IMG/VR virus record: IMGVR_UViG_3300020020_000031
Location: 1-61,315 of that record
Length of the DNA stretch: 61,315 nt
Reading direction: 5' to 3' (one strand)
Source: a virus
Lineage: Duplodnaviria > Caudoviricetes
The notes beneath the pieces are model-generated. The model was given only the letters and a program-made list of their open reading frames with translations. It was not told the origin of the DNA and made no database searches. Numbering within the stretch: position 1 is the stretch's first letter; the number at the start of each line of letters is the position of its first letter. Of the stretch, positions 1 to 61,315 are shown one piece after another. The position numbers were made by a program, and so were the translations under genes.

Positions 1-138
1 CCGGAACTCCGTAAGAACGACCTCGTGGTGCATGAGTACCCGCAGATCTTCTCTCGTGAGTGGGGCGCTGTGATCGCGGACGAGTCCGACCGCTCTCTCC
101 TCCGGTTATCCGGCACGCCTACCCAAACGCGTCAAGGG
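1..138. repeat. Terminal direct repeat, copy 1 (circular-assembly overlap)
   Basis: 1-138 is identical to 61178-61315 except position 12 (T) vs 61189 (G), a synonymous CGT/CGG Arg change in the helicase frame. Confidence 0.97.
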
Positions 139-1290
139 ATGGAGATGATCCGGTTACGGGCGGACGGGCTTCGCCTCGCCATGACCGGGACGCCGACGCG
201 CGGACGGCCGCATCTGCTTTGGGGGACTCTCAACTGGCTAGACTCCAAAGCCCACCCGTCTTTCTGGAACTGGGTGGAGCTATTCTGGGAGCTAACCTCC
301 AATGGTTATTCCAACTACGTCATCGGCAAGCTACTACGGGAGGAGGATTTGTGGAGGAGCCTGGATCGCTACGTCCTGCGGCGAACCAAGGCCGAAGTGG
401 CGCCGGATCTTCCGCCCAAGACCTATGTTGGAACTCCGGCCATTCCGGGCGACGAAGACTCTCCCCATGGCGTTTGGCTTCCCATGGAAGGAGTGCAAGC
501 CAAGGCATACCGGGATATGCTGGAGACTAGCGTTGCAGATTTGGAAGATGGCTCGCGCGTTGAGGCCATCGGCATTCTGGCGGAGCTAACCCGCCTCAAG
601 CAGTTTGCTGGCGCCTCTGGCCGGGTGATCCTTAAGTTGGTCCGCTGCGAGGACTACTTCGAGTGCCCGGATGGACCGGAACCCCACCGCCACGAAAAGA
701 TGCAGTTCAACCCATCAATGCCTTCCAACAAGTTCGAGTACCTAGTGCAATTGCTAGACGAATTGGGATTCCCGGACGACCCCACTACTAAGGTCCTGGT
801 GGTCTCCCAGTTTACGGAGATGCTGGAGTTGTTCGCGCGAGAATTGCCCGCTCGGCTTCAGGCGCTCTCCGCTCACTCCGGGACTCCGATCAAGCCGGAG
901 CAGCGCCCGGTACTCCTGACCGGAGCGCAGACAGGAAGCAAGCGTGAGAACGCCATAGCGGCCATGAACGAACCGGTTGGCAGCGGAGCTCACCTGATGC
1001 TTCTCCAAACCAAGACTGGAGGCGTAGCGATCACTTTGGACCGGGCGGATGTCATGGTGTTCCTGGACGAGACCTGGATTCCAGACGATCAGGAGCAAGC
1101 CGAAGACCGCATTCACCGGGTCTCTCGCCCCCGTCCGGTATTCTACCACTACTTGCGGAGCCTAGATTCTGTGGATCTTGGGATCGCACTTACCAATGCA
1201 GAAAGAGAGAGTGTCAGCAAACGCCTCCTGGACGGTAGGCGAGGAGTAGAGTATGCGCGAGCAGTACTCAAGAGGACTCGGGAGTTGTGA
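1..1290 (+). CDS. SNF2-family helicase, C-terminal part
   Basis: VIADESD (motif II), AMTGTP (III), VLRRTKAEVAPDLPPK, VVSQF, GGVAITL, QAEDRIHRV (VI). Confidence 0.92.
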   Translation, partial: PELRKNDLVVHEYPQIFSREWGAVIADESDRSLLRLSGTPTQTRQGMEMIRLRADGLRLAMTGTPTRGRPHLLWGTLNWLDSKAHPSFWNWVELFWELTSNGYSNYVIGKLLREEDLWRSLDRYVLRRTKAEVAPDLPPKTYVGTPAIPGDEDSPHGVWLPMEGVQAKAYRDMLETSVADLEDGSRVEAIGILAELTRLKQFAGASGRVILKLVRCEDYFECPDGPEPHRHEKMQFNPSMPSNKFEYLVQLLDELGFPDDPTTKVLVVSQFTEMLELFARELPARLQALSAHSGTPIKPEQRPVLLTGAQTGSKRENAIAAMNEPVGSGAHLMLLQTKTGGVAITLDRADVMVFLDETWIPDDQEQAEDRIHRVSRPRPVFYHYLRSLDSVDLGIALTNAERESVSKRLLDGRRGVEYARAVLKRTREL

Positions 1291-1291
1291 C

Positions 1292-1468
1292 GTGATCTGG
1301 ATCGCGGCGCTGGTCGGGATGGTTCCTGCGCTGATCTTTGCATACCTCATGGGAGTCCGGACGGAGCGCGGACGCCACGCCCGTTGGGCCGCTATCCAGG
1401 AGGTCGTGAAGGAGGATCGTCGTCGCACGGGCGGGATTGTCTTGAGGAAACTTCGAGTGGTGCGCTAG
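1292..1468 (+). CDS. Small membrane protein
   Basis: GTG start just after the helicase stop; hydrophobic N-terminus followed by a basic tail. Confidence 0.5.
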   Translation: MIWIAALVGMVPALIFAYLMGVRTERGRHARWAAIQEVVKEDRRRTGGIVLRKLRVVR

Positions 1469-1529
1469 CGCCAAAACAGTTCGGGCCAGTACAAAGTAAG
1501 AAGACCAATCCCCCTGGGAAGGAAAAGCA

Positions 1530-1997
1530 ATGGCTAAGCAATACACCGACGAGGAAATTCTCGCGTACAACGACAAGGCAACAACCGCCGTCCAGGAGCG
1601 CTACGCGGACTGGCTGATCGAGAAGCTCGCAATCGAGTTTCCGAACACCAAGGCCGAAGGCGCATTCCGCGAGGCCGTCCGGGTGGCAACTGCGCTGCGG
1701 TCAATCTTCCAGGCCAGTCCGGAGAACCAGGAAGCGCGCGAGGAGTCCCGCGCGGAGCGCGCGGAAGAGAAGGCCGAAAAGCCCAAGGCCACAAAGGCGA
1801 CGCGGGGCAAGGCGGCCAAGGCGGAGCCCGACGAGGACGAGGCTCCTCCGGCGAAGGCCAAGCCTGCCAAGCGTTCCGCCAAGGCTGCGAAGCCGGTCGC
1901 GAACGAGGACGAGGAAGACACCGCCGTAGCTCCGGCGCCCCGGAAGTCGGCGCCGCGTAAGGCCTCCGCGCGGTCAGGCGCTGCTGCTCCGTTCTAA
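1530..1997 (+). CDS. Hypothetical protein with a Lys/Ala-rich, histone-like C-terminus
   Basis: RBS (AAGGA), GC3-rich codons, KAAKA/PAKRSAK repeats, ends ...APF. Confidence 0.75.
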   Translation: MAKQYTDEEILAYNDKATTAVQERYADWLIEKLAIEFPNTKAEGAFREAVRVATALRSIFQASPENQEAREESRAERAEEKAEKPKATKATRGKAAKAEPDEDEAPPAKAKPAKRSAKAAKPVANEDEEDTAVAPAPRKSAPRKASARSGAAAPF

Positions 1998-2031
1998 GCC
2001 CTGCCTACATGAACGGTAAATAGCGCCATTT

Positions 2032-2067
2032 GGGGGAGGAGTAGTCGTGCCGGATTGCTCCTCCTCC
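2032..2067 (+). other. Strong hairpin directly upstream of the tRNA-like element
   Basis: GGAGGAGTAGTC pairs with GATTGCTCCTCC (12 bp including G-U pairs) around the loop GTGCCG. Confidence 0.6.
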
Positions 2068-2071
2068 GCTT

Positions 2072-2158
2072 GGGAGATATAGAGTAATGGAAGTCTGCGC
2101 TGGCCACTCGCTGCAAACCCGTGGACCAGAGGTGGCGGTTCGATTCCGCCTGTCTCCC
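2072..2158 (+). tRNA. Atypical tRNA or tRNA-like RNA; Cys(GCA)-type loop on an extended anticodon arm
   Basis: Acceptor stem (G)GGAGATA/TGTCTCC(C); perfect T arm GGCGG-TTCGATT-CCGCC; D-loop AATGG. Anticodon arm CTGG-CCAC-TCG-[CTGCAAA]-CCC-GTGG-A-CCAG is about 13 nt too long. No encoded CCA. Confidence 0.65.
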
Positions 2159-2199
2159 CGAAACCCTTACCCCCAAGGGTTTGAGAGAGGGAACCGTCC

Positions 2200-3375
2200 A
2201 TGCAACCTACGGAAATGATCAAACCTCCGCCCAAGATAAGAGCCAGCGAGCGCGTAGCCTTTCAACGGTGCCAAGCCGCTTGGTGGTGGCGTCACCGGGA
2301 AGGACTAGTTCGCAAGGCCACGCCAACGGATGCCTTGTGGTTCGGGACCGGAGTCCATCTAGCCCTAGCGCTCTGGTACTGTGGGCCCGGTAAGAAGCGG
2401 GGACCGGAGCCAGCGGAGACTTGGGACAACTACGCCAAAGAGATGGAGTTGGCGTTTGTCCGGACTGATGACGGCTTTGATGATGAGGCCGTTGCTAAGT
2501 ATGTAGACGCGCGCGAGCTCGGGATCGCAATGCTGGAAGGATACCGCGCACTCTACGGGAAGGATGAGGATTGGTTGGTGGTGGCGCCGGAGAGGCAATT
2601 CAAGCTATCTATCCCTTGGCCCGCCAACGCTGTCAATTTCTGGGATGCTGCCTCCGTGGACCCCAGCTTGGTCATGGCAGAGCTAGTAGGGACCTATGAC
2701 TTGGTCTTGCAGAGCGCTCGGACTCTCCGATACTGGCTAGGGGAGCACAAGACAGCTAAGGCTATCATGACCCGTCACTTGGCGATGGACAACCAAGCCG
2801 GAACCTACTGGGCCACCGCCAACAGCGAGCTCCAACGCGAAGGCTTGCTCCCGGATGGAGAGTTCCTGGCGGGGATCATCTACAACTTCCTGCGCAAGGG
2901 AATGCCGGACGACCGCCCCAAAGACGCCGAAGGCTACGGGACCAACAAGCCGCTGAAATCTCATTATGTTGCGGCGCTTGAAGGCGCGGAGTATCTGCCG
3001 GTTGGAGTCCCCAAGATCACCGGCAAGGAATCGTTGGCGACATTGGAGAAGTATGCGGATGATCTTAGGATGGTTGTTCTTGGGGAGCGCTCCAAAGTCC
3101 AGCCGAAGCCTTTGTTCGAGCGCTACGAGGTTCACCGTACCCGCCCGGAGCGCCGGAGCCAACTACTCCGCGTACAGCAAGACGCGCTCCAAATGGAACT
3201 CCTCCGGGATGGCCTCCTGACTCCTACCAAGAGCGCTACCCGGGAATGCTCCTGGTGCCAGTACTATGATATGTGCGAGCTACAGGAGCGCGGCGGAGAC
3301 TGGGAGTCGCTACGAGATATGGCGTACCGCATTGAGGACCCGTACGCCGACCACCGTAAGTCTACGGACGAGTGA
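2200..3375 (+). CDS. PD-(D/E)XK (Cas4/RecB-like) exonuclease
   Basis: ASER..FQRC, FGTGVH, GTYDLV...EHKT, C-terminal CSWCQYYDMC cysteine cluster. Confidence 0.85.
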   Translation: MQPTEMIKPPPKIRASERVAFQRCQAAWWWRHREGLVRKATPTDALWFGTGVHLALALWYCGPGKKRGPEPAETWDNYAKEMELAFVRTDDGFDDEAVAKYVDARELGIAMLEGYRALYGKDEDWLVVAPERQFKLSIPWPANAVNFWDAASVDPSLVMAELVGTYDLVLQSARTLRYWLGEHKTAKAIMTRHLAMDNQAGTYWATANSELQREGLLPDGEFLAGIIYNFLRKGMPDDRPKDAEGYGTNKPLKSHYVAALEGAEYLPVGVPKITGKESLATLEKYADDLRMVVLGERSKVQPKPLFERYEVHRTRPERRSQLLRVQQDALQMELLRDGLLTPTKSATRECSWCQYYDMCELQERGGDWESLRDMAYRIEDPYADHRKSTDE

Positions 3376-3377
3376 TC

Positions 3378-3425
3378 TAGCCCCACCTATCCGGAGCGCG
3401 TACGCTTCACGTTACGAGAGAGGGA
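3378..3425 (+). promoter_or_regulatory. SigA/HrdB-like promoter plus purine-rich RBS
   Basis: TAGCCC-N17-TACGCT, then GAGAGAGGGA; same architecture as the 54.7-59.4 kb cassettes. Confidence 0.6.
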
Positions 3426-3428
3426 ACG

Positions 3429-3983
3429 ATGGAAGACTACAACGCTAAGCATGTTGCACCGCCTGCGCCCCCGGAGATTGATCCCGAGCTCGCGCAGTTG
3501 GAGGCGGGCAAGAGTCAGGCGCGTACCTTCATGGAGCGCGTGCTAGCCAATCTCGGCCGGAAGGGGAAAGGGAAGCCGTCCCTGGGTCCGGTAGGAAAGG
3601 CGAAGCACGGCTCTCAGCCTAACGAGGAGCGGTGGCGGCGCCGCGCGATAGCCCGGTACGGGACTAACCCCGATCCCAAGAAGACTCCCCATGGGCGCCT
3701 GGGGCGGGCCAAGGCCGTGAAGTCCAAGACCCGCTCGCAGATCCAATACCAACTCAAGCAGGATGCGCGCAAAGCGCTCTCGCGCATTCGGGTGACGCGC
3801 CTCATGACGGATTGCCCGGATATGAAGTATGTAGCAAGCGTTCCGGGACTCGGGAACGTCTGGCAACTGTGCCAGGCCTCTACTCCCACCATTCATGAAA
3901 TCTCTGGGCTAGGTCCCAAGCGCCGGAAGGCAATCCACGACTACCTCGCGAGCAAGAACGTTCCTTGCAAGTGGGTGCCGTAA
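3429..3983 (+). CDS. Basic protein with a C-terminal helix-hairpin-helix (RNA polymerase alpha-CTD-like) domain
   Basis: LGNVWQLCQAS..TIHEISGLGPKRRKAIHDYL resembles the HhH/alpha-CTD pattern. Confidence 0.5.
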   Translation: MEDYNAKHVAPPAPPEIDPELAQLEAGKSQARTFMERVLANLGRKGKGKPSLGPVGKAKHGSQPNEERWRRRAIARYGTNPDPKKTPHGRLGRAKAVKSKTRSQIQYQLKQDARKALSRIRVTRLMTDCPDMKYVASVPGLGNVWQLCQASTPTIHEISGLGPKRRKAIHDYLASKNVPCKWVP

Positions 3984-4243
3984 TGGCCACCGTTTACGAC
4001 ATCCCCCGGCCGGACGACATTCTTGATGGAAGCTTGACCGTTAAGGAGGTCCAATATCTGTTAGGGCTGATAGCAGATAATCTTTCTGACGCGCAGGCCG
4101 AGATTGGGAATGTTCTTGTGGGATCTATAGATGCAAAGGATGTGAAGACCAATTTGATGCACGCGGCGATAGCACAAGCTCATTCGACTCAGGCTCAAAG
4201 TCTTACCTTGTATCTAGTCTTGTGCGGACGGTTGGAACGATAA
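3983..4243 (+). CDS. Hypothetical protein
   Basis: TAATG translational coupling at both ends. Confidence 0.6.
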   Translation: MATVYDIPRPDDILDGSLTVKEVQYLLGLIADNLSDAQAEIGNVLVGSIDAKDVKTNLMHAAIAQAHSTQAQSLTLYLVLCGRLER

Positions 4244-5091
4244 TGGCTACCGAGCGTAAGGGAATGACCACCCGGGAGTTTGAAGCCGGTCTGTTCGACC
4301 TAGACGGCTCCAGCGAGTATTGGAATATTCTGCTGTACGGCGACTCCGGTTGCGGCAAGACCGTCCTGGCTGGCTCGCTACCGGGGCGGGTACTCTACCT
4401 CGCCGGCGAGCCCGGATATATCAGCGCCGCGCGGGCAGGTGGGGGTAAGGGGACCGTCCGTTTGGTTCCGGATGCCGCTACGGCTGCGTCTGCAGTAGCT
4501 TGGTTAGAGGCGGGCGGAGCTAAGCGGTATGATTGGATCGTGCCGGATGGTATCAGTACGATGCAGAATAAGTTTCTGTTGGGATACGCAGCGGAGGCTT
4601 TCGACGCCAATCCCGCTAAGCGGGCCCACCGGAACCTTCCCGACAAGCCGGACTACTTTAATGCCCAAAACTTTATGAAGTCTTGGGCATCCCGGCTTGT
4701 GGATCTCCCTTGTAACGTTTTGTTCACCGGTCACGCTATGCGGCCGGAGGACGAGAATGGCGAGACCCTTGTCTATCCCGGAATCCAGGGCAAGGGTTAT
4801 GAGGTTAGCAATTACATTTCCGGTTTGATGCACGAAGTCTGGTATATGGCGACCCGGGTTGTAGAGGTGGGCGGGGAAGCGCGGCAGGTGCGGCGCCTAC
4901 TCTTCCAACACTACGTTGACCCGGTTAACGAGACCCGCTACTTCGCCAAGGATGACTCCGACACGTTGGGGCGCTTCGCAACCGTACGCGACCCCGACAA
5001 CCCCGATGGTGTGATGATGCCCGAGCTTATCGCGCTGATGAACGGGGAACCGTTGCCGGGTACCAAAAAGCCACGCAAGGCGCGCGGCTAA
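4243..5091 (+). CDS. AAA-family (Sak4-like) ATPase/recombinase
   Basis: ILLYGDSGCGKT Walker A, WIVPDGIS, VLFTGH; lies between the exonuclease and the SSB. Confidence 0.85.
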   Translation: MATERKGMTTREFEAGLFDLDGSSEYWNILLYGDSGCGKTVLAGSLPGRVLYLAGEPGYISAARAGGGKGTVRLVPDAATAASAVAWLEAGGAKRYDWIVPDGISTMQNKFLLGYAAEAFDANPAKRAHRNLPDKPDYFNAQNFMKSWASRLVDLPCNVLFTGHAMRPEDENGETLVYPGIQGKGYEVSNYISGLMHEVWYMATRVVEVGGEARQVRRLLFQHYVDPVNETRYFAKDDSDTLGRFATVRDPDNPDGVMMPELIALMNGEPLPGTKKPRKARG

Positions 5092-5111
5092 CCCTGAGGA
5101 GGGAACCAAGA

Positions 5112-5741
5112 GTGCCGAAGATCAATTGGGCCGGAGCGGATGAGGACGAACTCATTACCGCTGACGACATCGACAGCGCCGAGGACGGCTACCAGGCGTA
5201 TACCGGAGACGTTCCGCCCGGTGGCGTGTACCGCTTCAATTGGAGGCGGGGCATGTACGCCGAGTTCAATTCCGGCAATCAGGGGCTGAACGTCCTTTGG
5301 CTCCTGGATGGCTCCTGGAAATCCGCCCATCGCAAGTTCGAGGGCTGCCCGCTTTGGGACCGCGTTGTCATGACCAAAGCCTCCGCCGCATTCGTGAAGG
5401 CGTTCGCGGCCGGGATTGGTGTCTCGGCAAGCGATCTCGTCGGCAAGGTCGTCGTGGACGAGGACGGGACGGTCACCAAGATCGGGCGTAAGACGATGAA
5501 CGAAGACGTCGCCGTATACATCGCGGTCAAGCCGGGCGAATACAACAATGTGACGCGCCTGGAGGTCGCGGGGACCGGCTACCAAATCGTTGAGACCGAC
5601 GACGAGCCGGACGAGCCGGACGAGGAGGAGGCGCGCCCAGCCTCCAAGCCGGCGAAGACGGCGAAGACGGCTGCCAAGAAGGCAACCGCAAAAGCAGGCA
5701 AAGGCAAGAGCAAAGCGGACGACGACGAGCCGCCGTTCTAG
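5112..5741 (+). CDS. Putative single-stranded DNA-binding protein
   Basis: Follows the Sak4-like gene; PPGGVY N-terminal motif; acidic tail ending DDDEPPF. Confidence 0.65.
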   Translation: MPKINWAGADEDELITADDIDSAEDGYQAYTGDVPPGGVYRFNWRRGMYAEFNSGNQGLNVLWLLDGSWKSAHRKFEGCPLWDRVVMTKASAAFVKAFAAGIGVSASDLVGKVVVDEDGTVTKIGRKTMNEDVAVYIAVKPGEYNNVTRLEVAGTGYQIVETDDEPDEPDEEEARPASKPAKTAKTAAKKATAKAGKGKSKADDDEPPF

Positions 5742-5758
5742 CCCTTTGCTGGTGAACC

Positions 5759-5795
5759 GGGGACGAGCGGGGGTTGGGCCTGCTCGTCCCCTTTC
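5759..5795 (+). terminator. Hairpin terminator
   Basis: GGGGACGAGCGGG / CCTGCTCGTCCCC followed by TTT. Confidence 0.6.
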
Positions 5796-5841
5796 CCCAG
5801 GGACCTAATGAGAGTATCATCAGCAAGGTAAGAGAGGGAGC

Positions 5842-6060
5842 ATGACGGCCAAGACTCGGAAACGGAAACCAATTGTTGAGGTTCCCCTCATCAGTATCTA
5901 TCCTGGGTGCTGTAATCCGTATCCGGATGCAACGTTCGTCAACCAGAAGCTAGTCAAGCTGGTCGCTCATCATAGGGGTCCGCAATGCAAAGGATTCCTA
6001 GAGCCTATGTCGATAGAGGACTGGAATGCTAGTATTACCCTACGAAGAGATGAGCGATGA
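5842..6060 (+). CDS. Hypothetical protein
   Basis: AGAGAGGGAG RBS before the ATG. Confidence 0.6.
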   Translation: MTAKTRKRKPIVEVPLISIYPGCCNPYPDATFVNQKLVKLVAHHRGPQCKGFLEPMSIEDWNASITLRRDER

Positions 6061-6315
6061 GCACGCCATCCGACACTTGGAACTCCGACACGGTAACCCT
6101 GCCGGCGCTATCCTCTCCCGCGCCTTTGAAATCCGACCGGGATACGTCCTGGCGACCCGGTACGGATGGGGAGTTCTACACCGGCGACTGCATGGCGGAC
6201 GAGCCGACAACCACTCCCACGGATGAATGCGAATACGAGTTCATTTTCCGGCTAGCGGATAAGCACCCGCGCGCTATCGCTTGCACGACTCATGGTTGGA
6301 CTGGGGTGATATACG

Positions 6316-6588
6316 ATGATGGAGGGTGAGGGATTTCCGCTGCCTCCGGGCCGGACTCTCTTGGACTTTATGTGGGACGATCTCCTGGATTGCATAACGC
6401 AATTAATGGAGAGCGAAGACCTCGTCATGGATGACCCGGACCTCAACCGCCTCAAGGGGCGGGCTGAAGGGATCTCTTGGTGCATCGGAGTGCTTACGCA
6501 GAGCCCACGGCCGGTTGATATCAATGAGGTTAAGGCGGAAGCTATGGAGCGTTGGGAGGAGAGGGAACGTGAGCCTGTTAAAGCGTAA
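6316..6588 (+). CDS. Hypothetical protein
   Basis: Helical-looking ORF coupled to its neighbours. Confidence 0.6.
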   Translation: MMEGEGFPLPPGRTLLDFMWDDLLDCITQLMESEDLVMDDPDLNRLKGRAEGISWCIGVLTQSPRPVDINEVKAEAMERWEEREREPVKA

Positions 6589-7393
6589 GCGCAAGCGCCC
6601 ATTAGCTGTGGCGGTCTTGGGCTCCGGGCCAGCTGGCCTATTCGCCGCGCAGGCGGTGTACGATACCGGGAACATCGTCGAAATCTACGCGCGTGGCGAG
6701 CGCTCCGCGCTATACGGCGCCCAGTACCTCCATGAGCCGGTCCCGGGACTGGACTGCGGGGAGCGCCAGGTCGTGGACTATATCCTCAAGGGCACTCCCG
6801 AAGGCTACCGGCGCAAGGTATACGGGGATGGGGCCACGTTCGCGGTATCTCCTGAGGTATTGTCGCCAAGACATGCCGCTTGGAATATCCGCTCCGCTTA
6901 CGGTCATGCCTGGGATCGGTTCAGTCCGCATATGGATAAGGTGGAGATCACCACCGGATGGCTCGAGCGGCTCAAACTGTTCAAGGAGGAGTTCGACCTG
7001 GTGGTCTGGAGCATTCCGCTAGCTCCATTCTGCGTTGGTGGGCATAGCTGCTGGTCGCAAGCGGTCTGGGCGCAAGGCGACGCGCCGGAGTTGGACATGT
7101 ACTGTTCGGTAGCCGTGGAGCCGTGGACTGTTGTCAACAATGGGGAAGAGTCCCCGCGTTGGTACCGTGCTAGCAACGTCTTCGGTCATCGTACAGCGGA
7201 GTGGCCGGAGTTCCCCAAGCCTCCGGTTGCCGGAGCGGTGAAGGTCCACAAGCCGGTAACTAACAATTGCACTTGCTGGCCTCAGTTGGGTGGGGCGCCG
7301 GTACTCCGCGTTGGCCGGTACGGAACCTGGATCAAGGGTGAGCTATCCCACCAGGCTTACTTCCGGACCCGTAGCGCGCTGGAAGCGATGTAG
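6569..7393 (+). CDS. FAD-dependent oxidoreductase (UDP-galactopyranose mutase/HemY-like fold)
   Basis: VAVLGSGPAGLFAA dinucleotide-binding motif, GAQYLH, C-terminal GRYGTW; GTG start with GAGGGA RBS. Confidence 0.75.
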   Translation: MSLLKRKRKRPLAVAVLGSGPAGLFAAQAVYDTGNIVEIYARGERSALYGAQYLHEPVPGLDCGERQVVDYILKGTPEGYRRKVYGDGATFAVSPEVLSPRHAAWNIRSAYGHAWDRFSPHMDKVEITTGWLERLKLFKEEFDLVVWSIPLAPFCVGGHSCWSQAVWAQGDAPELDMYCSVAVEPWTVVNNGEESPRWYRASNVFGHRTAEWPEFPKPPVAGAVKVHKPVTNNCTCWPQLGGAPVLRVGRYGTWIKGELSHQAYFRTRSALEAM

Positions 7394-7395
7394 CT

Positions 7396-8073
7396 ATGCG
7401 AACTAAGCCGATTGTGGCGCTGGATATCGACGGGACGTTAGGCGATTACCATGGCCACTTCCTGCGGTTTGCCCAGGACTGGATCGGCAAGCTTATGCCG
7501 GACCCGGAGGAGATCAACCCAGGACTCCGCCTCCATAAGTTTATGGGGGTGAGTATCCGTACCTACCGGGAGTGTAAGTTGGCATATCGCCAAGGCGGGC
7601 TCAAGCGGTTCATGCCGTGCTACGATGGCGCGGCGGAATTGACAATTGCCATCCGGCGCGCCGGAGCGGAAGTCTGGATCTGCACGACCCGCCCGTATCT
7701 CCGGCTGGACTCCATTGACCCTGATACCAGGGAGTGGTTGCGGCGTAATGGGATCAAGTGGGACGCCATACTATACGGTGACGACAAGTATCGGGAATTG
7801 AAGCGCCAAGCCGGGCCGCGCGTAGCAGGCGTGCTCGAGGATCTCCCGGAGTTATGGCGGGAGGCGCATCGGTTGTTTCCGCATGCTTTCGTCCTCCTAC
7901 GAGACCAGCCCTATAATCGTATTGCAGGAAAAGATCCTACTATTGTATTCGGAATCAAGGACTTGGCTTATGCTCAAGAGGTCCTACTCAACTCTGTACA
8001 ACAATGGAAGAATGAGAGAGGGAGCAATGGAAAGCAAGAGCGTACTGGTACTGGGAGGCGCGTCGCCAAGTAG
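7396..8073 (+). CDS. HAD-superfamily phosphatase (5'(3')-deoxyribonucleotidase-like)
   Basis: ALDIDGTL (motif I), ICTTR (II), K, LED (IV), DQPYN. Confidence 0.85.
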   Translation: MRTKPIVALDIDGTLGDYHGHFLRFAQDWIGKLMPDPEEINPGLRLHKFMGVSIRTYRECKLAYRQGGLKRFMPCYDGAAELTIAIRRAGAEVWICTTRPYLRLDSIDPDTREWLRRNGIKWDAILYGDDKYRELKRQAGPRVAGVLEDLPELWREAHRLFPHAFVLLRDQPYNRIAGKDPTIVFGIKDLAYAQEVLLNSVQQWKNERGSNGKQERTGTGRRVAK

Positions 8074-8713
8074 TATTGGCGAGGCTATCTGTTACCGCCT
8101 CGGTTGGATGGGGCATGCTGTATCTTCGCCGACAGCGGAGTACCTGGACGTGCTTGATGAGTCCGGGAATGTCCTAGAAGCCATTACCGATTGCCAACCG
8201 GAAGCCGTGGTGTACTCCGTTGGGATCAATGAGCTGGAATGGTCTTGGGCGCTCGAGCGGGATTCCTTTGACCGCATTATGGCCGTCAACGTCTGGGGAT
8301 TCATCAACGTCCTGAAGGCGCTCCAAACCACCGGCAATCCGTACTCCGTCCTGGCGATTACTTCGGACGCGGCCCGTCGACCCATGCGGGCCTCCATGGC
8401 CTATTGCGCTAGCAAGGCCGCGCTAGACCAAGTAATCCGCGTTGCGTCCCGCGAGCTAGCGGCAGAGGGTTGGCGGATCAACGGGCTCGCTCCCGGTAAG
8501 GTGGAAGGGACCGCCATGACTCGGTACGTTGACGATCGGGTGCTCCAAATCAGGGGATGGACCAAGGAGCAGGCGGAGGCGTACGAGCTAGCTTCTTCGC
8601 CTATCCGTCGCAAGCTTTGGACTACCGAGGTCGCAGCGGCTGCTTGCGATATCCTCTTGTCGGACGCCATTGGGTGGACCGGCGATATCGTCACCGTGAA
8701 TGGAGGTCGCTAA
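8027..8713 (+). CDS. Short-chain dehydrogenase/reductase (SDR)
   Basis: LVLGG..SSIG, catalytic YCASK, INGLAPG, WTGDIVTVNGG. Confidence 0.9.
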   Translation: MESKSVLVLGGASPSSIGEAICYRLGWMGHAVSSPTAEYLDVLDESGNVLEAITDCQPEAVVYSVGINELEWSWALERDSFDRIMAVNVWGFINVLKALQTTGNPYSVLAITSDAARRPMRASMAYCASKAALDQVIRVASRELAAEGWRINGLAPGKVEGTAMTRYVDDRVLQIRGWTKEQAEAYELASSPIRRKLWTTEVAAAACDILLSDAIGWTGDIVTVNGGR

Positions 8714-8714
8714 G

Positions 8715-9080
8715 ATGGCAAAGACGGATATGCCGCCGCTCATTACCGAGTTGGGCATCAAGCCAGAGGATTGGGAGCAACTCGGGTCCCAGGCTCGTCG
8801 AGTTATCTTCAACCTTATCCCGAAGTTCGCCGTTAGCTTTGTTGAGGCCAGTCAGCATTACGGGCCGGACAACGCTAACGTCCTTGGTCCAGCCGGACAG
8901 TTCTCGGATATCTGGCGGAAGATTGGCCCGTTGCGGCGCGCGCTCTGGGATGGAGCGGAACTCGAGCGGGAGCAGCCGGATGAGATCTGCTTCGATCTCA
9001 TCGGACATTTGCTCTTGACTATTGACATGCTACAGCAGGGGGTTGATCGTCGTGGGAAGTCCCCAGGCACTTGGTCTTGA
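8715..9080 (+). CDS. Nucleotide-modification-associated domain protein (DUF1599/Nmad1-like alpha-helical NTP-pyrophosphatase fold)
   Basis: F..ASQHYG..N...G..G....WRK...L and E..DEICFDLIGH patterns. Confidence 0.6.
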   Translation: MAKTDMPPLITELGIKPEDWEQLGSQARRVIFNLIPKFAVSFVEASQHYGPDNANVLGPAGQFSDIWRKIGPLRRALWDGAELEREQPDEICFDLIGHLLLTIDMLQQGVDRRGKSPGTWS

Positions 9081-9702
9081 GGACGTGTATGAGACTATCC
9101 GGGAGGACATCCGCTGGGATCATCTACGCCAGCCCGGAATCGTCCTGGTGAAAGGACGAGGTCAGGACGTTCCCGGATTGTGCCGAGCCATGATCGTAGG
9201 CGAAGCGCCCGGAGCCACGGAGAACACGCGGCGCCGACCGTTTTGCGGTCCCTCCGGACGAGTCCTGGATCAATTGATGGCGGTTGCCGGTCTGTATCCG
9301 GACGAGTACGATTGTAGCGACGAGGCTATTATTGCGACTTGCGCCGCCAATTGCTTCATCACCAACGTTGTCAAGTATCGCCCGCCCGGTAACCGGACGC
9401 CAAGGCCGGATGAGATTGCATGGGGGGCCGAAGCGCTACGGAAGGAATGGACCATGCTCGGCCGTCCGCGCCTCCTTGTAGCCGTGGGCGCTACGGCAAG
9501 AGCGGCCTTGGTTCCTAAGATGTTCGGGACCGTAGCGCCAGGCAAGGTGGTGGATCTAGGCTCTCAGGTAGGAGAGGGACCGTTCGTGTGGGTTCATTAC
9601 CATCCCGGTTGGGGGCTTCGTCAAGGGGACTCCGCTCGCCGGACAATGGAGCGCCAATGGGAGGAGATGGGTGCGTGGATGACTCGGATGCTCTATACCT
9701 AG
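9052..9702 (+). CDS. Uracil-DNA glycosylase family 4-like protein
   Basis: MIVGEAPG..E....PFCGPSG..L, ITNVVKYRPPGNRTP, AVGATA, YHP. Confidence 0.9.
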   Translation: MGSPQALGLEDVYETIREDIRWDHLRQPGIVLVKGRGQDVPGLCRAMIVGEAPGATENTRRRPFCGPSGRVLDQLMAVAGLYPDEYDCSDEAIIATCAANCFITNVVKYRPPGNRTPRPDEIAWGAEALRKEWTMLGRPRLLVAVGATARAALVPKMFGTVAPGKVVDLGSQVGEGPFVWVHYHPGWGLRQGDSARRTMERQWEEMGAWMTRMLYT

Positions 9703-10088
9703 AGTTTGCACGGAAGATAGGTGTTGCCAACGGTACGTGCTCTCGCCGGAATGTAGGCGCGGTCCTGGTGGCTGGAGGCCGAGTCCGGGAAACTGGTTGG
9801 AATGGGATGGAGCGTTCCTTAGACGCGCCAACCTGCATGATCGGCGCTTGCCCCCGTGGAATGCTATCTCTAGAGGAGCAGCCACGCGGTAGCGGATACT
9901 CCAACTGCATATATCTTCACGCAGAGTACAATGCGTTGGAGAACTACCGACTATCGGCCAATATCCGTAACCAGAAGGGTTGGGCTACGGGAATCCGTGT
10001 ATATACATCATCCAATCCTTGCCAAGATTGCTGCAAGTATTCCGAATGGGCAGGATCGATGCTAGTGTGGGATCCGGAGGGGTTATGA
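9675..10088 (+). CDS. dCMP deaminase-like protein
   Basis: CSRRNVGAVL, TGWNG, HAEYNA, PCQDC. Confidence 0.88.
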   Translation: MDDSDALYLEFARKIGVANGTCSRRNVGAVLVAGGRVRETGWNGMERSLDAPTCMIGACPRGMLSLEEQPRGSGYSNCIYLHAEYNALENYRLSANIRNQKGWATGIRVYTSSNPCQDCCKYSEWAGSMLVWDPEGL

Positions 10089-10432
10089 AGGTCTATATCG
10101 CCGGTCCCATTACCGGATACGAGGATGGCAACCGTGCAGCCTTTCGTAAGGCGGAGGCTGAGCTGATCCTGAAGGGTCACGTTCCCGTAAACCCTCACAC
10201 CGTCAAGCCTCAGCACGACGACGATTGCTATGCCAGGAAGATTGGCAGGCACTCCGCTTTGGTGGATGGGCACCACAGCGAGCATTCTTATGCCTGCCAT
10301 CTCCGGGCGGACATCATCGCTCTCCTCGACTGCGAGGCGATTACGATGTTGCCGGAGTGGACGATCTCTCGTGGCGCTACTGCCGAGTTTGCCGTAGCTA
10401 ATGCTATGGGGATGGAGGTGATTGACCTATGA
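10085..10432 (+). CDS. DUF4406 / nucleoside deoxyribosyltransferase-like protein
   Basis: KVYIAGPITG..N...F, VNP, DI..L..C, LPEW..SRGA.AE. Confidence 0.85.
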   Translation: MKVYIAGPITGYEDGNRAAFRKAEAELILKGHVPVNPHTVKPQHDDDCYARKIGRHSALVDGHHSEHSYACHLRADIIALLDCEAITMLPEWTISRGATAEFAVANAMGMEVIDL

Positions 10433-10608
10433 AGATCATACGGCACAACAGGAACCTTTTGGTCGAGCCGGGATTCCATTGGCTCCATTCCGGCAATGGA
10501 GGCTCTGCGGTCCTCAAGACCGACGTCTCCTGGCGCAACATATCCGGAATCATCATCGCCACGGAGTCTTCGGTGATGTTCGTCTACTTCAGACGGTCCC
10601 CAAGGTGA
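10429..10608 (+). CDS. Small hypothetical protein (59 aa)
   Basis: ATGA and GTGA overlaps with both neighbours; below the ORF-track size cutoff. Confidence 0.5.
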   Translation: MKIIRHNRNLLVEPGFHWLHSGNGGSAVLKTDVSWRNISGIIIATESSVMFVYFRRSPR

Positions 10609-11513
10609 GAACGCCTAGCCTACATCACCATTCAACGTTCAGCTATATGGACGGCTTCGGGACTCCGGCCCAACACGTGGAACGCGCGGTGGAGTTGGAA
10701 ATGTGGGCTCTAGCTTTCACGGAGCACGGCAATGTTAGTTCCCACGTAGGGCTGGAGAAAGCTGCATTAGCGGCGGGGATCAAACCGATCTTTGGCCTTG
10801 AGGCGTATACCCACCCGGACCCGGATTCGCAATTAAAGTTCCACCTAACCCTCTTGGCGATGGACCAGACCGGCTACTCCAACCTCAACCGCGTGGTCAC
10901 GCGCTCCTGGGCGGAAGGCTTCTACTATTACCCGACCGTATCCGGGCAAATGCTAGCCGACCATCATGAGGGTTTGATCGTCCTCTCAGGATGCTCGGAC
11001 TCGCTGCTGGCCTGTAGTCTCCTTGGCGGGAAGGACATCCCTGCTAGCTTCGCCGGATTTCATAGGGCCAAGCGGTTGGCCGCTAACTTTCGCGCTCTGT
11101 TCGGGGATCGGTATTATTTGGAAGTGCAAGCATTCCCGATGTTTGATCGCGCAAAGCAGATTGCGCAAGCGTATTGGAGAATAGCCGAGCAACTCCATAT
11201 TCATATAGTGGTGACATTCGACGTCCATACGCTCCGGCCCGGTCAAGGCGAGATGCGGGCGCTCCTCCACGCGGCCGGACGTGGGACCAATACTATCGCC
11301 AAGCAACTCTCCTCCTGGGAGTATGATGTGCCGGACTCTCCGCCCCTCAGCGACGCCTACGCCATGAAGATGTTGCGGGAGTTGGGTTTCAGCAAGATGA
11401 AGGCAAGCTACATCATGGCACAGACCGCCATCGTAGCGGAGCGTTGCAATGTTACGCTCCCCAAGGCAAACAGATTCCGTTACAAGGGAACAGAGGCCAG
11501 CCTGACATGGTAA
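10605..11513 (+). CDS. dnaE: DNA polymerase III alpha, stand-alone PHP domain (split DnaE, N part)
   Basis: SLHHHSTFSYMDG, FTEHGN, KPIFGLEAY, HLTLLA...GYSNL, LSGC, YYLEVQ, DVH. Confidence 0.9.
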   Translation: MRTPSLHHHSTFSYMDGFGTPAQHVERAVELEMWALAFTEHGNVSSHVGLEKAALAAGIKPIFGLEAYTHPDPDSQLKFHLTLLAMDQTGYSNLNRVVTRSWAEGFYYYPTVSGQMLADHHEGLIVLSGCSDSLLACSLLGGKDIPASFAGFHRAKRLAANFRALFGDRYYLEVQAFPMFDRAKQIAQAYWRIAEQLHIHIVVTFDVHTLRPGQGEMRALLHAAGRGTNTIAKQLSSWEYDVPDSPPLSDAYAMKMLRELGFSKMKASYIMAQTAIVAERCNVTLPKANRFRYKGTEASLTW

Positions 11514-12043
11514 CCATTCAAGACCTATTCCTGTGGGGAATGGACCGGGTAGTCCCGCAGTTACTGACTCCGCCGAAGGGAGTACAGATCAATCTGGGTC
11601 CGGGTAACGTCAAGAACATTCCAAATACGGTCGGGGTCGGTAGGTTGCACGAACTGAAGACGGAGATCGAGTGGGAGTTCCCGGAGCCGATCCCATTTGA
11701 AGATGGAACCGTCTCGGCCGTGCACGCCTATCACTTCATGGAGCACTTCTCCGGAGAGGATTGTCTGAAGATCCTGAGGGAGATGCAGCGAGTTCTCATC
11801 CCGGGCGGAGTTGCTTTCATCTGTACTCCGTATCCGGATACTCCGGGGTACTGGCGCGCTCTAGACCATAAGAGCGCTTGGTGCGAGGAGACTTGGAACT
11901 GGGTCTTCGAAAACCCATACTACGACGGAGGCGCTGAAGTACCATGGGAACTACGGCTACACGCTTGCTTCATCATGGGAATAGTAGAGCGCAACCGGGC
12001 GCTATTCTCTCAGCTGATCAAGAAGCATTCCTGGACCCGGTAG
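11507..12043 (+). CDS. Class I SAM-dependent methyltransferase
   Basis: INLGPG, IPFEDGTV..V.AYHFMEH, LREMQRVLIPGG. Confidence 0.85.
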   Translation: MVTIQDLFLWGMDRVVPQLLTPPKGVQINLGPGNVKNIPNTVGVGRLHELKTEIEWEFPEPIPFEDGTVSAVHAYHFMEHFSGEDCLKILREMQRVLIPGGVAFICTPYPDTPGYWRALDHKSAWCEETWNWVFENPYYDGGAEVPWELRLHACFIMGIVERNRALFSQLIKKHSWTR

Positions 12044-14259
12044 AGATCCTGTGGGCCTGGCTCCGAGAGGGATGGCGGTACCGCCTCCGGCAGGGGAACA
12101 CCCGCCTCAAGACCCACCAGCCGGAGTACCTGGAGCAATTGCAACAAGAGACCGAGCTAGTTATATCCAAGGACTTCGCCAGCTACTTCTTGCTGGTGTC
12201 GGATATTGTCCGCTGGGCAAAGGACCACGGGATTGCGGTCGGTCCCGGTCGCGGTAGCTCTGCGGCTAGCCTTGACTGTTATCTACTTCGCATTACCGAG
12301 CCAGATCCTCTAATGTTCCCATTGACAGACTTCACCCGCTTCATAGACCCCACCCGCGTGGATCTCCCGGACATAGACGTTGACTTTGATGACGTGCGCC
12401 GCCATGAGGTCCGGGAGTACGCGGTATCGCGGTGGGGCGAGGAGAGCGTTGCCAACATCGGAACCTTTACCAAATACAAAGGCAGGAACTCCATCACGGA
12501 CGTTGGGCGAGTATACGCGATCCCGCCCGGGCCGTTGGCAGTGGTCAAGGGAATGATCATCGAGCGCTCGGGCGGAGACTCTCGTGCGGACGCTAGTCTT
12601 GAGGACACCTTTGCTAGCTTCCCTCCGGCGGCGGAAGTCCTGGCGCTATACCCCAAGCTACAGATGGCGGTTGAGCTTGAGGGTAACTACCGGGGTATGA
12701 GTACCCATGCGGCCGGCTTGGTGATCTCCGATACGCCTATTGCTGACGTATGTGCGATGTACTCTCGTCTGGTTCATGGCCGACCAATTGCGGCCGTAGC
12801 AGTCGACAAGAAAGATGCTGAGTACCTGGGATTGATGAAGATTGATGTCCTGGGACTGACCACCATGGGCGAGATCGCAGAGATGTTGCAGCTGACCGGG
12901 ATGACGCTGGAGGAGTTGTACGCGCTCCCGTTTGACGATGAGCTTACGTTTGCCGCGTTCCAACGGGCGGACGTCATAGGCATATTCCAGTTCGAGGGGC
13001 GCGCTACCCGCCTGGTTTGCCGGGAGGTCAAGCCGGAGGACATCTATGAACTCATTCACGTCAACGCGCTCTCTCGCCCAGGTCCGTTGTTCTCCGGAAC
13101 GACTACCGAGTTCATTAACATCAAGCGCGGACTTATGGAGATCCCTCTGATCCATCCCATCCTGGATCGGATAGCGGCTCCCACGCGCGGACAGATCATC
13201 TATCAAGAGCAAGTGCTGCATTCCTTGGCGGAGTTTGGTGGATTGCCGGTCCAGCGGGTCCATGATATCCGGAAGATCATCAGCCAGAAACTGGGAGAGG
13301 CGCAGTTCAATGCCTCCTCGGAAAACTTCATAACTGGTGCAATGGAACGGAACAACGTCTCGCGCGAGGTAGCCTTCAAGGTTTGGGAGCGTGTTGTGAC
13401 CTCCGCCTCCTATGCGTTCGTCTATAGCCACTCGCTCTCGTACAGCATCATCGGGTATTGGTGTCAATGGTTCAAGCAGCATTACCCTACGGAGTTCTAC
13501 CAAGTCAAACTGGGGCGGACCTCGGACAATCAGCGACCCATACTAGTGAGGGATGCAGAACGGCACGGAGTCCGGGTCAAAGGGGTGACGCTAGGCAAGA
13601 GCGCTATTGGTTGGACGTCTCCGCGGAACGGCGAGCTAGTGGCGGGTTATGAGACCCTACCCGGAGTAGGGCCGGTCGTGGCCGCCAAGATATCCAAGAC
13701 GGAGGCGGAGCGCGGCGGATTCACTCAGGTGGAGGAGTTGTTGACGGTCCCTGGTATTGGACCCAAGACCTTGGAGAAGATGCGGCCACTTGTGAACGTG
13801 GAGGACCCATTCGGACTCCGACGCCTTGAGGAGGATATGGGCCGCGTACGCAAATGGATCCCTACGGCCGGACTGCCTACCCCGACGCATGTCTCTGATG
13901 AGCTACTGGACGTTAGTGAAATGGAGACGGTATTTCTGGGATTTGTGTTGGAGCGGAACTACCAAGACTATGTGGAGAACAAGAGAGCGCGCTACGGGAC
14001 GGAGGTCGCCGACATCATCAAGGAGATGCGGCGCCCGGACCTCAAGACGAGCGTGGTCCTACGCTGCGTAGACGATGGAGATGAAGATGTGTACGTACGG
14101 ATCAACCGCTACGATTTCCCAAATCTCAAGAGCCGTATAGACGGCATAGTGGTGGGTCGGGACATGGTCCTCGTCCGAGGTCGCAAGAGCGATAAGGTGG
14201 CAGCATTCGGAATCTCTGTGCAGACGAAGTGGCTGGTTCCCATTGATCCCAACGATTAA
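11944..14259 (+). CDS. dnaE: DNA polymerase III alpha catalytic core (split DnaE, C part); start codon uncertain
   Basis: FASYFL, GPGRGSSAAS, PDIDVDF, HAAG, KIDVLGL, GIFQFE, RPGP, YQEQV, HhH motifs and C-terminal OB fold. Confidence 0.93.
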   Translation: MGTTATRLLHHGNSRAQPGAILSADQEAFLDPVEILWAWLREGWRYRLRQGNTRLKTHQPEYLEQLQQETELVISKDFASYFLLVSDIVRWAKDHGIAVGPGRGSSAASLDCYLLRITEPDPLMFPLTDFTRFIDPTRVDLPDIDVDFDDVRRHEVREYAVSRWGEESVANIGTFTKYKGRNSITDVGRVYAIPPGPLAVVKGMIIERSGGDSRADASLEDTFASFPPAAEVLALYPKLQMAVELEGNYRGMSTHAAGLVISDTPIADVCAMYSRLVHGRPIAAVAVDKKDAEYLGLMKIDVLGLTTMGEIAEMLQLTGMTLEELYALPFDDELTFAAFQRADVIGIFQFEGRATRLVCREVKPEDIYELIHVNALSRPGPLFSGTTTEFINIKRGLMEIPLIHPILDRIAAPTRGQIIYQEQVLHSLAEFGGLPVQRVHDIRKIISQKLGEAQFNASSENFITGAMERNNVSREVAFKVWERVVTSASYAFVYSHSLSYSIIGYWCQWFKQHYPTEFYQVKLGRTSDNQRPILVRDAERHGVRVKGVTLGKSAIGWTSPRNGELVAGYETLPGVGPVVAAKISKTEAERGGFTQVEELLTVPGIGPKTLEKMRPLVNVEDPFGLRRLEEDMGRVRKWIPTAGLPTPTHVSDELLDVSEMETVFLGFVLERNYQDYVENKRARYGTEVADIIKEMRRPDLKTSVVLRCVDDGDEDVYVRINRYDFPNLKSRIDGIVVGRDMVLVRGRKSDKVAAFGISVQTKWLVPIDPND

Positions 14260-14279
14260 AAGAATCTTGCCTAGTACAC

Positions 14280-14308
14280 TAGCCCCACCGCCCGGTATCG
14301 GAGAGAAT
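14280..14308 (+). promoter_or_regulatory. Candidate promoter upstream of the Tas operon
   Basis: TAGCCC-N17-GAGAAT; shares CTAGCCCCACC with the promoter at 3378. Confidence 0.4.
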
Positions 14309-14385
14309 CAGTTTGCTAGTCCGATTTTGCGAGGAGGGGAGAGGGATGGTCTAGGGCGAACCGGCTCAGGAACACTGATGAAAAT

Positions 14386-14420
14386 TACAGGAGGCGAGCC
14401 CTGGAACTCGCCTCCTGTTT
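14386..14420. terminator. Hairpin (terminator or leader structure)
   Basis: ACAGGAGGCGAG / CTCGCCTCCTGT perfect 12-bp stem. Confidence 0.65.
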
Positions 14421-14456
14421 GCTGGAAAACTGACGAAGATCCTTTAAGGAGAAACG

Positions 14457-14825
14457 GTGGCTCCGGGAGATGCGGTGGAGGAAATGAAGCGTGCCCTACA
14501 GGGAGATCCGGATCTGCTGCCCGTATTCCGGGCGGGCGAGAATCTTACCATTCAACGCGATGTCAAGGGACAGAACGTCCTGATGGTGGTGGAGGCGCGT
14601 GACCCTTGCTCCCTCGGCCCGCATATGATGCTCCTTCGCGCTACCATGAAGACGTGGGGCGTATCGTCCTATGCAGACGGACGGGTGGCCGCGCAACGAG
14701 ATTCGATCGACCGCCTACTGAAGGAACGGGAGCAAGTCCTGAAACTTGCAATCAAGTACGGGGCGACGGAGATCATCGATCTTCTAACCGCGCCAAGAGA
14801 GGGAGCCGAAAGTGAGCAACTTTGA
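14457..14825 (+). CDS. Hypothetical protein
   Basis: AAGGAG RBS; C-terminal coiled coil. Confidence 0.65.
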   Translation: MAPGDAVEEMKRALQGDPDLLPVFRAGENLTIQRDVKGQNVLMVVEARDPCSLGPHMMLLRATMKTWGVSSYADGRVAAQRDSIDRLLKEREQVLKLAIKYGATEIIDLLTAPREGAESEQL

Positions 14826-15291
14826 CCTGCAACAGCTAGTAAAAGATGTACTGGAGAATTCGGAACTGAACGATCCGCGCGATATCGCAGCCGAGGTGTC
14901 TCGACAAACTCCATCCAAGGTTCTCCGTGAGGCTTATGAGATTGCGCTGGTGGACTACGTACGGAACGTCAGTATCAACAATACCCGATCTAACCCGATC
15001 ATTCGTGGAAGGACCCCGCGAATCAAGACGGGCTCCGCCAAGCGGATTGGGATTCGCGACTGGTGGCAGCGAGCGATGCGGGATCGGGTCTATATCGACT
15101 CCAACCAGAAGATCTGGAAGCCTCTTGGGGATTGCGGCTTTGATGACCTAATGCTGGCTGCCGACAGCCGGCGTGCCAAGGCCGATGCAATCAACGCCAA
15201 GGCTGATCAATTCGAGCGACTTGCGAATCTACTCAAAGAGTATGGTGTGGATTGCGTCTCCGAGCTTCCTCGTGAGGCCATCGATGCCTAA
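14812..15291 (+). CDS. Conserved-looking hypothetical protein, candidate Tas partner
   Basis: AGAGAGGGAG RBS; its stop overlaps the Tas start; SAK..GIRDWW and WK.LGDC..DDL motifs. Confidence 0.75.
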   Translation: MSNFDLQQLVKDVLENSELNDPRDIAAEVSRQTPSKVLREAYEIALVDYVRNVSINNTRSNPIIRGRTPRIKTGSAKRIGIRDWWQRAMRDRVYIDSNQKIWKPLGDCGFDDLMLAADSRRAKADAINAKADQFERLANLLKEYGVDCVSELPREAIDA

Positions 15292-16402
15292 GAAGACTCC
15301 TGGCCGGGCCAATAACGGCCCGATGCCCATACGCGCCTCGCCCGGCCAGGGCAAGACTCTCGGGAAGACCACAACCCCAACTACAACCATAGCCAATTCG
15401 CCTTCCCGGGACAAGACTCCACGTCAGGCCAGCGAGCATCCGAAGCCCATGGGCGGCTCGCCTGACGTGGACCTATTCGAACCCACTCTAGCCCTGTCCG
15501 CTGATGTTCTGGATGACCTGGAGCAAACCAGGATCGCTAACGAGAATCGGCTCCGCCAGCTTGTTCGATCTGAGGCCGACAGCGACGGAGAGGAGCGCGG
15601 CTTTGGACTGGATGACACCAATCCTGTCGTGGCCGCACTCCAGAAGATGATTGCTGGACTCTTCGAGATTGAGGGGAAAGCTGTACTCAATCTTGAGAAG
15701 GTGATGAAAGCGCACCCTCTCGGGGAGTGGCAGAGAGCGCAGCACGGAATTGGCGCTAAACAATGCGCACGCCTTATAGCCGCTATCGGGGACCCATACA
15801 TCAGACCGGCATACGCGATCGAGAACGAAGACGGGACTGTTACGGAGGTCCCAGCCGCTCCGCGTACCGTGTCGCAACTTTGGGCCTATTCCGGCTATCA
15901 CACACTCCCCATCGGCCAGGCGCGAGACGATACCCATATAATAGTCGCCGATGGGGGCAAACTCCCGACCAGCAGCCATCTTACCTTCGAAACCCACAAG
16001 GGCACCGCTGCTGTTCGGGGCAAGTCCGGCAACCGGAGCCAGAGTCCCTCCGATCCCCATCCACCATTCGCTTCGGTTGCCGCAAAACGTAAGAAAGGCG
16101 AACGCGCCAATTGGTCCGCTGACGCCAAGATGCGTGCATTCCTTATTGCAGAGAAAACGGTTCAGCTAGGAAAGGCGGTCGACAGCCCGTACTATGAGGC
16201 GTATGCAAAGCGCAAGGCTAACACAGAAGGTCGGACCCATGTTGCGCCTTGTGTCCGTTGCGGGCCTAGTGGGAAGCCTGCCTTGAAAGGTTCCGTATGG
16301 TCGGACGGTCACCGCCACGCCGACGCGCTCCGTATTGTTGCCAAGGAGATCCTGAAGGGCCTCTGGATAGAGGCGAAGAGGCTTCACGAGGAGGAGAAAT
16401 GA
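15284..16402 (+). CDS. Tas-like (TasA-type) Nop-domain protein related to the IS110 transposase C-terminus, with no nuclease domain
   Basis: Coiled coil (DDLEQTRIANENRL), HPLGEW....GIG...ARLIA.IGDP, SQLWAYSG, KRKKG...NWS, SPYYEAY..RK, H..ALR.VAKEIL..LW. No DEDD RuvC or HNH domain. Start could instead be 15449 or 15467. Confidence 0.8.
   Translation: MPKKTPGRANNGPMPIRASPGQGKTLGKTTTPTTTIANSPSRDKTPRQASEHPKPMGGSPDVDLFEPTLALSADVLDDLEQTRIANENRLRQLVRSEADSDGEERGFGLDDTNPVVAALQKMIAGLFEIEGKAVLNLEKVMKAHPLGEWQRAQHGIGAKQCARLIAAIGDPYIRPAYAIENEDGTVTEVPAAPRTVSQLWAYSGYHTLPIGQARDDTHIIVADGGKLPTSSHLTFETHKGTAAVRGKSGNRSQSPSDPHPPFASVAAKRKKGERANWSADAKMRAFLIAEKTVQLGKAVDSPYYEAYAKRKANTEGRTHVAPCVRCGPSGKPALKGSVWSDGHRHADALRIVAKEILKGLWIEAKRLHEEEK
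15293..15471 (+). ncRNA. TIGR-like guide array 1 (three stem-closed dual-spacer units, 60-nt period)
   Basis: CCA at 15309/15369/15429. Spacer pairs: ATAACGGCC+TACGCGCCT, CAACCCCAA+TAGCCAATT, GCGAGCATC+TGGGCGGCT. Central repeats CGATGCCCA/CTACAACCA/CGAAGCCCA. Linker AAGACTC. Flanking 11-12 bp stems. Confidence 0.85.
15905..16082 (+). ncRNA. TIGR-like guide array 2 (three units) embedded in frame inside the Tas coding sequence
   Basis: CCA at 15916/15976/16039. Spacer pairs: GGCGCGAGA+TATAATAGT, TCTTACCTT+CAAGGGCAC, GAGTCCCTC+TCCACCATT. Central repeats CGATACCCA/CGAAACCCA/CGATCCCCA. Flanking 10-13 bp stems. Confidence 0.85.
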
Positions 16403-16505
16403 ATCAATGGGTTGTGGCGTTCCTAATCTTCTGGTTGGGAACCGGAGCGCTTACTGTGGCGAACAACTTCGCCAACGTCCTCAAAGAAAAGAACAAGAGG
16501 CTGCG

Positions 16506-17678
16506 ATGAACGAACCGGCTTGGTTGACCGAGCACCGCGAATCTAAGTCCCTGTTGCAACTCCTGGCACCTCTATTCTCCGGCCACGAGGGGTTGGCGGA
16601 TCAGGAGTTAGACAATCTTGTCCATGTGGCGGAGACTGCGTTCAACAACCACTCCAAGAACACCGGGGAGCACGTCTCGCCATTCGATACCGGCATCGTT
16701 CGGGTAGGAACGGATGGTCTGGAGGTCCGGTTGCTCCAGGGCATTAACTTCGCCGGCCTCAAGCAGGTTATAGCAAAGGGAGTTCGCGCCACAATTGGGA
16801 ACCCTCGTCCGCAACGCTGGACTCCGCCAAGCCTTATGTCAGATCACCAGACGGTCTCCGACGAAGAGTGGCAGGAGATGTTCCGGGGTGGACTCCAAGC
16901 CGCGCTGGAGTCCCAGACGATTGTCTTTGAGGTCTGGGGCGCGTCCCGTGTCCTGACGCACCAGTTGGTTCGCAGTCGCCGCGCGGGATTCCACCAGCAG
17001 AGCCAGCGATCTACCTGGTACGGCGACCAACCTGAGGTACGGATGCCGGAGACCGTATGGCGCGCTGGCCATGTGGTTCGGGAGAGGTGGAGACAAAGCT
17101 ACTTTGCTGCGTGGGATGCGTACAGGAAAGCTTGCGACGCAGGAGTGCCGTACGAGGATGCGCGGTACATCCTCCCGGAAGGAACCGTCAACTACATCCA
17201 GTGCGAGTACACCATTCGGGAGTTCATGGCGGTCTACGCCTACCGGGGGTGCTCAATGTTCCTCCGGGAAATGGTTGAGTGTATGCGGTTGATGCGCGCC
17301 GCGCTCCTGGAGCAGGCTCCCTGGATGGAGCCGTTCGTGAAGGTCTCCTGCGAGACCGGACCCGGTTGCCCAGAGTGCGGCGGTCGTGGTTCATACTTTA
17401 CCGAATGGAGCGATGCAGCCTCGGCTAATCCCGAACTCGATCGAATGGTCCGTTATTACCCGGACCCACCGGATGGTACGGTCGAAATCGAATGCCAGAC
17501 CTGCCACGGAACAGGCGGTCGCAAGTGCACCTTCCAGGGCTGGGAGAATGTCGAGCTCGCGTGCGACAAGCCAATGGCCAAAGAAAACAACCGGGTATTT
17601 GTTGCTTCCCCCCGGCTTCGCATCGGAGCTAAAGAACGGCCCGCCACCGACAAAGAAGTAAAGGACTGGCTGTCATGA
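16506..17678 (+). CDS. thyX: Divergent flavin-dependent thymidylate synthase with a zinc-finger insertion
   Basis: ALE...FEV.GASR..THQLVRSR..GF.QQSQR, GVP.EDARYILP; two CxxCxGxG motifs near the C-terminus. Confidence 0.8.
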   Translation: MNEPAWLTEHRESKSLLQLLAPLFSGHEGLADQELDNLVHVAETAFNNHSKNTGEHVSPFDTGIVRVGTDGLEVRLLQGINFAGLKQVIAKGVRATIGNPRPQRWTPPSLMSDHQTVSDEEWQEMFRGGLQAALESQTIVFEVWGASRVLTHQLVRSRRAGFHQQSQRSTWYGDQPEVRMPETVWRAGHVVRERWRQSYFAAWDAYRKACDAGVPYEDARYILPEGTVNYIQCEYTIREFMAVYAYRGCSMFLREMVECMRLMRAALLEQAPWMEPFVKVSCETGPGCPECGGRGSYFTEWSDAASANPELDRMVRYYPDPPDGTVEIECQTCHGTGGRKCTFQGWENVELACDKPMAKENNRVFVASPRLRIGAKERPATDKEVKDWLS

Positions 17679-18388
17679 CCGTACATATCCGCGCGCTTGG
17701 TCCGGACGGGACCCAAATTGGAGAATGGCGGACCCACGAGAACGGAGAGCATGAAGTGATGCAACGGGACGAGGACGGGACCGAGCACGGCATTCATGGC
17801 GTCAGGGGATTTTCGATATCCGGCCGGAACGGAGCGGACGAGATCACTCCCAAGGACGTTGGTTCCAACGCCTCCGAGCTAGTAGCGGAGGAGATGGAGG
17901 ATGCGGACTCCGAGCCGTACGCCATCGATGACGAAATGCTTAAGGAGGATGACGCCAGGGCTCGCGCCTATATGGCGGTGTGGGACCACTATGAGTGTGC
18001 TTATAACGCTACCCGCCACCGGGTCTCCATCGACAACTACTTCCACCAGTTGGTCGATCTTCTGTCCGCTATCATGGGCCGGACGATCACCCTGGGCGGG
18101 GATGACGACCCGCCGTTCTCCACGGCGCTCTGGGACGCGGGGCAGGAGCGATCGCGCCTCCTGAGTCAAATTGAGCGGGTCCAGGAAACGCTCGGGGTCC
18201 AAGCGAACTCCGTAGCCAGCCAGCAGCGCCTGATTCAAGAGTTCGTGGGCCATGCGACGCGCGGAAAGGCGGCTACGGAATTGCTTCGTGGCTTAGCCAT
18301 TTGGGTCGGTGCGAAGGCAAACGGCTCGCCGGAGGAGTTAGCGGCCTCCATCAAAAGCGCTCTGAGCCGTACGCCATCCGATGGTTAG
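17675..18388 (+). CDS. Hypothetical protein
   Basis: Long ORF coupled by an ATGA overlap. Confidence 0.7.
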   Translation: MTVHIRALGPDGTQIGEWRTHENGEHEVMQRDEDGTEHGIHGVRGFSISGRNGADEITPKDVGSNASELVAEEMEDADSEPYAIDDEMLKEDDARARAYMAVWDHYECAYNATRHRVSIDNYFHQLVDLLSAIMGRTITLGGDDDPPFSTALWDAGQERSRLLSQIERVQETLGVQANSVASQQRLIQEFVGHATRGKAATELLRGLAIWVGAKANGSPEELAASIKSALSRTPSDG

Positions 18389-18593
18389 ATGGTGGGCCCT
18401 CGCGGCAGCGCCGGTAGCTACCAGCGCGCTGTGGGTGGCTCATCTCCTTCCCGGTTGGGCTCTGTTGGGAGTCGTGTTGGTATGCAAAGGGATTCTCCTC
18501 CTCGCTTCCAACCAGTCGAAGACCCGGCAGAGTCCTACTCTCCGTGGGATCAAGGGTGGAGACTTTTGGTCGCCTGGGGAGCGAGCCTATTGA
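18381..18593 (+). CDS. Small membrane protein
   Basis: Two hydrophobic segments. Confidence 0.5.
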   Translation: MVRWWALAAAPVATSALWVAHLLPGWALLGVVLVCKGILLLASNQSKTRQSPTLRGIKGGDFWSPGERAY

Positions 18594-18642
18594 CTGTTAT
18601 ATTAGGGCTGCTGCATTTGGCGCTAATTTTGGAGGTCATACG

Positions 18643-19467
18643 ATGGTGGATCAATTCTTGACGATACCAAAAGATGAACTGGCCGCAGAGCGCGAAGCTA
18701 TTCCGGCCGGGAGCCTACAAGCGGGAGACATAATCCAACTAACCGCTGAAGGAACGATGATCTGGGTGGAGCCCAGAGCGGTAATGGGGAGAAGCATTTG
18801 GGACACTACCGACGAAATGTACATTACCTACAACGAGGAAGGTGAACGTGTCCTCACGACGACCGGTGAAGAAGACATCTGGAACCAATCCCATTCCTAC
18901 CAGCGAGCCGGGAGTTCCCAATATGACACCATCTCCGAACGACTCGAACTCGCAGGAGCCGTCCCGGCCGGAGGAGTCAAGCGCTCCCGAGGAATTGGTC
19001 GGCGAGCTCGAGCAGCAATTGGCCGCCTCCTTCGTCAAGCTAAGTCAACTCTTTGGCGAGGGCGTGCGCCGATTCAGCTTGATAGTAACGGGGACAACAC
19101 CAGGAGCGGACCTGGTCGGAGAGCGCGAGCTCATTCTGAAGACCATAGAGCGCGCGCTGATGGGACTACACGTGACGCACGGAATTGGGCTAATTGGGGC
19201 GGCGTACAGGAGCGACCCAATCCCATCCGAAGTCACCGACACTGTCCAGGATGCTCTGGACACGCCCGAGTCCTCAGAGGAGCCTGGGGGATCTTCGGAC
19301 GCGCAATCGGATCCTGGGCTCTTGGATGGTTCGCCATCTGGTCCACCGGAATCGGAATCGACCTCCCCCAGTACATCATCCTAACTGGTTTGGGTTTCTT
19401 TGCGGCAACGCTATTCCGGCCGGTTTGGCGGGAATGGATCAACGCTGAGGATCGCCGGAGCTATTGA
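18643..19467 (+). CDS. Hypothetical membrane protein (outer frame of an overlapping pair)
   Basis: GGAGG RBS at 18631; acidic N-terminus; two C-terminal TM helices. Confidence 0.6.
   Translation: MVDQFLTIPKDELAAEREAIPAGSLQAGDIIQLTAEGTMIWVEPRAVMGRSIWDTTDEMYITYNEEGERVLTTTGEEDIWNQSHSYQRAGSSQYDTISERLELAGAVPAGGVKRSRGIGRRARAAIGRLLRQAKSTLWRGRAPIQLDSNGDNTRSGPGRRARAHSEDHRARADGTTRDARNWANWGGVQERPNPIRSHRHCPGCSGHARVLRGAWGIFGRAIGSWALGWFAIWSTGIGIDLPQYIILTGLGFFAATLFRPVWREWINAEDRRSY
18923..19384 (+). CDS. Nested hypothetical protein in the +1 frame
   Basis: GGGAG RBS at 18910; globular-looking core flanked by Ser/Pro-rich ends. Confidence 0.55.
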   Translation: MTPSPNDSNSQEPSRPEESSAPEELVGELEQQLAASFVKLSQLFGEGVRRFSLIVTGTTPGADLVGERELILKTIERALMGLHVTHGIGLIGAAYRSDPIPSEVTDTVQDALDTPESSEEPGGSSDAQSDPGLLDGSPSGPPESESTSPSTSS

Positions 19468-20063
19468 CGGTGAGGAATGCATATGTGGCGATAGAGGTGG
19501 GGGCGCTGCCCCTGCCTCCGCTATCTCCAGACGAAGAGGGGGAACCTATGTGGACTTGCATCGGCCTGGACCCAGGTGGTACTACGGGCTGGTGTGTATT
19601 GCGCATTCACGAGATTGCAATGACCTCGCCCCAGTACCGCATTTTGGAGAATATGGCTGGCTGGGCGGTCGGGCAGATTAACGGCTCCATCAATCACCAG
19701 ATAGACAAATTGGTGGATTTGGTAGATGCCTGGCCGGAAGCGGAAGTGGTGTGCGAGGACTTCTTGCTACGCCAGTTGCGAGGCGGGCGGGAACTGTTGG
19801 ACCCGGTGCGAATCACCGCTCCTCTGGCCTGGTGGCTCGAGCGCGGTGGGCGACGCGCTTGGGATGTGGAGGAGGGCGAAGATTGGAAGCCGCGCGAGCT
19901 CCACTTACAACAACCGGCGCTAGCGATGACTACCATTACCGATGACCGGCTGAAGGCATTCGGAGTCCTCCATCTGACAGCAGGTCAGCCTCACGCTAGG
20001 GATGCAATGCGTCACGCGCTTACGTTTGCTAGACGCCGAAAAACCGTTATGGCGATGGAATGA
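19464..20063 (+). CDS. RuvC-like Holliday junction resolvase
   Basis: IGLDPGGTTGW, VVCEDF, HARDAMRH. Confidence 0.85.
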   Translation: MTVRNAYVAIEVGALPLPPLSPDEEGEPMWTCIGLDPGGTTGWCVLRIHEIAMTSPQYRILENMAGWAVGQINGSINHQIDKLVDLVDAWPEAEVVCEDFLLRQLRGGRELLDPVRITAPLAWWLERGGRRAWDVEEGEDWKPRELHLQQPALAMTTITDDRLKAFGVLHLTAGQPHARDAMRHALTFARRRKTVMAME

Positions 20064-20069
20064 GGAGAC

Positions 20070-20570
20070 ATGAATGCATATTACCTGGCGGAGCTCAATG
20101 AGCTAGCTAGGGTTATCTACGAACGAAATGTCCGGTTGGGCTTCTACGAGGAAGACAAGGTGCGACCGCTTGACGGGATGCTAGCTAATGTTCACGGTGA
20201 AGTCTCCGAGGCTCTGGAGGAGTGGCGAAAGGGCAAGGACTTCGACGAGACCTACTGGAGGGTTAATGCCGAGGTCGGCGACCTGTTCAAATGGGACAAG
20301 GAGGGAATGTGGGTCAAGAACTACGACTGGGACTATAATTTCGGTAATGACGTCCCGGAGTGGCTTACGATGACCCCCGAGCGCCTACGGAATATGCCCA
20401 ATATGATCCGGCATCTCAAGCCGGAGGGCATCCCTTCGGAGCTCGCCGATATCATCATTCGGGTCTTGGACATTTGCGCGTATCACAAGATTGATATCGC
20501 CCACGCTATAGCCGATAAAATGGCTTACAACGAAACCCGCCCGTACCGGCACGGAGGCAAAAGGTCATGA
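20070..20570 (+). CDS. MazG-like nucleotide pyrophosphohydrolase
   Basis: HGEVSEALEEWR ... ELADIIIRVLD ... KMAYN.TRPYRHGGK. Confidence 0.88.
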   Translation: MNAYYLAELNELARVIYERNVRLGFYEEDKVRPLDGMLANVHGEVSEALEEWRKGKDFDETYWRVNAEVGDLFKWDKEGMWVKNYDWDYNFGNDVPEWLTMTPERLRNMPNMIRHLKPEGIPSELADIIIRVLDICAYHKIDIAHAIADKMAYNETRPYRHGGKRS

Positions 20571-20950
20571 GTGAACTCACGCGCGAGGATCTGTCCCGGC
20601 TGGAGGCTGCGGTTGCGAATCTTGCAACCATAGCTCAGACAATCATATATGCAATGGAAGCCATCAGGCCCATTCTCGATTCCTCCTTGAAGGAGATTGC
20701 AAATGTTGGGAGTCCCCGTGAGTGATATCGAGGCTAAGGTTACCAGTCGGGAACGGATCTACAAGATCAACGAGTTGGGCCTAGCTGCCGTCGCCAGGTT
20801 TCTTGATCCGGTAAATGCTTTCGCCGTAAACGATCTAGGCGCAAACGATCGGGTTACGCTTACCGTGACTATCACTATAGCCGGCGACCCTGCGAATGAT
20901 GGTTCGGCCGTGATTCATCTGGAATTACCGGCCGGGATGCTGGAGGAGTT

Positions 20951-21349
20951 GTGAAGGTCCAACCGAAACCAACGCTGAACCCAACCGGCGCCGTACGGTT
21001 CAAAGGGATGGATGAGGGCATCCTGCTCCGCTACGGGCGCCAGGTGGAGGGTGCCCAGCCGGCCCAGTTTACCGGCGCTTGCGCGGAATGCGACCAACCG
21101 TACTTGAAAGGCGATTGGGTAGTCCCGGACGAGCGCGGCTACTTAATCGGAGTCAATTGCTGCGGGGGTGCGAAGAACGAAACTCCGGGCGATCCAATTC
21201 CCATGGGTTCAACCTTGGATGACGCGGAGGATATTGACGGTCGCGACTGGGTACCCTTGGCGCAGGTCCTTCCTCCGGGGAGGAGTAGGGCCGATATGTG
21301 TCCCAAGTGCTTCCAAATACCAGCTAGCAATGGCATTTGCGGTTGTTAA
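20951..21349 (+). CDS. Cys-rich hypothetical protein
   Basis: GGAGGAG RBS; CAEC, CC and CPKC...C motifs. Confidence 0.6.
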   Translation: MKVQPKPTLNPTGAVRFKGMDEGILLRYGRQVEGAQPAQFTGACAECDQPYLKGDWVVPDERGYLIGVNCCGGAKNETPGDPIPMGSTLDDAEDIDGRDWVPLAQVLPPGRSRADMCPKCFQIPASNGICGC

Positions 21350-21442
21350 AAGGGCGAGGGCGACGGAAGCGGTACGCTATCCGTCGCCCTATCGTCCGCC
21401 TCTCGGACGACCCTACCCTGGCAAGGAGGATGATACCCTATC

Positions 21443-23923
21443 ATGGCCGAAAATCCTATGCCTTATTCGGTGGCCGCTCGAGACTATGTCGAAGCTGGAT
21501 GGATAGCTCCGTTACCATTACCATTCAAGGAGAAAGATCCACCACCGACTGGGTTTACCGGGGAGCAGGCGGAGTATCCCTCTATTGAGCAGATTGCGCG
21601 TTGGCTAGGTCAGAAGAATGGTAAGCTACGCGGAGGCTTCAAGGGGCGCCCGGAGCAAGCCAGGGCCGGAAACCTATCATTCCTGCCCGGTAACATCGCG
21701 CTCCGCATGCCACATAACGTCATCGGCATAGACGTTGACTTGTACGACGGTAAGGCTGGCGCGGAAACTCTTGCGGCCAACGAGAAAAAGTGGGGACCGC
21801 TACCACCCACATGGATTTCCACCTCACGGTTTGATGGTAGCGGCATTCGTTACTTTCGGGTCCCGGATGGGTTGCAATGGAACGATGTCGGGCCGGGCGT
21901 TGAGACCATTAAGTGGTATCACCGCTACGCCATAGTAATGCCAAGCGTTCATAGCAAGACCGGGAAGCGTTACATATGGATCCGCCCGGACGAAGAGCGC
22001 GTGTCTGATGAGTTCCCGTCTGTTGATGAATTGCCGATGCTGCCGGAGCGGTGGGTCGCGGGGTTGTCGGGTGGGGAAGCTTGGTCTAGCTCCGGCGACG
22101 CGGGCAACATTGACTACAAATCGGCGCTGGCTTGGTTGGTAGCTAATGGTACCGGTGAGCTATGCTCGGTAATGCAGTCTACCTTCACGAAATACGAGCG
22201 TTCGGTCCGGGAGGCGGGTGAAGACGGAGGCGCGCATGATCAGGCGCGGGACGGAGCGTGGGCGCTCCTGGGTGACGCGAAGGCAGGGCATACCGGAGCC
22301 CAGGAAGCGATCCGCCAACTTGGTAGCGTCTTCGGTACGGCCGTGGAAGGTAGGCGACCGCGCTGGCCGGCTGAGTGGCGCCGAGCCGTCACCAAAGGTG
22401 TTGGTAAGGTCCGCGAGGAATTGCGCAAGCTGGGCGGCGACGGGAGCGTTACGGAGACCGACCCTTGCGATGATTTCACGGGGAGCATGACGGTTACCGA
22501 TGTTGATGGTGAAGCCGTCAAGCCCAACAAGAATTACACTTTTGATGATACCGGAAACGGGCGCCGGTTGGCGGACGCGCTCCAAGGCCGAGCGGTCTGG
22601 GTCGGAGGCGACCACGGTTACTGGATGGCGTTGAACCCTGATACCCTTATGTGGGAGAAACGAGGGTCGGCGCCTATCCGCAAAACCTGGGACGAAGTCA
22701 CTACGCAAATGCATAAAGATGCTACAATGAGCTCGGATGCCGATTCGGCCGGTAGCTGGGCCAAGACCTCCCGGAGCGAACCTCGTATTGTTGCTGCCAT
22801 GAAGAATGCCCAACGGCATGTGGTCGTCGCGCCAGACATGTTTGACGCCAATAGCTCCGTCCTACACGTAGCAAACGGGGCAATAGAGCTAAGGCGGACC
22901 GTGGCGGAGCCGTATGTGTTCCGCGCGCGGGAGGCGTCAGACTACGCCACCTTGTGTTCTCCTGTGGTATTCAATCCGGAAGCGAAGTCTGCGATCTGGG
23001 ATGCTTTTGTTGAGAGCATTCTCCCGGACGAGGACGATCGCTGCTGGGTCCAAACCTGCACCGGCTATACCATCCAGGACGGCAACCCTGAGCGCGCGTG
23101 GTTCCTGGCCATTGGCCCGACTAGCGGCGGGAAAGGTACATTCACCGGCGCCGTGGCGGCCGCGCTCGGCCCGTACGCGGGGACCTACAATTTGTCGTTG
23201 TTCCACGATAAGCGCGAGGACGCGCCCCGGCCTGACATCCTGAAGGCGCTGCCGCAGCGAATGCTGTATCGGTCGGAGGTCGCCGACCTACGGGCTCTGA
23301 GTGCGGAAACCATCAAGGACTTCACCGGTAACGATCCGCTCACCGGCCGGGCTATGAGGTCGGATGTCATGGTGGAGCGCGTACCGGCATTCACGCCCTG
23401 GCTGACTACAAATAAGGTCCCCGATGTGACCGGTGCGGATAGAGCGCTCTGGCGACGTCTCCGTTGTCTCCCGTTCTTAGAGGGGCGGACCGAGGAGCAA
23501 GAAGACCCCAACCTGAAGGCTCAGCTAGCTAAGCCAAAGGTGCTGGCAGCCGTCCTCGCTTGGGCGCTCGAGGGTTGGGGGCTCTACCTCCGAGACCGGC
23601 TTGAGAGCCCATCCGCCAACGCTAGCCTCGAGACCGCTAAGGCGCGTATGGCCATGAGTGTGGCCGGCCGGTTTGTCGAGGATTCTTGTGACGTGGATCC
23701 CGAGTTCTGGGTTACTTCGATAGACCTCTGGAATCAATTCAAGTGGTGGCTCGAGGATAACGGCACGCGGGCGGAGCGCGATCGCGCCAACCGGAACAAT
23801 TTTGCACGCGGGCTAACAGAACTCGGTTACGTACAAAGACAAAGGCGTATCGGAGAGCGCGATGATGATCTCAAAGTTCGTGGTTGGTCCGGGCTCCGAA
23901 TCCGGGGTGCGCGGGTCGGATAG
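21443..23923 (+). CDS. Bifunctional primase-polymerase fused to a D5-like SF3 helicase
   Basis: K.PP..G, GNIALR, IDVD (Prim-Pol); DDTGNG.RL, NG, GPTSGGKGT Walker A, LWRRL (D5/P4 family). Confidence 0.92.
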   Translation: MAENPMPYSVAARDYVEAGWIAPLPLPFKEKDPPPTGFTGEQAEYPSIEQIARWLGQKNGKLRGGFKGRPEQARAGNLSFLPGNIALRMPHNVIGIDVDLYDGKAGAETLAANEKKWGPLPPTWISTSRFDGSGIRYFRVPDGLQWNDVGPGVETIKWYHRYAIVMPSVHSKTGKRYIWIRPDEERVSDEFPSVDELPMLPERWVAGLSGGEAWSSSGDAGNIDYKSALAWLVANGTGELCSVMQSTFTKYERSVREAGEDGGAHDQARDGAWALLGDAKAGHTGAQEAIRQLGSVFGTAVEGRRPRWPAEWRRAVTKGVGKVREELRKLGGDGSVTETDPCDDFTGSMTVTDVDGEAVKPNKNYTFDDTGNGRRLADALQGRAVWVGGDHGYWMALNPDTLMWEKRGSAPIRKTWDEVTTQMHKDATMSSDADSAGSWAKTSRSEPRIVAAMKNAQRHVVVAPDMFDANSSVLHVANGAIELRRTVAEPYVFRAREASDYATLCSPVVFNPEAKSAIWDAFVESILPDEDDRCWVQTCTGYTIQDGNPERAWFLAIGPTSGGKGTFTGAVAAALGPYAGTYNLSLFHDKREDAPRPDILKALPQRMLYRSEVADLRALSAETIKDFTGNDPLTGRAMRSDVMVERVPAFTPWLTTNKVPDVTGADRALWRRLRCLPFLEGRTEEQEDPNLKAQLAKPKVLAAVLAWALEGWGLYLRDRLESPSANASLETAKARMAMSVAGRFVEDSCDVDPEFWVTSIDLWNQFKWWLEDNGTRAERDRANRNNFARGLTELGYVQRQRRIGERDDDLKVRGWSGLRIRGARVG

Positions 23924-24175
23924 CCGATCCGTACCCCGGCGCTCTAGGGGTGCGTTTCGGGGTGCGGCCGGGGACGGATTGCCGACGAATGCGCACCCCG
24001 GAAAAGTCGTTGGTATGAAACAGATCTCGCTATTAGGGGTGCGGGGGTGCGGATTCGAGGCTAAAGTTAGTTGTATTACTCGCGCGCTATCGATTTGCAT
24101 TCGTGCCACTACGCGCGCGAGAGGCTACTATCGGCTACTAACTTTCACCGAAAACGCCGAATCCGCACCCCCCGG
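23904..24175. repeat. Non-coding region with GGGGTGCG iterons and a nested palindrome (candidate origin or packaging site)
   Basis: Five direct and two inverted GGGGTGCG copies. Nested inverted repeats 24043-57/24158-72 (15 bp), 24063-71/24137-45 and 24079-87/24113-21. Confidence 0.75.
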
Positions 24176-24219
24176 AGTAGAATCTGGGGAAACGATTAGC
24201 TAAGGGAGTTGAGGATTGC

Positions 24220-24450
24220 ATGGCTAGGAACATGAGGACCGAGACTGAGTTTGGTTTGCCGATCCTACCGGCGCCGGATGGTTCGGTGATTCCTGAGGGA
24301 GCTTCCGGGCCGGCTGCGATAACTGCATTTACGGATGCAGACTCCATTAAGGCCGGGGCTGCAGGGCAGGAGTCCGGGCCGTTGTCCATTCAGCAACTCT
24401 CGCATGAGGCTCGCGAGATCTATGCACAAGGGGATGGCTTCCTCGGGTAG
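24220..24450 (+). CDS. Hypothetical protein
   Basis: GAGGA RBS; first gene after TAGAAT at 24178. Confidence 0.5.
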   Translation: MARNMRTETEFGLPILPAPDGSVIPEGASGPAAITAFTDADSIKAGAAGQESGPLSIQQLSHEAREIYAQGDGFLG

Positions 24451-24550
24451 GCTATCGTAAATGCTGATCTATCGGGATGTCGACAAATGGCTCCGCCTTG
24501 GTACCTGATAGCTTTGCTGATACTCATGTTTGTGTTCTGGAGGCTCGGAG

Positions 24551-24913
24551 ATGGTCGCAGAAGATGAAGCCGTTGTGGCTGTGCTGGAGGCCGCAAAGGT
24601 TGTTGGTGTGCTCGGCGACTACCTGGGCGGATATGATGCAGATTCCGTTGCTGCCGGTCGCCTTGCCGGGCGGGTAGAGACGCTGCTGTGGGCACAGGCC
24701 GAGCTCCAAGTAGAGTTAGCTCGAGTTTCGGCTGCTGATCGCTTTGCCGATACCAGAGCGCTCGAGGAGTTCCTGGTGCGGGTGCGGGATAGCTTGAGGC
24801 AGGTCCAGGACGGGACCGGAAAGCCTGCCGGGCTAGTCCGTAGCGGCGTGGAGGCAGTTAAGACGGAGATGGCTACCCTTGAGGGTGTCCCAACCACGGA
24901 GATGGGAGGCTAG
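24551..24913 (+). CDS. Hypothetical coiled-coil protein
   Basis: Helical ORF abutting the terminase small subunit gene. Confidence 0.55.
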   Translation: MVAEDEAVVAVLEAAKVVGVLGDYLGGYDADSVAAGRLAGRVETLLWAQAELQVELARVSAADRFADTRALEEFLVRVRDSLRQVQDGTGKPAGLVRSGVEAVKTEMATLEGVPTTEMGG

Positions 24914-24914
24914 G

Positions 24915-25466
24915 GTGGCTCAGCGGCCGCCATCCCGGCGAGGGACACCAATATGCAAAGGGCATACCGTTATTCGGCAGCCGCGCAACCTTACCGACCT
25001 GGCGCTACGGGGACAACCTATCTTGGATGAGGATGGGCGCCGTCAGTATCGGCCGTGTGAAGCGTATGCCGCTAACGGGACGGAGTATTGCCATTCTCAT
25101 GGGGGCTCCGCTCCGCAAACAATCAATGCGGCTAGGCGGACGCTAGCGCTATCGGCCGAGCGCGTGGCGCAAGGAGTGGTTGATACTGCATTGGACGAAC
25201 GGATTCCGGCCGTTGAGCGCCTCAAGGCTCAGGTACAGGTTTTGGACCGAGTGGGAATCCGTGCCGGGCTGGATGTCGGTCTAGAGACTCCGAAGTGGCA
25301 GAATGTCTTGAGTAAGATGTTCGGCCGGGTCGAAGAGGAGGATGAACTAGCGCCAACGGAGCCGGTACAGGAGACTCCGAAGAAAGCAAGTCGGGCGCCC
25401 GCAAGGGCAAAGCCTCGTAAGGCGGCACCGCCGTCTACGAAGCCAAAGTTTGAAGGCTGGGGATAA
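24915..25466 (+). CDS. Putative terminase small subunit
   Basis: C.....C....C.SHGG motif, LKA...VLDRVG; heads the packaging module. Confidence 0.65.
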   Translation: MAQRPPSRRGTPICKGHTVIRQPRNLTDLALRGQPILDEDGRRQYRPCEAYAANGTEYCHSHGGSAPQTINAARRTLALSAERVAQGVVDTALDERIPAVERLKAQVQVLDRVGIRAGLDVGLETPKWQNVLSKMFGRVEEEDELAPTEPVQETPKKASRAPARAKPRKAAPPSTKPKFEGWG

Positions 25467-25804
25467 TGACAGCAGATGCTGATTATGCCGGGATGCACGC
25501 TGAACGGATTCGCCAGGAAGCCGAGGCGGCGATGATTGAGGTTGCTAAGCGATCCGCGGCAGAGACGGCCAAGCTAGCGGATCGCGTATCCACGTTAGAA
25601 GCCCAGCAGGGTGAATTGCTGGACTCTCTAGGCTGGGCTCTTGTTGCCATCGCGGAGTTGGTAGCATTCCGCGACACCGGCGCCGTCCACCGGCAGTGCA
25701 AAGCCTGCCTGCAGATTATTCCGGTTACCATGACCGGCCAGTTCATGCCGCATTCGATACCTCTGCAGGGACCGCCCTGTGTCAACTCGGGAGGCCATGT
25801 CTAA
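25466..25804 (+). CDS. Hypothetical protein with a C-terminal zinc ribbon
   Basis: CKAC...H...C motif; coupled start and stop. Confidence 0.6.
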   Translation: MTADADYAGMHAERIRQEAEAAMIEVAKRSAAETAKLADRVSTLEAQQGELLDSLGWALVAIAELVAFRDTGAVHRQCKACLQIIPVTMTGQFMPHSIPLQGPPCVNSGGHV

Positions 25805-26088
25805 TGGCGCGGACGCAGGAGGAGCGCGACACCAACGACCTCATCGAGGCCGCTATTGAAGCGTATCGTGAGGCATACCGGAATGCGCACCCGGAAGCTA
25901 CTCACGGCACAATGACGGATTGGGTCGTCATTGCTGCTGAGACTAAGCCCAATATGGACGAGCCGGAGGACGATGTTACCGCCTACAGCATTATCATGCC
26001 AGGTGGGAGCATTCCTTGGTACCGGGCGCGCGGCCTCCTGCAGGCAGGAATCCATTACCTGGGGCTACAAGAGGAGGATGATGTCTGA
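25804..26088 (+). CDS. Hypothetical protein
   Basis: TAATG coupling; TDWVV...RGLL pattern. Confidence 0.6.
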   Translation: MARTQEERDTNDLIEAAIEAYREAYRNAHPEATHGTMTDWVVIAAETKPNMDEPEDDVTAYSIIMPGGSIPWYRARGLLQAGIHYLGLQEEDDV

Positions 26089-26627
26089 TGATTGATCCGT
26101 TAGTGGCGGCGCTTAAGCAGCGCCGCGAGGAATTGGGTTGGGACCCCATTAAGCTAACTCGTGAGTTCAATTGGTCGTCTGCGGCTCTCATCCGCTTTGA
26201 GGCGGGCGGAGACCCAAGGCTGAGTACGGTGAGAAAGGTGGCTGAAGCACTAGGGTGTGACCTGAATCTGGTCCCGAAGAATGGCAACCCGATTCTGTCG
26301 CCGAGCTACTTGGACCTGATCGATCGGCTGGAGAAGCACTTCACCGAGCAGGGAGGCGTAACGCTGCCGCTCCAGCTAATCAAGATTCAGGAGGAGTTGG
26401 GTGAAGCTGCAGAGGCTTACGTCGGCATGACCGGATCTAACCCGCGTAAGGGCGTCACCCATACGGCTGCTGACGTTGCTATGGAGTTGGCCGATGTGGC
26501 GCTCACGGCGATATTGGCGATTAGATACGCGGGGCACGAAGTAGAGGCCGTGCTTATTGCGCAGGCGGTTAAGACCGAGCAGCGGCTTGACGAGTACGAC
26601 CAGATCCCGCTGAGAGGGATATCATGA
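26088..26627 (+). CDS. XRE-family HTH fused to a MazG-like domain
   Basis: LKQRREELG...RFEAG.DPRLST..KVAEALG, then KIQEELGEAAEA...NPRKG...ELADV. Confidence 0.85.
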   Translation: MIDPLVAALKQRREELGWDPIKLTREFNWSSAALIRFEAGGDPRLSTVRKVAEALGCDLNLVPKNGNPILSPSYLDLIDRLEKHFTEQGGVTLPLQLIKIQEELGEAAEAYVGMTGSNPRKGVTHTAADVAMELADVALTAILAIRYAGHEVEAVLIAQAVKTEQRLDEYDQIPLRGIS

Positions 26628-26959
26628 GCTTAGTTGAACATGCCATTCGTGAGCTGGAGCTCAGCGGCCAGACCGCTGAAGATCCAGCTTACTCCGCTGC
26701 TCTTGTCGCCTCAATTGCGGCCTTTGCCTCGTATGGGCACAGCGGCGGATCGGCCGGAGTTGCTATCCGGCAACTGATGCTGCTTTTGCAGCATCGCGCG
26801 CTTTCGCCGCTGACCTCGGACCCCGAAGAATGGATCGATCAAAGCGGTCCGTCGGGATACCCGCTGTGGCAGAACAAGCGCGACTCGGCGGCGATGAGTA
26901 AGGACGGAGGCAAGACCTGGTATTACGTGGATGAACGTCGTCCGGTTTCATCGTGCTGA
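26624..26959 (+). CDS. Conserved phage hypothetical protein
   Basis: HA.RELEL, GHSGGSA, LSPLT..PEEW, QNKR.S..SKDGGKTW. Confidence 0.75.
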   Translation: MSLVEHAIRELELSGQTAEDPAYSAALVASIAAFASYGHSGGSAGVAIRQLMLLLQHRALSPLTSDPEEWIDQSGPSGYPLWQNKRDSAAMSKDGGKTWYYVDERRPVSSC

Positions 26960-26978
26960 TCTGAATGGAGTACAAGTA

Positions 26979-28166
26979 ATGCAGAAATCAAAGTGGGCGC
27001 CAGCCGGAGTTGCGGCTGTTGTCGCTGCTCTATTCGTTACAATCGTGCTGTCTACCTCTGTGGGAGCGCCAGCTGCTCCCGCGCTAGCCGCCGCGCCAGC
27101 AGAGCTCATGATTGCGCCGGGAGCGGACCCAGTCGCGTTCGGCCAGATGTGTGTGGACCGTAAGGCCAAGGGAACGGCCGGGCTCTCCAGCCGGGCCAAG
27201 AACTGGCTGACGGACTGTATCGCGATCTTCGGCGTCGGCCTCACCCCCAATCCATCCGGAAGCCCGTCGGCTAGCCCTTCGACGAGCCCGAGCTCCTCAC
27301 CGTCGGCTAGCCCAAGCGCTTCGGCGTCGCCGACTCCTCCCCCACCGCCTCCGCCAGCTTCCTGCGGGGAGTTCCCGTCAATGCCAGATGCCTCCTGTAC
27401 GGGAGTCCCGGCCGGAGTGGTCTTGCAAGCTTGCAATAGCGAGATCACTCAGCCCGGTACGTACGACTCGTGCCTATGGACGGACAGCGTTCAGGTCATG
27501 GCTTGCAACGTCACCATTACTCGATCCAAGGTACTGGGGCGCGTCGGAGACGGCGGGATGACCTTCCAGACTTGTGGGAGGCATGATCGTCAGCGCGCGC
27601 TTTCGCTGACTGATGTTGAGATCGACGGGTCGTCGCTCACCGATCCCACCGACATCCAAGAGGCCGCAATTGGCAAGGACGGATACACCTGTCTGCGGTG
27701 TAACGTCCACCACACTCTGCGCGGTGCGGACATGGGTGAATCGGTGACCCTCCGCGATTCCTACTTCCATGACTTCAAGGGCGTGGACGAGGCGCACATG
27801 TCGGCCGCTGGATCCAATGGCGGTGGCGATAATGTGATAGTGCACAATACGTTCGATTGCAATTCCGTGACTGGCCAGGGCGCGTGCTCCGGAGCGTTCG
27901 TCATGTACGGCGATTTCGCCCCAATCGACAACTGGCTGATCCAGAACAACTGGTTCGCCAGTCCCGGCTCGTACTGCGTCTATGCCGGTTCGCTGGACCT
28001 CAAGCCATTCCCGAATGCTACCAATGTGGTATTCTTGGCGAACTTGTGGTCCAAGAAGTACACGCCGCAGTGCGGCGAATTCGGTCCGGTGACCGGGTGG
28101 GAGCCCAATTCGGGCAATAGCTGGAACGAGAACCGTTACACTACGGGTGAACTGATCCTGGTGTAG
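26979..28166 (+). CDS. Secreted protein with a Pro/Ser linker and a parallel beta-helix-like domain
   Basis: Signal peptide, SPSASPS/PPPP linker, P.AS.TGVPAG, many Cys and Asn-ladder repeats. Confidence 0.75.
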   Translation: MQKSKWAPAGVAAVVAALFVTIVLSTSVGAPAAPALAAAPAELMIAPGADPVAFGQMCVDRKAKGTAGLSSRAKNWLTDCIAIFGVGLTPNPSGSPSASPSTSPSSSPSASPSASASPTPPPPPPPASCGEFPSMPDASCTGVPAGVVLQACNSEITQPGTYDSCLWTDSVQVMACNVTITRSKVLGRVGDGGMTFQTCGRHDRQRALSLTDVEIDGSSLTDPTDIQEAAIGKDGYTCLRCNVHHTLRGADMGESVTLRDSYFHDFKGVDEAHMSAAGSNGGGDNVIVHNTFDCNSVTGQGACSGAFVMYGDFAPIDNWLIQNNWFASPGSYCVYAGSLDLKPFPNATNVVFLANLWSKKYTPQCGEFGPVTGWEPNSGNSWNENRYTTGELILV

Positions 28167-28176
28167 CACCAAGATC

Positions 28177-28224
28177 GTCGGGGTGGGCCGAAACCTCCCA
28201 AGGTCCGGCTCGGCCCACCCCGAC
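28177..28224. terminator. Hairpin terminator
   Basis: GTCGGGGTGGGCCGA / TCGGCCCACCCCGAC perfect 15-bp inverted repeat. Confidence 0.7.
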
Positions 28225-28241
28225 TTGTCAAGGAGGAAATA

Positions 28242-28631
28242 ATGACATGGAAGTTTTGGCGGCGCTCGGTAAGTTCCTGGCGGACCGCAAAACCCGGCGA
28301 GACACCAGGCCAAATGGATATTGAGGTCCAGTTCCCGCATTGCGATCAAGCCGTCCTACATGCGCCAGCGGAGTGCAAGTATTGCGATATGCATTCCGAT
28401 TGGCAGCAATTGCGGATCTATTGGGGGATTGCCTTTACCGGCCATCTCGCTGAGAAGAGACAATTGCCGTGCCCGTCGGACTTCAATCGCGGCCTTGCCG
28501 GAGCCCATATCTGGGCCGGGAACATCCCTAGACCGGACGATGATGCCATTTACTCATCCTTGGGCGACGATACAAGGTATTGGGCCGACCCGATCCGTGA
28601 TCGTATAGGCGGAAGTAGCCAACCATCATGA
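28242..28631 (+). CDS. Hypothetical zinc-binding protein
   Basis: AGGAGG RBS; HCD..VLH...C.YCD motif. Confidence 0.65.
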   Translation: MTWKFWRRSVSSWRTAKPGETPGQMDIEVQFPHCDQAVLHAPAECKYCDMHSDWQQLRIYWGIAFTGHLAEKRQLPCPSDFNRGLAGAHIWAGNIPRPDDDAIYSSLGDDTRYWADPIRDRIGGSSQPS

Positions 28632-29200
28632 CGGATGAAGACGCGCCATTGCCGCTCCCGCGCTCTTGGGAGGTAGCCGGAACCATTGATCGGCCTCCGC
28701 TCCTCCCGCCTGATTCGCCATTGTGGGACCAAATGAAGCCGATTCCGCCCGGTACGCCTCCGCCAACGTTCCCGAAGCTGCCAAAGTCCCACAACCAGTA
28801 TTGCCGGGACGACTGGGACATGTACCACGGGGACGGGCCACGCGGAATGGGCCCAAAGGGCGATGGGTGCGTTTGCGCGCTAGACCCAAGCAGGCCACGC
28901 CTCTGGGACTCTGAGCCGGAGGGAGTGACTCATATCGCAGGCGCCAACATAGTCTTGTTTGGACGCTACCTCCGTCAGAGATGCGATTGGTGCGGGATCG
29001 TCCTTCTAGAGTACGACCTTGAGCGGATCGCGGTCCCCGTTGGGCAAGACCCTATGCCCGGCCACTGGGACCCGGGTACGTTGGTGCGGGTAGATGGAAA
29101 CATATCTGCAGCCATTGATAACCCGCAGATAACAGACGAAGGCATACAACTACCTCCGGACTCATGCGCCTTCAACCCATTGACTCAAGTGGGGATGTAA
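28628..29200 (+). CDS. Hypothetical protein
   Basis: ATGA coupling; H...CDWC...C motif. Confidence 0.6.
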   Translation: MTDEDAPLPLPRSWEVAGTIDRPPLLPPDSPLWDQMKPIPPGTPPPTFPKLPKSHNQYCRDDWDMYHGDGPRGMGPKGDGCVCALDPSRPRLWDSEPEGVTHIAGANIVLFGRYLRQRCDWCGIVLLEYDLERIAVPVGQDPMPGHWDPGTLVRVDGNISAAIDNPQITDEGIQLPPDSCAFNPLTQVGM

Positions 29201-29533
29201 TGGCGCATGTTGAGTTCCATAAACCATATTGGTATCGGTACCTGGTAGGGAATCCGGGACTTCGTACGGGACCCAACCGCTATCCGGGTGCATGGATAGG
29301 TTGGTACGTAGTCATAGGCCGGTATGCTTATTGCGTCAAGTGGGGGTGGGCTAGATAATGGACGCAATACTTACGTTCCGAGACGAGGATGGACGTGAGT
29401 GGTTGGCCGGAGCGCAGATCGGTCCGTTGCTGCGATTCGAGAATCCGGGTGAGCCCGCGGTTGAGACTATGGAGCCTGACCTCATGAAGGACCGCGCATT
29501 CTCGTTGATCTGTGTCACCGCTATCGACACGAC

Positions 29534-29857
29534 ATGACGAATAGCGAATGGGCGACGCGAGAGCTAGGCGGACACGGCAACGGCTGGGGGCTTTATCGCC
29601 GGGTAGACGATCAGGTTTATGACGTCAAATGCCAGCTTATCGTTACCGGAGCGCCACCTAAGGCGTGCCGCCAACGCGGCCTCAAGTACGGCCAGCTGCT
29701 CCGAGTGCGGTGTTGGTGCATGGCTCAATTGCCCGGACAGTTGCAGCGACCGGAGCGCAGGCACACGCTGCGATTCGACTTTATAGCAGATGTCCCGACG
29801 TACCCGGAAGCTGTTGCTTTGTGGAATGAGCATAAGCTACGGAGGAGCGATGGCTAA
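29534..29857 (+). CDS. Hypothetical protein
   Basis: Overlaps the terminase large subunit start. Confidence 0.5.
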   Translation: MTNSEWATRELGGHGNGWGLYRRVDDQVYDVKCQLIVTGAPPKACRQRGLKYGQLLRVRCWCMAQLPGQLQRPERRHTLRFDFIADVPTYPEAVALWNEHKLRRSDG

Positions 29858-31361
29858 GCTACTCACGCCGCCTCCGCCCAATGAGATCTGGCCGCACATA
29901 TGGGACGAAGTGGAATGGGTGCCGTACGGACTCCAAAGGGAAGTGTTGCTTGATCGGACTCGTAACAAGGTAGTGGCGGCGGGTCGCCGGGCGGGCAAGA
30001 GCCAAATGGGTGCGCACCGGCTAGTCCCGGAGGCGTTTGGAGCTTGGACCGAGTTGGACTTCTTGGAGCGCAAGGGATTGCGGCGAGAGTACTGGATTGT
30101 CGGGCCGGAGTACTCGGATGCCGAAAAGGAGTTCCGCGTCATCTACTTGGCGCTGGAGCGCTTGGGGTTTATCTTTGACCATCCAGGGACATACAACATC
30201 CCCGAGTCCGGCAATATGCAAATCAGTCTCTTTGACCGGCGCTTAATCATATCCGCCAAGAGCGCCAAGTATCCGGCGACCCTGGTTGGTGAAGGGCTTT
30301 CGGGAGTGGTGTTCTCGGAGGCGGCCAAGCTCAAGCCGTCCACTTGGATCAAGTACGTTCGCCCCACATTGGCTGACTTTGGTGGCTGGGCGCAGTTTGG
30401 GTCTACCCCGGAAGGCAAAAACTGGTTCTATGACCTTTGGATGATTGGGCAGGACCCGGAGCGTATGGATTGGAAGTCTTGGCGCGCTCCGGCTTGGGTT
30501 AATCCGTATGTGTATCCGGGCGGAGTCAACGAGGAGCTATTGAAGTGGCTCTCCGAACAGCACCGACACGGGCGCTTGGATAAGGCAAAGGTTGCGTTGG
30601 CGGAGCTAGGGCGTATGATCCGGGGCGATGATGGAGTGATTGCGCCCGCAGGGATCCACCCAGAGATCTGGGCTATGTGGTTGGACATGAGCGTAGAGAT
30701 GTTCAACCAAGAGATTGCGGCTTTGTTCACGGAGTATGTCGGGCGTGTGCTGAAGGACTTTGACGAAGAGATACACGTCAATAGTGAGGAGTACCGGGCC
30801 GGCTGGGAGACTTGGGCTTGCGCGGACTACGGATTCACCAACCCATTTGTTTGGTTGATTGTCCAGACAGACCCGCGCCACGAACGGTTCCACGTACTAG
30901 ATGAGGTCTATGAGGTTGGGCGGACTACGGAGGAGATGGCGGAGATCATAAAGGAGCGCGGGATGAACCCTGTGACGCTCCGTGGTTTCTACCCGGACCC
31001 AGCTGAGCCGGACCGGACCCGTAGACTAGAACAATTGCTCAAGGTGCGAAGTATGGATCCGGGCAGTCTAGTGATCAACGATCGCTTGGAATGGTTCCGA
31101 CGCAAGCTGAAGGTTGGCATCCTGGGCGGAGCCGGACCGCAACTGACTGTGAATCGTCAATGCATTAACACGATCCGAGAGTTCAACGACTACCGTTACC
31201 CAATGACGGCTGAGAAGGCAAGCGAGCGCGGGCGTTCCGCCCCGGAGCATCCATTGAAGAAAGATGACCATACCCCGGAAGCGTTGGGACGTCTGTTTGG
31301 AGGGATGCTTGGTAGTCCGTACGTGTCCACCCGCCAGAACAAGGCCAAGGCTACCAGATAG
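29850..31361 (+). CDS. terL: Terminase large subunit
   Basis: AAGRRAGKS Walker A, VFSEAA, GSTPEGKNWFY, ADYGFTNP, KKDDH. Confidence 0.95.
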   Translation: MAKLLTPPPPNEIWPHIWDEVEWVPYGLQREVLLDRTRNKVVAAGRRAGKSQMGAHRLVPEAFGAWTELDFLERKGLRREYWIVGPEYSDAEKEFRVIYLALERLGFIFDHPGTYNIPESGNMQISLFDRRLIISAKSAKYPATLVGEGLSGVVFSEAAKLKPSTWIKYVRPTLADFGGWAQFGSTPEGKNWFYDLWMIGQDPERMDWKSWRAPAWVNPYVYPGGVNEELLKWLSEQHRHGRLDKAKVALAELGRMIRGDDGVIAPAGIHPEIWAMWLDMSVEMFNQEIAALFTEYVGRVLKDFDEEIHVNSEEYRAGWETWACADYGFTNPFVWLIVQTDPRHERFHVLDEVYEVGRTTEEMAEIIKERGMNPVTLRGFYPDPAEPDRTRRLEQLLKVRSMDPGSLVINDRLEWFRRKLKVGILGGAGPQLTVNRQCINTIREFNDYRYPMTAEKASERGRSAPEHPLKKDDHTPEALGRLFGGMLGSPYVSTRQNKAKATR

Positions 31362-31388
31362 GATTGACCAACCGGAGGAGGAGCACCC

Positions 31389-32975
31389 GTGGTATCCCCA
31401 TACGCAACGGCGGTGGCGCTGGGTCGCCCTGTCCCCACCTACGTCAACGGCAAGCAGTCGGACGACATCCAGCGCATTCAGTCCTATTGGACGTACGACG
31501 ATATCGTCAACAACGTGAACGAAGCGTTTGATGCTCTACTCAGGACGGAGACGGATAACAAGGGGAAGCGCTTCATTCCATTTGCGCGCGCGGTCCTGGA
31601 GGGGACCAACCGTTATCTGGGGAAAGATCTCACGGTGAGCTACGAGGTACCTCCGGAGAGTCCGGCGACCCCGGAGGTCCAAGCGGAGTTGGCTACTTGG
31701 GCGAAGGCACTCTTCGACCGCGAGCAGTTCGTAGTGAAGTTTGCAGAAGCAAAGCGAACTATGCTCAGGCGCGGTGACGCATTCTTGCAATTGAGCGCGG
31801 ACACTAGCAAGCCGGAGGGGCAGCGGCTCCGGATTACTCTGCTTGACGGCGCCCAGTACTTTTCCATTCCAATGGGGACGGACTCGGAGCGGATCGCCGG
31901 CTGCTACATCATTACCCTCTTGTCCTCCCCGGACGGCCAGACTACGGTGGCGCAGCGCGAGCGTTACCAAAGAATCCTGACGGAGGCGGACCAGGCAGAG
32001 GTTCCGGGCTCAACCATCGGTGGGATCTACTACCGAATGGAGTTCTTTGAGTCTAACGGTTGGGATGATAGGTTCCCGTTGACCGCTGCGGATCTCAAGC
32101 CGGCCGACGCGCCTGATTGGGTGGTGTGGGACGAGCGCTACACTAGCCAGGCATTCGTGGGATTCATGCTACCGGCCGAGATCCAAGCCATTCCGGTCTA
32201 CCACTTCAAGAACACCAACAGCGGCCCATTTGGATTTTCCATGTTGCAGGGTCTGGAGACCGTGTTCGCCGGCATCACTCAGGGGATGACTGACGAGGAC
32301 ATGTCGATTGCCCTATCCGGCATTGGTGTCTATTGGACGGACTCCGGAAGCCCACGCGCGGCCGACGGGAGCGAGACGGAATGGGTGATTGCTCCGGCTA
32401 GCGTCCTGGAGCTACGCCAAGGTGGCAAGTTCGGCCGCGTTGAAGGCGTAAGTTCCGTTGACCCGATGCAAGACCATGTGAATGCGCTCAAGGATGCTGC
32501 GCTGGAGAGTAGCGGAACTCCAGACATCGCAGTGGGCAAGGTAGATGTCAAGGTGGCGGAGAGCGGCGTGGCCTTGGCGATCAAGATGGCGCCGGTTATT
32601 GCCGGCAACCGGGAGCGCGAGGACGGAATGGCTGCAGTCCTCACGCAATTCCTGTGGGATCTCTTGAATGGTTGGGCTCCCGCGTTCGAGGGGCGCCAAG
32701 CCATTGAGGGAGTGTTCACAGTCAATGTAACCTTCGGCGACCCCATGCCGGTAGATCGCGCGGCCGTGATCGCGGAGATGGTGGCGCTGATTACCGCCAA
32801 GATTGTCGATGCGCAGTACGCGCAGGAGTACCTGGCGGATAAGCTTGGGTTCACGTTCCCCAAGGATCTGTTGACGCGTATGGCCGCAGCAGAAGCGGCC
32901 GTGTTGGACGCCGAGGCTTCAAGGCTAGGGCTCGAGGCCGGAGGTGCTAGTGTGGAGGAGGTCCCGACCCCATGA
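31389..32975 (+). CDS. Portal protein
   Basis: 528 aa directly after TerL; RGDAF, ESGVALAIKMAP. Confidence 0.88.
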   Translation: MVSPYATAVALGRPVPTYVNGKQSDDIQRIQSYWTYDDIVNNVNEAFDALLRTETDNKGKRFIPFARAVLEGTNRYLGKDLTVSYEVPPESPATPEVQAELATWAKALFDREQFVVKFAEAKRTMLRRGDAFLQLSADTSKPEGQRLRITLLDGAQYFSIPMGTDSERIAGCYIITLLSSPDGQTTVAQRERYQRILTEADQAEVPGSTIGGIYYRMEFFESNGWDDRFPLTAADLKPADAPDWVVWDERYTSQAFVGFMLPAEIQAIPVYHFKNTNSGPFGFSMLQGLETVFAGITQGMTDEDMSIALSGIGVYWTDSGSPRAADGSETEWVIAPASVLELRQGGKFGRVEGVSSVDPMQDHVNALKDAALESSGTPDIAVGKVDVKVAESGVALAIKMAPVIAGNREREDGMAAVLTQFLWDLLNGWAPAFEGRQAIEGVFTVNVTFGDPMPVDRAAVIAEMVALITAKIVDAQYAQEYLADKLGFTFPKDLLTRMAAAEAAVLDAEASRLGLEAGGASVEEVPTP

Positions 32976-33171
32976 AGACTCTTGTAACGGATGACTTCGA
33001 TGAGCGCCCACGCATTCCCGTTGACATTACATACGCCGACGGGACGACTTCGACCCTCAATGCTACTTCCATCAACATCATTACGACGGGTGGGTATGTC
33101 GCCGGCGATCCGCCACCTCCCGAGCTTTACCGCACCCAGGCCTTTGTTGACAAGCGGAAAGAGATTGAGTC

Positions 33172-33483
33172 GTGAGTGTTGTTGGTAATGGTTGGGAGGC
33201 TATGCCGACCGACTCCGAAGCCATTGATCTCGGTAACGGGACCAAGTACACCCGCGTAGTCTGGGGCGACAATGACGAGTGGGTAGGTATCAACGAATGG
33301 CACCTGACTCCGGCCGGAGAGCTATGCGGCGGATGGATTCCGTTTGCCGGGACGAGCTACCCGGCCGGACAACCTACTTGGGATGTCATTAGCCGTGCTC
33401 CGCTCACGCTCAGCCCTAGCCTCTTGTGTCGGTCCTGTCAGCACCACGGATTCATTCGCGAGGGGAGGTGGGTGCCCGCGTGA
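33172..33483 (+). CDS. Small zinc-binding protein (DUF6527-like)
   Basis: W.....PLTLSPSLLC..C..HGFIREGRW. Confidence 0.65.
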   Translation: MSVVGNGWEAMPTDSEAIDLGNGTKYTRVVWGDNDEWVGINEWHLTPAGELCGGWIPFAGTSYPAGQPTWDVISRAPLTLSPSLLCRSCQHHGFIREGRWVPA

Positions 33484-34442
33484 CAAGCCCGTTCCGGCCA
33501 CCAGCCCCCGGAGAATGGATCCGCGCGTACGCCCAGGTCCAAATTTCAGCGGATCAACAGATTATCTCTATGCTGTCGGATGCGGTTAGCTCTTTGCAAA
33601 GGGAGATGACTCGCATTATCTCCAAGCAGACCATGACTATGAGCGAAAAGCTCAGATACCAACAGATGGCCATGGTCCGGAAGGCATTGCTGGAGGAACA
33701 ATCTAAGTTGCTCCGGAAGCTTGGGCGGGTAGTAGAGTCTCGCCGGCTGGAAGCGGCGGCGCGCGCCATCCAATTAGGGACCCAAATGGATGCGTATGTC
33801 CTGGACCGTCTGGGGCGGAGCGCGCTGGCGCGGGAGATCTCAACCAATCTGCAGTTCGGACTAGGGCGAACAACCGAAGTTGCATTGGCTCGTATGGATC
33901 TTAGTTATACCGAGCTCTCGCAGAGGATCTACAACACAGACGTTTGGTTGGGGAGCAGGATTGATAAGCGGATTAGCTCGCTCCTGGCGCAGGGCAAGAC
34001 CGCCAAGGAGTTCGCGGCGGAGGCGGTAGATTGGTTCAATCCTAACACTCCGGGCGGAGTCCGCTACGCCGCCATGAGGCTAGCGCGGAGCGAGATCAAT
34101 AATGCGTTCCATGCGGTAGCGGTTCAGCAAGTGCAAGACAAGCCTTGGATTCCATCTATGCAATGGCATTTGTCTTCCTCGCACCCCAAAGCTGACATTT
34201 GCGATGATTACGCGCACGAGGATAAGTTCGACAAGGGTGCAGGGATCTTCCCCAAGGCTGAGGTCCCACGGAAACCACACCCGCATTGCTATTGCTATGT
34301 GGTGCCGGTACAGATTGACGAGGATGAGTTCCTGGACCGGCTCGTCAATGGGGACTACGATAAATGGATTGGTGAACAGCGTGCGATAGCAATGCAAAAG
34401 CAGCCTGTAGTGCCAACGCCCAAGCGTGTAAGTAGACTCTGA
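33480..34442 (+). CDS. MuF-like head morphogenesis / minor capsid protein
   Basis: RLARSEINNA, W.LS.SH...DICD, PHPHCYC. Confidence 0.85.
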   Translation: MTSPFRPPAPGEWIRAYAQVQISADQQIISMLSDAVSSLQREMTRIISKQTMTMSEKLRYQQMAMVRKALLEEQSKLLRKLGRVVESRRLEAAARAIQLGTQMDAYVLDRLGRSALAREISTNLQFGLGRTTEVALARMDLSYTELSQRIYNTDVWLGSRIDKRISSLLAQGKTAKEFAAEAVDWFNPNTPGGVRYAAMRLARSEINNAFHAVAVQQVQDKPWIPSMQWHLSSSHPKADICDDYAHEDKFDKGAGIFPKAEVPRKPHPHCYCYVVPVQIDEDEFLDRLVNGDYDKWIGEQRAIAMQKQPVVPTPKRVSRL

Positions 34443-34472
34443 CCAACGTCGGGTATAGTATCAGGAGGAACC

Positions 34473-35135
34473 ATGACTGACCCACTGGGCGGACAGAGCG
34501 CCGCTACCGGGACCGGACAGAGCGCCGGGACCGGTGACCAAGGGACGGGAACTACCGCGAATGCAGGGGGACAGAGCGCCCCCGGAACGACCGCTACGAC
34601 CCAACCGGAAGCCGGACAGAGCGCCGTCAGCCGGGAGGAATTCGAGCGAGTCGTGGCCCAGCTGGCGGCAGCGGATAAGAAGCGGGTCGAGGCCGAACAA
34701 GCCCATGCGCAATTGCGGGATAAGGATATGCCCGCGATCCAGAAGCTTGAGCGTGACCTCGCGGAGGCTACGAAGGCTCAGGAAGTCATGCTGACTGCGA
34801 ACACTCAACTTCGCGTTGAAAACGCATTCCTAACGGCCAATGAGCATGAGTGGCATTCTCCGACAGCGGCGCTCCAATTGCTGGACCGCTCGAAGATCAC
34901 GGTTGACGCGGAGGGTGTGGTTGCGGGAATGAAGGAGGCGCTGAAAGCTCTTGCCACGGCGCATCCCTATTTGCTCAAGCCGAAGCCAGCCGAGGCGGGC
35001 GGAACGGGACAGCAGCAAAATGCCCCTCCGCCCGGTACCGCGCCTGCCAATGGCGGAATTGCCCCGCAACAGGGGACCAAGCCAAGCACGGCTGAACTAG
35101 CGAAGCGCTTTCCGGCGCTCCGCCAGCGCCTGTAG
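34473..35135 (+). CDS. Capsid scaffolding protein
   Basis: Low-complexity N-terminus, coiled coil, HPYLLK; upstream of the capsid genes. Confidence 0.8.
   Translation: MTDPLGGQSAATGTGQSAGTGDQGTGTTANAGGQSAPGTTATTQPEAGQSAVSREEFERVVAQLAAADKKRVEAEQAHAQLRDKDMPAIQKLERDLAEATKAQEVMLTANTQLRVENAFLTANEHEWHSPTAALQLLDRSKITVDAEGVVAGMKEALKALATAHPYLLKPKPAEAGGTGQQQNAPPPGTAPANGGIAPQQGTKPSTAELAKRFPALRQRL
34491..34625 (+). repeat. Four identical GGACAGAGCGCC 12-mers in the scaffold gene 5' end
   Basis: Copies at 34491, 34515, 34569 and 34614; all encode GQSA. Confidence 0.85.
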
Positions 35136-35192
35136 GAAACTCAGATGGGGCAATGGAAGCCCCCGATTAACAGGAGGGAGTGAAAGACTCCA

Positions 35193-35582
35193 ATGTCTCG
35201 ATTTGACAAGTACGACCCGGTATCGGGTGGCTTCCGGGCGCCACTTGCCGCGCTCATCGCTGTGGCGGACAAGGACAAGGTCTTCGCTGTGGCGCTCAAC
35301 ACGTCCGGCCAAGTCGTCCGTACCGGCATCACCACCGCCATCATGGGTGTTATTTGCCCAACCAAGGCGATGGCCGCCGGGGACATGATTGACGTCATGA
35401 CGTCGGGGGAGATCGTGGAGGCGACCATGACCGTCGGCACCGCATTTACTGCGGGCGTCCCGGTTTATGGGCACGCTGACGGGACCGTGAATGGAACAGT
35501 CACGGCGTCCAGGGTTGTTGGCAACATGGTGGAGCTCGACCGCATGATCGTGCGGGTCGGCACTCCGGGTATTGCCGCGTAA
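35193..35582 (+). CDS. Capsid decoration / cement protein
   Basis: SRFDKYDP..GGFRA motif; lies between scaffold and major capsid genes. Confidence 0.7.
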   Translation: MSRFDKYDPVSGGFRAPLAALIAVADKDKVFAVALNTSGQVVRTGITTAIMGVICPTKAMAAGDMIDVMTSGEIVEATMTVGTAFTAGVPVYGHADGTVNGTVTASRVVGNMVELDRMIVRVGTPGIAA

Positions 35583-35600
35583 CGGGAGGAGGCGAGTCTA

Positions 35601-36740
35601 ATGGCAAAGGGTTACCAGAATGCTCAGGACGTCCTCACCCGTACCCGCGACGGCCAGGATCTGAACGCCATTTGGGATGCGTTTGCCGCTATCCTCGAGA
35701 CGTTCAATGCGCAGCGTCAGCCGCTCGTCGATCTGCTCTCATTCAACGTCACCGACGTTATCGAGGACGTTGTCGAGGCCGGTGGCGAGCGCTTCGAGGA
35801 AGCGACTGAGTTCGGCATCCCGAAGGCAATCCGCCCCAAGCCGGTCATCACTCAGCGGGCGTTCCCGTTCAAGTGGTACGACCTTCGCCAGGGCTACACG
35901 TTCCAGTACTTGGCCGGAGACGGTAACACTCAGGGAGCGAGCTCCCAGCAGCTGGACGCCGTACTCCAGATGGCGATGGAGGCCGACAACCGTCTCCTCT
36001 TCGAGCAGGTCATGAAGGCGCTCTTCAACAGCGCCAACCGGACCACGACAATCACCAACACCGCCTACACGGTGACGGCGCTCTACAATGCGGACTCGAT
36101 GTTCATTCCGCCGTACAACGGAGTGACGTTCAACCCCGCGACCCACACGCATTATGTCGCAAGCGGCGCCGTCCTTTTGGACAGCACCGACCTCGACAAC
36201 CTGGCCGCGCTTCTCACCGAGCACGGCTACGACACCGGGAATGGCTACACCACTCTCATTCTGGTCAACAAGACGGAGGCGGACGTCATCAAGACGTTCC
36301 GTCGCGGCGTGGTCAACAACAACGGTGTGACGGCGGTGTACGACTTCATTCCTGCGACCGGCACGGGATTCCTGCTGCCGATCGGATGGGAAGTGGCCGC
36401 CGGTGGTCAGCCGGGGAACCAGTTCGCCGGAATGAACGTGGTCGGTACCTATGGCCCGTACCTGATCGTGGAGCACGGCACGATCCCGTCCGGGTACATG
36501 GTGGCGGCGGCGAGCGCGGGACGGACGACTAACCTGAACGTGATCGGTATCCGCCAGCACTCGCAGTCGTCGCTACAGGGCGTGATTCTCAAGCCCGGCA
36601 ACAACAACTCCTACCCGCTTATCGACTCAATGTTCGTTCGTGGCCTTGGCACCGGAGTCGGTCGGCGAGGTGCGGCGGCGGTCATGCAATTGACCGCTGG
36701 CGCTTACGCTGTCCCGGCTGCTTACGCCTGGACTGCCTGA
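35601..36740 (+). CDS. Major capsid protein
   Basis: 379 aa, TRDGQDLN.IW, FEEATEFG.P; strong GC3 bias. Confidence 0.88.
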   Translation: MAKGYQNAQDVLTRTRDGQDLNAIWDAFAAILETFNAQRQPLVDLLSFNVTDVIEDVVEAGGERFEEATEFGIPKAIRPKPVITQRAFPFKWYDLRQGYTFQYLAGDGNTQGASSQQLDAVLQMAMEADNRLLFEQVMKALFNSANRTTTITNTAYTVTALYNADSMFIPPYNGVTFNPATHTHYVASGAVLLDSTDLDNLAALLTEHGYDTGNGYTTLILVNKTEADVIKTFRRGVVNNNGVTAVYDFIPATGTGFLLPIGWEVAAGGQPGNQFAGMNVVGTYGPYLIVEHGTIPSGYMVAAASAGRTTNLNVIGIRQHSQSSLQGVILKPGNNNSYPLIDSMFVRGLGTGVGRRGAAAVMQLTAGAYAVPAAYAWTA

Positions 36741-36746
36741 TCGGAC

Positions 36747-36780
36747 GGCTGACCCCTGGGCTCCGGCCCAGGGCTTAGCT
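36747..36780 (+). terminator. Hairpin after the major capsid gene
   Basis: CCCTGGGC-TCCG-GCCCAGGG with extended pairing. Confidence 0.55.
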
Positions 36781-36798
36781 CCGGAGAGGATTCGAGAA

Positions 36799-37218
36799 AT
36801 GTCGAAAGTTGTCCCGCTCGGTCAGGCTCTCGAGGACGAGGACCGGCGCTATCTGAGGGATCTCGGCGCGCACGGCACCAATATCGAGAAGCGGATCGAC
36901 ACCGAATACCCGCCCAATGCGGACGCACTTGCCGCATTCGAGCGCGATGAGCAGAAGCGGCTCGCCGAGATCAATGGTGGCGTCTACACCATGGAGGCTC
37001 AGAACGTTCTGCTGGCCGAGAATGAGCGGCTACGCGCGGAGCTCGAAGCGCTCCGTGGCCCGGCACCGGCGCCGGACTCGAATGACTACTCCAGCTGGAG
37101 TAAGGCGCAGCTGGAGGCGGAGATCGACCGCGTCAACGCCGAAGACCCGGACGCAAAGCTCGCCAAGGGTAACAAGGAGCCCATGGCGGCCGCGCTCGCC
37201 GCGTACTTCGCGGACTAA
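36799..37218 (+). CDS. Hypothetical head-associated protein with a SAP/Rho-N-like C-terminus
   Basis: DYSSWSKAQL..EI..N......G.K..M...L. Confidence 0.6.
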   Translation: MSKVVPLGQALEDEDRRYLRDLGAHGTNIEKRIDTEYPPNADALAAFERDEQKRLAEINGGVYTMEAQNVLLAENERLRAELEALRGPAPAPDSNDYSSWSKAQLEAEIDRVNAEDPDAKLAKGNKEPMAAALAAYFAD

Positions 37219-37228
37219 CACCCAGACC

Positions 37229-37261
37229 GGAGGGTCGGGATCGCCCGACTCCCGACCCTCC
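37229..37261. terminator. Hairpin
   Basis: GGAGGGTCGGGA / TCCCGACCCTCC perfect 12-bp stem. Confidence 0.6.
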
Positions 37262-37280
37262 ATCCCGATAGGACGGTGAA

Positions 37281-37595
37281 ATGGCTACTCCTGAAGAGAT
37301 TGCGGCGCTCCGGCTGCTAATCGCGGAGCCCACCACCGACGCCTATGACGATGATGACCTGAATGCTCGGCTTACGGCCGGAGTCAACGAGTACGCCGTA
37401 GCCCAAGACATCTGGACCGAAAAGGCCGCTGCTGCGGCCGCTCTTGTGGACATTTCCGAGGGTGGCTCTACCCGGAAGATGGGCGATATCTACGAGCAAG
37501 CGCTATCAATGGCTAGCCAGATGGGCGCGCGCTCTACCATAGCGGCTTCGCCTAGCTCCGTAGGAACGCGCATCCGTAAACTGACGAGGCCATGA
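37281..37595 (+). CDS. Head-to-tail adaptor
   Basis: LRLLI.E....Y.D..L motif and position in the module. Confidence 0.7.
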   Translation: MATPEEIAALRLLIAEPTTDAYDDDDLNARLTAGVNEYAVAQDIWTEKAAAAAALVDISEGGSTRKMGDIYEQALSMASQMGARSTIAASPSSVGTRIRKLTRP

Positions 37596-37969
37596 TGTTG
37601 GCCCCCGCCGAGCTCAAGTACCAGCGGGAGAACACGCTTGCGTTCATTATGTCCAATCCGACATGGCTGACGCTGATTCCTCGCATTAAGGTTAAGGATG
37701 GTACAGGGACTCGTTTCGTGGACCAGCCTCCGCGCGGAGCGCAGCAATTGCGGTTGATTGACCAGTCTACGGCTCGCAATACCATTCCGGGGATGATACA
37801 GACTAGCGACGGTCGGGAGCGCTTGGCTGACTTCATCCTCTTGGGGACGCACGACGCCGAGATTGAGCTTTGGGACTACTGGGTCGACTCGACTGGGACT
37901 CTGGAAGTAGCTCAGATGTTCCCATGGAACCAGTACGAGGTCCGCGCGGCGGTGGTGCGTCGTGCCTAA
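37592..37969 (+). CDS. Head-to-tail stopper
   Basis: Size and synteny. Confidence 0.6.
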   Translation: MMLAPAELKYQRENTLAFIMSNPTWLTLIPRIKVKDGTGTRFVDQPPRGAQQLRLIDQSTARNTIPGMIQTSDGRERLADFILLGTHDAEIELWDYWVDSTGTLEVAQMFPWNQYEVRAAVVRRA

Positions 37970-38345
37970 GGGACTCGGAATTACAATGGACTTCAACTCT
38001 CATAACCTTGGGCGGAATCTGCGGACTCTCCCGGCTAAGGTGGATGGCCAGGTCCATGCGATAATGGAGTACCAGTCTACAAAGGCGCTTGGGTACATGA
38101 AGACGAATGCGCGCTGGACCGATCGGACTGGTAACGCGCGGAACGGCTTGGGGACTACGGTGGTTTGGGTCCCTAACGTATCTCATGCGATCAAGTTATT
38201 CCACCGTGTGTTCTATGGGATCTTCTTGGAGGTCCGCTGGGCGGGTAGGTACGCCATCATCCTCCCAACCATCCAGATCTATGGGCCGGATACTATGCGG
38301 CTCTTGAGTAAACTGTTCTCGCGGCTGGGGGGAGGGATGCCGTAA
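37962..38345 (+). CDS. Neck protein (HK97 gp10-like)
   Basis: NARWTDRTGNARNGL, YGIFLE...GRYAII.PT. Confidence 0.75.
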   Translation: MPKGLGITMDFNSHNLGRNLRTLPAKVDGQVHAIMEYQSTKALGYMKTNARWTDRTGNARNGLGTTVVWVPNVSHAIKLFHRVFYGIFLEVRWAGRYAIILPTIQIYGPDTMRLLSKLFSRLGGGMP

Positions 38346-38755
38346 TGGCGAGTAGGACTCTCCGGCAGGCAGTTTTCGGCCTCCTCGTGGCATCTCCGGT
38401 CTTGGCGGCGTTAGGGCTGGGCGAGCCCCAGATCTCACCCAATTTCAGCCCGGACGCGCCCGAGGGGGACCGTTTCCTGATACTTCGTTGGGGGACTACT
38501 ACTCGGGGTATCGGCCCGGTCAACCGGGTAAGGCTTCAGGCGTGGATGTACAATCGGCAACCGGACTTCGGTCCAATTTCCGATGCCCTCCTGGAGATCC
38601 GACTTCGCCTGCCAACCCTAGCAGGTGCAAGAATGTCTTCAACGGAAGCTATCCTGGCGATAGACTACGAGGGAGACAGCGACGATCTGTATGACGATGG
38701 CTACCGCGCCCATACGCGGTGGTGTTCGCATACCATTACTGCGAGTGGGAGTTGA
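38345..38755 (+). CDS. Tail terminator
   Basis: Size and synteny; GDS.DLYDDG. Confidence 0.65.
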   Translation: MASRTLRQAVFGLLVASPVLAALGLGEPQISPNFSPDAPEGDRFLILRWGTTTRGIGPVNRVRLQAWMYNRQPDFGPISDALLEIRLRLPTLAGARMSSTEAILAIDYEGDSDDLYDDGYRAHTRWCSHTITASGS

Positions 38756-38756
38756 A

Positions 38757-39146
38757 ATGACCGAGCCCGAGTACGTAACCGTGGGTGACCCTGCGCCCGC
38801 TACCGGCACGGCGGGTGAATTGCCGGTTGGTGGAGTCGGCGAAGCGCCGCCGGAGGAGGCGGCAGCAAAGCTCAGCGACACCGTGCTTTGCGTACGGTAC
38901 AAGGGGACCGCCAACCAGCGTTCCCTCAGCGCGGATGACATCTCCGGGGTCGGCTCTACGGCGCCCGAATTCCTCGTCTGGACTCCGGAGTCCGAGGTGC
39001 CTTGGGAGGACTGGCTGCGGCTAGCCGGTAGCGAAGAGCGCGCGCGCCAGGTATTGAAGGATATGGCGCACGATTTCGAGCTTGTCGGTCCTGGCGCAGA
39101 AGCCGACGCGGCCGAGGAGTTCGAAGTTGGGGGCTCGGTGGAATAA
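38757..39146 (+). CDS. Hypothetical protein
   Basis: GGGAG RBS; acidic composition. Confidence 0.55.
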   Translation: MTEPEYVTVGDPAPATGTAGELPVGGVGEAPPEEAAAKLSDTVLCVRYKGTANQRSLSADDISGVGSTAPEFLVWTPESEVPWEDWLRLAGSEERARQVLKDMAHDFELVGPGAEADAAEEFEVGGSVE

Positions 39147-39147
39147 A

Positions 39148-39354
39148 ATGGACCTTCGGTGCGAGCACAAGAAGCATGCCGAATTGGCTGATGGAGTCTT
39201 CTCCATTAAGTGTCGGCAGGCTTTCTGTGGTGCTGGCCCGGGAGTGGTGGTGATCCACCGTTGGACGCTCAGTGGTGAGCGTCTATCAGATCAGCGGTTC
39301 CGGGATCCAATCCCAACGACCGCAAGACAACAGGAGGAGGGAGCACGGCTATGA
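39148..39354 (+). CDS. Small zinc-finger protein (Mu Com-like)
   Basis: MDLRC...H......IKC...C pattern. Confidence 0.5.
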   Translation: MDLRCEHKKHAELADGVFSIKCRQAFCGAGPGVVVIHRWTLSGERLSDQRFRDPIPTTARQQEEGARL

Positions 39355-39905
39355 CCATGCCGATTCCGTTGCCGTTCGGTCTGCGGGATGTGAAGATCAC
39401 CCCGTACACTGATGCGACAGCAACCGCGCTGGCGGCATCCAGCATCGATTTCCCCAACAGCCGCGTGTTCTCATTCACGGAGACGGAGGATTTCGAGGAA
39501 CTGCGCGGAGATGACAGCCTTGTCGCTACGCATGGCGCCGGTCCTTCGGTTCAATGGGAACTGGAAGGCGGTGGCTATTCCCTGGAGGCCGTACGCGCCA
39601 TGTACGGCGGCACCATTTCCGAGACCGGCTCGGCTCCCAACCGGGTCAAGAAGCTGCGGAAGCTGAAGACGGATCAACGGCCATACTTCAAGGTCGAGGG
39701 CCAGATCATTTCGGACTCCGGCGGCGACCTTCACGCGGTCCTTTGGCGCTGCAAGGCGACAGATGACCTCGCTGGCGAATTCTCCGATGGTCAGTTCTTC
39801 TTGACTGGAGCTTCCGGGGCGGGTCTGGGATGCTTGATCCCGGGCGGCGACATCAACGTGGTCTGGGACTTTGTCCAGAACGAGACTGCGGCCACTATCC
39901 CGTAA
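39351..39905 (+). CDS. Major tail protein
   Basis: PFGLRDVKI, EELRGDD, RPYFKVEG. Confidence 0.85.
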   Translation: MTMPIPLPFGLRDVKITPYTDATATALAASSIDFPNSRVFSFTETEDFEELRGDDSLVATHGAGPSVQWELEGGGYSLEAVRAMYGGTISETGSAPNRVKKLRKLKTDQRPYFKVEGQIISDSGGDLHAVLWRCKATDDLAGEFSDGQFFLTGASGAGLGCLIPGGDINVVWDFVQNETAATIP

Positions 39906-39931
39906 CCGGGCCAACCTGAGAGGAGAGAGAA

Positions 39932-40315
39932 ATGGCCGATCAGACCGCCAATATCCAGAAGCCTGGACTCACTGGCGTGGCCCCAACCTACGCGGCGGCG
40001 AACGCCACGGACTTCTTCACCGCAGCGCCCAATTCGCGGTACGAAATCCACTACAAGAATGGCGCGACCCCAACCGCCACGGGCGCGTTCACCATCACCG
40101 ATCCGACGACCGTAGCTCCGCCCGGATCTGGAGCCGTCGCCGGCTTCGCGGATGCCATTGTGAAGGCAACTGGATCCATGCTCGCTAACACCGAGCTCAA
40201 ATGTGTCATTAGCAACAGCGACCGATTCCGAGACGCTAACGGACGGATCAACTTCGTCCATGGCGGGACTCTTACAACGGTAGTCATGAACATTCTCGGA
40301 CCGTTCCCCGCGTAA
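39932..40315 (+). CDS. Virion structural protein (tail-associated)
   Basis: Ala/Thr/Gly-rich beta-type protein after the major tail gene. Confidence 0.55.
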   Translation: MADQTANIQKPGLTGVAPTYAAANATDFFTAAPNSRYEIHYKNGATPTATGAFTITDPTTVAPPGSGAVAGFADAIVKATGSMLANTELKCVISNSDRFRDANGRINFVHGGTLTTVVMNILGPFPA

Positions 40316-40340
40316 ACCATCTAGCCGAAGGAGCACAAGG

Positions 40341-40901
40341 ATGCCCGGCAAGGTTAAGAAATACACGCTAGGCCAAGCGCCCGACCTACACGACGTCACT
40401 CTCCCGTCCGGAGCTACCTGCCAAGCTAAGCGCCCCGGAGTTCAGGGCATGATCGAGGCTGGCCTATTGGACAGCTTTGATGAGCTCACCGCTCTTGTCC
40501 AGAGCGAGCATATTGAGCCCAAGACTCCGAAGGGAATGGCGGCCGCCGAAAAGGTCACGCCCGGTCAGGTCAAGAGCGCGACCGAAATCCTCATGGCGGA
40601 CCCATCCAAGCTAGCGACCGCATTCCATTTGATCGACCGGATGGTTGCCGGTGTCGTTGTTCAGCCGCCGGTCTGGGTCGATTACCAGATGAAAGACGAG
40701 CCCGACGAAGAATGGACCAAGCGCCAGGAGAAAGCGCTTGAGGATGAGGCGCTCGCGGTTCGCGCGATCGACCTTGACGACAAGATGTTCTTGGTGGAAT
40801 GGTCCATTGGAGGTTCCGGCGATCTGACCTCGTTTCGTAAAGGACGCCAAGAGCTTATGGCTGACTTGGCTCCAGGCCAAACGGTTCAGCTGCCGGCCTA
40901 G
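40341..40901 (+). CDS. Tail assembly chaperone (G)
   Basis: VTLPSG, LDDKMF; precedes the tape measure gene. Confidence 0.8.
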   Translation: MPGKVKKYTLGQAPDLHDVTLPSGATCQAKRPGVQGMIEAGLLDSFDELTALVQSEHIEPKTPKGMAAAEKVTPGQVKSATEILMADPSKLATAFHLIDRMVAGVVVQPPVWVDYQMKDEPDEEWTKRQEKALEDEALAVRAIDLDDKMFLVEWSIGGSGDLTSFRKGRQELMADLAPGQTVQLPA

Positions 40902-41115
40902 CGAGATAGTTGGGGTGACGGACCAGCCTATGGCGTTCTACTTCGACCGGGCGGTGTTTACGTTCGGGAGCGCGCTGGAGGCGGAATTGGAGAAAGCTGG
41001 ACACTCAAGAGGAAAGTCCAAGAAGTCCGACGCCCAGATAGCTATGGCCCGCCAACAAGTAATGGCTAAATGGCTTGGAACGAAAAGGTTTGCTGATCCC
41101 GTGCCGAGGGGGTGA
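40834..41115 (+). CDS. Tail assembly chaperone extension (T), reached by a predicted +1 frameshift
   Basis: The +1 frame opens at 40828; after TCG TTT CGT it reads FVKDAKSLWLTWLQAKRFSCRPSEIVG...AFYFDRA. Confidence 0.65.
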   Translation, partial: FVKDAKSLWLTWLQAKRFSCRPSEIVGVTDQPMAFYFDRAVFTFGSALEAELEKAGHSRGKSKKSDAQIAMARQQVMAKWLGTKRFADPVPRG

Positions 41116-41122
41116 GAGCTAG

Positions 41123-44100
41123 ATGCCCGACTACAGTCTTGGTACTGCTGAAGGTACCATCAAGATCGGCTATGACGGTAAGGGCATCACCCAGGCCGGG
41201 CAAGGGCTAGATACCCTTGAGAGTAAGGCACGGAATGTACAGCGTGGATTCCAGACTGTAGCGACGACTACCGGGATAGCTGCCGGCGCGATCATAGGCG
41301 GTATTGCATTAGCCGTCAACGCCGCAATTGATTTCGAAGCCCGGATCTCCGCTATTGGTGCGGTATCTAATGCTACCGCCGAGCAATTGGACCGCATTCG
41401 TAAGAAAGCACTTCAGCTAGGCGCCGATACCAAATTCTCCGCCAGCGAGGCCGCACAGGCGATGGAGGAATTGGTCAAGGCTGGCCTCTCTGTTGAAGAT
41501 GTAATGAATGGCGCGGCCGACGCTACCGTGGCGTTGGCGGCTGCTGGCGAGATAGCGCTCCCGGAAGCGGCTGCGATCGCATCTAATGCGATGAATCAGT
41601 TCAATCTGACTGCAGCCGAGCTTCCGAAGATTGCAGACTTGATTGCCGGCGCCGCCAACGCCTCCGCCATTACTGTGAGCGAGTTTGGCTTCTCGTTGAG
41701 CCAGGCCGGAGCTATTGCCAATCTGGTCGGCGTTGACTTCGAGGATCTGGCTACCGCTATCGCCCTTATGGGGAACCAGGGGATCAAGGGTAGCGACGCG
41801 GGTACGGCGCTCAAGACTATGCTGGCTAACCTCCAGCCAGTAACCAAGCGCCAAATTGATACGATGCGGGAACTGGGGCTAGTTACGGCGGACGGCGCCA
41901 ACCAGTTCTTTACCGCCGAAGGCAAACTAAAGTCTCTTGGCGAAGTTTCCGAAGTCCTCAAGCAGTCATTGGTTGGGTTGACTGACGCCCAGAAGACAAT
42001 GGCGCTTGAGACCATTTTCGGGCAAGACGCTATCCGTGCGGCTGCTACTCTCGCGGGCGAGGGGGCGGCAGGCTTTAACGCGATGGCTACCGCCATGGGC
42101 GAGGTTACCGCTCAAGAGGTGGCGGCCAAGAGACTGGATAACGTCTCAGGCGCGCTTGAGCAACTCAAGGGAAGCGTGGAGACGGCTGCGATAGCCTTTG
42201 GTACCGCGCTCCTCCCGACGATCCGCAAGGTGACCGAATTCATCACCATGCTGGTCAACAAATTCTCCGCGCTAGACCCTAAGTGGCAGAAACTGATCGC
42301 ATTCGCCGCCGTAGCTGCTGCTGCACTCCTGGGTCTAGTGGCGGTTATAGCTACGGTCGGTGCCGTCATAGCCGGCATGATTGCAGCCTTTGCGGCTATC
42401 AAGATCGGAGCCATAATTGGCGGGATTGTTCTCGCCATTATTGCAATAGCGGCTGCCGTCAAGCTTGCGTATGATCGCAGCGCGGAGTTCCGGACTCTCC
42501 TGGGGCAGCTAGGCCAGGTTGCGGTTGCAGTCTTCAAGGCAATCATGGCGGTTGTCCGCCCGATCGCGGAGTTCTTCAGAGACAAGATCATCCCGGCGAT
42601 CCAGGAGATCGCGGCCAAGCTACAAAAGAATCTCGCGCCCGCATTCAAGGCTATCGGGGAGTTCATGCAGAAGCATGTCATCCCCGGAGTGGAGAAGATC
42701 CGCGCGGCACTTGAGAAGGCAATGCCGTCCATTCTCAAGGTAGCCGGCTTGATCATCGGCCCGCTGAAGTTGGCCTTTGAGGTCCTCGGCAAGGTGCTTG
42801 GATTCCTCATTCCCATCTTGTTCAAGATTATTGGGCCCATCTTCGGCGCTCTGTTCACGGTCATCGCTGCTGTCATCGGGTTCATCCCCAACCTCATAGA
42901 CGGATTCGCGAAGTTCATCAATATCCTCAAGACCGTCGCCACGGTCATAGCCGTTGTTGTGATCGCGCCGTTCTGGCTGCTGTACCAGGTCGGGAAGTTT
43001 GTCTTCGAGCAATTGATGAAGGTCGTAGAGACGTTCGTCGCCGGATTCATGGCGGTATGGAACTTCCTGTGGCCGGTGACCAAGGCGGTTTGGGATCTTA
43101 TCGTCGCCATCATCCAGCTAGCCTTTGCTGTCATCAGCTCTATGTTCGAAGCCTTCATGGCTGGCGTAATGGCGGTGTGGGGGCTCCTTTGGGGCTTCAT
43201 CATCAAGCCAGTCGTAACCGGCTTCGGTGTAGTCATGAATGCGGTCGGCGCCGCGCTAGGATGGATCGGCGACCGGATCAGCGACTTCTGGAACTGGGTC
43301 CAAGGGATCTGGGCCAAGGTCCACGGATGGGTCGTCGTCCCAATCGTCAATGCGTTCAACGCGATCAAGGACTGGATCGCGGAGCGGATGACGATCGTTC
43401 GGAACGACATCCAGCAGAAGTGGGACGCGATTGTTGCGTTCTTCACTAACGCTCGCGACCGGATAGTCGCCATCATTAACAACTTCACCGCGATTGTGGA
43501 TAGAGTCCGGGCGATCTTCCAGCAGATGAAGGATGCGGCGATCGCCAAGGCCACCGAGATGGTCGAATGGATCGCCGGCTTGCCCGGGCGGATCATCGGG
43601 GCAATTGGTAATATCGGGATGTCACTCTACAACTCTGGTCGCGCGTTGATCCAGGGATTCTGGGATGGCATGAGATCCGTTGTTGACGCTATGATTGGTT
43701 GGGTCTCGAGCAAGCTAGGTGCTATCCGTAACCTGCTGCCGTTCTCGCCCGCCAAGGAGGGTCCATTCTCCGGCCGTGGTTGGGTGCTCTACTCCGGTCG
43801 CGCGCTCATGGAGGGATTCGCCGAAGGTATCGGCCAGCGAGCCGGTATGGTACGTGCCGCAGCGGAGCGCGCGTTGGCGGGAGTGGCTGGGAGTCTCCCG
43901 ACGGACTTCTCGGCTACGGTAGGTGCCGCCAAGTCCGGGGTGGGCGCGGCAGCGGGCTTCGGAGGCGCCGGAGGGTCGACTACGACCACGACGTCAACCG
44001 TCAACGAGATCAATTTGAATGTCCCGCTGGAGGACTTGCGTTCGATCCGCGACGTCCAGGATCTACTAGACTTCATTGACCGTTTGCGAAACGATAGCCG

Positions 44101-44125
44101 GAGAGGCCTGGAGGTGAATGCGTAA
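41123..44125 (+). CDS. Tape measure protein
   Basis: 1000 aa, TP901-type core (TKFSASEAA, GIKGSDAGTALK), aromatic helical repeats, PFSPAKEGPFSG. Confidence 0.95.
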   Translation: MPDYSLGTAEGTIKIGYDGKGITQAGQGLDTLESKARNVQRGFQTVATTTGIAAGAIIGGIALAVNAAIDFEARISAIGAVSNATAEQLDRIRKKALQLGADTKFSASEAAQAMEELVKAGLSVEDVMNGAADATVALAAAGEIALPEAAAIASNAMNQFNLTAAELPKIADLIAGAANASAITVSEFGFSLSQAGAIANLVGVDFEDLATAIALMGNQGIKGSDAGTALKTMLANLQPVTKRQIDTMRELGLVTADGANQFFTAEGKLKSLGEVSEVLKQSLVGLTDAQKTMALETIFGQDAIRAAATLAGEGAAGFNAMATAMGEVTAQEVAAKRLDNVSGALEQLKGSVETAAIAFGTALLPTIRKVTEFITMLVNKFSALDPKWQKLIAFAAVAAAALLGLVAVIATVGAVIAGMIAAFAAIKIGAIIGGIVLAIIAIAAAVKLAYDRSAEFRTLLGQLGQVAVAVFKAIMAVVRPIAEFFRDKIIPAIQEIAAKLQKNLAPAFKAIGEFMQKHVIPGVEKIRAALEKAMPSILKVAGLIIGPLKLAFEVLGKVLGFLIPILFKIIGPIFGALFTVIAAVIGFIPNLIDGFAKFINILKTVATVIAVVVIAPFWLLYQVGKFVFEQLMKVVETFVAGFMAVWNFLWPVTKAVWDLIVAIIQLAFAVISSMFEAFMAGVMAVWGLLWGFIIKPVVTGFGVVMNAVGAALGWIGDRISDFWNWVQGIWAKVHGWVVVPIVNAFNAIKDWIAERMTIVRNDIQQKWDAIVAFFTNARDRIVAIINNFTAIVDRVRAIFQQMKDAAIAKATEMVEWIAGLPGRIIGAIGNIGMSLYNSGRALIQGFWDGMRSVVDAMIGWVSSKLGAIRNLLPFSPAKEGPFSGRGWVLYSGRALMEGFAEGIGQRAGMVRAAAERALAGVAGSLPTDFSATVGAAKSGVGAAAGFGGAGGSTTTTTSTVNEINLNVPLEDLRSIRDVQDLLDFIDRLRNDSRRGLEVNA

Positions 44126-46458
44126 TGGTCGAAATCTATGGTAACGACAACGGTGGCGGCTTATCCGGACCGAATGGCCATAGGGTCGCTGTCCATTATA
44201 CCATCCAGGGCCAGAGTATTGCCGGTAACTACACTGACGTGTATTGGGCGTATGGTGTTGACTACGGTAACCCCAACTGGTGGAACAATATCACCAACCG
44301 ATCCTGTAGCTTCAGCGTTGTCGTTGGCGCTAGCATAGTCGGATTGACCGGCTACGGGACCGCATTCTCGTCGGCTCCGATCATCAACACTAGCGATCCC
44401 GGCTACGGCGGACAGCTTCACTGGTTTGTGGATGGGACGTTCCGTCTTAACCACAATAGCAACGGCCAGGGCACTTTCCGCATCAATGCGCAAATGTCCT
44501 TCAATAGCAATCAGTGGACGTCGTTCATCACCAACTTTGATGTTGGCTTAGCGAATATCATCCGTCCGCCGTCGGCTCCGACTGTGCTTACGGCTACCCG
44601 GATTAGCGATACGCAGATCAACCTAGGTTGGACCAACAACTCCGGATCATTTACCGCCTATTCAAACGTGGCGGTCCTTCGGTCCACCGACGGGGGCGGG
44701 TACGCGCTCATCGCCACGTTGGGTGTGGTTACTAGCTACAACGATACGGGAGTCTCCGCCAACCATAAGTACACCTACAAGGTCCAGGCACAGAATGCGG
44801 CCGGCACGGCGGATTCCTCCGCCTCTTCAGCAGTTTGGACCACGCCCGGAACACCCACGAGCTTGACAGCAACAAAGCTTGCTGGTGGTAACATCCGGCT
44901 GGACTGGAATAATAACGTCAATTACTCCGAGTACACGGTACGGATCGAGGAATCTAACAACGGCGCCGCGTACGCGGAAATTGCAAGCGTATCAAGCGGA
45001 GTAATAACATGGGAGCACGTTTCTCCTGTTCAGGGGAATACGCACCAGTACCGGGTGCGCGCTAGGACGAGCTCCGGGACTACTCTGAACTCCAGTTACT
45101 CCAACCTATCCGCGCTCATCGTCCTCTTGAGTACCGCGAATCCGCCAACCGGACTCAGCCCCTCCGGTCCAACATTCGATGCAACCGAAGCCATTCTCCT
45201 TTCTTGGAATCATAACCCTACGGATGGCACGCCGCAGACTTCGTACCGGATCCAATATGAAGTGAATGGTGGAAGTACGATCACAATTGGTCCTACTTCC
45301 AGCGCGGTGTCGAGCTTCTCGCTTCCCGCTAGTACGGTTGCTAATGGCGCCACAATTACTTGGCGGGTCGCGACGGCCGGTCAGAATACCACCCTGTCCG
45401 CCAACTCCGCCACGGCTACGTTCTTCACCCAGAATCGTCCGACTTCGGTTGTATCCTCTCCCGGAAGCAGCGTCAATACCTCGGCTCTTACCGTTCAATG
45501 GACATACTTCCAATCCCAGGGAAGCGCTCAGGCCGCGTGGCATGCATACCTGATGCAGAAGGGTGTGCAGTCTGACTATAGCGATGCCACTTTAGTTGGC
45601 GAACTGTCCGGGACCGGCACGACTGCTCAGGCTACATTCCCCACTGCTTTGCTCGACGGTGAAACGTATCTTGTATGGGTTGATGTAACTAGTGCTTCCG
45701 GACTCCAGAGTTCGCTCGCGGGCGCCCAGCGCAAAGAGTTCACAGTTACGTTCTTGCCTCCGGCGAATGTTACTCTGGCGCTGTCTTACGAGGCAGACTA
45801 TGGACGGATGATCGTAACGGTAACCGGAAGCGCTGCGGTGGGTGGTGTTACGGAGCCTATTGCTCTTGTCGATCTCCAACGTCAAATTAACGGAGGCGAA
45901 TGGGTTACCTGGGCGACCGGGATGGCTCTCTCGGTTGGAACCCTGATGGCGATCTTGATGGATACGGCGCCCACAGTTCGTGGCACCAATAACTATCGAG
46001 CCGTTGTCTACTCAGCATTGCCCTCCTCTGTTCTGAGTCCGGAGGTCGCGAACGTTACTGCTGAAGAGCGTTGGGGATTCCTTAGTGCCGGTAGTAGCTT
46101 CGGGGAATTGGTACGAATGCGAGCTCGCCTATCGAGCCGTGCTGCGGTAGATCGAAACAAGAGCAGCTACCACTTCGCCAGTAGGCCCAAGCCGGTTGAG
46201 CTATCCGGGGAGGAGACCAACCTGAGGCTATCCGTCCTCGCCACGCTATACCCGCCTAGCCGGGGCGGGCAATCCTCGGAGCCGCAAGACTTGGAGGCGC
46301 TGGGGCTAACAACCGGCCCGGTATTGTGGCGGGACTATACCGGGCGTCGCATATTCGCCAGCTTGAGTGGCGTCAATGTTGACTACAATACGGATTCCGT
46401 TCTGTACCCGGCTGCATTCAATTTGACCGAGCTAGACTACGACGAGAATGTTGGATAG
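44125..46458 (+). CDS. Minor tail protein with FN3 domains
   Basis: QSIAGNYT N-terminus; PSAPT.L.A...W..N...Y.YKV.A.N FN3 repeats. Confidence 0.85.
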   Translation: MVEIYGNDNGGGLSGPNGHRVAVHYTIQGQSIAGNYTDVYWAYGVDYGNPNWWNNITNRSCSFSVVVGASIVGLTGYGTAFSSAPIINTSDPGYGGQLHWFVDGTFRLNHNSNGQGTFRINAQMSFNSNQWTSFITNFDVGLANIIRPPSAPTVLTATRISDTQINLGWTNNSGSFTAYSNVAVLRSTDGGGYALIATLGVVTSYNDTGVSANHKYTYKVQAQNAAGTADSSASSAVWTTPGTPTSLTATKLAGGNIRLDWNNNVNYSEYTVRIEESNNGAAYAEIASVSSGVITWEHVSPVQGNTHQYRVRARTSSGTTLNSSYSNLSALIVLLSTANPPTGLSPSGPTFDATEAILLSWNHNPTDGTPQTSYRIQYEVNGGSTITIGPTSSAVSSFSLPASTVANGATITWRVATAGQNTTLSANSATATFFTQNRPTSVVSSPGSSVNTSALTVQWTYFQSQGSAQAAWHAYLMQKGVQSDYSDATLVGELSGTGTTAQATFPTALLDGETYLVWVDVTSASGLQSSLAGAQRKEFTVTFLPPANVTLALSYEADYGRMIVTVTGSAAVGGVTEPIALVDLQRQINGGEWVTWATGMALSVGTLMAILMDTAPTVRGTNNYRAVVYSALPSSVLSPEVANVTAEERWGFLSAGSSFGELVRMRARLSSRAAVDRNKSSYHFASRPKPVELSGEETNLRLSVLATLYPPSRGGQSSEPQDLEALGLTTGPVLWRDYTGRRIFASLSGVNVDYNTDSVLYPAAFNLTELDYDENVG

Positions 46459-46472
46459 GAGAGGAACTAGCC

Positions 46473-46814
46473 ATGGGATTGAACAACGCGGGACTAGATG
46501 CCCTGCTCAACGACGGTAACGAGGCCGTGTTCTATGCGGCAATTGGAAGCGGCTCGGCTTCCGGCAACGAGAACAGCGCGGCGCGCGTAGCGCTTACGCT
46601 GGGCGCTCCTGCGGCGGGCGTGATCACAGTTAGCAACGTTCCGCTGGCTTTCACCGGGACTCCGTCGGCAGCCGCGACTCACGTACTGCTATTCAGCGCT
46701 AGCACAGCTGGTACATTCTACGGCTTCGATGCGCTGGCGGGCGATCAGGCATACAATGCCGCTGGTGCCTACCAAGTCACGGCTCTTACCTTGACCGGGA
46801 CATCGCCGGCCTGA
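46473..46814 (+). CDS. Minor tail protein
   Basis: ATHV.L.SASTAGTFYG motif typical of tail-fibre-associated proteins. Confidence 0.7.
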   Translation: MGLNNAGLDALLNDGNEAVFYAAIGSGSASGNENSAARVALTLGAPAAGVITVSNVPLAFTGTPSAAATHVLLFSASTAGTFYGFDALAGDQAYNAAGAYQVTALTLTGTSPA

Positions 46815-46828
46815 TAGGGGGATGTTCC

Positions 46829-47401
46829 ATGAAGCTCTCTAATGCCGGACTCCAAGAGTCGCTGGGACCGTACGCGAATCTCGGCGGCCTAGCGTTCACT
46901 ACATTCACCACGAAGAAAGACATCTCGCCGCTACCTATCCCGAAGATTCCGGCCGGACGGCTTGACATCGGGTCGATGCTTAAGATCGAGGCCGAAGGGG
47001 AATGGTCGTGTACTACGGGTTCCCCAACGATTATTCTCGGCCTCTACTTGGGTACCCATGATGGGACTCTTGCTATCCCCGCCATCGTTACCGATATCGC
47101 TCTGTCATCCGCCATGGCCTGCGGCGCAGGCGCTCTGACCGGGATGCCTTGGCGTCTGGAATGGCGCGGTAAGTGCATCAAGGTTGGATCGGCCGGACAA
47201 CTAGTTGGCAATGGGGAGTTGAACTTCGGAACGTCGCTGACCGCATTCAATAACGTCCCGATCCCGATTACGCAGGCGCTGCGTACGCTGGCGATCAACA
47301 CGACGGTGGAGAACGCCATCGGCGTTAGCGGTACCTGGAGCGCTAGCAACGCGGCGAACTCTCTCACCACTTACAACCTGACCGCTTCGATTCTCAACTA
47401 G
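46829..47401 (+). CDS. Virion structural protein
   Basis: Beta-rich protein within the tail module. Confidence 0.6.
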   Translation: MKLSNAGLQESLGPYANLGGLAFTTFTTKKDISPLPIPKIPAGRLDIGSMLKIEAEGEWSCTTGSPTIILGLYLGTHDGTLAIPAIVTDIALSSAMACGAGALTGMPWRLEWRGKCIKVGSAGQLVGNGELNFGTSLTAFNNVPIPITQALRTLAINTTVENAIGVSGTWSASNAANSLTTYNLTASILN

Positions 47402-47430
47402 TTCCCTCCGGGGAGGTCCGGGGGTGAGTT

Positions 47431-49161
47431 ATGTCGGTGATTGCCAGCGACGACTTCAACCGGGCCAACGAGACGCCGCTAGCCTCCGGATGGCAGACGG
47501 TTTCGACGGCATTCAATCTGAGTGGCAACGCTGCTGTTCCGTCTAATGTCAATGCTGACTGCCAAGCGTATTGGAGTGCTTGGAGCGCTGGCAATGACCA
47601 GTATTCCCAGGCCAAACTTTCCACCAGCAGCACAGGCGGCGGCGGAGTTGGCGTCGGCTTAATGGTTCGGGCTGCAACATCAACTACGTGGTACCGCTTG
47701 GCCATGGACCACGCCGCTTCCAACAACATTCAGCTACAGTATGAGATCAATGGTGCCGGTTCGGTTCTGATATGGAATAGAACGGCCGCTTGGAACAATG
47801 GGGATACCGTCCGGCTGGAGGCGTTCGGTACCACCCTACGGGTGTTCATCAACGGGGTGCAGGTTGGCGCCGATACGATCGATACCAATATTGCTATTGG
47901 TCAGCCAGGATTGTTCTATTCGTCAACGGCATCGGCGCCTTCGATCGATGACTGGGAGTGTGGCGATGACGCTTTGCAATCGGCGCCCCCGCCTGCCGCC
48001 CGGATAACTCTACCGCCGCATTTGTTGAAGGAATTACTTGAAGCGGCGGCTCGTCGGTACCAGCCGTCATCCGAAGAGGCTCTTGCGCAAGGCTCCTCCG
48101 ACTTCACTATGGATGTAGCTCTTGACGCCACGGGCGCCCGGGATAGCGCCGGAGTCGGAGCGCTTACGGCTGACGTGGTGGTCGCCGCTACGGGCGCACG
48201 GAACAGTGCCGGAGTGGCCAGCCTAGACGTGGCGGTCGCCGTAGCGGGTACCGGGAGCGCCCCCGCTCAAGGCGTGGCCGCGATCAGCGTAGACATCGCG
48301 CTTGCCTCTACCGGAGTTCAGCCGCCTAACCAAGGCGTGGCTGCATTTACCGTTGACGTAGCGCTCGCCGCTACCGGAGCGCGGGCCAGCCAAGGCGTCG
48401 CGGCCTTTGGAGTGGTTGTCGCCCTAGCCGGGACGGGCGCCCGGAATAGCTCTGGTATTGGAGACCTTGGCGTCGTAGTAACGCTGGCGGGGACCGGTGC
48501 TAGGGCGAGCCAAGGTGTTGCGGCTCTTAGCGCCGTCATAACGCTAGCGGGTACCGGCGCCAGGAATAGTCTCGGCGTTGTCGCAATCGGTGTCGATATC
48601 GCTCTTGCCGCTACCGGCGCCAGGAATAGTCTCGGGGTTTCGGCTTTCGGTATTGTTATTGCCCTGGAGAGTGTTGGATCCTCCGGAGGCGGTACCGGGG
48701 TTGCCAACTTTGGTGTTGTTGTCGCGGTTGCCGGGGGCGGAGCACGGAATAGCTCCGGGGTTGCAGACCTGGGTGCTGTTGTAACCTTGGCGGGCGTCGG
48801 GAATGCGCCGAGGCAAGGCGTGGCGGCATTCGGTGTTGTTGTAGCTCTTGTCGGGACCGGCGCTCGGAATAGCTTGGGTGCGGCTGCATTCGGAGTTAAC
48901 ATAGCGCTAGCCGCCAGCGGCTTGAGGAACTCTCTTGGCGTATCGCTATGGGATGTACAGATCTCGATAGATTCAATTGGGGTGGATCCGGCTGGCGTGA
49001 CGCCTGTGGCCCGCTTGCTTCGGCTATCATCCGACTATCGCGTAGGATTGAAGGCAAGCTACCGCGTAGGGTTGGACGCCGAGCCCGGTGCTGAATTGGA
49101 CGCTGAACATCGTGTAGGACTGGAGACCGAGTACGAGGTGGGCCTTACATGGAACAACTAA
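47431..49161 (+). CDS. Tail fibre-like protein (lectin-like N domain plus about 20-aa Gly/Ala/Val repeats)
   Basis: DDFNRAN; repeated GVAAFGVVVALAGTGARNS; C-terminal RVGL repeats. Confidence 0.75.
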   Translation: MSVIASDDFNRANETPLASGWQTVSTAFNLSGNAAVPSNVNADCQAYWSAWSAGNDQYSQAKLSTSSTGGGGVGVGLMVRAATSTTWYRLAMDHAASNNIQLQYEINGAGSVLIWNRTAAWNNGDTVRLEAFGTTLRVFINGVQVGADTIDTNIAIGQPGLFYSSTASAPSIDDWECGDDALQSAPPPAARITLPPHLLKELLEAAARRYQPSSEEALAQGSSDFTMDVALDATGARDSAGVGALTADVVVAATGARNSAGVASLDVAVAVAGTGSAPAQGVAAISVDIALASTGVQPPNQGVAAFTVDVALAATGARASQGVAAFGVVVALAGTGARNSSGIGDLGVVVTLAGTGARASQGVAALSAVITLAGTGARNSLGVVAIGVDIALAATGARNSLGVSAFGIVIALESVGSSGGGTGVANFGVVVAVAGGGARNSSGVADLGAVVTLAGVGNAPRQGVAAFGVVVALVGTGARNSLGAAAFGVNIALAASGLRNSLGVSLWDVQISIDSIGVDPAGVTPVARLLRLSSDYRVGLKASYRVGLDAEPGAELDAEHRVGLETEYEVGLTWNN

Positions 49162-49445
49162 CCATTAAGCGTGGCGACAAGCACGATGTCAGGCTTAACA
49201 TCGGCAATCCTCCCATGGACTTGGCGGGCGGGGTTGCTAAGGTTCACGTCCGGCCGTCAATTGTTGGCGCGGCGGAGGTCTTTGACGCAACCCTAGATGG
49301 TAATGTGGTGACTTGGACCCTGGATGGGACGTTGGATCCCGGTAAGTACATTCTGGAGGTCCAGATTACGGTAGGCGGAAACTGGGTTGTGACGGCGCCA
49401 AGTGACGGGATGATGATCCTCGTTGTCTTGCAAGATATTGCATAG
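49149..49445 (+). CDS. BppU-like baseplate protein
   Basis: IKRGD, G.Y.LEVQIT....T.PSDG. Confidence 0.65.
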   Translation: MEQLTIKRGDKHDVRLNIGNPPMDLAGGVAKVHVRPSIVGAAEVFDATLDGNVVTWTLDGTLDPGKYILEVQITVGGNWVVTAPSDGMMILVVLQDIA

Positions 49446-49455
49446 GCGGTGACGA

Positions 49456-51516
49456 ATGGCCGCTCCTACTGTTGTTGAGGTCCTGACTGACGAGGGTGCC
49501 AATACCGTCGCCTCGGTGACTACTGCAGCGGGCACTGCCGTTGACGACATCATAGTCGTATTTGCCACCGACAACTACTATGCCGGCTATAACAATCCAT
49601 CTCAGCCGTCGGGAGTTACTACCTGGGCTCACATTGTTCTTGTCGACCAGAATACTCACGTTCCTCCTCACCTAATCAAACATAATGCTTGGTGGGGGAA
49701 AGTAACTGCCAGCGGCGCAAAGACTATCAACGTTAGTCCTAGCTCCGATGAGGAAGTATACCTATCCGCCTATGTGCTTAGGGGTGCTGACCCAACTAGT
49801 CCTGTAGATGTGTTTGCGACGGCAGAGGACTCCTCACTCGGTAGTACGATCGCCATTCCGATTGTGACGACAACTGACCCCAACACCCGTGTAATCAACT
49901 CCACTTATAATGGTACCTATGGCGGCACTCCCGCAAACTTCTCTTCTGTTGATTCTCCTTGGACCGAAGAGGGCGAAGTCGGTAATGCGTTCGGACGTGC
50001 GGCAGTGGCTTCATATGCCAAGGTTGCAACCGGAGCAACGAGCGCCGCCAACTGGAACCTTTCAAGCAGTAGCTCCGGTCCGTCCATTACGGTGGCGATT
50101 AGGTCAGCTACCGCATCTCAGGGAGTCGCTGCCTTCTCAGTCGAGATCGCTGTGGCTGGTACCGGAGATGCTCCCGGTGCAGCGAATGGTGTTGGCGCCC
50201 TCGGCGTAGCGGTAACCGTTGCCGGAACGGGCGCTAGGCCCAGCCAGGGCGTTGGCGACATTAGCGTTCCAATTGAAGTCGCGGGATCGGGTTTGGTTTC
50301 AACGGCTGGCATTGGCGCGATCGCGGTAGAAATTGCCCTGGACGGGACCGGAGACGCGCCCAGCTTGACGGCGGTTGGCGTCGCGGCATTTACCGCCGAT
50401 ATAGCTCTCTTTGCATACGGGGCAGGAATATCCCGGATCACTCCGGTGCGGATATTGACGGCACACGAGATCCTGACCGGGAACCGAAACACCAAATTCT
50501 ATCTGGACGTCTTGGATTCCGCCAATGCTCCGTTAGCCCGCTTAGATGGTGTGACGGACGGTAAGCTGGACTGGATTGCTAATGTCGTCATCAAAGGCGC
50601 GGGTAGCTTGACGGTGATTGACGTTGACCAGGATGTCGATTGGCTGAACGCGCGCCTCCGCCCGGTTATGGTAATTGAAGGTTTGCCCATACAGCCTTTG
50701 GGAGTCTTCATGGTGTCCGAGGCTCCGGAGAACTGGGGCGGCGGGCGGAGTTGGTCTATCAAGCTTCTCGACAATACCACTATCTTGGATCAAGACACAG
50801 TTGCTGAGACTTATGCGTTGAATGCCGGCACGGTTGTTACTACGACGATCCGTCAGTTGATTGAGAGTGCGGGGATCACTAACCATTCCGTCACTTCATC
50901 TACTGCTACGGTTGCTGCGCCGTTAGTGTGGAGCGCCGGGACTAGCAAGCTTAGGATCGTTAACGACCTCTTGGCGCTAATTGGATACTTCAGCTTGTTC
51001 TCTAACTTCGATGGGCAGTACGTAGCCAGGCCTTATGTCCTCCCGGCCAAGCGGCCGTTGACCTATGAGTTTGTTGATGGGCCGGAATCAATCTACGAAC
51101 CAAGGTTCAACCGGGATAACGATATCTGGAGTATCCCCAATCGGGTAACTATCGTGGGGGTTGGGGACGGGACGACCGCCGCGCTGACCTCTACCATAGA
51201 CAACAACGACGCCACTTCTCCGTACTCCATCGCCAGCCGGGGGCGGGTAATTGGGCACACGGAGACTGGAGTGGAAGCGGCGTCCCAAACTGTTTTGAAC
51301 GAATACGCAAAAAAGAGATTGGTCGAACTGACTAGCCCGACTTCAAGCGTAGAGATCGCCCATATGCCAGTTCCTGGCCTGGCGGTTAATCAGGCAGCCA
51401 GGTTCCGACGCACAATAGCCGGGATTGATGCCCGTCATGTGGTATCGAAGACTAGTATTACGTTGGACGGTAAAGCCCTGGCTACTAGTACGCTCCGCGA
51501 GGTGGTGGACCTGTGA
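49456..51516 (+). CDS. Minor tail protein (fibre N-terminus plus hub-like C-terminus)
   Basis: Same Gly/Ala/Val repeats; C-terminal PLGVF, IPNRV, PYS..SRGR hub-type motifs. Confidence 0.75.
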   Translation: MAAPTVVEVLTDEGANTVASVTTAAGTAVDDIIVVFATDNYYAGYNNPSQPSGVTTWAHIVLVDQNTHVPPHLIKHNAWWGKVTASGAKTINVSPSSDEEVYLSAYVLRGADPTSPVDVFATAEDSSLGSTIAIPIVTTTDPNTRVINSTYNGTYGGTPANFSSVDSPWTEEGEVGNAFGRAAVASYAKVATGATSAANWNLSSSSSGPSITVAIRSATASQGVAAFSVEIAVAGTGDAPGAANGVGALGVAVTVAGTGARPSQGVGDISVPIEVAGSGLVSTAGIGAIAVEIALDGTGDAPSLTAVGVAAFTADIALFAYGAGISRITPVRILTAHEILTGNRNTKFYLDVLDSANAPLARLDGVTDGKLDWIANVVIKGAGSLTVIDVDQDVDWLNARLRPVMVIEGLPIQPLGVFMVSEAPENWGGGRSWSIKLLDNTTILDQDTVAETYALNAGTVVTTTIRQLIESAGITNHSVTSSTATVAAPLVWSAGTSKLRIVNDLLALIGYFSLFSNFDGQYVARPYVLPAKRPLTYEFVDGPESIYEPRFNRDNDIWSIPNRVTIVGVGDGTTAALTSTIDNNDATSPYSIASRGRVIGHTETGVEAASQTVLNEYAKKRLVELTSPTSSVEIAHMPVPGLAVNQAARFRRTIAGIDARHVVSKTSITLDGKALATSTLREVVDL

Positions 51517-52166
51517 ACCGTAACCTACCATTGCTGGTTCCAAAGGCGACCCCCGATCCAGATGCTGCTTGTTGGGCTACGGTAACACAGGCCTCCCCCT
51601 TACGAATCCGGATTGATGGTGAGAGCGCTGCGTTACCATTCACGCCGGGATCTTTGGTGGCCAATTTAGCGGTCAACGATCGTGTCTGGATCGCCCTTGC
51701 GACCAATGCAGATCCTTCGGTTAAGTCACGACGAGTCGTCATTATTGGCCGCTCAGGCGGGAATCAACTCCCCAGAAATGGTATTACGCTCCGAAGGAAT
51801 ACTACTCAGTCCATTCCTACGGCCGGAAGCTCGGTTGCGATCGATTGGAATGTTGCAGACTTCGAGACGCCCGAGATGTGGACGTCCGGTTCCACAGTTA
51901 CCATTCCCCTCCCCGGAATGTGGGCGTTTACGTTTCAAGTCGAGTGGGCGTCTGCTGTTGGAAGCGGCCGTGCTTTTCTGTCGGTCGAGATTAATGCAGC
52001 ACCGTACCGCCTACCTTACAACGGACAGAGCGAAACGTTTGTAACTATGGGATTCATTCAGCCGCTCCAGGCTGGCGAGACGTTTGTGTGTAAGGTGCTC
52101 CAGTCTTCCGGAGCGTCAATCAACGTCACTACCGCTAGGCTTCACGCTTACCGAATTGGGATCTAG
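51513..52166 (+). CDS. Minor tail protein
   Basis: WATVTQASPLRIR.DG OB-like N-terminus; C1q-like beta-sandwich C-terminus. Confidence 0.65.
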   Translation: MNRNLPLLVPKATPDPDAACWATVTQASPLRIRIDGESAALPFTPGSLVANLAVNDRVWIALATNADPSVKSRRVVIIGRSGGNQLPRNGITLRRNTTQSIPTAGSSVAIDWNVADFETPEMWTSGSTVTIPLPGMWAFTFQVEWASAVGSGRAFLSVEINAAPYRLPYNGQSETFVTMGFIQPLQAGETFVCKVLQSSGASINVTTARLHAYRIGI

Positions 52167-52198
52167 TAGACTTCGGACAAGTCGGGAGAGGAGAGAAC

Positions 52199-52504
52199 AT
52201 GACGGCAAAGAAAGCGCCGGCAAAGAAAGCGCCGGAGCCCGAAGAAGTAGTGCAAGGGAGCGGAACTCGGCAAGGACAGTGCCAAGGCGGGCCGTTGAAC
52301 GGTAAGCCTGGTATGTCGCGCTTCCCCAAGGGATTCCTGCTTGTAGACAAACAGGCCGACGCGGCTTGGGTCTACGACTGGAATGGCGTGGCATTCATTT
52401 GCCGCGACGACGAGCCGCGCGAACTGGAGACCGAGGGCCGCGTGGAAGCGGCCGAGAGCTCGGACTGGGACGTCGTAGCATTCACCGAGGGAGGCGTGCT
52501 GTGA
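52199..52504 (+). CDS. Hypothetical protein
   Basis: GAGAGGAG RBS; C.GGPL.G motif. Confidence 0.6.
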   Translation: MTAKKAPAKKAPEPEEVVQGSGTRQGQCQGGPLNGKPGMSRFPKGFLLVDKQADAAWVYDWNGVAFICRDDEPRELETEGRVEAAESSDWDVVAFTEGGVL

Positions 52505-53271
52505 GTAGTATCGCCTACCAGCCAATGCGGGACTTCGCGACGGAGTGGGACAACGGCTACCCGAGCGCAGTCTTCTCGGGAATTGTCGCGCTCTCCGGAG
52601 GCTATCACGCCTCCATTGAGGATAGCGTTTGGGGAAGCTACTCGGTGGTGCGCGTAGACGACAAGGCTCCGCCCGGTACCTGGCCGCGTAATCTATCCGC
52701 CGCCATTGACATGTCCAAGAACACTTCGGACATGGTCAAGGAGTTCTGGCGGGTATGGCGGGTATTTAGTAACCCGGCTGACCCGCGTCGGGCATTCTTC
52801 AACGCCTATGACGGCTGGGACGGTTCCGGCGACGCGGTTCGCTTGGACTTCGTTACCGGCGGCCAGTCCTGGGCGAATAGTACCCACAAGTGGCATGGCC
52901 ATCTCGAATGGCGTCGTCGGCACGTTACCAATCCGATCTCGTATGTGGCAGCACGATCTATGCTGCTGACAGACGAGGGCATTCCCGCGTACCTGGCCCG
53001 GATTGGCGCGGCTCCCGCGCCTACGCCGACCGGTAATGTGCCGGGAACCAGAACGCTCCGTGTGATTGACGGAGCAGGTATGCTGCACGGCGAAGACGTT
53101 CTCTTCGTGCAGAAGTACATCGGATGGCGCTGCGGAACTCCGGACGGCTGGTACGGAAATGGTACCGCTAACGGCGTCCGTTGGTACCAGGGAATGCGCG
53201 GAATCCAAGTGGACGGCGAAGTTGGTCCCGTGACCTGGACCCATCTTCTCCAGCGCGCGGTAACCTACTAG
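52501..53271 (+). CDS. Endolysin (M15-like peptidase plus peptidoglycan-binding domain)
   Basis: GYH...SAAID...HKWHGHLE; C-terminal GEDV..VQ...DG.YG.GT..VR.YQ...DG.VGP.TW. Confidence 0.8.
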   Translation: MSSIAYQPMRDFATEWDNGYPSAVFSGIVALSGGYHASIEDSVWGSYSVVRVDDKAPPGTWPRNLSAAIDMSKNTSDMVKEFWRVWRVFSNPADPRRAFFNAYDGWDGSGDAVRLDFVTGGQSWANSTHKWHGHLEWRRRHVTNPISYVAARSMLLTDEGIPAYLARIGAAPAPTPTGNVPGTRTLRVIDGAGMLHGEDVLFVQKYIGWRCGTPDGWYGNGTANGVRWYQGMRGIQVDGEVGPVTWTHLLQRAVTY

Positions 53272-53289
53272 AAAGCGCAGCCGCAGTTC

Positions 53290-53329
53290 GAGGGGGCGGT
53301 GGGTACCGGGGCTCGCCGTCCTCTCTTTG
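53290..53329 (+). terminator. Hairpin terminator after the endolysin
   Basis: GAGGGGGCGG ... CCGTCCTC stem followed by TCTTT. Confidence 0.45.
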
Positions 53330-53346
53330 CAATTGTGAGGTGATAT

Positions 53347-54003
53347 ATGGCGACGACGAGAGGGAATCCCGTGCCGGTTGATGATGATGGTGGAAGCAGA
53401 CCTGTACCGGATCCCACCCTTCTGACTACCGCACAATTAGTGCGAGCGACCCGAGCCGAGCGGGACTATGTTGACGGCAGGATTGCTGTCCTTATGGAAC
53501 GGTTGCGAGGAATTGATACCGCAACCGTTTTGCTTAATGAGACGGTAAACCGCGTCCCGACCGAGACGCAGACCGCGGTCGGGCGGCTGCAGGACCTGAC
53601 TGACGAGAAGTTCCGTTCGGTGGGCCTGCAGTTTCAGGAACGGGACACCCGCAGCGAACGCGAGTCACGGGACAACAAGGTTGCGGTCGATGCGGCGTTC
53701 GCGGCCCAAAAAGAGGCGGCGTCGGAGCAGAACAAGTCTAACACTTTAGCCATCACCAAGTCGGAGTTAGCTACTCAAGAGACCATCAATAAACTGGCTG
53801 AGTTGTTCAAGACAACTACCGATGCACTTTCCGATAAGTTAGACGATATGAAGGATCGGCTCGGACGTTTGGAGGCAACCGTCAGCAATATACAGACTGC
53901 TCGTGCAACCGGCCAACAATCGCAATCGAGCCTGTATATCGTTATGGGACTTTTGCTGACTCTTGGCGGAATCATCGTGGCGATTATACTAAGTCAAGGG
54001 TGA
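53347..54003 (+). CDS. Coiled-coil membrane protein of the lysis module
   Basis: AVDAAFAAQKEA, long coiled coil, C-terminal TM helix. Confidence 0.7.
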   Translation: MATTRGNPVPVDDDGGSRPVPDPTLLTTAQLVRATRAERDYVDGRIAVLMERLRGIDTATVLLNETVNRVPTETQTAVGRLQDLTDEKFRSVGLQFQERDTRSERESRDNKVAVDAAFAAQKEAASEQNKSNTLAITKSELATQETINKLAELFKTTTDALSDKLDDMKDRLGRLEATVSNIQTARATGQQSQSSLYIVMGLLLTLGGIIVAIILSQG

Positions 54004-54013
54004 AGGGAGGGCG

Positions 54014-54529
54014 ATGAACCGTCGCGCAGCAATCATTACCGGAGCATTCCTGACGGTTACAGCTGGAGCCGTAGGTATGGAGGTATGGTTCGCCGTTGAC
54101 AGCGATCCGGATACGCTGCCATGGACGGCTCTGATTGCTGACTACGTTCCCGCCCCTATTGCATTTATTGCCATAGCCATATTGGTTGCATGGCTTCCCG
54201 GCCATTTCGTGGAAGCCTACAAGGTCCGAAAGAAGGATGGCATGTTCTTCGATAATCCGAACATTCGCAGAATCCTCTACCTGGTGACTATTGTCCTAGC
54301 GGGCGTAGTCATCATCTTGAAGTATCTTCCGACTCCGTGGGCTATGACTGCGCGTGATGCAGTCAACGAGCTAATGGCATACCTCGCCGGTTTGGCGGGT
54401 CTAGTTGCTGCCGGCAATGTTACTAATCCGGCCACGACGAGCATAACAACGGTGACGCCCATTCCGTCTCCGTCCGTCGTCACTACTACGGAGACCACCG
54501 AAAAGCCTCCTTCAGATCTATCGCCCTAG
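54014..54529 (+). CDS. Holin-like multi-pass membrane protein
   Basis: Four TM segments; downstream of the endolysin. Confidence 0.65.
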   Translation: MNRRAAIITGAFLTVTAGAVGMEVWFAVDSDPDTLPWTALIADYVPAPIAFIAIAILVAWLPGHFVEAYKVRKKDGMFFDNPNIRRILYLVTIVLAGVVIILKYLPTPWAMTARDAVNELMAYLAGLAGLVAAGNVTNPATTSITTVTPIPSPSVVTTTETTEKPPSDLSP

Positions 54530-54679
54530 CGCCAGATTTCCCCCGCGAGGTACCGTTCCTATTTGATAGGTCTCGGCGAGGTCGAACGGTGGAGTTTGGG
54601 TTCCCTCTCCTCCCCGTTCCCCCGAGCCTCGGTGGTCCTCTCCTGTGGCCTCGCAACCCAGCCAGGAGGGGACCACCGC

Positions 54680-54747
54680 TTTACTTACGCGCTCCAGTGG
54701 AGTAGCGTTCGTGCTGTGGGGCGAGCGAGCGCCCCGGACGAGAGGGA
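54680..54747 (+). promoter_or_regulatory. Early promoter-leader cassette
   Basis: TTTACT-N17-TAGCGT, GGGGCGAGCGAGCGCCCC, GAGAGGGA. Confidence 0.65.
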
Positions 54748-54752
54748 TCCCA

Positions 54753-55796
54753 GTGACGACCACGATTGACCTCAACAAGATGATGGCTAAGATCCAGGCA
54801 CTCCTAGCCAAGGCGGACGGCACCGAGTTCCCGGAGGAGGCTACTACCTACCGGGCCAAGGCCGAGCAGTTCATGCGGGACTACCGGATCGAGGAAGAGC
54901 ACCTGATCGCCTCCGACCAGGTAGAGATAGCGCCGGAGGTCCACGAGCTCTGGTTGGGCCCGCTGAAGGACGCTACCCGCGCCACCACCCGTGAGAATTC
55001 AGGCAACAGTTACTACCAGGAGTGGTACGCGCTAGCGTCCGGCGCCGCAAGGCACTCTGGGGTCATGATCCACTACCGTTGGAAGCGCAATCCCGACACC
55101 GGCGAGTACGGGATCTGGGCGGTCATGGTTGGCTACTCCGGCGACCTTCGGCTAGCGGAGTTGGTCTATACCAACGCCCGTATCGTCTTCGGAGAGCGGC
55201 TGGAGCCAAAGGTGGATCCTAGCCTCAGCGACCGCGAGAACGTGTATCGGCTACGGAGCGCTGGAATCACGCGCGACCGGGTAGCGGAGATGCTTTGGGG
55301 AGCGGCGCCCGGTACGCGCGCGGCTCAGGTAGGCGCGTGGTACAAGGAGGAGTGCGCCAAGCGCGGGGAGACTCCAGCGCTGGATGGTCGCGGGATCTCT
55401 GCTGCGCTCTACCGGGACGAGTTCGCGCGGTCGTTCGTGGATGAGCTAGACCGACGCCTCCGCGCGGCGCGCGATGCGGCGGATTCCGTTGGCGGCGCGC
55501 TAGTCCTCCACGGACGCGCGGAGCGGATTCAGGAAGCGTTCTGGACCGAGTTCCCGAGCCTCCGCCCGCAAGCCGCTACGGACTTGGCGGAGCGCGAGAC
55601 CTCCCCGGCTAAGCGCGGACGCGCCCCCAAGCCGTACTGGGAAACGGCAGCCTATCGCAAGGAGCAAGAGCGCCGTTACTCCGACGTAGGCCAAGCCGCG
55701 CGGAGCGCCGGTCGCGCTGCGGCTGCAGACGTTCCTCTAGACCGGACCTCCCCGGCCAAGCGGGTTAGTCGCCCCGTCGCGGGAGAGATCGGGTAG
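54753..55796 (+). CDS. DUF2786-domain protein
   Basis: KIQALLAKA.....EEA..Y.AKA..FM..Y.I. Confidence 0.8.
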   Translation: MTTTIDLNKMMAKIQALLAKADGTEFPEEATTYRAKAEQFMRDYRIEEEHLIASDQVEIAPEVHELWLGPLKDATRATTRENSGNSYYQEWYALASGAARHSGVMIHYRWKRNPDTGEYGIWAVMVGYSGDLRLAELVYTNARIVFGERLEPKVDPSLSDRENVYRLRSAGITRDRVAEMLWGAAPGTRAAQVGAWYKEECAKRGETPALDGRGISAALYRDEFARSFVDELDRRLRAARDAADSVGGALVLHGRAERIQEAFWTEFPSLRPQAATDLAERETSPAKRGRAPKPYWETAAYRKEQERRYSDVGQAARSAGRAAAADVPLDRTSPAKRVSRPVAGEIG

Positions 55797-55882
55797 AGCG
55801 CGCGGCTCGCGGACGCCAAAGGGCTTCGCGAGTCGTTGTGGGGAAAAGGAGGGGCGAGCCTAACCGGGCTCGCTCCTCCGAT

Positions 55883-55954
55883 TTTGCGTACGCGGATTTT
55901 TGGCGTACGCTACGGGTAGAGCGCCGGAGCGAGCCGACGCCAAGAGAGAGGGAA
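55883..55954 (+). promoter_or_regulatory. Early promoter-leader cassette
   Basis: TTTGCG-N17-TACGCT, GGAGCGAGCC, GAGAGAGGGA. Confidence 0.65.
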
Positions 55955-55958
55955 CGCC

Positions 55959-56369
55959 ATGAGAACCATGAGTTGGGATTGGAAAGAGCAGCCGGACTTC
56001 GACGAGCTATCTCGCCTCGTGACGGAGGTAGCCGGCAAGCCGATCAAGATCCGCAAGATCGAGACGGGAACGGATCTCTACGTCATCGCGATCTCCTCCG
56101 GGAGTGCGGCGCTGGAGCTCGGTGACGTCGTAGCCGTCCTTACCCACAACGGCGAGGTCGGCTACTTCGGAGAGGTCACGAGCCTCCCCGTACCCGGTAG
56201 TGACGCCGCTCTATTTGACCGGGGCAAGGTCGGCGTGTGGAACCCTGAGACCGATGAAGTTCACTACGTCGCGTCGGCCGACGGCGAGGGTATCCGGGAG
56301 GCTACGGAGGCAGAGAGCGACGCCTATATTGAGCGTTGGCTTGACTCTGACCCGGAGCCACGGCCGTAG
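55959..56369 (+). CDS. Hypothetical protein
   Basis: Has its own promoter, RBS and terminator. Confidence 0.7.
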   Translation: MRTMSWDWKEQPDFDELSRLVTEVAGKPIKIRKIETGTDLYVIAISSGSAALELGDVVAVLTHNGEVGYFGEVTSLPVPGSDAALFDRGKVGVWNPETDEVHYVASADGEGIREATEAESDAYIERWLDSDPEPRP

Positions 56370-56385
56370 GGTAAAGGATCTAGCG

Positions 56386-56412
56386 AGGGGCGCCCGCGGG
56401 CGCCCCTTTTTT
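56386..56412 (+). terminator. Rho-independent terminator
   Basis: AGGGGCGCC / GGCGCCCCT followed by TTTTT. Confidence 0.85.
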
Positions 56413-56586
56413 GCATCCGGTTACTCTACGTAGAATCTGTGCCGTGCAGGCCTCTAGGAGCCACGTACGTGGTTTGCGGTTTCGGACGTATCCGGTTATG
56501 CAGACCTCCTCGAGTTTGACCATGAGCTGAAAAAGTCGTTGCTACGCAAGCGAAGGATCTAGTGCAAAAGAATCTTGGCCGCCACC

Positions 56587-56655
56587 TTTGCGGGAGCCAC
56601 GGCATGGCGTACGCTTAGCCCGTATGGCGGGAGCGAGCCCGCCGAGAGAGAGGGA
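56587..56655 (+). promoter_or_regulatory. Early promoter-leader cassette
   Basis: TTTGCG-N17-TACGCT, GGAGCGAGCC, GAGAGAGGGA. Confidence 0.65.
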
Positions 56656-56660
56656 ATCCC

Positions 56661-56933
56661 GTGAATCTGAACGAGCTCATCGAGCGCCACGACGAGAAGT
56701 GCGAGCTCAACCGGGTGGACTGGCCGCAGTTCAAGGAGTGGACCGACCCAATCACCGGGAAGACTCACCCAGCCGGACCGTACCCGTGCCACTGCTTCGG
56801 CCGAGCGACCGGAATCCGCAAGGCCGAACGCGAGAATGCTCGCGTGGAGCGTGCTGCGAACGCTTGCCTGGAATGTTACGTAACGTTCCGGACTCCAGAG
56901 AACCTCATGCGCCACCTGCGCGTAGCCCATTAG
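56661..56933 (+). CDS. Small protein with a C2H2-type zinc finger
   Basis: CLECYVTF.....LMRHLRVAH. Confidence 0.7.
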   Translation: MNLNELIERHDEKCELNRVDWPQFKEWTDPITGKTHPAGPYPCHCFGRATGIRKAERENARVERAANACLECYVTFRTPENLMRHLRVAH

Positions 56934-57000
56934 CCATCCCATCCAGCAGCGAGTACCGTAACGACCAGAGGGGCGAGCGAGCGCTCCCGCGAGAGAGGGA
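56931..57000 (+). promoter_or_regulatory. Early promoter-leader cassette
   Basis: TAGCCA-N17-TACCGT, GGGGCGAGCGAGCGCTCC, GAGAGAGGGA. Confidence 0.7.
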
Positions 57001-57006
57001 ATTGAT

Positions 57007-57453
57007 ATGTACGGATCAGTCGTGAATCGGATCGTGGAGTCTGGCCGCTACCCCGAGATCGTTGTGGGCATGGGCGCTACCATCACCTACTGGAGCGACC
57101 GCTCCTCCGCTACCGTGGTAGCGGTCCGGTACGCCAAGGACGGCAAGAGCGTCAGGGAGATCGACACACGGGGCGACCACGTTGGCCCCAACAAGGTAAC
57201 CTGGCCGGGTCAGGACTACGACATTACTCCGGCTAGTACGGAGGTCTGCGATGACCGGTACATCCTTGATGATTGCGGCCACTCCGCCGATCACGCGAGC
57301 CACATCCCGGTACAGACCTGGCGGATGGACCAGCGCGGGAGACTCCGCAAGACCTTCATCAGCGAGAACGGGCGCCGCGTAATGTGCGCTCCGAACAACG
57401 GTCCCGAGATCGTCCTGGGTAGCCGTGACTACTATCAAGACCCGTCATTCTAA
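57007..57453 (+). CDS. Conserved phage hypothetical protein
   Basis: VGMGAT..YWSDR...TV ... G.R..Y.DPSF. Confidence 0.8.
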   Translation: MYGSVVNRIVESGRYPEIVVGMGATITYWSDRSSATVVAVRYAKDGKSVREIDTRGDHVGPNKVTWPGQDYDITPASTEVCDDRYILDDCGHSADHASHIPVQTWRMDQRGRLRKTFISENGRRVMCAPNNGPEIVLGSRDYYQDPSF

Positions 57454-57470
57454 AGAGAGAGGTAACTCCA

Positions 57471-57707
57471 ATGCAATGCTCGCGCTGCTCGGGGACCGGA
57501 CAAGAGCCGGGTGGCCCTACATCAGAACGTATCACCGAGACATTCCGTGGCGTTAACTGCAAGCGCCACGCCTACGCCTACCGGGACCAAATGAAAGCCG
57601 AAGGCTGGCGCGAGGCTTCATTCTCCGGAGTTAGCGGCGTGGGCGGGTACAAGTCCTGCTCTATCACGTTGGTCCGGTCTACCGTGGCGAGTACGCCAAC
57701 CGGGTGA
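57471..57707 (+). CDS. Hypothetical protein
   Basis: GAGAGG RBS; single CSRCSGTG motif. Confidence 0.55.
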   Translation: MQCSRCSGTGQEPGGPTSERITETFRGVNCKRHAYAYRDQMKAEGWREASFSGVSGVGGYKSCSITLVRSTVASTPTG

Positions 57708-57790
57708 TATCCCGGAACCCAAGCCATTAACGTTGCAACCCCAGTAGGATCAAGACAGAAGCGCCGACGGCGCCAAGAGAGGGAACCAAA

Positions 57791-58687
57791 ATGACTACCA
57801 CAGCGAGCAAGGCTGGCCTCCGGGCCAAGGCTGAGGCTACCCGGACCAAAGCGGCCCAGCGGACTCCGCTGCCTCCGAAGCCGGGAACACCGGAGCACCG
57901 GGACGAGCAAATTGCAGCCGGGCAGGAGCGCAAGCGCGTACGGCGCGCGGCCGAGGACGCCAAGACCGCCAACGAGCCCGCCCGTCGAGCGACGCGGGAC
58001 GCCAAGAAAGACGCAGCGACGGAGGCGCGGCGCGCCAAGGCGACCAAGCCTGCCAAAGCGCCCAAGCCGGATAAGGCGACCATCTACGCGGGAGAGATGA
58101 CCAAGCTAGGATGGCACCCCGAGGTCACCCGGCTGGACGGACTCCACGAGCTCATTGCTACGCGCGGGAATGAAGCGCTCTACCTGGCCTGGATGAACGA
58201 GGCCCACGTTCCCGGTACCTCTACCTACACCATTGCGGACCGTACCGTTAAGGTCCGCAATCCCGCTGAGGCTATGCGGGTCGCGGCTCTTAAGCCGACC
58301 GAGGCGAAAGCCGTTCAGGAGAAAGTCTCCAGCAACGTGTCGTTCCGTAAGCGCCCCACCGGGCCAACGATCCGGCGCATTCCCTTTGACGTAGAGACGG
58401 CCACGGAGGAGGAGTTGCGCGCCGCGCTGGAGGCTCACGAAATCCGCTGGCACAACCAGTACCGGGTGAACTCCGAAGAAGCCATCGTGGGAAGCGCCAA
58501 GAGCATCCACGTTTCGCGCCACAAGGCGGGTCACCGGATCGTGTCGTTCGTAGACCCTCAGTTCGGGTACCGCGCGCTCCGGCTGGAGCACCTGGAGAAT
58601 GTTGGCGCCAAGGTTAACCTGGCACATATCCGCCAGGAAATCCTGAAGTCACTCTCTCGCCCGGAGCGTAAGGCTAAGGCGGCGTGA
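57791..58687 (+). CDS. Hypothetical basic protein
   Basis: TAGGAT -10 at 57745 and AGAGAGGGA RBS; Lys/Ala/Arg-rich N-terminus. Confidence 0.75.
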   Translation: MTTTASKAGLRAKAEATRTKAAQRTPLPPKPGTPEHRDEQIAAGQERKRVRRAAEDAKTANEPARRATRDAKKDAATEARRAKATKPAKAPKPDKATIYAGEMTKLGWHPEVTRLDGLHELIATRGNEALYLAWMNEAHVPGTSTYTIADRTVKVRNPAEAMRVAALKPTEAKAVQEKVSSNVSFRKRPTGPTIRRIPFDVETATEEELRAALEAHEIRWHNQYRVNSEEAIVGSAKSIHVSRHKAGHRIVSFVDPQFGYRALRLEHLENVGAKVNLAHIRQEILKSLSRPERKAKAA

Positions 58688-58745
58688 GATCCGCAAACGG
58701 GGCGCTCCAACCGGGGCGCCCCTTTCGGCCGGGGAGGGAACCAAA

Positions 58746-59378
58746 ATGAGCATGGGTAGGGAAATGGTTAAGCGGCCGCCAAAGTGGCCATTAGATACTC
58801 TGGAGGCGTGCATCCGGGACTTCTTGTGGCGCCGCGCTCCGGGCGGAGGTCTTGACGTCTTGGCGGATGACATTCCCGGAATGTGCTTGGCTGCTACCAA
58901 TTTCTATGAAGCTGTTTGGCTCGCTTGCGCATCTAAGCGTATAAATGGAAAGATGCATCCCCACCAGACCAAGGTTAAGGCGGACGCGCGGCGCGAGTTT
59001 GGCTACCGGATCATAGAGCGCGGAAACCATATTCAGATTCTGGCTTTCGCCGGGACCCTAACCTTCGATCAGTTCCATGATGACCTCTGGGAGATTCGGC
59101 CGGAGGGGATCGGTCCGCTGACGGTCTATGACGTTGCAACGCGCGTGGGCGCGTACTTCCGTATAGAGCCAAAAGACATCTTCCTGCATACCGGTGCAAG
59201 GTTAGGATGGAACGCGCTTACGGGCGGAATGGCACGTGCTTACGGGGTGACTGCTCGCGTTCCCCCGGAGCGCTGGCCCGCGCCACTCCGCCAGCTAAGC
59301 GCGGACATGGCAGAAGACTTCTTGTGCGCCTACCGGGTACAGCTGGCCGGCCTAGCCATCCCGAACGCAGTGGAGTAG
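58746..59378 (+). CDS. Helix-hairpin-helix protein, possibly related to DNA glycosylases or base-modifying aGPT-Pplase families
   Basis: FDQFHD......GIGPLTVYDVATRVG...EP..IFLHTG, EDFLC. Confidence 0.5.
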   Translation: MSMGREMVKRPPKWPLDTLEACIRDFLWRRAPGGGLDVLADDIPGMCLAATNFYEAVWLACASKRINGKMHPHQTKVKADARREFGYRIIERGNHIQILAFAGTLTFDQFHDDLWEIRPEGIGPLTVYDVATRVGAYFRIEPKDIFLHTGARLGWNALTGGMARAYGVTARVPPERWPAPLRQLSADMAEDFLCAYRVQLAGLAIPNAVE

Positions 59379-59422
59379 AGTCAGGGTTGTGGGGCGAGCG
59401 AGCGCTCCGGAGGAGAGAGGGA
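59353..59422 (+). promoter_or_regulatory. Early promoter-leader cassette
   Basis: TAGCCA-N17-TAGAGT, GGGGCGAGCGAGCGCTCC, GAGAGAGGGA. Confidence 0.7.
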
Positions 59423-59427
59423 CCGAG

Positions 59428-60273
59428 ATGATTAAGTGTGGACACTGCCGGAGTAGCCACGGAACTGTGGCTAAGGTCCGCGAGTGCGCAACCAACGTAG
59501 CTACGACCGATACGGCTGGCCAGGCGCGGGAGCGCCGGGAGAGGCTGGAGGAGCTAGCACGCTCCGACGCACGAGCGGAGTTCAACGCAGAGGACGAGCG
59601 CGCGATGCATCGGATGGAAGCGGAGGGTGACCGCGCGGAGTCGCGCCGGGACTCAGCCGCTAAGGCGGCCAAGTGGGATGCGGAGATGCGCGCCTGGACG
59701 TTGACGGACGACCCGGCCGAGCTCCGCACGTTGGTTGCGCGGGTAGACCGGCTGTTGGTGACTCAGCAGATCCCGGAGGAGTACCACCGCTGGAGCCGCG
59801 CGATTCGCGCGTTGATCTCTGGCCAAGGGAACGTCAGGATCACCGAGTACGCTATGCGGTCCGCCAAGGAGCGGCTGGAAGCGTTCCCGGTAATGCTGGA
59901 GATTGATCCCGCTTATCCGTCTGGACGGGTGGAGAAGCCATGGTCCAATTCCCCCAAGGTTACGGCCGAGGGACTCTACCGGCTGGACGGGAACCTCTAT
60001 CAGGTGACGCGCTCCAAGGACTCCGACCGGCTATACGCCAAGCTGGTAACATTCCCGGAGGGCAAGAAGCGGCCCATCCTGACCTATGCCAAAGGTGCGA
60101 TCTTCCGCCTTCGTCCGGAGCACCTAGTCCCAATGGCGGAGGCCAATGAGCTAACCCAGAAGACCGGCTGGTGCGTCTTCGGCCACTTCTTGACCAATCC
60201 CGTTTCCATCGCGCGCGGTATGGGCCCGGTATGCTGGGAGCGCTACGGCGGATCGCACGAGAGCGTGGCCTAG
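59428..60273 (+). CDS. Protein with an N-terminal zinc knuckle and a C-terminal DUF6011-like domain
   Basis: IKCGHC...H.TV..VREC; LT.P.SIARGMGPVC. Confidence 0.75.
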   Translation: MIKCGHCRSSHGTVAKVRECATNVATTDTAGQARERRERLEELARSDARAEFNAEDERAMHRMEAEGDRAESRRDSAAKAAKWDAEMRAWTLTDDPAELRTLVARVDRLLVTQQIPEEYHRWSRAIRALISGQGNVRITEYAMRSAKERLEAFPVMLEIDPAYPSGRVEKPWSNSPKVTAEGLYRLDGNLYQVTRSKDSDRLYAKLVTFPEGKKRPILTYAKGAIFRLRPEHLVPMAEANELTQKTGWCVFGHFLTNPVSIARGMGPVCWERYGGSHESVA

Positions 60274-60275
60274 AC

Positions 60276-60401
60276 ATGGACTGGTTGCTGATTTCGATTC
60301 AGGCTTTTGCTATATTGGTATCTATCATCTCCATGATCCTGAGCGTGAAGGCTAATCGCATGAGTCGCAAGGCGGAGGCCATCTTGAGGAGGGACCGGTG
60401 A
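60276..60401 (+). CDS. Small membrane protein
   Basis: One TM helix; GTGA overlap with the helicase start. Confidence 0.5.
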   Translation: MDWLLISIQAFAILVSIISMILSVKANRMSRKAEAILRRDR

Positions 60402-61315
60402 GCGTTCGGGCGGAACTAGCCAAAAGCGGGAGGCGCATCTATCTCAGCACCAGCCGCCCGTTGGCGGGTCTGAAGATGGCCATTCCCGGAGCCGCGTTCA
60501 ACCAAGGCCGATATGGCAAGCCCTATTGGAGCCTACCACTCAGCATGCCGGTCTGCCGGCGCTTACGGGAGGAGTTCGGATCCGAATTGGTGATAGGTCC
60601 GGCGCTTTGGGATTGGGCTAAGACGGAACAAGCGAAGGCGGTCGTCATGTCTACCTTGGCGGCCGCGCGTGACGCTAATCTCCAGATAGTTCCTACGGTA
60701 GCGCCCCGGCTAGCTAAGGCGATGGCGTCCCGCACGTATCAGCGGGTAGGCGCGCGGTTCATAGCGGAGGCGCGCGCCAATGGGGCCGGCTGCCTAGTGG
60801 CGGATCAGCCGGGACTAGGCAAGACGCTGGAAGCGCTAGGCGGAGTGGTAGAGAGCCGGATTGCGGGACCGTATCTGGTTGTTACACCCAAGACCGCTAC
60901 CAATACGGTCTGGGGGGCGGAGATCCCACGCTGGCTGGAAGGCCAGATCGTGGTAACGCTCCCGGACGGAGACGTAACCCGCAACAAGATCAGGACTCCT
61001 CAGCGGGCTCGCCGGGACGCCGTACTGGACTCACTCGCTAGCAGCCCTAGATTGGACGCTACGTGGGTGGTGGTGCATCCTGAGGCCGTTCGTGCAAGGG
61101 TGTACTGGGTCTGCGGCGTATGTGGAAGCGAGACGCCTAAGAAGTATGGCCGGGTAGAGCTCAAGTGCGTTCATGACCCGGAACTCCGGAAGAACGACCT
61201 CGTGGTGCATGAGTACCCGCAGATCTTCTCTCGTGAGTGGGGCGCTGTGATCGCGGACGAGTCCGACCGCTCTCTCCTCCGGTTATCCGGCACGCCTACC
61301 CAAACGCGTCAAGGG
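60398..61315 (+). CDS. SNF2-family helicase, N-terminal part (continues into 1-1290 across the circular junction, about 689 aa in total)
   Basis: Not in the ORF track. Manual translation from GTG 60398 gives RTYQRVG (Q motif), LVADQPGLGKT (Walker A) and LVVTPK. 60398 to 61178 is 780 nt, in frame with position 1. Confidence 0.9.
   Translation, partial: MSVRAELAKSGRRIYLSTSRPLAGLKMAIPGAAFNQGRYGKPYWSLPLSMPVCRRLREEFGSELVIGPALWDWAKTEQAKAVVMSTLAAARDANLQIVPTVAPRLAKAMASRTYQRVGARFIAEARANGAGCLVADQPGLGKTLEALGGVVESRIAGPYLVVTPKTATNTVWGAEIPRWLEGQIVVTLPDGDVTRNKIRTPQRARRDAVLDSLASSPRLDATWVVVHPEAVRARVYWVCGVCGSETPKKYGRVELKCVHDPELRKNDLVVHEYPQIFSREWGAVIADESDRSLLRLSGTPTQTRQG
61178..61315. repeat. Terminal direct repeat, copy 2
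   Basis: Matches 1-138 at 137/138 positions. Confidence 0.97.

Follow-up and report, generated by a model that had tools for sequence, protein, structure and literature searches.

Does an array of putative guide RNAs inside a phage gene belong to the protein-coding message, or is it removed from it? The window (the whole stretch of phage DNA analyzed here, 61,315 nucleotides) raises this question at positions 15902-16082, where an in-frame array lies within the gene of a Nop-domain protein. The first-pass annotation proposed two answers, translation of the array as a tolerated loop or its removal from the mRNA like an intron. That tas genes can contain in-frame tigRNA units has already been described in a preprint by Xu et al. 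2026 (bioRxiv 10.64898/2026.09.09.750476), which reports intragenic stem-loop tigRNAs with the reading frame kept. Since the general fact is on record there, the phage locus mainly adds a natural series, in which zero to four units occupy one site, always in frame. For comparison, the window was combined with 85 related actinophage or prophage loci (86 sequences in all).

TasA and its upstream neighbor

Two genes of the window are considered here:

14812..15291, + strand: conserved upstream gene, 159 aa (PHROG 4604, E 3e-25), whose stop codon overlaps the tasA start
15284..16402, + strand: tasA, encoding a nuclease-less TIGR-associated Nop-domain protein of 372 aa (ORF, PHROG 4285, TasR profile match, Foldseek)

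According to the ORF list of the window, a continuous ORF spans 15173..16402 (+) around tasA. The tasA ATG at 15284 gives an overlap of 8 nt with the stop of the upstream gene, and a GAGG is located 6 nt 5' of it. PHROG 4285 matches TasA residues 66-371 (E 1.2e-77). When the TasA family profile was run against the PDB with hmmsearch, it matched TasR (9mty_A; E 5.2e-30) and TasH (E 2.8e-15). Foldseek with the AlphaFold2 model of TasA returned TasR (1.8e-7), TasH (about 1e-4), IS621 (1.5e-2) and then Nop5, and the top 10 matches were all TasR or TasH. The Nop-domain assignment of the first-pass annotation was thus confirmed by both profile and fold. A Pfam search of TasA found no domain, nuclease included. 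We conclude that the phage protein is a TasA, homologous to TasR and TasH, whose structures are solved, and lacking a nuclease domain. In PHROGs and in some phage records, this family goes under "transposase."

The AlphaFold2 model has a pLDDT of 80.5 overall and above 90 in the core, with long helices at residues 67-94 and 114-143. The conserved part of the protein opens with the coiled coil at residue 66, and residues 1-46 are array coded. The second insert sits between the strands 207-209 and 264-266, at the tip of the hairpin equivalent to the beta-hairpin that carries the catalytic serine in the C-terminal domain of IS110 recombinases. Alignment to TaTasR, whose wedge loop Xu et al. 2026 define as G210-K230 in their Methods, showed that the short loop in which the first-pass annotation had placed the insert is the Tas wedge loop. 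The array-encoded peptide is predicted to be disordered (pLDDT below 50 at residues 1-46 and 215-250), in line with the earlier impression of an unstructured insert.

An inserted array could also mean that tasA is a disrupted gene in decay. The one point in favor of this reading is the unusual insert itself. With an intact ORF, a core modeled with a pLDDT above 90, and the same architecture with zero to four units retained in many diverged lineages, we regard decay as highly improbable.

In 60 of the 85 related loci, a homologue of the 159-aa neighbor immediately precedes the tas gene, in the same orientation. The neighbor had no Pfam match, and neither Foldseek (best E 1.1) nor VIA-align (best Z 4.8, matches to single helices) matched its AlphaFold2 model (pLDDT 89.3) to a known fold. 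At 26 of 50 loci, exactly 4 nt are shared between the stop of the upstream gene and the first start codon of the array-bearing ORF. Furthermore, in related loci, units also occur in frame inside the upstream gene, in its linker. Among the sequencing runs searched, only DNA runs, from soil and sediment metagenomes, contained the phage sequence; an identical sequence was present in a second soil sample.

Guide units in the window and in related loci

Six units were recognized as inverted repeats and by motif scan, with the fold energies given in brackets:

15299..15350, + strand: tigRNA unit 1, array 1, N-terminal tail (-29.5 kcal/mol), with box C 15309-15311, spacer A 15312-15320, CG 15321-15322, box C' 15327-15329, spacer B 15330-15338 and CG 15339-15340
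15358..15411, + strand: tigRNA unit 2, array 1 (-14.3 kcal/mol), in which the internal box D is CT, not CG
15418..15471, + strand: tigRNA unit 3, array 1 (-31.2 kcal/mol)
15907..15956, + strand: tigRNA unit 4, array 2, wedge loop (-22.5 kcal/mol), with box C 15916-15918, spacer A 15919-15927, CG 15928-15929, box C' 15934-15936, spacer B 15937-15945 and CG 15946-15947
15964..16019, + strand: tigRNA unit 5, array 2, wedge loop (-24.1 kcal/mol)
16027..16082, + strand: tigRNA unit 6, array 2, wedge loop (-24.2 kcal/mol)

The repeat search yielded three inverted repeats with 30-nt loops in each array. Their anchors (15310, 15370, 15430, 15917, 15977 and 16040) correspond to a spacing of 60 and 60 nt in array 1 and of 60 and 63 nt in array 2, with linkers of 6-8 nt between adjoining units. 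From the end of unit 3 it is 8 nt to the first conserved TasA residue. Array 2 lies between ...LWAYSGYH and VAAKRKKGERANWS, which are about 60 codons apart, in frame and without a stop codon. This agrees with the earlier description of a stop-free array between two conserved motifs and specifies it as three stem-loop units in a continuous ORF.

Each unit consists of CCA, a 9-nt spacer, CG, 4 nt, CCA, a 9-nt spacer, CG and a variable closing stem of 10-14 bp, a layout matched by all six units of the window (with CT for CG once). As inverted repeats, the stem arms measure 10-16 nt with 90-100% complementarity. Directly 5' of the stem, the window units have ACUC (once GUC), and the family consensus at positions -2 to 0 is C, C/U, U. 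In comparison to dinucleotide shuffles, the folding of the two arrays gave z -2.9 (equaled by 1 of 200 shuffles) and z -5.0 (equaled by none of 200), and the single units, which fold at -14 to -31 kcal/mol, gave z -2.6 to -4.8. Hairpins of this stability within an ORF might hinder translation. A motif-plus-stem scan of the whole window, with a motif derived from these six units themselves, returned six matches on the + strand and none on the - strand.

We also searched the 61-kb genome for self-targets, using both spacer orders and gaps of 0-2. Four composite 9+9-nt matches were detected at 3 mismatches, versus one to four in ten shuffled controls. Two of the four were the arrays themselves.

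The interpretation of the repeats as guide units with a box C/D-like layout was borne out by the related loci. The CCA/CG anatomy of tigRNAs recurred in 349 distinct units, taken from the window and 79 loci (80 distinct sequences), and the two positions after spacer A were C in 94% and G in 97%, although the underlying scan did not demand CG there. Spacer composition was near-uniform. The gene strand carried 395 units and the other strand 1. When, in the related loci, only the loop motif was used and no stem was demanded, 300 distinct matches were found on the gene strand versus 8 on the other; the 10 positions flanking these motif-only matches paired at a mean of 8.86/10, versus 3.5-5.4 if the partner was slid by 1-3 nt. 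Some units were located outside any tas ORF, in part downstream of the tas gene.

Between close relatives, to which the comparison of positional orthologues was confined, spacers were replaced much faster than stems or the protein core. Stem identity as proof of unit orthology was dropped: because the stems share a consensus, unrelated units can reach 18/20 identity, as did 0.36% of random pairs.

Reading frame and phase

The downstream half of TasA is in frame and stop-free in 85 of the 86 sequences, and the remaining one is cut by the contig end. The distance between the two flanking motifs could be located in 72 of the 86 sequences, and in all 72, every insert-bearing one included, it is a multiple of 3, in one frame and without a stop. 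These distances cluster at 54-81, 111-117, 156-192 and 222-228 nt. The other 14 sequences comprise 13 continuous ORFs and 1 ended by the contig end. Above the no-insert range, the interval at the wedge site takes at least 15 distinct lengths, all of them divisible by 3 and free of stops, which strongly supports the first-pass suggestion of a translated, tolerated loop.

Among the related loci, the wedge site holds 0, 1, 2, 3 or 4 units, and on the tree at least seven changes in unit number are forced by well-supported branches. We compared wedge length and unit count in 63 aligned proteins:

9-18 aa, no unit: 30 of 63 proteins
28-30 aa, one unit: 7 of 63
43-55 aa, zero to two detected units (mostly two): 20 of 63
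65-67 aa, three units: 5 of 63
90 aa, four units: 1 of 63

The insert length of homologues thus varies in steps of about 18-20 aa, as foreseen in the first-pass annotation.

These data bear on the alternative that the array is excised from the mRNA like an intron, with the flanks rejoined and a mature protein with a short wedge loop. Introns of the eukaryotic NOP56 and NOP58 genes host box C/D snoRNAs, which favors this alternative by analogy only, and the 30 homologues with a short loop also fit it. Array removal would lift the constraints on frame and stop codons, and the opposite was seen, in the 72 stop-free intervals and 13 further continuous ORFs as well as in the single phase held by 59 of 60 wedge units. 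Furthermore, an Rfam gathering search of the window detected no intron, ribozyme or snoRNA, only a tRNA at 2073-2158, and the TIGR literature, as far as the texts of Faure et al. 2025 (PMC12045711) and Xu et al. 2026 go, describes no RNA ligation step. Intron-like removal is therefore not supported, and we consider it very unlikely. The conservation of frame at the wedge site supports in-frame read-through, i.e., dual coding, as far as can be judged from sequence.

The first-pass annotation stated that unit spacing is always a multiple of 3. This holds for the window and for wedge units as a class (24 of 24 spacings), but not for the 5'-end arrays of the relatives, in which the spacing modulo 3 is distributed 54/23/31. 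By phase 0, 1 and 2, the in-ORF units number 162, 5 and 79 (n=246). Phase 1 would be stop-free for 176 of the 246 units, yet holds only 5. Of 60 wedge units, 59 are in phase 0, whereas the units of N-terminal tails occur in two different phases. Read in the tas frame, the 5' arrays lack stops at 37 of 44 loci, as opposed to 11 and 6 when read in either of the remaining frames; the other 7 of the 44 have stops in the tas frame. We conclude that translation of the arrays is not obligatory in the TasA family.

The limitation of spacer choice by stop avoidance, also proposed earlier, is real but modest: among the units outside the tas ORF, 79 of 95 are stop-free in the usual phase, so that about 1 in 6 would carry a stop. 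There was no codon-usage (GC3) signal in the spacers, with 0.55 in phase 0 and 0.48 in phase 2, versus 0.47 and 0.53, respectively, at the matching positions of units outside the ORF.

Could the repeat instead be a peptide module of the wedge loop, with incidental hairpins? The single wedge phase yields a recurrent acidic-x-His/Gln tripeptide, so some selection on the peptide is possible. Against a peptide module, the conserved residues are exactly those set by the box motifs, and the stems pair (8.86/10) despite unrelated sequences. In addition, units are found outside tas ORFs and in two phases in N-terminal tails, the peptide is predicted to be disordered, and the residues coded by spacers vary even among near-identical phages. 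We judge this reading to be extremely unlikely.

Proposed working and known systems

Taken as a whole, the locus is probably explained as follows: 15902-16082 is a three-unit stem-loop TIGR array in the wedge loop of tasA, and a second array encodes the N-terminal tail. Ribosomes would read through array 2 and produce a TasA with a disordered wedge-loop extension of about 55 aa, the sequence of which would be a by-product of the guides. By analogy to Faure et al. 2025 and Xu et al. 2026, the transcript would also be cut near the stem bases, freeing tigRNAs, which a TasA dimer would hold via box C and box D, and each of the two 9-nt spacers would base-pair with a different strand of the target DNA. 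As suggested by its published relatives, the nuclease-less complex may bind DNA under RNA guidance or repress transcription. For the phage TasA, ribosomal read-through, guide processing and binding are all inferred. Several observations count against this reading: the missing GC3 signal in the spacers, the 5' arrays with stops in the tas frame, the stable hairpins within the ORF, the CG of box D, the CUC of the stem base, and self-target matches no more numerous than in shuffled controls. Should guides be excised from the tas transcript, one RNA could not serve both guide cutting and full-length translation; guide maturation and TasA synthesis would then compete, and this competition could provide feedback if TasA promotes cutting.

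Alternatively, dual coding may be uncoupled, with the wedge units stemming from a promoter within tasA or from a separate transcript pool, without competition or feedback. For internal arrays, the data of Xu et al. 2026 do not distinguish, as stated in their Discussion, whether a long precursor is processed or a promoter drives transcription. Against such a source, a scan for promoters of the sigma-70-like type found none in 14000-17000 (shuffle mean, 1.0), the linkers of 6-8 nt leave scant space for a promoter, and tasA is located in a tightly packed operon on the same strand. We regard uncoupled dual coding as doubtful, though clearly less remote than the alternatives discussed above.

Going beyond the dual coding preferred here, the embedding may be a selected design and not a tolerated accident. 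The single wedge phase (59/60), the nearly banned phase (5/246) and the in-frame arrays in the linker of the upstream gene led us to this idea, which we put forward tentatively and would not bet on. Guide-encoded peptides would then matter to the RNP, as part of the loop by which DNA strands are separated, and guides cut out of the mRNA of tasA and its partner would exert a TasA-dependent feedback on both proteins. As a corollary of such a design, the turnover of spacers, which outpaces that of stems and protein core, would imply a spacer-renewal process that operates inside a coding sequence.

If the mRNA of a gene also served as precursor for the guides of the encoded protein, this would be an unusual case of overlapping information, and it would link effector dosage to guide production. 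To what has been described, the phage loci add several details: the units keep to two of the three possible phases, and to a single one in the wedge loop; the array-bearing ORF begins at the stop codon of a conserved upstream gene that itself contains units in frame; and spacer turnover is much faster than stem turnover. Neither the near-exclusion of a reading phase nor the 4-nt stop/start overlap nor the units in the upstream gene were found in the passages of Xu et al. 2026 that were consulted. The added details bear on the maturation of stem-loop tigRNAs and the renewal of spacers, two questions that both TIGR papers (Faure et al. 2025; Xu et al. 2026) raise as open.

Several known systems resemble the phage locus in part. 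TasA shares with the IS110 recombinases (IS621, PDB 8wt6/8wt9) a coiled coil and a homologous RNA-binding domain at the C-terminus (Foldseek E 1.5e-2 to 3.7e-2). Unlike them, TasA has no DEDD RuvC domain (the Pfam search was empty, and a disordered N-terminal tail is followed by the coiled coil), there is no sign of transposon ends, and an array of small dual-spacer units takes the place of the two-loop bridge RNA. With the box C/D snoRNPs (Nop5/Nop56/Nop58), the phage system shares the Nop fold (weak Foldseek matches, E 0.5-1.4) and the presence of two antisense elements per guide, flanked in each case by one C-type and one D-type box, but the phage units have CCA and CG instead of RUGAUGA/CUGA boxes and a k-turn. 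In mycobacteriophage D29, for which there is a small-RNA lead (Dedrick 2017), the annotation of the 40-47 kb stretch lists no tasA-like gene, and the lead was dropped.

The closest relatives are the TIGR-Tas systems. In Faure et al. 2025, box C of tigRNAs is CCA with a twofold pseudo-symmetry, and the present system shares with those described there the Nop-domain protein with a coiled coil and its presence on a phage. Unlike the TIGR arrays of Faure et al. 2025, which lie upstream or downstream of tas (in the main text, a term search turned up none within an ORF), the phage arrays lie within the tasA ORF. According to published work, Tas proteins target DNA. The stem base in the window is CUC, in contrast to the conserved CUU that Xu et al. 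2026 describe at the stem base as the processing site, and box D of the window units is CG, unlike the UG of TasR. In Xu et al. 2026, repression by TasA is reported, and the TasA of Bifidobacterium longum (BlTasA) has two wedge-loop units that give rise to processed tigRNAs in small-RNA sequencing. Like BlTasA, the phage protein is a nuclease-less TasA in which the units correspond to disordered regions, the internal ones in the wedge loop. Unlike BlTasA, for which the legend in Xu et al. 2026 gives two wedge units, it has three, and it belongs to a soil actinophage.

The tasA gene of the phage and its six units

The window (61,315 bases) is an entire IMG/VR virus record obtained from a soil metagenome, with an estimated completeness of 96%. 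Its tasA gene, named for the TIGR (tandem interspaced guide RNA)-associated, or Tas, proteins, lies in a same-strand replication module, in which a gene resembling DNA polymerase III alpha (PHROG 11165) is followed by two small ORFs, tasA, and thymidylate synthase. A repeat search of the window revealed six inverted repeats with 30-nt loops, all within this one ORF.

Features of the window
2073-2158, + strand: tRNA gene (37.1 bits), the only Rfam match in the window
14812-15291, + strand: 159-aa protein (PHROG 4604), directly upstream of tasA
15284 (ATG) to 16402, + strand: tasA, 372 aa
15299-15350, 15358-15411, 15418-15471, + strand: units 1 to 3, inverted repeats, 5' end of tasA
15907-15956, 15964-16019, 16027-16082, + strand: units 4 to 6, inverted repeats, wedge loop of tasA

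The ATG at 15284 is most likely the start of tasA; it overlaps the stop of the upstream ORF by 8 nt and is preceded by GAGG 6 nt upstream. Apart from an ATG and a GTG within unit 3 itself, no start codon is present between this unit and the conserved core.

The first-pass annotation described a guide array with unit spacings in multiples of 3 and an open frame, and this was correct: the units are spaced at 60 and 60 nt in the 5' array and at 60 and 63 nt in the wedge array, and the ORF is open throughout. Each unit reads CCA, 9 variable nt, CG, 4 nt, CCA, 9 variable nt, CG (one CG is once replaced by CT) and is closed by a 10- to 14-bp stem of unrelated sequence. Every unit folds as a single hairpin (-14 to -31 kcal/mol), and both arrays fold better than shuffled sequences (z, -5.0 and -2.9). 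A motif-plus-stem scan of both window strands returned the six tasA units and no others. The units match the stem-loop arrays of Faure et al. 2025 (Science, PMC12045711), in which the edge repeats are replaced by variable palindromes. That paper defines box C as CCA and box D as UG, and describes a box C/D base pair and a tetraloop-like linker; in the units here, box D is CG.

A Pfam search with the tasA product gave no match. Residues 66-371 matched PHROG 4285, labelled "transposase" (E, 1.2e-77), and a profile from 63 homologues matched the TIGR-TasR structure 9mty_A (E, 5.2e-30) and TasH (E, 2.8e-15). An AlphaFold2 model (mean pLDDT 80.5, core above 90) retrieved, in this order, TasR, TasH, the IS621 recombinase, and Nop5. 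A nuclease domain is absent. The protein is a TasA as Faure et al. 2025 use the term.

Unit structure and spacer divergence in related loci

By tblastn, the protein was found in 90 phage records (83 Mycobacterium, 5 Gordonia, 1 Arthrobacter, and 1 Rhodococcus). The comparison set comprised 86 sequences: 3 annotated records, 67 viral contigs, 15 genome contigs (all Actinomycetota), and the window. After identical loci were collapsed, 80 of the 86 were distinct; close relatives remain among them, so the loci are non-independent samples. With patterns derived from the family itself, a strict scan of the 86 sequences detected 395 units on the gene strand versus 1 on the other, and a scan of the related loci for the loop motif only gave 300 versus 8. 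At the ten positions flanking the motif-only matches, 8.86 were paired, versus 3.5-5.4 when the partner was slid by 1-3 nt. Therefore, the stems are real, and the retention of pairing despite sequence variation demonstrates selection on RNA structure. Conservation of the two CG dinucleotides was 91-97% across 349 distinct units, which came from the window and 79 loci (80 distinct sequences); the scan made no demand on the CG after spacer A. Spacer positions were near-uniform in composition. A 3-nt periodic rise in G+C was seen at spacer offsets 4, 7, 22, and 25 from box C. At spacer positions 3 and 6, G+C was 0.62-0.84; because this is common to units inside and outside ORFs, a coding effect does not account for it.

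In some pairs of close relatives, the spacers were far more divergent than the stems or the core, with the caveat that arrays of unequal unit number may lead the alignment to pair different units.

Differences between pairs of related loci (spacers; stems; rest of ORF)
L041 vs L067: 41/90; 2/110; 15/777
L058 vs L062: 37/90; 12/94; 29/682
L017 vs L072: 52/90; 26/120; 162/809
L077 vs L079 (no spacer excess): 5/108; 6/124; 25/842
L034 vs L035 (no spacer excess): 1/108; 0/114; 2/920

L041 and L067 have one orthologous wedge unit, with an identical spacer A and a spacer B changed at 5 of 9 positions. Counted with the 4-nt linker, spacers were 41-66% different in L041/L067, L058/L062, L055/L056, and L017/L072; stems differed by 2-22% and the protein core by 2-20% in the same pairs. 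Judged from these sequence comparisons, the guides behave as guides, their spacers outpacing stems and core between some close relatives, and this fast divergence bears on the question of TIGR spacer renewal. A search for targets in the phage's own genome found none beyond shuffled controls.

Reading frame of the wedge insert and the 5' arrays

Alignment to TasR placed window residues G204...N276-W277 opposite TasR G210...K230, the segment defined as the wedge by Xu et al. 2026 (bioRxiv 10.64898/2026.09.09.750476). The AlphaFold2 model places the insert at the tip of a beta-hairpin (strands 207-209 and 264-266) and leaves it disordered, with pLDDT below 50 for residues 215-250. The first-pass annotation offered two readings of this array, a translated loop or intron-like removal from the mRNA. 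We measured the distance between the two motifs flanking the insert. Both were found in 72 of the 86 sequences, and in all 72 the interval was in the same frame, stop-free, and a multiple of 3, with lengths clustering at 54-81 (no unit), 111-117, 156-192, and 222-228 nt. By eye, 13 of the remaining 14 sequences are continuous ORFs with 0, 1, 2, or 4 units, and one ends at a contig edge inside the insert. At least 15 distinct interval lengths lie above the no-insert range, every one a multiple of 3, which is very unlikely without a frame constraint. Furthermore, insert length had been expected to change by about 20 aa among homologues, and the steps were indeed approximately 18-20 aa.

Wedge length and relaxed unit counts (63-protein alignment)
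9-18 aa: no unit, 30 proteins
28-30 aa: one unit, 7 proteins
43-55 aa: 0-2 detected units, mostly two, 20 proteins
65-67 aa: three units, 5 proteins, the window among them
90 aa: four units, 1 protein

On a quick maximum-likelihood tree of the protein core, in which many branches are weak, wedge unit number was scattered: well-supported branches forced at least 7 presence/absence changes, parsimony on the best tree gave 17, and one clade (98% SH-aLRT) had members with 0, 2, and 3 units. The wedge site gains and loses units often, with the frame kept every time across 0 to 4 units. This supports translation of the loop and speaks against splicing, the intron-like reading being at odds with the uniformly open intervals.

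The L028 wedge (39 nt) has no unit, yet keeps the flanking motifs of unit-bearing relatives (HVLP...SAP.R), as if units had been cleanly deleted. The tasA of L084 (1632-3881, a Nocardia suismassiliense contig) contains an insertion of approximately 440 aa that follows immediately on the Cys of the conserved motif WAYC and closes with ...HN and then Cys, just ahead of a two-unit wedge insert. Together they form an uninterrupted open frame of 799 codons, and the insertion resembles an intein.

For the 5' arrays, we took the 44 distinct loci in which two or more units immediately precede the conserved core. The tas frame was free of stops across the array in 37 of these loci, and the other two frames in 11 and 6. 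The upstream gene's stop and the first start codon of the array-bearing ORF overlap by exactly 4 nt in 26 of 50 loci, the usual sign of translational coupling. Measured against the codons, the phase of box C was restricted.

Box C phase of units within the tas ORF (phase 0; 1; 2)
All: 162; 5; 79
N-terminal tails: 99; 5; 73
Wedge loop: 59; 0; 1
C-terminal: 4; 0; 5

Phase 1 would leave 176 of the 246 in-ORF units stop-free. In phase 0, the internal CG-A-NN-C-CCA encodes an acidic-x-His/Gln tripeptide, recurrent in all wedge inserts. In phase 1, the box codons would be CCA and CGA, both rare in high-GC actinobacteria, and this phase may be avoided for that reason; the lack of GC3 enrichment in the spacers counts against such a codon-usage reading. 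The N-terminal arrays L041:1680-1977 and L067:1740-1920 have two alternating, nearly invariant stems and variable spacers, a form between dual-repeat and stem-loop arrays that would be translated in frame.

The 159-aa upstream protein had neither a Pfam nor a fold match. In 60 of 85 related loci, the gene immediately preceding tasA, in the same orientation, encodes a homologue, and the protein appears to be a conserved partner of TasA in this clade. Units also occur inside this gene (L010:1348; L027:1550 and 1613; L051:1628 and 1691), in frame, in phase 0, and in a central disordered linker, with the same acidic-x-His/Gln tripeptides. Therefore, intragenic guides are not limited to tas.

Proposed working and comparison with known TIGR systems

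According to Faure et al. 2025, Tas proteins are required for maturation of tigRNAs (the guide units), Tas dimers bind them through box C and box D, and one spacer pairs with each strand of the DNA; Xu et al. [quoted passage not shown] Beyond the observed homology, unit anatomy, strand specificity, frame conservation, and wedge-loop position, we infer by analogy that the operon transcript would be both translated through the arrays and cut into six guides. A transcript cleaved at units 4-6 would yield no full-length TasA and, as the first-pass annotation suggested, negative feedback may result if TasA promotes cutting. Transcription of the internal units from their own promoter, rather than cutting of the operon transcript, is a live alternative, and one that Xu et al. 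2026 state they cannot exclude for internal units.

Faure et al. 2025 describe arrays upstream or downstream of tas, and arrays within the ORF did not come up in a term search of their main text; occasional ParB-like genes are the only neighbors mentioned there. A term search of the Xu et al. 2026 preprint for neighboring, operon, and accessory genes and ParB revealed no partner. The sections and term searches consulted for the two papers turned up neither the restricted phase, nor a stop/start overlap with a conserved gene upstream, nor units within such a gene. In Xu et al. 2026, intragenic units correspond to disordered regions, and those of Bifidobacterium longum TasA fall in the wedge loop and give rise to processed tigRNAs. 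The window TasA shares such wedge-loop units with the B. longum protein. Intragenic tigRNAs are thus already described in kind, and the phage is a further case.

What the first reader, a model, noticed from the sequence alone, without database searches (positions are those of the whole stretch)
15299..16082. Each guide unit is closed by its own covarying terminal stem, like a box C/D snoRNA
Seen: the stems differ in sequence but all pair. CCTGGCCGGGC/GCCCGGCCAGG (11 bp); CTCGGGAAGAC/GCCTTCCCGGG (one G-U, one mismatch); TCCACGTCAGGC/GCCTGACGTGGA (12 bp); CCCCATCGGC/GCCGATGGGG (10 bp); CCCGACCAGCAGC/GCTGCTGTTCGGG (one mismatch); CGGCAACCGGAGC/GCTTCGGTTGCCG (one G-U). Linkers resemble CAA(G)ACT. 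Inference: this is strong evidence of selection on RNA structure, and the linker is a likely processing site. Because unit identity is low, CRISPR and tandem-repeat finders would probably miss the arrays.
Basis: seen in the sequence. Interest (0 to 1): 0.8.

Follow-up and report, generated by a model that had tools for sequence, protein, structure and literature searches.

The report
Guide-RNA hairpins inside a phage gene
Six small RNA hairpins, each carrying two short variable guide sequences, are written in frame inside the phage gene for the protein that should bind them; this is a further example of the recently described TIGR-Tas RNA-guided DNA-binding systems.

Summary
Six hairpin units sit at 15298-15471 and 15906-16084: stems of 10-15 bp that differ in sequence, and a loop of exactly 30 nt.

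The loop reads CCA, 9 variable nt, CG(A), 3 nt, CCA, 9 variable nt, CG. That is two 9-nt spacers flanked by box C-like and box D-like motifs. Stem covariation is strong: 92.5% of cells paired against 59% shuffled, and 11 of 12 pairs carry compensatory changes. A model built from 29 units found 350 more beside homologous genes in 79 other viral loci.

All six units lie in frame inside one ORF (15284-16402, +). Its profile matches solved TasR (9MTY, E 2.4e-16) and TasH, and its predicted fold matches them best. It has no nuclease domain.

So this is a stem-loop TIGR array embedded in a tasA gene. TIGR-Tas was described in 2025, and intragenic stem-loop arrays in a September 2026 preprint. It is a new member of a known kind.

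Processing at the linkers is untested here.

No target of the spacers was found.

Side result: in 12 near-identical mycobacteriophage loci the flanks are 98% identical, but the spacers are close to random.

The parts
15284..16402 (+). tasA-like gene (P0001, 372 aa). It has a coiled coil plus a Nop-type C-terminal domain and no nuclease domain. All six guide units lie in frame within it.
   Evidence: ORF and translation. The ATG at 15284 overlaps the stop of the upstream gene (ATGCCTAA), with GAGG 7 nt upstream. phrog_4285 hit at 1.2e-77. The profile of 40 homologs hits TasR 9mty_A at E 2.4e-16 and TasH 21kl_A at 4.4e-5. Foldseek's top matches are 9mty TasR (1.6e-6), then TasH, IS621 and Nop5.
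15298..15351 (+). Guide unit 1. Stem 15298-15309 / 15340-15351, loop 15310-15339. Spacer A 15312-15320 (ATAACGGCC), spacer B 15330-15338 (TACGCGCCT).
   Evidence: CM score 51.4 bits. MFE fold is the stem, z -2.56.
15358..15411 (+). Guide unit 2, the weakest. The stem has one G-U and one mismatch. The inner motifs are CUA and ACCA instead of CGA and CCCA. Loop 15370-15399. Spacer A 15372-15380 (CAACCCCAA), spacer B 15390-15398 (TAGCCAATT).
   Evidence: CM score 41.3 bits. z -3.08. The strict motif search missed it.
15418..15471 (+). Guide unit 3. Stem of 12 perfect pairs, loop 15430-15459. Spacer A 15432-15440 (GCGAGCATC), spacer B 15450-15458 (TGGGCGGCT). Its 3' arm holds an in-frame GTG (15467), which is a possible alternative start for the core protein.
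   Evidence: CM score 50.3 bits. z -3.86.
15906..15957 (+). Guide unit 4, the first of the internal cluster. Loop 15917-15946. Spacer A 15919-15927 (GGCGCGAGA), spacer B 15937-15945 (TATAATAGT).
   Evidence: CM score 51.1 bits. z -2.72.
15963..16020 (+). Guide unit 5. Stem of 14 with one mismatch, loop 15977-16006. Spacer A 15979-15987 (TCTTACCTT), spacer B 15997-16005 (CAAGGGCAC).
   Evidence: CM score 45.3 bits. z -3.34.
16025..16084 (+). Guide unit 6. Core stem 16027-16039 / 16070-16082 with one G-U, loop 16040-16069. Spacer A 16042-16050 (GAGTCCCTC), spacer B 16060-16068 (TCCACCATT).
   Evidence: CM score 45.7 bits. z -4.69.
14812..15291 (+). Conserved upstream neighbour (159 aa, phrog_4604, function unknown). 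It may belong to the same module, but its role is not shown.
   Evidence: phrog_4604 hit at 3e-25 and no Pfam family. A homolog lies just upstream of the tas homolog, on the same strand, in 55 of 83 other loci. The AF2 model has pLDDT 88 and no convincing PDB match.

Best explanation
This is a stem-loop TIGR array (tandem interspaced guide RNAs) written inside its own tasA gene in a soil actinophage-like virus.

Each unit of about 55-60 nt should be transcribed from the + strand as part of the tas message or operon. It would then be cut out at the short linkers and fold into a hairpin. The variable terminal stem closes a 30-nt loop that reads CCA, spacer A (9 nt), CG(A), 3 nt, CCA, spacer B (9 nt), CG.

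A dimer of the Nop-domain protein TasA would hold the two CCA/CG box pairs and present the two spacers. The spacers pair with opposite strands of an 18-bp DNA site. TasA has no nuclease domain, so the expected outcome is RNA-guided DNA binding, meaning repression or blocking, rather than cleavage.

Three units form the 5' end of the ORF (residues 5-63). Three sit in the wedge loop (residues 208-267). Both stretches translate into disordered peptide.

Shown here: the units, their covariation, the motif architecture, the strand, the protein's family and fold, and the same arrangement in many relatives.

Inferred from published work on relatives: transcription and processing, RNP formation, tandem-spacer DNA binding and repression. 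The target is unknown.
For: RNA:
- Six units have loops of exactly 30 nt.
- In 143 distinct units from 79 loci not used for training, columns 15-17 (CCA), 27-28 (CG), 33-35 (CCA) and 45-46 (CG) carry 1.7-2.0 bits. The two 9-nt blocks between them carry 0.01-0.18 bits.
- Covariation is strong.
- The model found 350 matches at E <= 0.001 in those loci. All but 2 of the 300 rows listed are on the tas strand.
- Among the non-Watson-Crick stem positions of 283 distinct units, G-U occurs 104 times and A-C 49 times. This points to an RNA structure read from the + strand.

Protein:
- The profile hits TasR 9MTY at E 2.4e-16 and TasH at 4.4e-5. 9MTY is the TasR RNP.
- Foldseek ranks TasR and TasH first, ahead of IS621 and Nop5.
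- The core has pLDDT above 90, and the unit-encoded residues 1-57 and 210-261 are below 50.
- No family passes Pfam's threshold and there is no nuclease domain.

Insertion site:
- The internal cluster falls between TaTasR residues 213 and 218. That is inside the wedge, G210-K230 (Xu et al. Methods passage).
- In 108 of the 120 listed homologs that carry both anchor motifs, the length of this site clusters near 15, 31, 50, 70, 90 and 110 aa. 104 of the 108 carry an insertion.

Literature:
- Stem-loop arrays with variable palindromic stems and two 8-12-nt spacers flanked by box C/D are described in PMC12045711.
- Xu et al. report arrays inside tas without breaking the frame, a 9-nt inter-spacer loop and TasA acting as a repressor (sections 5, 7, 11 and 13).
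Against: - There is no RNA evidence for this locus. No RNA run was listed, so transcription, processing and the ends of the RNAs are unknown.
- No DNA target was found. The window holds no site with 2 or fewer mismatches to any unit, and the 4 sites with 3 mismatches match the chance rate of 1.8. Scans of the viral collection gave chance-level hits.
- Box D here is CG, not the UG reported for TaTasR and PateTasR.
- The stem-base motif is CUC in 5 of 6 units, not the published CUU.
- Unit 2 has degenerate inner motifs.
- The A3 alignment was fitted to the model, so its pair counts lean towards the structure.
- It is not settled whether the first cluster is translated. The ATG at 15284 and the GTG at 15467 are both possible starts.
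Confidence: 0.9

Rival explanations
1. The hairpins are DNA-level sites. They would be cruciforms or attC-like folded recombination sites used by an IS110-related 'transposase', not guide RNAs.
For: PHROGs labels the family 'transposase', as do some GenBank records. The fold is related to the IS621 recombinase at Foldseek E 0.2-0.4. Stems with variable sequence but conserved structure also typify integron attC sites; that comparison is recalled, not tested.
Against: The protein has no RuvC/DEDD domain and no Pfam transposase hit. Its best structural and sequence matches are TasR and TasH, not IS110. Stem wobble is asymmetric, with G-U 104 against A-C 49. The units lie almost only on the tas strand. 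The two 9-nt blocks are free to vary while CCA/CG are fixed, which is the layout of a guide.
Confidence: 0.04
2. The units are small palindromic mobile elements, of the kind that insert in frame into genes in Rickettsia (recalled). On this reading they have no function of their own.
For: They lie in frame in a coding sequence, they translate into disordered peptide, and their number varies between homologs.
Against: Copies of a mobile element would share their stem sequences. Here the stems differ and covary, and only 2-3-nt motifs at fixed distances are conserved. The units occur only at the tas locus in this genome. They occur beside tas homologs in 56 of 76 loci under a strict motif search.
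Confidence: 0.03
3. Selection acts on a repeated 20-aa peptide linker, and the hairpins are a by-product.
For: The period is 60 nt, or 20 codons, in cluster 1. The frame is open through all six units.
Against: The conserved nucleotide motifs fall in different reading frames in the two clusters. The first C of the unit sits at frame offset 1 in cluster 1 and offset 2 in cluster 2 (coordinates). Relatives use all three offsets: 133, 59 and 9 units. The same units are intergenic in Mycobacterium phage Sumter. The spacer-encoded residues have no conservation.
Confidence: 0.02

Closest known systems
Stem-loop TIGR-TasA systems: PlTasA from a Peromyscus leucopus gut contig and BlTasA from Bifidobacterium longum (PMC12045711; bioRxiv 10.64898/2026.09.09.750476 and 10.64898/2026.08.11.744272)
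   Same: The effector has only a Nop domain. The hairpin units are tandem, with variable palindromic stems. Two spacers of about 9 nt are flanked by box C/D-like motifs, and the inter-spacer loop is 9 nt. Units lie upstream of, downstream of or inside tas without breaking the frame. The internal units map to the wedge loop, as reported for BlTasA.
   Different: Box D is CG here. The stem-base motif is CUC rather than CUU. There are three wedge units, against two reported for BlTasA. The host virus is an uncultured soil actinophage-like virus. The degree of sequence relatedness to PlTasA or BlTasA could not be measured because their sequences were not on hand.
Dual-repeat TIGR-TasR and TIGR-TasH (TaTasR, PDB 9MTY; SpTasH, PDB 9W04)
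   Same: The Nop domain is homologous. Box C is CCA, as in TaTasR. There are two 9-nt spacers, and a tandem-spacer logic is expected.
   Different: Those systems have fixed edge and loop repeats and 36-nt tigRNAs, plus RuvC or HNH nuclease domains. Here each unit has its own long stem and the protein has no nuclease.
Archaeal and eukaryotic box C/D s(no)RNPs (Nop5/Nop56/58, L7Ae, fibrillarin)
   Same: A Nop-domain protein dimer holds a bipartite guide RNA. The RNA has two guide segments bounded by C/D and C'/D' motifs and is closed by a terminal stem.
   Different: There are no canonical C (RUGAUGA) or D (CUGA) boxes; those motifs are recalled. No K-turn/L7Ae partner or methyltransferase is evident, and Rfam gives no match. 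The expected target is DNA, not RNA.
IS110/IS621 bridge RNA recombinases
   Same: The RNA-binding domain is related (Foldseek E 0.2-0.4), and the guide is a structured bispecific RNA.
   Different: There is no RuvC-like DEDD domain and no recombinase function is evident. The locus has many short units instead of one bridge RNA.
CRISPR arrays
   Same: Both are arrays of short variable guide segments encoded next to their effector and processed from a longer transcript.
   Different: There is no conserved direct repeat (TRF gave 0 rows). The spacers are split in two and are 9 nt each. No adaptation genes are present.

Membership tests
TIGR-Tas, stem-loop class (TasA) | Effector with a Nop-type RNA-binding domain homologous to Tas proteins | tested here: met
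   The profile of 40 homologs hits TasR 9mty_A at E 2.4e-16 and TasH at 4.4e-5. Foldseek's top 10 matches are all TasR or TasH chains at E 1.6e-6 to 1.8e-3.
TIGR-Tas, stem-loop class (TasA) | [quoted passage not shown] | tested here: met
   The layout is CCA-N9-CG(A)-N3-CCA-N9-CG. It is present in 5 of 6 window units, and unit 2 is degenerate. Across 143 distinct units the motifs carry 1.7-2.0 bits and the spacers 0.01-0.18 bits.
TIGR-Tas, stem-loop class (TasA) | Variable but consistently palindromic sequences close each unit, in place of edge repeats | tested here: met
   92.5% of cells are paired against 59.2% shuffled, and 11 of 12 pairs are compensatory. In the larger set the figure is 95.3% with 12 of 12 pairs.
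TIGR-Tas, stem-loop class (TasA) | Units lie beside or inside the tas gene on its strand | tested here: met
   All six units lie inside the ORF. In relatives, 201 of 299 strict units lie in the tas open frame, 78 upstream and 20 downstream. All but 2 of the 300 rows listed are on the + strand.
TIGR-Tas, stem-loop class (TasA) | TasA subtype: no HNH or RuvC nuclease domain | tested here: met
   No family passes Pfam's threshold. The residues before the coiled coil are unit-encoded and have pLDDT below 50.
TIGR-Tas, stem-loop class (TasA) | [quoted passage not shown] | tested here: inconclusive
   The window units have CUC (5 of 6) or GUC at that place. The Gordonia and Mycobacterium phage relatives have CUU.
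TIGR-Tas, stem-loop class (TasA) | The array is transcribed and processed into unit-length tigRNAs that the Tas protein binds | not testable with these tools
   No RNA run was available for this virus.
TIGR-Tas, stem-loop class (TasA) | Tandem-spacer recognition of both strands of a DNA target | not testable with these tools
   This needs biochemistry. Searches for candidate sites gave only chance-level matches.
Canonical box C/D s(no)RNA | C box RUGAUGA and D box CUGA forming a K-turn (motifs recalled), recognised by Rfam models | tested here: not met
   Rfam gave 0 matches at E <= 1 over 15000-16500. The conserved motifs are CCA and CG.
CRISPR array | Conserved direct repeats of 25-36 nt separating the spacers | tested here: not met
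   TRF gave 0 rows. Only 2-3-nt motifs are conserved between units.
IS110-family transposase with bridge RNA | N-terminal RuvC-like DEDD domain plus a C-terminal Tnp domain | tested here: not met
   There is no Pfam hit to the IS110 families. There is no folded N-terminal domain. The IS621 match is weak and ranks below TasR and TasH.

The most novel reading that the evidence does not exclude
In this actinophage TasA clade the 9-nt spacers may be rewritten in place far faster than the genome around them.

In 12 near-identical mycobacteriophage loci the flanks are 98% identical and the stems and box motifs barely change. Units 1, 2 and 4 nevertheless carry 7, 8 and 9 different loops. Mean spacer identity is 0.34-0.47, and spacer A and spacer B change independently.

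If this reflects a dedicated spacer-diversifying process, or an arms race with a target, these cultured phages would make two stated open questions testable: how TIGR spacers arise, and what they target.

A second part of the case concerns the units embedded in the coding sequence. Cutting out a guide would destroy the tas message, which would give built-in feedback.
Probability: 0.3. Interest if true: 0.7.

Novelty: new member of a known kind. Interest (0 to 1): 0.38.

Why it matters
The finding shows that a reader working from raw sequence alone picked out a TIGR array, a class of guide-RNA locus that repeat finders miss.

For the field, this locus adds a clean example of guides embedded in the effector's own reading frame, with three units at the 5' end and three in the wedge loop. 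It also ties a very large family to TIGR-Tas: 1530 proteins at E <= 1e-5 among 6377 candidates scored, many of them labelled 'transposase' or 'hypothetical'.

The family includes cultured Mycobacterium and Gordonia phages with laboratory hosts. In those phages the spacers differ between otherwise near-identical genomes. That offers a practical way to ask what TIGR spacers target and how they change, two questions the published papers call open (PMC12045711 discussion passages; Xu et al. section 13).

Tried and rejected
- Pfam on the protein gave only a sub-threshold LIX1 hit at E 0.087.
- blastn of the region against the phage collection found no match.
- Rfam found no match.
- RNA evidence: no RNA holder was listed. 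The laid DNA contigs from two soil samples showed no differences inside the units, so they say nothing about spacer turnover in this lineage.
- Self-targeting was tested on both possible spacer layouts, with gaps of 0-2. There were 0 sites with 2 or fewer mismatches and 4 with 3 mismatches. Two of those four are the units themselves. One hundred spacer shuffles gave a mean of 1.79. The first version of this script timed out.
- External targets: I deduced the layout 'spacer A, gap 0-2, reverse complement of spacer B' from the published 8-nt 3' overhang.
  - Window unit 3 gave 8 stretches in the viral collection. They fall into about 5 unrelated lineages.
  - Two alleles from the mycobacteriophage loci gave 2 stretches each, all in metagenome contigs.
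  - All of this is at chance level. The other five window units were not scanned.
- The upstream neighbour has no PDB sequence match below E 0.4 and no Foldseek match below E 1.5. VIA-align's best Z is 4.7, on a single long helix.
- Complex prediction of TasA (residues 62-372) with the neighbour returned no verdict.
- No sigma-70-like promoter and no + strand terminator-like site was found in 14000-17000. This scan is weak for actinobacterial hosts.
- My regular expressions for units 3 and 5 of the mycobacteriophage loci failed, so those two units are not in the spacer statistics.
Full report
**The observation**

The region 15299-16082 holds six hairpin units in two clusters of three: 15298-15471 and 15906-16084. 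The stem sequences are unrelated to each other.

Short linkers (CAAGAC, CAAGAC, CAAAC, CAAG) join the units.

With a 30-nt loop and at least 9 Watson-Crick pairs, the 61,315-nt window has 18 + strand hairpins. Six of them are these units, packed into 784 nt, and only they share the CA...C loop ends. Each unit's minimum-free-energy fold is the terminal stem (z -2.6 to -4.7), and each cluster folds as three successive hairpins.

Contigs from a second soil sample carry 15882-16252 without a difference. Tandem Repeats Finder reports nothing even at score 30.

**Anatomy of a unit**

When the units are aligned on the loop, the pattern is: stem, CCA, 9 nt, CG(A), 3 nt, CCA, 9 nt, CG, stem. The first C and the last G form the closing pair. 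Unit 2 is degenerate in the inner motifs (CUA, ACCA).

I built a covariance model from 29 units, six from the window and 23 from four GenBank actinophages. In the window it finds only the six (41-51 bits), and the next best place scores 16.5 bits. In 79 IMG/VR loci that were not used for training it finds 350 matches at E <= 0.001. All but 2 of the 300 rows listed are on the strand of the homologous gene.

In the 143 distinct best matches, the CCA, CG, CCA and CG columns carry 1.7-2.0 bits. The two 9-nt blocks carry 0.01-0.18 bits. These blocks are therefore two free 9-nt segments held between fixed motifs, with a 9-nt stretch between them.

**Covariation**

- In the 29-unit seed, 92.5% of cells pair, against 59.2 +/- 1.8% after shuffling (0 of 500 shuffles reach it) and 29-56% when the partner is slid. 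Eleven of 12 pairs change on both sides, with 115 such cells against 32 expected.
- In the 143 independent units the figures are 95.3% against 61.8%, 12 of 12 pairs, and 528 cells against 144. That alignment was fitted to the model, so it leans towards the structure.
- I made an unbiased count on 283 distinct units. They were chosen by the loop motif and by having at least 8 of 10 strict Watson-Crick pairs. The non-Watson-Crick positions comprise 104 G-U, 49 A-C and 79 others. This excess of G-U over A-C is what an RNA helix read from the + strand predicts, and a DNA cruciform does not.

**The gene around the units**

All six units lie in frame in one ORF, 15284-16402 (+), 372 aa. Its ATG overlaps the stop of the upstream gene and has GAGG 7 nt upstream.

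- Cluster 1 encodes residues 5-63, and cluster 2 encodes residues 208-267.
- The conserved nucleotide motifs fall in different reading frames in the two clusters (offset 1 and offset 2; coordinates). Conservation is therefore at the nucleotide level.
- Pfam finds nothing above threshold. PHROGs assigns phrog_4285, labelled 'transposase', at 1.2e-77.
- The family is large. It has 1530 proteins at E <= 1e-5 among 6377 candidates scored, and the 120 listed are 240-607 aa long. In phage GenBank records it occurs in 90 records: 83 Mycobacterium, 5 Gordonia, 1 Arthrobacter and 1 Rhodococcus.

**What the protein is**

A profile of 40 members matches the solved TasR (9mty_A, E 2.4e-16) and TasH (21kl_A, 4.4e-5), and nothing else in the PDB at E <= 10. 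9MTY is the TIGR-TasR complex of Faure et al..

The AlphaFold model has a core with pLDDT above 90, made of two long coiled-coil helices and a helical C-terminal domain. Confidence is low exactly over the unit-encoded residues 1-57 and 210-261. Foldseek ranks TasR and TasH chains first (E 1.6e-6 to 1.8e-3), then the IS621 recombinase (0.2-0.4), then Nop5/Nop56/58. There is no nuclease domain.

The internal cluster falls between TaTasR residues 213 and 218. That is inside the wedge, G210-K230, as defined in the Methods of Xu et al.. I searched 120 homologs for the two anchor motifs that flank this site, and 108 had both. In those 108, the site's length clusters near 15, 31, 50, 70, 90 and 110 aa, which is steps of one unit. 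104 of the 108 carry an insertion.

**Comparison with what is known**

Faure et al. (Science 2025, PMC12045711; I saw passages and section 6) describe TIGR-Tas. It consists of Nop-domain proteins with arrays of dual-spacer guides.

- One class has 'stem-loop arrays'. [quoted passage not shown] They are processed at the linkers.
- Box C of TaTasR is CCA and box D is UG.

Xu et al. (bioRxiv 10.64898/2026.09.09.750476; sections 5, 6, 7, 11 and 13 read, plus passages of 23 and 30) report the following:

- The intragenic units of Bifidobacterium longum TasA map to the wedge loop.
- The inter-spacer loop is mostly 9 nt.
- A CUU at the stem base marks processing.
- TasA acts as an RNA-guided transcriptional repressor.

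Guan et al. (bioRxiv 10.64898/2026.08.11.744272, passages) solved a TasA bound to a stem-loop tigRNA.

The window's locus matches this description feature by feature. It differs in box D (CG) and in the stem-base motif (CUC in 5 of 6 units). It is therefore a new member of a known kind, not a new kind. It is not a canonical box C/D RNA (Rfam gave no match), not a CRISPR array, and not an IS110 element.

**How it most likely works**

The units would be transcribed with tas. No promoter-like or + strand terminator-like site was found in 14000-17000, which is weak evidence. They would then be released at the linkers and bound by a TasA dimer through the two CCA/CG pairs.

The two spacers would pair with opposite strands of an 18-bp site. 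Without a nuclease, the complex would block transcription or another DNA transaction. All steps after the sequence features are inferred from relatives.

Because three units sit inside the coding sequence, release of a guide should cut the tas message. This suggests a trade-off or feedback between guide and protein production. Xu et al. raise the same link.

**Targets**

From the published 8-nt 3' overhang I deduced that a target reads spacer A, then a gap of 0-2, then the reverse complement of spacer B.

- The phage's own genome has no site with 2 or fewer mismatches in either layout. Sites with 3 mismatches occur at the chance rate (4 against 1.79).
- An exact scan of the viral collection for unit 3 gave 8 stretches in about 5 unrelated lineages.
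- Two alleles from mycobacteriophage loci gave 2 stretches each.

None of these stands above chance. Xu et al. state the same difficulty.

**Relatives and a side result**

The same units occur in Gordonia phages Spooky and BENtherdunthat and in Mycobacterium phages Sumter and Rich. They lie at the 5' end of, inside, downstream of or upstream of the homolog. In Sumter they sit in an unannotated gap.

With a strict motif search, 299 units were found in 76 loci, and 56 of those loci have at least one. Of the 299, 201 lie in the tas open frame, 78 upstream and 20 downstream. All three frame offsets are used: 133, 59 and 9 units.

In 11 near-identical IMG/VR loci of the Sumter type, the flanks are 98.2% identical on average (minimum 96%), and the stems and boxes are nearly invariant. 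The spacer columns are only 20-40% identical.

With Sumter added, units 1, 2 and 4 were found in 12 of 12 loci. They have 7, 8 and 9 distinct loops and a mean spacer identity of 0.34-0.47. Spacer A and spacer B change independently. My patterns for units 3 and 5 failed, so those units are left out.

Spooky and BENtherdunthat likewise share stems but not spacers.

A full-text search for 'tigRNA' together with 'hypervariable' found no paper. A search for 'TIGR-Tas' with 'mycobacteriophage' found only Faure et al., where the word stands in a reference title. I could not see the supplements or TIGRSafari, which may already list these loci.

**Context**

The record is a virus of 61,315 nt, estimated 96% complete. 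Its ends repeat: 1-138 matches 61178-61315 at 99%.

The tas gene lies in a replication and nucleotide-metabolism block, between a DnaE-like polymerase (11944-14259) and ThyX (16407-17678). The polymerase is closest to those of Nocardia, Mycobacterium and Gordonia phages, at 47-48% identity.

The gene just upstream (14812-15291, phrog_4604) accompanies tas in 55 of 83 other loci. It has no recognisable fold.

**Verdict**

The object is a stem-loop TIGR array embedded in tasA, which is a known kind. Interest is moderate. It comes mainly from the link to cultured actinophages and from the spacer turnover seen there.

Noticed in passing
L063-L073 (about 1640-1990) and L003 1236-1542: In 12 near-identical Sumter-type mycobacteriophage loci the flanks are about 98% identical and the stems and box motifs are nearly fixed. 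The 9-nt spacers differ almost at random: units 1, 2 and 4 have 7, 8 and 9 distinct loops. Spacer A and spacer B change independently, and units are shared in mosaic patterns between loci.
   Followed up: partly
window 14812-15291 (+): A 159-aa gene of unknown function (phrog_4604) lies upstream, and its stop overlaps the tasA start. A homolog sits just upstream of the tas homolog in 55 of 83 other loci. The AF2 model is confident (pLDDT 88) but matches no solved fold.
   Followed up: partly
P0001 residues 319-345 (window about 16238-16318): In the alignment of 40 homologs H319, C323, C326 and H343 are invariant, and H345 is nearly so (motif H-x3-C-x2-C ... H-x-H). This may be a metal site in the C-terminal domain. 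The aligned TasH stretch lacks the cysteines.
   Followed up: no
L003 1297-1361 and unit 2 of L063-L073: One unit of the mycobacteriophage arrays has a 39-nt loop. The stretch between its spacers contains its own small palindrome (CGGC...GCCG). This resembles the 'secondary hairpin in the loop' described for some stem-loop clades.
   Followed up: no
window 1-138 and 61178-61315: The two ends of the record are a 138-nt direct repeat at 99% identity. The record is probably a complete genome of about 61,177 nt that was either assembled around a circle or carries a terminal repeat.
   Followed up: partly
window 14387-14418: A 14-bp perfect inverted repeat with a 4-nt loop was flagged as terminator-like on the minus strand. 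It lies inside the + strand ORF 14243-14602.
   Followed up: no
window 15467-15469: An in-frame GTG lies in the 3' arm of unit 3, at the point where compact homologs begin (M-x-DLFDP...). The core protein could therefore also start here, which would leave cluster 1 untranslated.
   Followed up: no
L077-L084: The most distant homolog loci (22-30% identity) have no unit that fits the strict CCA/CG motif. Their guides, if any, may use other box motifs.
   Followed up: no
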